DNA of 11,564 bases from an uncultured archaeon (GTDB lineage: Archaea; Altiarchaeota; Altiarchaeia; IMC4; SCGC-AAA252-I15). Location of the stretch: the NCBI GenBank assembly GCA_902384455.1, contig CABMCB010000049.1:1-11564 (forward strand). Reading direction: 5' to 3'. Positions within the stretch are counted from its first letter, which is position 1, and every line of letters starts with the position of its first letter. The translations under genes and the position numbers were made by a program. This document shows positions 1 through 11,564 of this stretch, piece after piece. Below the pieces are notes generated by a model. The model was given only the letters and a program-made list of their open reading frames with translations, ran no database searches and was not told the origin of the DNA.

Positions 1-1086
1 CAATCCACGCTAACCAACTGGACGCCACCACAATACCCAAAAATAGACGCACTAGGCCACATACGCGCAACACTAAAGACCCGCGAAAGAGGATTCATAA
101 ACGTACGCATAGGCGAAGGCATACTAGACCCCCAATTGGGAGAAATAAAACAGGCCACAATCAACGACGCACTATGGGAAGCAATCAGGTGGAACCAATG
201 GATAGACGCCAACGAAAACGCCGAACACCCCACATCAACCGCACCACCCATAAAACTCACAGCAGCAGAACTAGACTGGATAAAAAACACCGACATAAAC
301 CAACTAACAGCCCGCTACAAAGAAACAACAGAATACTCAGACGGCCACATAAACCTATGCAAAGAAACAGACATCAAACCCACACCAAACCCCGAAACAG
401 CGCTATCCGCATGGCGCACCAGCCTAAACCCCAAAAACCTAATGCCAGAACAACCCCAACAACTAAAAAGACTGGAAGAACTGACACCAATACGAACAGG
501 AGAAAAAAGCATACAATTCGGCCACCTATTCGTCGACTACATACTATCCCGCGCCAAAACAACCGAAGGCATAGACCACGAACACGAAACAGTAGACCCC
601 CAACGCCTACTACTAGACCTTCCCTCATCCCCCCTACTAAAAACAATACTGGGCTTAGAAGCATTCACTCCCGGAAAACCAGCCGACAACCTACGCAACC
701 TCAGAAAAGCAAAAGAAAAAGCATACTCCACCATATTCACCGAAAAAGAAAGCCCATACTACTTCCGCAAAATATGGGCCGACGGAAACAGCATAAACCT
801 TAGGGACGCAATGCAACGGCTAGACCTACAACACCTGCCAGCTGAAATAAACAGCCGCATATTCGGCAACCTAAAGCAGTACGGCTACCTCACGTCGCCC
901 ACGGAAAACCTCCAAACCGCAATGGCCGACCTGAAGGTGGACAAAATAGAGTTCATCCGAAACTCAACGTACGCCAAAAACACGGAAGACCTGCGCAACC
1001 TAACACAACAAAAAGCTGAACAAGAAATAAGCGACCAATACGGGCTCACCCTGGAAGAAGCTCAAAAACTCCTGACTCTGCCGTAA
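1..1086 (+). CDS. Hypothetical protein, 5'-truncated by the window edge (at least 361 aa)
   Basis: Frame 1 is open from base 1 (QSTLTNWTPPQYPKIDALGHIR...) to TAA at 1084-1086, so the TTG at 136 in the ORF track is probably internal. Third positions in this frame are strongly A/C, as in the neighbouring real genes. No family motif recognised. Confidence 0.8.
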   Translation, partial: QSTLTNWTPPQYPKIDALGHIRATLKTRERGFINVRIGEGILDPQLGEIKQATINDALWEAIRWNQWIDANENAEHPTSTAPPIKLTAAELDWIKNTDINQLTARYKETTEYSDGHINLCKETDIKPTPNPETALSAWRTSLNPKNLMPEQPQQLKRLEELTPIRTGEKSIQFGHLFVDYILSRAKTTEGIDHEHETVDPQRLLLDLPSSPLLKTILGLEAFTPGKPADNLRNLRKAKEKAYSTIFTEKESPYYFRKIWADGNSINLRDAMQRLDLQHLPAEINSRIFGNLKQYGYLTSPTENLQTAMADLKVDKIEFIRNSTYAKNTEDLRNLTQQKAEQEISDQYGLTLEEAQKLLTLP

Positions 1087-1117
1087 ATAGCCGCAAAAGG
1101 CGCGCATGAAACCAGGG

Positions 1118-1131
1118 CAAAAAGTATTTTA
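1118..1131 (+). promoter_or_regulatory. Putative BRE/TATA promoter for the serA-like gene (leaderless)
   Basis: Purine-rich CAAAAAG followed by TATTTTA (1125-1131), ending 26 nt before ATG 1157, the spacing expected for an archaeal leaderless transcript. Confidence 0.5.
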
Positions 1132-1156
1132 CGTCCACTTGCAAATACTAAACCCT

Positions 1157-2077
1157 ATGAAACCCAAAATACTCCTCACAGAAACCCTACACCCGCTGGC
1201 CATAGAACGGGCAAAAGAATTCGCCGACGTCACAGAAGCATACGGCATAAAGCCTGACGAACTAATACAGAAAATACCTGACTACGAAGCCATCGTAGTG
1301 CGAAGCGGCACCAAAGTCACAGCAGAAGTAATCGCGGCCGGCAAAAAACTCAAAATAATCGGCAGAGCCGGAGTAGGCCTCGACAACATAGACATGGACG
1401 CCGCCAAAAAACATAAACTTGAAATAGCCAACAGCCCGGAAGCAAGCACAATAAGCGTCGCAGAACACGCGTTTGCGCTACTTCTATCAACCGCGCGCTG
1501 GATTCCCCAAGCCCACGCAAGCATGATGAAAGGAGAATGGGACCGCAAAAACTTCAACGGCACAGAACTATCCGAAAAAACACTCGGAATAATAGGATTC
1601 GGCCGCATAGGACGCGAAGTGGCAATCAAAGCCAAAGCATTCAACATGAACATCCTCACCTACGACCCCAAAGGCACCCATGAGGCGGCAGCCGAATACG
1701 GCGCAAAGCTCGTGGAAGTCGAGGAGCTGCTCGCTAAGTCGGATTTCATAACTCTACACCTGCCATCGCTTCCTGAAACAAAGAAATTCATAAACTCGGA
1801 GCGCATAGGCCTAATGAAGAAAAACGCAATACTGGTGAACACAAGCCGCGGCTCGGTCATAGACGAAGCGGCGCTGTACGACGCACTCAAAAACAAGAAA
1901 ATCAAGGCCGCAGCACTGGATGTTTATGAGCAGGAGCCGCCTAAGGAAAGCCCCCTTTTGACGCTCCCAAACATCGTCCTCACGCCGCACCAAGCCGGAA
2001 GCACAGACGAAGCCCAACGCAGGGCAGGCACAGTAGTAATAGACAAAATCCACAACTTCTTCCGCGAAGGCAAGTAA
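1157..2077 (+). CDS. serA: D-3-phosphoglycerate dehydrogenase-like / D-isomer-specific 2-hydroxyacid dehydrogenase, 306 aa, without ASB/ACT regulatory domains
   Basis: Motifs VRSGTKVT, GRAGVGLDNID, Rossmann GIIGFGRIG, and catalytic Arg (NTSRG), Glu (DVYEQEP) and His (TPHQAGST). Start moved from 1106 to ATG 1157 (MKPKILLTETL) to match the family N-terminus and TATA spacing. Substrate is inferred. Confidence 0.85.
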   Translation: MKPKILLTETLHPLAIERAKEFADVTEAYGIKPDELIQKIPDYEAIVVRSGTKVTAEVIAAGKKLKIIGRAGVGLDNIDMDAAKKHKLEIANSPEASTISVAEHAFALLLSTARWIPQAHASMMKGEWDRKNFNGTELSEKTLGIIGFGRIGREVAIKAKAFNMNILTYDPKGTHEAAAEYGAKLVEVEELLAKSDFITLHLPSLPETKKFINSERIGLMKKNAILVNTSRGSVIDEAALYDALKNKKIKAAALDVYEQEPPKESPLLTLPNIVLTPHQAGSTDEAQRRAGTVVIDKIHNFFREGK

Positions 2078-2087
2078 AAACGGAAGC

Positions 2088-2095
2088 GGGGGTGA
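2088..2095 (+). promoter_or_regulatory. Shine-Dalgarno-like site for DP1
   Basis: GGGGGTGA, one mismatch from the archaeal GGAGGTGA consensus, 4 nt before TTG 2100. Supports the TTG start and co-transcription with serA (22-nt gap). Confidence 0.6.
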
Positions 2096-2099
2096 GGGG

Positions 2100-3620
2100 T
2101 TGACGGAAGACAAAGAATCAGAGTTACGGAAGGCCATCACCGGAACTTTCCGGGAGAATGGGCTTCTGATTGCCGCCTCCAGTCTGGACCGCATAATCGC
2201 TGCGGGAGTCAACCCGAAAGACGTTGTGGAGGAGGCCAAGAAGGAGGGGCTATGGATTATCGCCGAAGACTTTATTCTCCGTTTCATTAAAACCGACGAG
2301 GAACTCACTGAGATTGCCGGTGAAATAGGCGACGCGGCGGAGTTGCCTGTGTCTGTGGTAAAGACAAAGCACTCTTATGCGAAGGACGTTGCCCCCCAGA
2401 TTCGCATAAGGGAAGACACCGACATCACGGACAAAAGCAGTTCTGACGGCACAATGCAAAACTTCGTCGACTACTTCAACAACAAATACGAGCGTCTGGG
2501 CTCGATTCTGAAGGAACGCCCCAACTACCGCACCGCAGTAACAGTCGAGGCATTGAAAAAACTGGGCAAAACACCTGAACCGCAGCGAATAATCGTAATG
2601 GTAACTGAAAAACGCGAAAGCAAGAAAGGAAACAAATTCTTTGAAGCAGAAGACCCCACAGGCCAAATCACAGTGTACGTAAAACCAGGCGAACGCCGCC
2701 TGGAACAAGCCTACAACGACATAATGCTTGACGAAGTAATAGGCGTCGAAGGAGTGCTTTCAAACAACCTTTTTGTGGCCCGCGAAATAACTGAACCTGA
2801 CCTGCCCATATCCCACCCCGAACACAGAAGCGAAGAACCCGTGTGCGTCGCATACCTATCCGACACCCACGTAGGAAGCTACCTATTCCTTGAAAAACAA
2901 TTCAAAGCATTCATAGAATGGCTTAAGGGGTCAGGAAACCGCAAAGAACTAAGCGAAGCCATAAAATACGTCATAATCGCCGGAGACCTCGTCGACGGAA
3001 TAGGCGTCTACCCCAGCCAAGAAAAAGAACTGACGCTCCCAGACATAAACAAGCAATACGCCTACTTCACAGACCTAGTCGCCCAAATACCAAACTACAT
3101 AGAAGTCATAATATCAGTCGGAAACCACGACGCAGTAAGACGCGCCGAACCACAACCCAAACTCCCACACGAAATAGCAGAAGGCCTCGAAAAACTCCCG
3201 AACGTACACCTAGTCGGAAACCCAGTATACGCCGACATACACGGAGTAAGCCACCTAATATACCACGGAACAACACTCGACACAGTAATAGGAAGCTTCG
3301 CAGACTGCTCATACAAAAACCCGGAAAAAGCAATGACACACTACCTAAGAAAACGCCACCTAGCGCCAGTATACGGAAACGACAACCTACTGCCGACAAC
3401 CCGCGACTACATGGCAATAAACGAAATACCTGACGTACTACACTGCGGCCACGTGCACACAAACGGCTACGGAAACTACCGCGGAGTCCGCATAATAAAC
3501 AGCGGAACATGGCAGGCGCGAACCAAATACCAGGAAATGCTCGGTCACCAGCCCACCCCCGCCCACATGCCGGTGCTAAACCTCCAGAACATGGAATTCA
3601 CATTACTCCACTTCGAATAA
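2100..3620 (+). CDS. polB: DNA polymerase D small subunit DP1 (3'-5' proofreading exonuclease, calcineurin-like phosphoesterase with OB fold)
   Basis: Phosphoesterase motifs SDTHVGS, AGDLVDGIGVYPSQ, GNHDAVRRAEPQP, IYHG, RHLAPVYG, HCGHVH and NSGTWQ. OB-fold region around AEDPTGQITV...DEVIGVEG. Adjacent to DP2. Confidence 0.97.
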   Translation: MTEDKESELRKAITGTFRENGLLIAASSLDRIIAAGVNPKDVVEEAKKEGLWIIAEDFILRFIKTDEELTEIAGEIGDAAELPVSVVKTKHSYAKDVAPQIRIREDTDITDKSSSDGTMQNFVDYFNNKYERLGSILKERPNYRTAVTVEALKKLGKTPEPQRIIVMVTEKRESKKGNKFFEAEDPTGQITVYVKPGERRLEQAYNDIMLDEVIGVEGVLSNNLFVAREITEPDLPISHPEHRSEEPVCVAYLSDTHVGSYLFLEKQFKAFIEWLKGSGNRKELSEAIKYVIIAGDLVDGIGVYPSQEKELTLPDINKQYAYFTDLVAQIPNYIEVIISVGNHDAVRRAEPQPKLPHEIAEGLEKLPNVHLVGNPVYADIHGVSHLIYHGTTLDTVIGSFADCSYKNPEKAMTHYLRKRHLAPVYGNDNLLPTTRDYMAINEIPDVLHCGHVHTNGYGNYRGVRIINSGTWQARTKYQEMLGHQPTPAHMPVLNLQNMEFTLLHFE

Positions 3621-6600
3621 ATGAGCAAAGAAAAATACCACGCGCAACTGCTGGAACGCATAACAACCGAATACGCAATAGCGGAGAAAGCCCGAAAACT
3701 AGGCTACGACCCCGCACTAACAGTAGAAGCGCTACCCGCAGGCGACCTCGCAGACCGAGTAGAAGGACTTGTGGGCCCGCCCGGAATAGCAAAAACAATA
3801 AGAGAAATAGGTCGCGCAAAAATAACCTCAATAATAGACAGCCTGCTTCCAGCGGACATAAACCAGCCGGACGAAGCATTAACCAAAGCAAGCGAACAGG
3901 CGATAAGAACCGCTCTCGCAATACTGACTGAAGGAGTAGTTGCGGCGCCGATAGAAGGCATAAGCGAAGTAGCCATAAAAACAAACCCGGACGGAAGCCG
4001 CTACCTAAGCATATCGTTTGCCGGCCCAATACGAAGCGCAGGAGGGACGGCGCAGGGACTCGCAGTACTAATCGGCGACTACATACGCAGGAAACTAAAC
4101 CTTAAGGACTACCGGCCCACCGAAGACGAAATAGAACGCTACGTAGAAGAAGTCAACCTGTACCACGAGCGCGCAAGCCACCTCCAATACCGTCCGCCAG
4201 ACGAAGCAGTCCGAACGATAGTCCGCAGCGCGTCAGTTTGCGTCGACGGAGACCCCACCGAGGAAATAGAAGTAAGCGCACACAGAGACCTGCCCCGCAT
4301 AGCAAGCAACAGAATCCGCGGCGGAGCATGCCTCGTCATAGCCGAAGGAATAGCGCAAAAAGCACCTAAAATACAGAAAATATCCAAACAATGGGGCCTA
4401 GACTGGAGTTGGCTATCGCAACTGACCAAAGCCAAAGCAACCACGACCGAAGAGCAGAAAGAAGACAAAGTAAGCCGCTTCATGGAAGAAATAGTCGGAG
4501 GACGACCCATATTCGCGGCACCCGGCGCATCAGGCGCTTTCCGCCTAAGATACGGAAGAACCCGCACGTCAGGGATAACCGCAAAAAGCGTCCACCCAGC
4601 CACAATGATTCTCTCGATGGACTTCATGGCGACAGGCACGCAGATGAAAGTCGAGCACCCCGGAAAAGGATGCGTAATAACCGCATGCGACTCAATAGAG
4701 CCGCCAACGGCAAAACTGCTCGACGGAACAGTACTAAGGGTTGAAACAGCAAAACAAGCCCGCGAAATAAACAACCAAATCAAAGAAGTCCTATTCCTAG
4801 GCGACATACTAGTGTCCTACGGCGACTTCCTACAATCAAACCACGCACTAATGCCAGCAGGATACTGCGAAGAATGGTGGCTCCAGGAACTTGCGGCCTC
4901 CGGCGGCAGACCGCCTGAAAACCTCACCCCCGAAGCGGCAGTAGCGTTAAGTGCAAAACACAACATACCCCTGCACCCAAAATACACTTACGCGTGGGAA
5001 GACCACAAAGTAAAAGAAATCAAACCCCTCGTAGAATACCTCCTATCCGGAAAACTCGTAGACGGCGAATTCGTCCTATTCACACCCGCAGACAGCGTCA
5101 AAAGAACGCTCGAAACTCTCGGAATACCCCACAAAGTAGAACGCAACCAACTAACAATCCCAGAATACCTAACCCTACTAACCCAGCTGGGACTCATACG
5201 CGGCGACGCACTAACCGACGCAATATACATTGAAACAATAAAAGACGCAAAAGACGAAGACAACGCATTCGAAATAATACGCCGCCTAAGCACAATACCA
5301 CTGCGGAAAAAAATAGGCACATACGTAGGCTGCAGAATGGGCCGCCCAGAAAAAGCCCGCGAAAGAAAAATGCAGCCCCCAGTCCACAGTCTATTCCCAA
5401 TAGGAAACGCGGGAGGCAGAGAAAGAAGCCTAAACAAGGCCGCTGAAAACGAGACGGTAAACGTGGATGTGGCGCGATTCAGAAACCCAGTGTCAGGCGC
5501 GTCGACACTATACATTAAGACCGACGGCATAGGCGCCCCAAGCACGCCGCTCAAATACTGCGAAACGCACGGGTGGGTGGAAGAAAAAGAAAAATGCCCC
5601 GCATGCGGCAAACCAACCGCATACTACGGAAAACAAGACATACCTATACGAAAAATGTGGCTGACAGCAGTCGAAAGAATAGGCCGCGCGCCACCCACCA
5701 AAGCCGTAATCGGCATGATTTCAGAATACAAAATCCCCGAGCCGATGGAAAAAGGAATACTTCGCGCCCAACACGACGTATACGTCTTCAAAGACGGCAC
5801 ATGCCGCTTCGACGCCACCGACGTGCCACTAACGCACTTCAAGCCGAAAGAAATAAAAGTCTCCCCGCAAAAACTCACAGAACTAGGATACACCCACGAC
5901 ATATACGGAAACCCACTGGAAAACCCCGAACAAACACTAGAACTAAAGCCGCAAGACATACTACTCGCAAAAGCAGGCGGAGAATACCTCAAAAAAGTAG
6001 CCGACTTCATAGACGAACTACTAACCAAACTATACGACCTACCACCATACTACAAACTAGAAACACCAGACGACCTCGTAGGACACCTAGTCGCAGGACT
6101 AGCACCCCACACAAGCGCCGCAGTAGTAGGCCGAGTAATAGGATTCACAGACGCCCACGTAGGATTCGCCCACCCATTCTGGCACGCAGCCAAAAGACGA
6201 AACTGCGACGGAGACGAAGACGCAGTAATGCTTCTTCTGGACGGCCTAATCAACTTCAGCCGGAAGCATCTGCCTGAGAAAAGAGGCGGGAAAATGGACG
6301 CTCCTTTGGTCGTAACCAAGATACTTGACCCACTGGAAATAGACGACGAAGCCCACAAGATAGAGTTTGTGCCCGTGTTCCCGTCAAGCTTCTACGAGGC
6401 AACTTGGAAGCAATTACCCCCTTCGGAAGCAGGCGTGCCGACAGTCGCAGACCACCTGAAAAAGAAGGATCTCCCCCCTATGCCATTCACCCACGACACA
6501 ACAGACATCACCGGACCGGTCGTTGAAACGCGCTACGTAAGCCTAAACACTATGGACGAAAAAGTTGAGGCGCAGCTTAAGGTCGCCGAAAGGTTCAGGG

Positions 6601-6947
6601 CCATAGACGAAGACGAAGTCGCCTCACTCATAATAAACAGCCATTTCATACGCGACATCCAGGGTAACCTGCGCGCCTTCTCCCGCCAGCACTTCCGCTG
6701 CGTAGACTGCAACCAAAACTACCGCCGCATACCCTTAGCAGGCAGGTGCGTGAAATGCGGAGGAAAACTCCTACTCACAGTCACGGAAGGAAACATAAGG
6801 AAATACCTGGACACAAGCATAGCCCTCGCAGAAACATACGACCTCTCACCCTACCTAAAGCAGCGCCTGAACCTGCTGAAATCCGAAGTGTTCTCGGTGT
6901 TCACAAACCAGACGAAACAGCAGGCAAGCCTCGCAGACTTCATGTAA
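3621..6947 (+). CDS. polC: DNA polymerase D large (catalytic) subunit DP2, intein-free, 1108 aa
   Basis: Signature motifs AGPIRSAGGTAQ, FRLRYGR, GYCEEWW, GCRMGRPEKA, RFDATDVPLTHF, GLAPHTSA and catalytic KRRNCDGDED (CDGDED at 6204-6221). C-terminal Zn finger CVDC...CVKC (6699-6758) and terminal PIP-box-like QASLADFM. ATG directly follows the DP1 TAA. Confidence 0.98.
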   Translation: MSKEKYHAQLLERITTEYAIAEKARKLGYDPALTVEALPAGDLADRVEGLVGPPGIAKTIREIGRAKITSIIDSLLPADINQPDEALTKASEQAIRTALAILTEGVVAAPIEGISEVAIKTNPDGSRYLSISFAGPIRSAGGTAQGLAVLIGDYIRRKLNLKDYRPTEDEIERYVEEVNLYHERASHLQYRPPDEAVRTIVRSASVCVDGDPTEEIEVSAHRDLPRIASNRIRGGACLVIAEGIAQKAPKIQKISKQWGLDWSWLSQLTKAKATTTEEQKEDKVSRFMEEIVGGRPIFAAPGASGAFRLRYGRTRTSGITAKSVHPATMILSMDFMATGTQMKVEHPGKGCVITACDSIEPPTAKLLDGTVLRVETAKQAREINNQIKEVLFLGDILVSYGDFLQSNHALMPAGYCEEWWLQELAASGGRPPENLTPEAAVALSAKHNIPLHPKYTYAWEDHKVKEIKPLVEYLLSGKLVDGEFVLFTPADSVKRTLETLGIPHKVERNQLTIPEYLTLLTQLGLIRGDALTDAIYIETIKDAKDEDNAFEIIRRLSTIPLRKKIGTYVGCRMGRPEKARERKMQPPVHSLFPIGNAGGRERSLNKAAENETVNVDVARFRNPVSGASTLYIKTDGIGAPSTPLKYCETHGWVEEKEKCPACGKPTAYYGKQDIPIRKMWLTAVERIGRAPPTKAVIGMISEYKIPEPMEKGILRAQHDVYVFKDGTCRFDATDVPLTHFKPKEIKVSPQKLTELGYTHDIYGNPLENPEQTLELKPQDILLAKAGGEYLKKVADFIDELLTKLYDLPPYYKLETPDDLVGHLVAGLAPHTSAAVVGRVIGFTDAHVGFAHPFWHAAKRRNCDGDEDAVMLLLDGLINFSRKHLPEKRGGKMDAPLVVTKILDPLEIDDEAHKIEFVPVFPSSFYEATWKQLPPSEAGVPTVADHLKKKDLPPMPFTHDTTDITGPVVETRYVSLNTMDEKVEAQLKVAERFRAIDEDEVASLIINSHFIRDIQGNLRAFSRQHFRCVDCNQNYRRIPLAGRCVKCGGKLLLTVTEGNIRKYLDTSIALAETYDLSPYLKQRLNLLKSEVFSVFTNQTKQQASLADFM

Positions 6948-6981
6948 ACGGAAAAACCAACCCCCTAAATAAGCGGCCTTA

Positions 6982-7488
6982 TCAGGAGGCTTTTTCCACA
7001 GTCAGGTAAAGGCTGTCCTTGGTGCCTTCAAAGCCGGGCGTATCTGAAGCGGAAACGTCTATCCTGTACTTGCCTTCCAAAGCGCCTGGCAGAAGCTGCA
7101 TAGTCTTACTGAGCTTCCGCGTCTCCTTAGGGCCCACCCTCACAGTCTCAGTCCACTGGGTGTCATTAACTAATCCGCTGTCAAAAATCAGTCTGCTGTC
7201 GTATGTTGCGGCAGTCACCTGAATGTTGACGCTGTTGCTTTCGTCGTCGTTTTGAACTTCAACATCCAGTCTGCTTCTTCCCCCCGGTTTGACGGAGTCT
7301 GGGTCTAAGCTTGATTTTATGCCTATCCCATTTTTGACGTTGAAGCTGCCCTTTATCCCGCCAATAAGAAGGATTAAAACTAACGCAACAATGAACACAG
7401 TCACAAGAACAGTCTTCCACTTAACACGAGATACCAAATCAGTTATCATGTTGTCGTCTTCAGCCACTTTGATCCTCTCCTCGTCCAC
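6982..7488 (-). CDS. Hypothetical membrane-anchored protein: one N-terminal TM helix plus an Ig-like/CARDB-like beta-sandwich
   Basis: Basic KWK followed by hydrophobic TVLVTVFIVALVLILLIGGI. Patterns PDSVKPGGRSRLDVEVQN, VGPKETRKLS and GKYRIDVSA are typical of archaeal surface Ig-like domains. Tandem TGA TAA stops. GTG start at 7488, alternative ATG at 7449. Confidence 0.75.
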   Translation of the reverse strand: MDEERIKVAEDDNMITDLVSRVKWKTVLVTVFIVALVLILLIGGIKGSFNVKNGIGIKSSLDPDSVKPGGRSRLDVEVQNDDESNSVNIQVTAATYDSRLIFDSGLVNDTQWTETVRVGPKETRKLSKTMQLLPGALEGKYRIDVSASDTPGFEGTKDSLYLTVEKAS

Positions 7489-7527
7489 TTCCTTTTAGTA
7501 TGTGAACCAATTAAAATAAGCACTCAA
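7489..7527. promoter_or_regulatory. Compact 39-bp divergent promoter region
   Basis: Minus-strand GCTTATTTTA (7521-7512) ends 24 nt before GTG 7488. Plus-strand TTTTAGTA (7493-7500) ends 28 nt before ATG 7528. Confidence 0.5.
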
Positions 7528-8790
7528 ATGGCAGAAACATTGCTTGTCAAGAGCGTCTGGATGGACGGCAAAAAAAGAGACATCTACGTCGAAGACGGAG
7601 CCATAAGCAAAATAGGCGGCACCCCAAGCAAAGCGGGCATAGTCATCGACGCCAAAGGGCGTAAAGCGGCGTTTCCCGGATTAATCAACTCCCACACGCA
7701 CGCCGCAATGACGCTGCTTAGGGGATACGCCGACGACCTGGAGCTTTCCGACTGGCTCACAAACCACATCTGGCCGAAGGAAGCAAAAATCACCCCGGAC
7801 GACGTCTACTGGGGAACAAGACTCGCATGCCTGGAAATGATTCACTGCGGAACAACATGCTTCAACGACATGTACTTTCACCCCGCAGAAGCCGCCCGCG
7901 CATCAGACGACGCGGGAATGCGGGCGACAGTCTCAGCGCTACTTCTGGACAAAGGCGACAAAGAAAAAGCAGAAACCCAAAAGAAAAACGCAGACAAAAC
8001 CCTGTCTCAACGCCCACAAAAAAAGTCGCTCATAAAAAAAGCAATAGCAATACACAGCGTATACGCCACAAACCCAGAAAACATAAAATGGGCCACAGAA
8101 TACGGCCTAAAACACAAATGCCAAGTGCACACGCACCTCTCGGAAACAAGGTGGGAAAACGAAGACTGCGTACGCCAACACGGAAAAAGGCCCGTAGAGT
8201 ACCTTGACCAATTAGGCGCCCTCACGCCCAATCTGACCGCGGCTCATTGCACTTGGCTGACTAAATCTGAATGCTCAACTCTCGCAGACCGCGGGGTTTC
8301 TGTCGTCCACTGCCCGGTAAGCAACATGAAGCTTGCCACAGGCGGAGTGATGCCTTACCCTGAGCTTAAGCAGGCAGGCGCAAACGTCGCTTTGGGAACT
8401 GACGGCGCCGCAAGCAACAACAGCCTAAACATGCTGGAATCCATGAAGTTCGCCGCATTAATCCAGAAGGCCCACAGGTGGGACCAGACGGTTCTGCCGG
8501 CCAAAGAAGCAATTGCAATGGCCACAAAAGGCGGGGCTCAAGCCCTCAAAATTCCGTCGGGAGAAATCGCTGAAGGAAAACCCGCAGACTTCTTCCTGTT
8601 GGATTTGACGCGCCCGGAAACAACCCCCCACCACAAAATCGAAAGCGACCTGGTCTACTCCAGCAACCCCTCCTGCGTCACAGAGACGATAATCGCAGGA
8701 AAAATTCTGATGAAAGACGGCAAAATAGACAGGGAAGATGAAATCATAGAAAAAGCTTTAAAACAGGCCGAAGACTACATACGCAGGTAA
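7528..8790 (+). CDS. mtaD: Metal-dependent amidohydrolase, 5-methylthioadenosine/S-adenosylhomocysteine (5'-deoxyadenosine) deaminase family
   Basis: Metal ligands in INSHTHAAM (HxH), HTHLSET, AHCTWL and GTDGAASNN. Family motifs LLRGYADDL..WL..HIWP.E, GTTCFNDMYF and HCPVSNMKLATG. Confidence 0.85.
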   Translation: MAETLLVKSVWMDGKKRDIYVEDGAISKIGGTPSKAGIVIDAKGRKAAFPGLINSHTHAAMTLLRGYADDLELSDWLTNHIWPKEAKITPDDVYWGTRLACLEMIHCGTTCFNDMYFHPAEAARASDDAGMRATVSALLLDKGDKEKAETQKKNADKTLSQRPQKKSLIKKAIAIHSVYATNPENIKWATEYGLKHKCQVHTHLSETRWENEDCVRQHGKRPVEYLDQLGALTPNLTAAHCTWLTKSECSTLADRGVSVVHCPVSNMKLATGGVMPYPELKQAGANVALGTDGAASNNSLNMLESMKFAALIQKAHRWDQTVLPAKEAIAMATKGGAQALKIPSGEIAEGKPADFFLLDLTRPETTPHHKIESDLVYSSNPSCVTETIIAGKILMKDGKIDREDEIIEKALKQAEDYIRR

Positions 8791-8792
8791 CC

Positions 8793-8803
8793 TTTTTTTT
8801 ATT
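8793..8803 (+). terminator. Oligo-T tract after mtaD (archaeal intrinsic terminator), possibly doubling as the TATA box of the GNAT gene
   Basis: T8 run (8793-8800) 2 nt after the stop in an otherwise T-poor strand, followed by a pyrimidine-rich stretch. TTTTATT ends 24 nt before ATG 8827. Confidence 0.5.
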
Positions 8804-8826
8804 CTAATCCTTCTTTCTAAGTGCAT

Positions 8827-9321
8827 ATGGAAGCAGCGTTCAGGCCGGTCGAAGAAAAGGACCTTGTTGAAATAAACCGCATAGTCAACGATTTTGAAGT
8901 GGCGCGCTACTTGACTCTGATTCCTCCCGTAAGCCTTGAGGAAACTCGGCAGCACTTTGCGGAAAACAAGAAGCTGGGCAACCCCTGGTACACGATACTT
9001 GTTGACGGCAAAATCGCCGGGAGCTTCATTCTGCGGCGCCAGAAAGGAAACAACAGCCATGTGGCGGTATTCGGAATAAACATAGACAAACCCTACTGGG
9101 GACACGGCGTAGGCGCGCAAGCCCTAGCTTACGCCGAAGAAGAAGGCAGGAAAATAGGCGTAAAAAAGCTGGAACTCGAAGTAGTCCAGGAAAACGAAAG
9201 GGCAGTAAGCCTGTACGAGAAAGACGGGTTCACAATCGAAGGATGCAAAAGGAAGCACACATTCGTAGACGAAGACTACAAAGACACCCTCATAATGGGA
9301 AAATGGATTTGGTCCGAATAA
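8827..9321 (+). CDS. GNAT family N-acetyltransferase (RimJ/RimL/YhhY-like), 164 aa
   Basis: N-terminal FRPVEEKDL, acetyl-CoA binding motif A (IDKPYWGHGVG), motif B (LEVVQENERAVSLYEKDGF..EG) and C-terminal YKDTLIMG. ATG 8827 preferred over GTG 8821. Confidence 0.9.
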   Translation: MEAAFRPVEEKDLVEINRIVNDFEVARYLTLIPPVSLEETRQHFAENKKLGNPWYTILVDGKIAGSFILRRQKGNNSHVAVFGINIDKPYWGHGVGAQALAYAEEEGRKIGVKKLELEVVQENERAVSLYEKDGFTIEGCKRKHTFVDEDYKDTLIMGKWIWSE

Positions 9322-9327
9322 ACCCCC

Positions 9328-10407
9328 CTAATCATCGTCCCTGGCGCTTTGCACATACAACGCCTTAATAGACCTCGCAAACTGAATCCCCTCTTTCTCA
9401 AAACTCCGCTTAATGGCCCGATTAACCTTATCCACCGTAACCGCCTTCTTGTTGACGTCAGCCACCTTATAAACCAACTCAACATTAAGACTGGACTCAC
9501 CAAACTCCTTAAAATAAACAACAGGCTCATCCCTCCCAGAAACGCCCTCAGCACCCTTAATAGCTGCCTTAGCGACATCAATAGCCTTATCCAAATCATC
9601 CGAAGAAGTATCATAAGAAAGACCCAGAACCCCCACAACTCTCACGCGCAAATCAGGCTCAATCACATTCTCAATCTGCTTGCTAACAATCTCAGTGTTA
9701 GGGATGGAAATAATCGTATTCTCCGGCGTCAAAATACGCGTACTCCTAAGCCCCACGTCAATGACCGACCCCTCAATACCCCCGACACGAACAATATCCC
9801 CAATCTTAAAAGGCCGGTCAGTGAAAATCACAGCCCCCCCAAACATGTTCTCCAAAGTGGGCTTCGCAGCCAACGCGACAGCAACACCCCCAACCCCAAG
9901 CCCGGCAACAACAGCAGTAACATTGTACCCGAAATTATCCAAAATGAAAATACCAGCAACAACCCACAAACACACGTTAAAACTGCGAGTAAGAATAGCC
10001 AGCATCTGAACATCCAAAGCACTATCCTTACGAGAAGCCGCAGGAGCAACATACTCCTTAATCATACTGCCGACAAAACGCGAAATAAACCACGTCACAT
10101 CAACAGTAACCAAAGCCAAAAGCACCTCATTTATGAAAGACGCAACCCACTCAGGAAGAACCAAAGTACCAGCCGCAACATAAACCCCGCCCACAGCAAC
10201 CAACAAAGTCAAAGGCTCCTCAACAGTATCAACAAGAATGTCGTCGGCCTTGCTATCCGTCTTGGCCACAAGCCTGCGCATCAGCCCCTTGAATATGAAA
10301 TAAATGGTGCGGGAAAGCAAAATGGAAACTAAAACAACGCCTAAGGCGGCAACATAACCCCCTAAACTATTCCCAAAATAAACATTCGACAGAACCTGAG
10401 CATCCAT
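9328..10407 (-). CDS. mscS: Small-conductance mechanosensitive channel, MscS family (YnaI-like, extra N-terminal TM helices)
   Basis: Pore helix AGLGVGGVAVALAAKPTLENMFGG, then DRPFKIGDIV, GSVIDVGLRSTRI, IPN and FKEFGESSLN. About five hydrophobic segments in the N-terminal half. Converges on the GNAT gene with a 6-bp gap. Confidence 0.95.
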   Translation of the reverse strand: MDAQVLSNVYFGNSLGGYVAALGVVLVSILLSRTIYFIFKGLMRRLVAKTDSKADDILVDTVEEPLTLLVAVGGVYVAAGTLVLPEWVASFINEVLLALVTVDVTWFISRFVGSMIKEYVAPAASRKDSALDVQMLAILTRSFNVCLWVVAGIFILDNFGYNVTAVVAGLGVGGVAVALAAKPTLENMFGGAVIFTDRPFKIGDIVRVGGIEGSVIDVGLRSTRILTPENTIISIPNTEIVSKQIENVIEPDLRVRVVGVLGLSYDTSSDDLDKAIDVAKAAIKGAEGVSGRDEPVVYFKEFGESSLNVELVYKVADVNKKAVTVDKVNRAIKRSFEKEGIQFARSIKALYVQSARDDD

Positions 10408-10485
10408 GAGAACAGATTACTAAACGGCCGCCTAAAAACGTTTAGCGATCAATCTGGCGGAAACAACCCTCCCTCCAAAAGTCCG

Positions 10486-10494
10486 GCTTATTTA
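10486..10494 (+). promoter_or_regulatory. Putative TATA box for the three-ORF cluster (leaderless)
   Basis: GCTTATTTA ends 24 nt before ATG 10518 and is nearly identical to the element upstream of the 7488 minus-strand gene. Confidence 0.5.
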
Positions 10495-10517
10495 CCGGGA
10501 TTACCCTAAACTAAAAT

Positions 10518-10763
10518 ATGGCGGCAGTAGTAACAAAAGACCCTAACATACAAACTCGGACGGCAATCAAGGAAACAGAGCCACCGGAGATTATTCAGCC
10601 GCCTGCATCAAAATCGGTATTGCGCACCAGAGACTCAACAGACGCGTTAAGCCGCTCGCTAGGAAGCATAAACCGTGCGACTGGAACGCTTGGCGCGCAG
10701 ATGAAAACGACCGCCGTAAGGTTCATGAGTGCGGCCGCAGGAAAAATAACCGGCACAAAATGA
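10518..10763 (+). CDS. Small hypothetical protein, 81 aa (Pro-rich N-half, basic amphipathic C-half)
   Basis: ATG at TATA-appropriate distance, fills the space divergent from mscS, and its stop is 1 nt from the next ATG. No family recognised. Confidence 0.6.
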   Translation: MAAVVTKDPNIQTRTAIKETEPPEIIQPPASKSVLRTRDSTDALSRSLGSINRATGTLGAQMKTTAVRFMSAAAGKITGTK

Positions 10764-10764
10764 G

Positions 10765-11025
10765 ATGGCTCAATTAAAAGAAAGAGACTTGGCATATGCA
10801 GCGGCAGGCGCGGCGGTATTAACGTCCTCTCCCGAACTCACCCAATTAGTAGAGTCACAAGGCGCATCGGCGATAACGCATCCTCTTGGAGTAGCAAACT
10901 CACTAGCCGGAAACCTAAATACTATATCCTCAGCAGCAGTTGGACTGGCGTCCAATATTGCTCCTCCTTTACTTGTCTTGGGTTTCATGCGTCTGGGGTT
11001 TGGAAAGATGTTGGAGTCGATTTAA
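10765..11025 (+). CDS. Small Ala/Gly/Leu-rich hydrophobic hypothetical protein, 86 aa, probably membrane-associated
   Basis: TGA-G-ATG coupling upstream and TAA-A-ATG downstream. Hydrophobic segments LAYAAAGAAVL and AAVGLASNIAPPLLVLGFMRLGFG. Confidence 0.65.
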   Translation: MAQLKERDLAYAAAGAAVLTSSPELTQLVESQGASAITHPLGVANSLAGNLNTISSAAVGLASNIAPPLLVLGFMRLGFGKMLESI

Positions 11026-11026
11026 A

Positions 11027-11530
11027 ATGGACGTTTCATTTCAGGACCTTGCGAATCTGGGGCTGACGCCGGAAAAATACGGTCAACTGGACCAGCAAAC
11101 GCAATCCTACGTCATAGGCCGCATAAGGAAAGACCAGGAGATTCGAAACACGGCGTTGATTGCGGAACTGCTGATGGCGATGGCGGAAGAGTTGGGGCCG
11201 GAAAAACCAGCTTACATGGACCCCGTAATCGCATCGCAAAGGCAGGACGTAGCTGAAAACCTGGCAAACATCGCATTGGAATACAAAAAATCAGGTGTTG
11301 CAACAAGCATAAAAGACTTCTATAAAATCAAGTACGGAGGCAAAAGCCGCGAAATACTCACAAGCCAGCTGCAGATACAAAAGCCGGCGGCATCACAGAT
11401 TCCGACGCCGGCCGCACCCGTAGTTCCGATACAAGCCCAAAAAACAGCGCAAACATCCGCGTTCCCGCCCGCCCCGCAAACGCAGCCCACCCAAACGCAA
11501 TACCCTGCGTTCTTTAAAATGAGATTCTGA
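11027..11530 (+). CDS. Hypothetical protein, 167 aa: helical domain, P/Q/A/T-rich linker, aromatic/basic C-terminal tail
   Basis: ATG 11027 (MDVSFQDLANLG...) lies 1 nt after the previous stop and is preferred over TTG 10940, which would overlap the upstream ORF by 86 nt. Confidence 0.75.
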   Translation: MDVSFQDLANLGLTPEKYGQLDQQTQSYVIGRIRKDQEIRNTALIAELLMAMAEELGPEKPAYMDPVIASQRQDVAENLANIALEYKKSGVATSIKDFYKIKYGGKSREILTSQLQIQKPAASQIPTPAAPVVPIQAQKTAQTSAFPPAPQTQPTQTQYPAFFKMRF

Positions 11531-11564
11531 CAATTGTCATCTACACCCAAATACCCGCCCACAC

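Follow-up and report, generated by a model that had tools for sequence, protein, structure and literature searches.

Short tracts of alternating amino/keto strand bias in the genome of an uncultured Altiarchaeota archaeon

Does a strong bias towards A and C at synonymous sites follow the genes of an archaeon or the DNA strand, and what could produce it? The question is raised by the window, that is, the whole stretch of 11,564 nt analysed here from an uncultured Altiarchaeota archaeon (contig CABMCB010000049.1, assembly GCA_902384455.1). A sequence-only reading had described a mitochondrion-like skew on the basis of hand counts, which proved exact. In ORF1, the third bases of codons 1–206 (positions 1–618) are A 110, C 80, G 16 and T 0, and those of the whole ORF (A 173, C 142, G 40, T 7) are extreme too. 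In DP2, 91 of the 92 codons of 5952–6227 end in A or C (A 52, C 39), the lone G being that of a TGG (Trp). In the minus-strand MscS gene, 19 of the 20 in-frame codons of 10200–10141 end in G or T (T 12, G 7, C 1).

The bias is far beyond chance. By our own arithmetic, 206 codons without T have a probability of ~1e-23, given a T share of 0.225 at the neutral four-fold sites of the genome. The four-fold skew, (A+C-G-T)/n in + strand terms, has a per-gene standard deviation of 0.39 against a sampling value of 0.09, and in one run 100 of 100 consecutive four-fold sites are A or C. The full window has an AT skew of +0.358 and a GC skew of -0.140.

Table 1. Genes, A/C-rich tracts and unskewed stretches of the window (skews in + strand terms)
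Feature	Position	Strand	Remarks
ORF1, 5'-truncated	1..1086	+	without family match; four-fold skew +0.66
D-isomer 2-hydroxyacid dehydrogenase (2-Hacid_dh)	1106..2077	+	four-fold skew +0.47
PolD small subunit DP1	2100..3620	+	four-fold skew +0.45
PolD large subunit DP2	3621..6947	+	four-fold skew +0.53
orf168	6982..7488	-	without family match; four-fold skew +0.24, nearly unskewed
Amidohydrolase	7528..8790	+	four-fold skew +0.33
GNAT acetyltransferase	8821..9321	+	four-fold skew +0.16 overall; 3' part within last A/C tract
MscS-type mechanosensitive channel	9328..10407	-	four-fold skew +0.69, mirrored bias
Shadow ORF antisense to MscS, 327 aa	9349..10332	+	without family match
A/C-rich tract	6..786	+	93.5% A/C, 124 four-fold sites
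A/C-rich tract	1126..1711	+	83% A/C, 93 four-fold sites
A/C-rich tract	2519..6227	+	80% A/C, 614 four-fold sites; start within DP1, end within DP2
A/C-rich tract	6584..6866	+	88% A/C, 42 four-fold sites
A/C-rich tract	7366..8223	+	74% A/C, 138 four-fold sites
A/C-rich tract	9069..10234	+	88% A/C, 185 four-fold sites
Unskewed stretch	801..1117		52% A/C, 48 four-fold sites
Further unskewed stretches	1714-2510, 6233-6578, 6869-7360, 8226-9066, 10246-11509		

The A/C-rich bias of the + strand is present in the window, but it is not continuous; six A/C-rich tracts are separated by unskewed stretches (table 1), and orf196 has a four-fold skew of -0.07. The last tract spans the convergent junction of the GNAT and MscS genes with unchanged DNA polarity. 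MscS is a real minus-strand gene (Pfam MS_channel_2nd, MS_channel_3rd and MS_channel_1st, E 9.5e-21 to 5.5e-10), and in its own sense its four-fold sites are A 1, C 27, G 56 and T 98. The shadow ORF opposite to it stays open because stop codons require both T and A. In DP1 the phosphoesterase invariant columns are all intact, as are those of DP2, including D863-G864-D865-E866-D867 (own protein numbering).

Similar tracts occupy the archaeal, Altiarchaeales-type part of the bin, in which 44% of 246,824 four-fold sites fall in tracts that range from about 0.1 to 8 kb, with a median of ~0.4 kb and a longest tract of 7.9 kb, as sized by an HMM with emission and switching parameters of our own choice. 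Within tracts, about 84% of the sites are A/C on one DNA strand, and elsewhere in the genome the polarity opposite to that of the window is almost as common. The two polarities are mirror images of each other, with four-fold compositions of A.425, C.417, G.107 and T.051 in sense-A/C tracts and A.046, C.119, G.353 and T.482 in sense-G/T tracts.

Amino/keto is the sole affected axis. Along the + strand, the autocorrelation of the A,C versus G,T partition of four-fold sites is 0.29 at lag 1, 0.12 at 50 sites and 0.05 at 500, against 0.00-0.02 for the purine/pyrimidine and G+C/A+T partitions. The AT and GC skews of four-fold sites are anticorrelated (rho -0.78), and all four-fold codon families shift together, with no dependence on neighbouring bases. 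This is, as the sequence-only reading had it, the axis of one-strand C->T and A->G transitions of deamination type.

Polarity alternates throughout a 248-kb contig. In feoB, for instance, the A/C share at four-fold sites falls from 0.76 to 0.12 in mid-gene, at about C72:8207, and flips of both kinds are sharp. The correlation of skew between gene pairs fades over about 5-7 kb, whether the two genes lie on the same strand or on opposite strands, and no DNA-strand correlation is left past about 7-10 kb. Flips are seen within an operon collinear with that of the relative G012 and in 9 of 124 synteny-conserved pairs of strongly skewed genes; the tracts are therefore not a mosaic of rearrangements.

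The bias tracks the DNA strand and not gene direction. Among homology-validated genes, 72 of 102 strongly skewed adjacent pairs on opposite strands keep the + strand sign. Tracts continue across 17 divergent junctions and flip at none; at convergent junctions nine continue and five flip, and at tandem junctions 47 continue and six flip. Where flanking genes are skewed concordantly, the intergenic DNA between them shares their sign in 94% of 108 cases, and tract edges lie within 100 bp of gene ends no more often (25.9%) than random points do (23.4%). Neither codon preference nor a sense-strand transcription bias suffices as sole cause, in agreement with the earlier claim. Nor is the mirrored MscS gene a lone exception, which would have spoken against that claim, since 92 of 864 validated genes are strongly G/T-rich in sense and 240 strongly A/C-rich.

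Gene direction is not wholly irrelevant, because, counted by sites, tracts with an A/C-rich sense strand exceed those with a G/T-rich one by 2.1 to 1, a point against the reading preferred below. A weak sense-strand preference for A/C-ending codons (mean +0.13) is superimposed on the tracts genome-wide. It agrees with tRNAs whose first anticodon base is G or U; among the 33 tRNAs found, this base is G in 16, U in 12 and C in five.

The pattern is lineage-specific. It is absent in two genome-scale relatives (standard deviation of skew in 2-kb windows 0.062 in G012 and 0.077 in G013, versus 0.163 here) and in the DP2 genes of 11 relatives, whose four-fold skews range from -0.24 to +0.33. The bin of 103 contigs includes 0.61 Mb of unskewed contigs that are foreign DNA, with only 16 ORFs matching G012; the skewed contigs have 940 non-overlapping ORFs with a match in that relative.

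The pressure acts at all codon positions and drags amino-acid composition the same way. Shifts relative to the G012 orthologue at codon positions 1 and 2 correlate with four-fold skew (rho 0.58 and 0.33), and the composition of the orthologue itself predicts skew weakly (rho 0.13-0.14). Identity to G012 orthologues within genes is 0.537 inside and 0.526 outside sense-A/C tracts, and 0.479 inside and 0.487 outside sense-G/T tracts. This amino-acid identity gives no sign of a raised substitution rate in the tracts.

Vertebrate mtDNA resembles the tracts in its amino/keto axis and in the mirrored bias of genes on the other strand (ND6, against genes with an A/C-rich L-strand sense), and its bias is usually ascribed to C->T and A->G changes of the strand that stays single-stranded. 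In mtDNA, however, the entire molecule has a single polarity, graded by the time spent single-stranded, and the rarest base of the A/C-rich strand is G. The genome studied here has hundreds of tracts, of either polarity, with unskewed DNA between them and flips inside genes, and T (0.05) is the base rarest on the A/C-rich strand. The proposal of a mitochondrion-like or otherwise unusual replication mode is not borne out, as polarity alternates at the scale of the median tract, within genes and conserved operons, without any replichore-scale order.

A simple repair deficit fares no better. Family-4 UDG is present here and missing from most relatives, EndoV was absent from a search of five family members and NucS was found in all five, unskewed ones being included in both cases. 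UDG and a Y-family polymerase also occur in the relative G002, whose DP2 is unskewed. As for the suggested ssDNA-editing activity, one extra CDA-fold deaminase has no orthologue in G012, and the unskewed G013 has a small deaminase of similar score, the likeness being one of score only.

The pattern matches no known replication, transcription or codon-usage bias, and a full-text literature search found no printed description of such a pattern. The reading that we prefer, tentatively and without calling it probable, is a transition pressure that is lineage-specific, tract-wise and strand-asymmetric and is linked to repair or recombination events on one strand.

Selection on nucleic-acid composition, the first of the rivals, is unlikely. 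Strand purity would remove almost all intrastrand pairing and keep RNA or transient ssDNA unstructured, with local codon choice as a variant and the polarity of each tract as an arbitrary frozen choice. Intergenic bases inside tracts agree with the tract in 0.58-0.62 of cases versus 0.84 at four-fold sites, which favours such selection and counts against a pure mutational bias, expected to be at least as strong there unless these bases are constrained. The run of 100 pure sites, the lack of excess protein divergence and the excess of A/C-rich sense also favour it, the first anticodon bases G, U and C pairing best with C- and A-ending codons. On the contrary, polarity crosses divergent promoters into opposite genes, leaving no single mRNA as the unit, the amino/keto state of adjacent bases is not coupled, and the protein composition of the orthologue hardly predicts the sign. 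Pure codon choice would not drag amino-acid composition, and strong selection per synonymous site would be required.

Distinctly less likely is an asymmetry linked to antisense, internal or read-through RNAs, where the A/C-rich strand would always have the sense of whichever transcript dominates locally. The tracts share with transcription-associated asymmetry a kilobase scale, sharp edges and a sign partly linked to the sense strand, which is A/C-rich more often than not. Head-on flips from A/C to G/T (171) outnumber back-to-back flips (95), as for colliding versus diverging units, tract 5' edges more often adjoin unskewed DNA, and the 7-mer AAGGCCG is present in 15 of 55 head-on flip windows versus 1.8 expected. 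The sign, however, is not tied to annotated genes, gene ends show no excess of tract edges, and dominant antisense RNA would be needed for about a third of tract sequence. The DNA sign is kept in 31 of 34 divergent and 19 of 30 convergent pairs, the reverse of what read-through predicts, and at none of 81 divergent junctions are both sense strands A/C-rich, versus about nine expected by our own arithmetic for independent ends. Furthermore, the transcription-coupled asymmetries described so far usually render the sense strand G/T-rich, opposite to the majority sign here.

A skew set by fork direction, either scrambled by inversions or produced by very many fixed initiation sites, is improbable. 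It would explain the independence from gene direction, and the axis is known from replication skews. One polarity dominates the contigs C39 (18 of 19 strongly skewed genes) and C79 (21 of 23), and the sign flips about three times as often at synteny breaks (24 of 110 pairs) as in conserved adjacency. The short median tract, the loss of correlation over a few kilobases, the sharpness of both kinds of flip and the flips inside feoB and the collinear operon all argue against it, and polarity does not switch cleanly at the Orc1/Cdc6 gene of C71. In addition, synteny with a relative at ~47% protein identity persists for 48% of adjacent gene pairs, so rearrangement would be too slow to outrun synonymous re-equilibration. 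In bacterial leading/lagging skews that are strong enough to dominate codon usage, such as that of Lawsonia intracellularis (PMC2671203), a strand mutational bias likewise overrides codon preference irrespective of gene direction, but such skews change sign at origin and terminus only, and their local amplitude is far below that seen here.

It is very improbable that the tracts were imported by homologous recombination from sister lineages with a strong whole-genome skew of either polarity. Sharp edges, gene-blind placement and a broad, tract-like length distribution would fit, as would the population about 90-95% identical in an independent metagenome. A donor and recipient differing at most synonymous sites should, however, be blocked from homologous recombination, and opposite adjacent tracts in one gene would need two donors oppositely skewed there. 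We know of no donor lineage with such a skew (a comparison with 5.8 billion proteins gives 59-60% identity for the nearest DP2), and the question of origin would merely be displaced. An artefact of sequencing, assembly or binning is hardly credible even for a bin holding foreign DNA, as the bias respects codon positions, whereas chemical or base-calling errors would not spare positions 1 and 2, the proteins are intact and match their families strongly, the skewed contigs share their many ORFs with G012, and an independent run yields short contigs 90-95% identical to the window.

The preferred transition pressure has its own difficulties. Synonymous sites would become saturated only if numerous events struck one and the same strand and ended at the same sharp edges each time, and this analysis found no feature that would fix tract polarity. 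The intact catalytic columns of DP1 and DP2, the unraised substitution rate and the lack of any gene content found to be unique to the skewed genome also count against it. Kataegis-type clusters on ssDNA, which are single events at cytosines within a sequence motif, share with the tracts a kilobase scale, one-strand-coordinated changes and strand switches. Here, in contrast, A:T and G:C pairs are both affected without neighbour-base dependence, and saturation without excess protein change requires many events filtered by selection.

To our knowledge, the non-canonical mismatch repair of NucS/EndoMS is the only repair system in which an amino/keto asymmetry is built in. According to PMC6159521, it cuts G/T, G/G and T/T mismatches and not C/A, an asymmetry of cleavage shared with the tracts, and NucS is encoded here; present in unskewed family members too, it cannot alone be the lineage-specific cause.

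We infer a mutational cause that acts through one-strand tracts, with any role of NucS specificity equally a matter of inference. The pressure would consist of net G->A and T->C changes on the A/C-rich strand, equivalent to C->T and A->G on the complementary strand, and would arise from events of repair or recombination type on one strand rather than from fork direction or the transcription of annotated genes. The G/T-rich strand of a tract may be repeatedly exposed single-stranded and deaminated; alternatively, the A/C-rich strand may be repeatedly resynthesised with errors, the C.A mispairs evading the G/T-specific NucS/EndoMS. In either case, the same strand of the same tract would be hit again and again, and selectively free sites would be driven to A/C on one strand and to G/T on the partner.

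On the forward strand of the window the AT skew is +0.358 and the GC skew -0.140, reaching up to +0.53 and down to -0.33, respectively, in 1-kb windows. The hand counts behind the sequence-only reading proved exact: none of the 206 third positions at 1-618 of ORF1 is a T, 91 of the 92 codons at 5952-6227 of DP2 end in A or C (the lone exception being TGG), and 19 of the 20 codons at 10200-10141 of MscS end in G or T. The four-fold sites of MscS, read in its own sense, carry A 1, C 27, G 56, and T 98; referred to the + strand, its four-fold skew (+0.69) matches that of ORF1 (+0.66) in A/C richness. Within the window, the strongest skew belongs to ORF1, a gene truncated by the end of the contig. 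A hidden Markov model (HMM) placed six A/C tracts and no G/T tracts here, a tract being a short stretch in which one DNA strand is driven to A/C and its partner to G/T. Rfam gave no match within the window. The skew is thus confirmed, and it is stronger and stranger than first described: the earlier interpretation was right about the strand and the axis and wrong about the scale and the likeness to mitochondria.

Positions of the features found in the window and on other contigs of the bin
Feature	Contig	Positions	Strand	Basis or remark
2-hydroxyacid dehydrogenase	window		+	Pfam
PolD DP1	window		+	Pfam
PolD DP2	window		+	Pfam
Amidohydrolase	window		+	Pfam
GNAT	window		+	Pfam
MscS channel	window	9328-10407	minus	Pfam
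Shadow ORF, 327 aa, overlapping MscS	window	9349-10332	+	without family
ORF	window	1-1086		no Pfam or NCBIfam family
ORF	window	6982-7488		no Pfam or NCBIfam family
ORF	window	10940-11530		no Pfam or NCBIfam family
Last A/C tract	window	9069-10234		HMM; spans the GNAT/MscS junction
AAGGCCG	window	6973-6980	minus	right after stop codons
DJ-1/PfpI, family-4 UDG, DUF2203, Y-family (Dpo4/DinB-like) polymerase	C39	28958-31642	co-directional	gene cluster of G000
TadA-like CDA-fold deaminase, small	C52	4029-4520		73 bits, below equivalog cut-off
RVT_1 reverse-transcriptase match	C67	1230-1853		3.2-kb contig, G+C 0.395
In-frame TAG	C2	1311-1313		splits an aspartate-kinase gene (486-1310, 1314-2021)

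The metagenome bin G000, in which the window is contig C49, consists of 103 contigs and 2.41 Mb, which fall into three classes. Class A (45 contigs, 1.63 Mb, G+C about 0.50) is strongly skewed, class B (32 contigs, 0.61 Mb, G+C 0.52-0.55) has no skew, and class C (26 contigs, 0.17 Mb, G+C below 0.47) shows skew with a smaller share in tracts, exceeding 0.15 in 32% of its 2-kb windows. All six-frame ORFs were compared by blastp with G012, a family-level relative with a whole genome of 1.81 Mb, and after overlap resolution 940 matching ORFs were retained in class A, 24 in class C, and 16 (about 29% identity) in class B. The few and weak matches of class B indicate foreign DNA, and therefore all further statements are restricted to class A. 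Class B includes C59, C4, C10, C25, C68, C69, C38, and C40, and is foreign despite the low contamination reported for the bin (0.9). In class C the sense bias is fairly uniform and A-rich, with NucS on C63 and, besides the Orc1/Cdc6 gene of C71, a second one on C33. Class C may derive from a third organism or represent islands or mobile elements belonging to the same archaeon.

Stop codons require both T and A, and skewed DNA consequently keeps long open frames on both of its strands. In class A, 1493 ORFs had hits but represented 940 loci; longest-ORF gene calls were error-prone, and some of the "mirrored" ORFs resembled shadow ORFs. For this reason, the key counts were redone on validated genes, that is, ORFs with a blastp score against G012 exceeding that of every overlapping antisense ORF at least twofold. 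With 27 of the 891 dropped, the set comprises 864 genes, each with at least 40 four-fold sites. Tracts were called by the HMM, with parameters of our own choice, on 246,824 class A four-fold sites, replacing an all-base HMM that over-segmented.

The sense four-fold skew of the 864 genes has a mean of +0.13, that is, a weak residual sense-strand offset, and an sd of 0.39, compared with a sampling sd of 0.09. In detail, 240 genes lie above +0.4 and 92 below -0.4, and the mirrored MscS is thus not a lone exception. Neighboring pairs of strongly skewed genes keep the sign of the + strand in 195 of 216 cases when they share a strand and in 72 of 102 when they lie on opposite strands; the sign is kept in 31 of 34 divergent and 19 of 30 convergent pairs. 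When only the 30 four-fold sites closest to a junction are counted, tracts run on through 17 divergent junctions and flip at none, continue across nine and flip at five convergent ones, and continue across 47 and flip at six tandem ones. Where neighboring genes agree, the intergenic DNA that separates them shares their sign in 94% of 108 cases. The independence of the skew from gene orientation, as proposed from the window, therefore holds, on the strength of the opposite-strand pairs and of the divergent junctions in particular.

The polarity does not follow the annotated sense strand, as shown by the 92 mirrored genes and by a flip in the middle of feoB. The latter lies in the Pfam-confirmed feoAB operon of contig C72, where the four-fold A/C share is 0.52-0.92 up to 8206, falls to 0.04-0.32 from 8209 to about 9600, through the remainder of feoB and the next gene, and is back at 0.76-0.92 from 9840. 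Translational codon-usage bias is contradicted by the existence of mirrored genes, by intergenic DNA leaning in the same direction, and by the shift of codon positions 1 and 2. Read-through transcription was rejected because mirrored pairs are more common in the divergent than in the convergent arrangement.

Class A is a mosaic of both polarities. Of its four-fold sites, 25% lie in A/C tracts (84% A/C), 19% in G/T tracts (16% A/C), and 56% are neutral; only 0.3% of the class B sites fall in tracts. The length of internal tracts has a median of about 0.4 kb, a mean of about 0.64 kb, and a maximum of 7.9 kb. Tract edges show no enrichment at annotated gene ends, which stand in here for the ends of transcription units: 25.9% of edges lie within 100 bp of one, against 23.4% of random points. 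A small asymmetry is seen in tract purity, which, along the A/C-rich strand, is 0.84-0.86 toward the 3′ edge and 0.80-0.81 toward the 5′ edge. The mitochondrial type of skew shares with G000 the amino/keto axis and the mirroring of genes on the other strand, but it has one polarity per replicon, graded with the time of single-strand exposure, and the proportions of A/C, G/T, and neutral sites leave no room for a whole-replicon polarity.

Skew set by leading and lagging replication is likewise independent of gene orientation. It is, however, constant over each arm and switches at origin and terminus, whereas in G000 the polarity alternates every few kb, as seen throughout a 248-kb contig. Below 2 kb, the correlation of + strand four-fold skew between gene pairs is 0.60 on the same strand and 0.33 on opposite strands; by 7-10 kb it reaches a plateau of +0.15 and about -0.1, respectively, which indicates a small global sense-strand offset and no long-range order of the DNA strands. 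The alternation, the loss of correlation, and the shortness of the tracts therefore speak against an origin at the scale of replication arms, and with it against the unusual replication mode suggested earlier.

A rearrangement mosaic was also considered. Sign flips occur in 24 of 110 strongly skewed pairs at synteny breaks, compared with nine of 124 in conserved adjacency. As the main cause rearrangement was rejected, because flips are also found within conserved adjacency and within an operon collinear with G012. In that operon, on contig C79, a run of 100 out of 100 consecutive four-fold sites is A/C, followed by an unskewed KaiC-like gene and then by two G/T-sense genes.

Strand-asymmetric transitions act along the amino/keto axis: by established chemistry, a strand that undergoes C->T together with A->G exchanges its amino for keto bases. 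At four-fold sites the autocorrelation of A,C versus G,T is 0.29, 0.20, 0.12, and 0.05 at lags 1, 5, 50, and 500; the other two base partitions give 0.00-0.02, and class B, G012, and the relative G013 give 0.00-0.09. Sense-A/C tracts contain A.425, C.417, G.107, and T.051 at these sites, and sense-G/T tracts are their mirror image (A.046, C.119, G.353, T.482). All four-fold codon families shift together, and their comparison led to the rejection of nearest-neighbor coupling: the neighboring base modulates the bias without setting it.

The pressure also reaches the proteins. The four-fold skew of a gene correlates with its own codon positions 1 and 2 (rho 0.69 and 0.40) and with their shift from the G012 orthologue (rho 0.58 and 0.33), but weakly with the orthologue's own composition (rho 0.13-0.14). 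Hence it is the pressure that moves the protein composition and not the reverse. Between the two gene groups, Thr is 8.6% versus 4.1% and Val 6.3% versus 11.0%; within a gene, identity to G012 is not lower in tracts than in neutral stretches. A G/T-rich sense strand is more frequent among hydrophobic genes, but the explanation that membrane proteins use G/T codons fails, as the orthologue composition predicts the sign weakly (rho -0.11 to 0.14) and the polarity crosses gene junctions.

Synonymous sites are saturated, positions 1 and 2 are merely nudged, and protein divergence is ordinary. Together these require many small events, filtered by selection and always falling on the same strand within each tract, and rule out single hyper-editing events. 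Kataegis-type hypermutation resembles the pattern in its strand-coordinated kilobase clusters. It differs in consisting of single events at cytosines in a fixed motif, while in G000 both base pairs are hit with no dependence on neighbors and synonymous saturation comes without extra protein divergence.

As the counts are at odds with every one of replication arms, annotated transcription units, neighbor context, protein hydrophobicity, and rearrangement, we favor repeated one-strand events of the repair or recombination type as the cause. EndoMS/NucS cuts G/T, G/G, and T/T mismatches and not C/A (PMC6159521). Of the errors made in any one-strand resynthesis, those left in the new strand would accordingly be T->C and G->A, exactly in the direction observed. 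Two observations speak against plain mutation: the match to the tract is 0.58-0.62 in intergenic DNA inside tracts versus 0.84 at four-fold sites, and, counted by sites, sense-A/C tracts are 2.1 times as abundant as sense-G/T tracts. The first anticodon base of the 33 tRNAs found is G in 16, U in 12, and C in five, a set that fits a mild preference for codons ending in C or A.

A speculative extension of the one-strand events, to which we give little credence, is that tracts are self-sustaining domains of a bistable repair loop. Whichever strand has the higher content of C and A would attract more one-strand excision and resynthesis; the resynthesis would be error-prone, and as C.A mispairs alone would escape the G/T-specific NucS, the new strand would gain further A and C. 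Polarity would start at random, extend as far as the next domain of opposite sign, and saturate all free sites, amounting to a spontaneous symmetry breaking between the two strands of the genome. Such a loop would require no external determinant (gene, origin, or promoter) and could explain sharp, gene-blind domains of either sign.

In the survey of repair and related genes, NucS and PolB are each present in all five family members and EndoV in none of the five. Family-4 UDG occurs in five and a Y-family polymerase in eight of 31 genomes; G000 has both in one cluster, and the relatives G002 and G005 also have both, on different contigs, the DP2 of G002 being unskewed. The deaminase of C52 has no orthologue in G012, and a similarly scoring deaminase exists in the unskewed G013; next to the C52 gene are a gene for a membrane protein and an EF-Tu/SelB-like gene that is truncated. 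A polymerase defect was rejected, as every column that does not vary among 20 homologues of DP1 and 22 of DP2 is conserved in G000, and PolB is present in all five genomes. No surveyed gene accounts for the confinement of the pattern to the G000 lineage.

Three further loci deserve mention. The reverse-transcriptase match on C67 is the sole one in the five family genomes and may be mobile or foreign. The aspartate-kinase gene split on C2 is a single ORF in G012; its TAG sits in a tract with G/T-rich sense, CAG->TAG is the type of change expected from such a pressure, and a true nonsense mutation, read-through, and an error are all conceivable. Of 55 windows around head-on flips (A/C then G/T), 15 contain the 7-mer AAGGCCG, with 1.8 expected; the 7-mer is not over-represented genome-wide (198 matches versus 197 for the reversed control); as a hairpin of the form tested it has no match in G000. 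Its place in the window is the 34-bp gap that separates the convergent DP2 and orf168, and it may be a 3′-end signal.

The pattern is specific to the lineage. Third-position skew of DP2 is +0.60 in G000 and -0.23 to +0.25 in 11 relatives, and skew measured over 2-kb windows has an sd of 0.163 in G000, 0.062 in G012 (whole genome), and 0.077 in G013 (370 kb). Judged by the names that its DP2 homologues carry, the organism belongs to Altiarchaeota/Altiarchaeales. In a set of 5.8 billion proteins, the best DP2 match reaches 59-60% identity; the genome-contig scan gave at best 44% and the full-length matches in 30 relatives 53-59%, and none of these sources contained a relative close enough to polarize substitutions. 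An independent landfill-metagenome run, the one DNA run listed for this sequence (small share; no RNA run was listed), yielded short contigs 90-95% identical to the window, so the sequence type exists outside the source sample. The landfill contigs are short and of low depth, with 56 of 72 under 90% alike, and their difference counts (among them A>C 43, A>G 37, C>A 29, G>A 24) include other organisms and have no defined direction.

Compositional strand asymmetry helps to locate origins, informs on the mechanisms of mutation, and enters models of codon usage. To our knowledge, all described asymmetries go with replication arms, transcription units, or small replicons as a whole. Neither a tract-wise amino/keto asymmetry in a prokaryote nor a compositional oddity of Altiarchaeota was found in full-text searches of freely accessible articles. 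In G000, tracts from sub-gene to operon size have one strand purified to A/C, gene-blind, in both polarities, and to saturation. The practical consequences are several: depletion of stops on both strands creates abundant long false ORFs, and gene callers may choose the wrong strand, as at the shadow ORF over MscS; amino-acid composition is dragged along and phylogenies can be misled; and composition-based binning placed the 0.61 Mb of foreign DNA in this bin. If the pattern is mutational, it would reflect an undescribed strand-asymmetric process of archaeal DNA metabolism, with a natural record of where it acts; if selective, the selection on synonymous sites would rank with the strongest known from cellular genomes.
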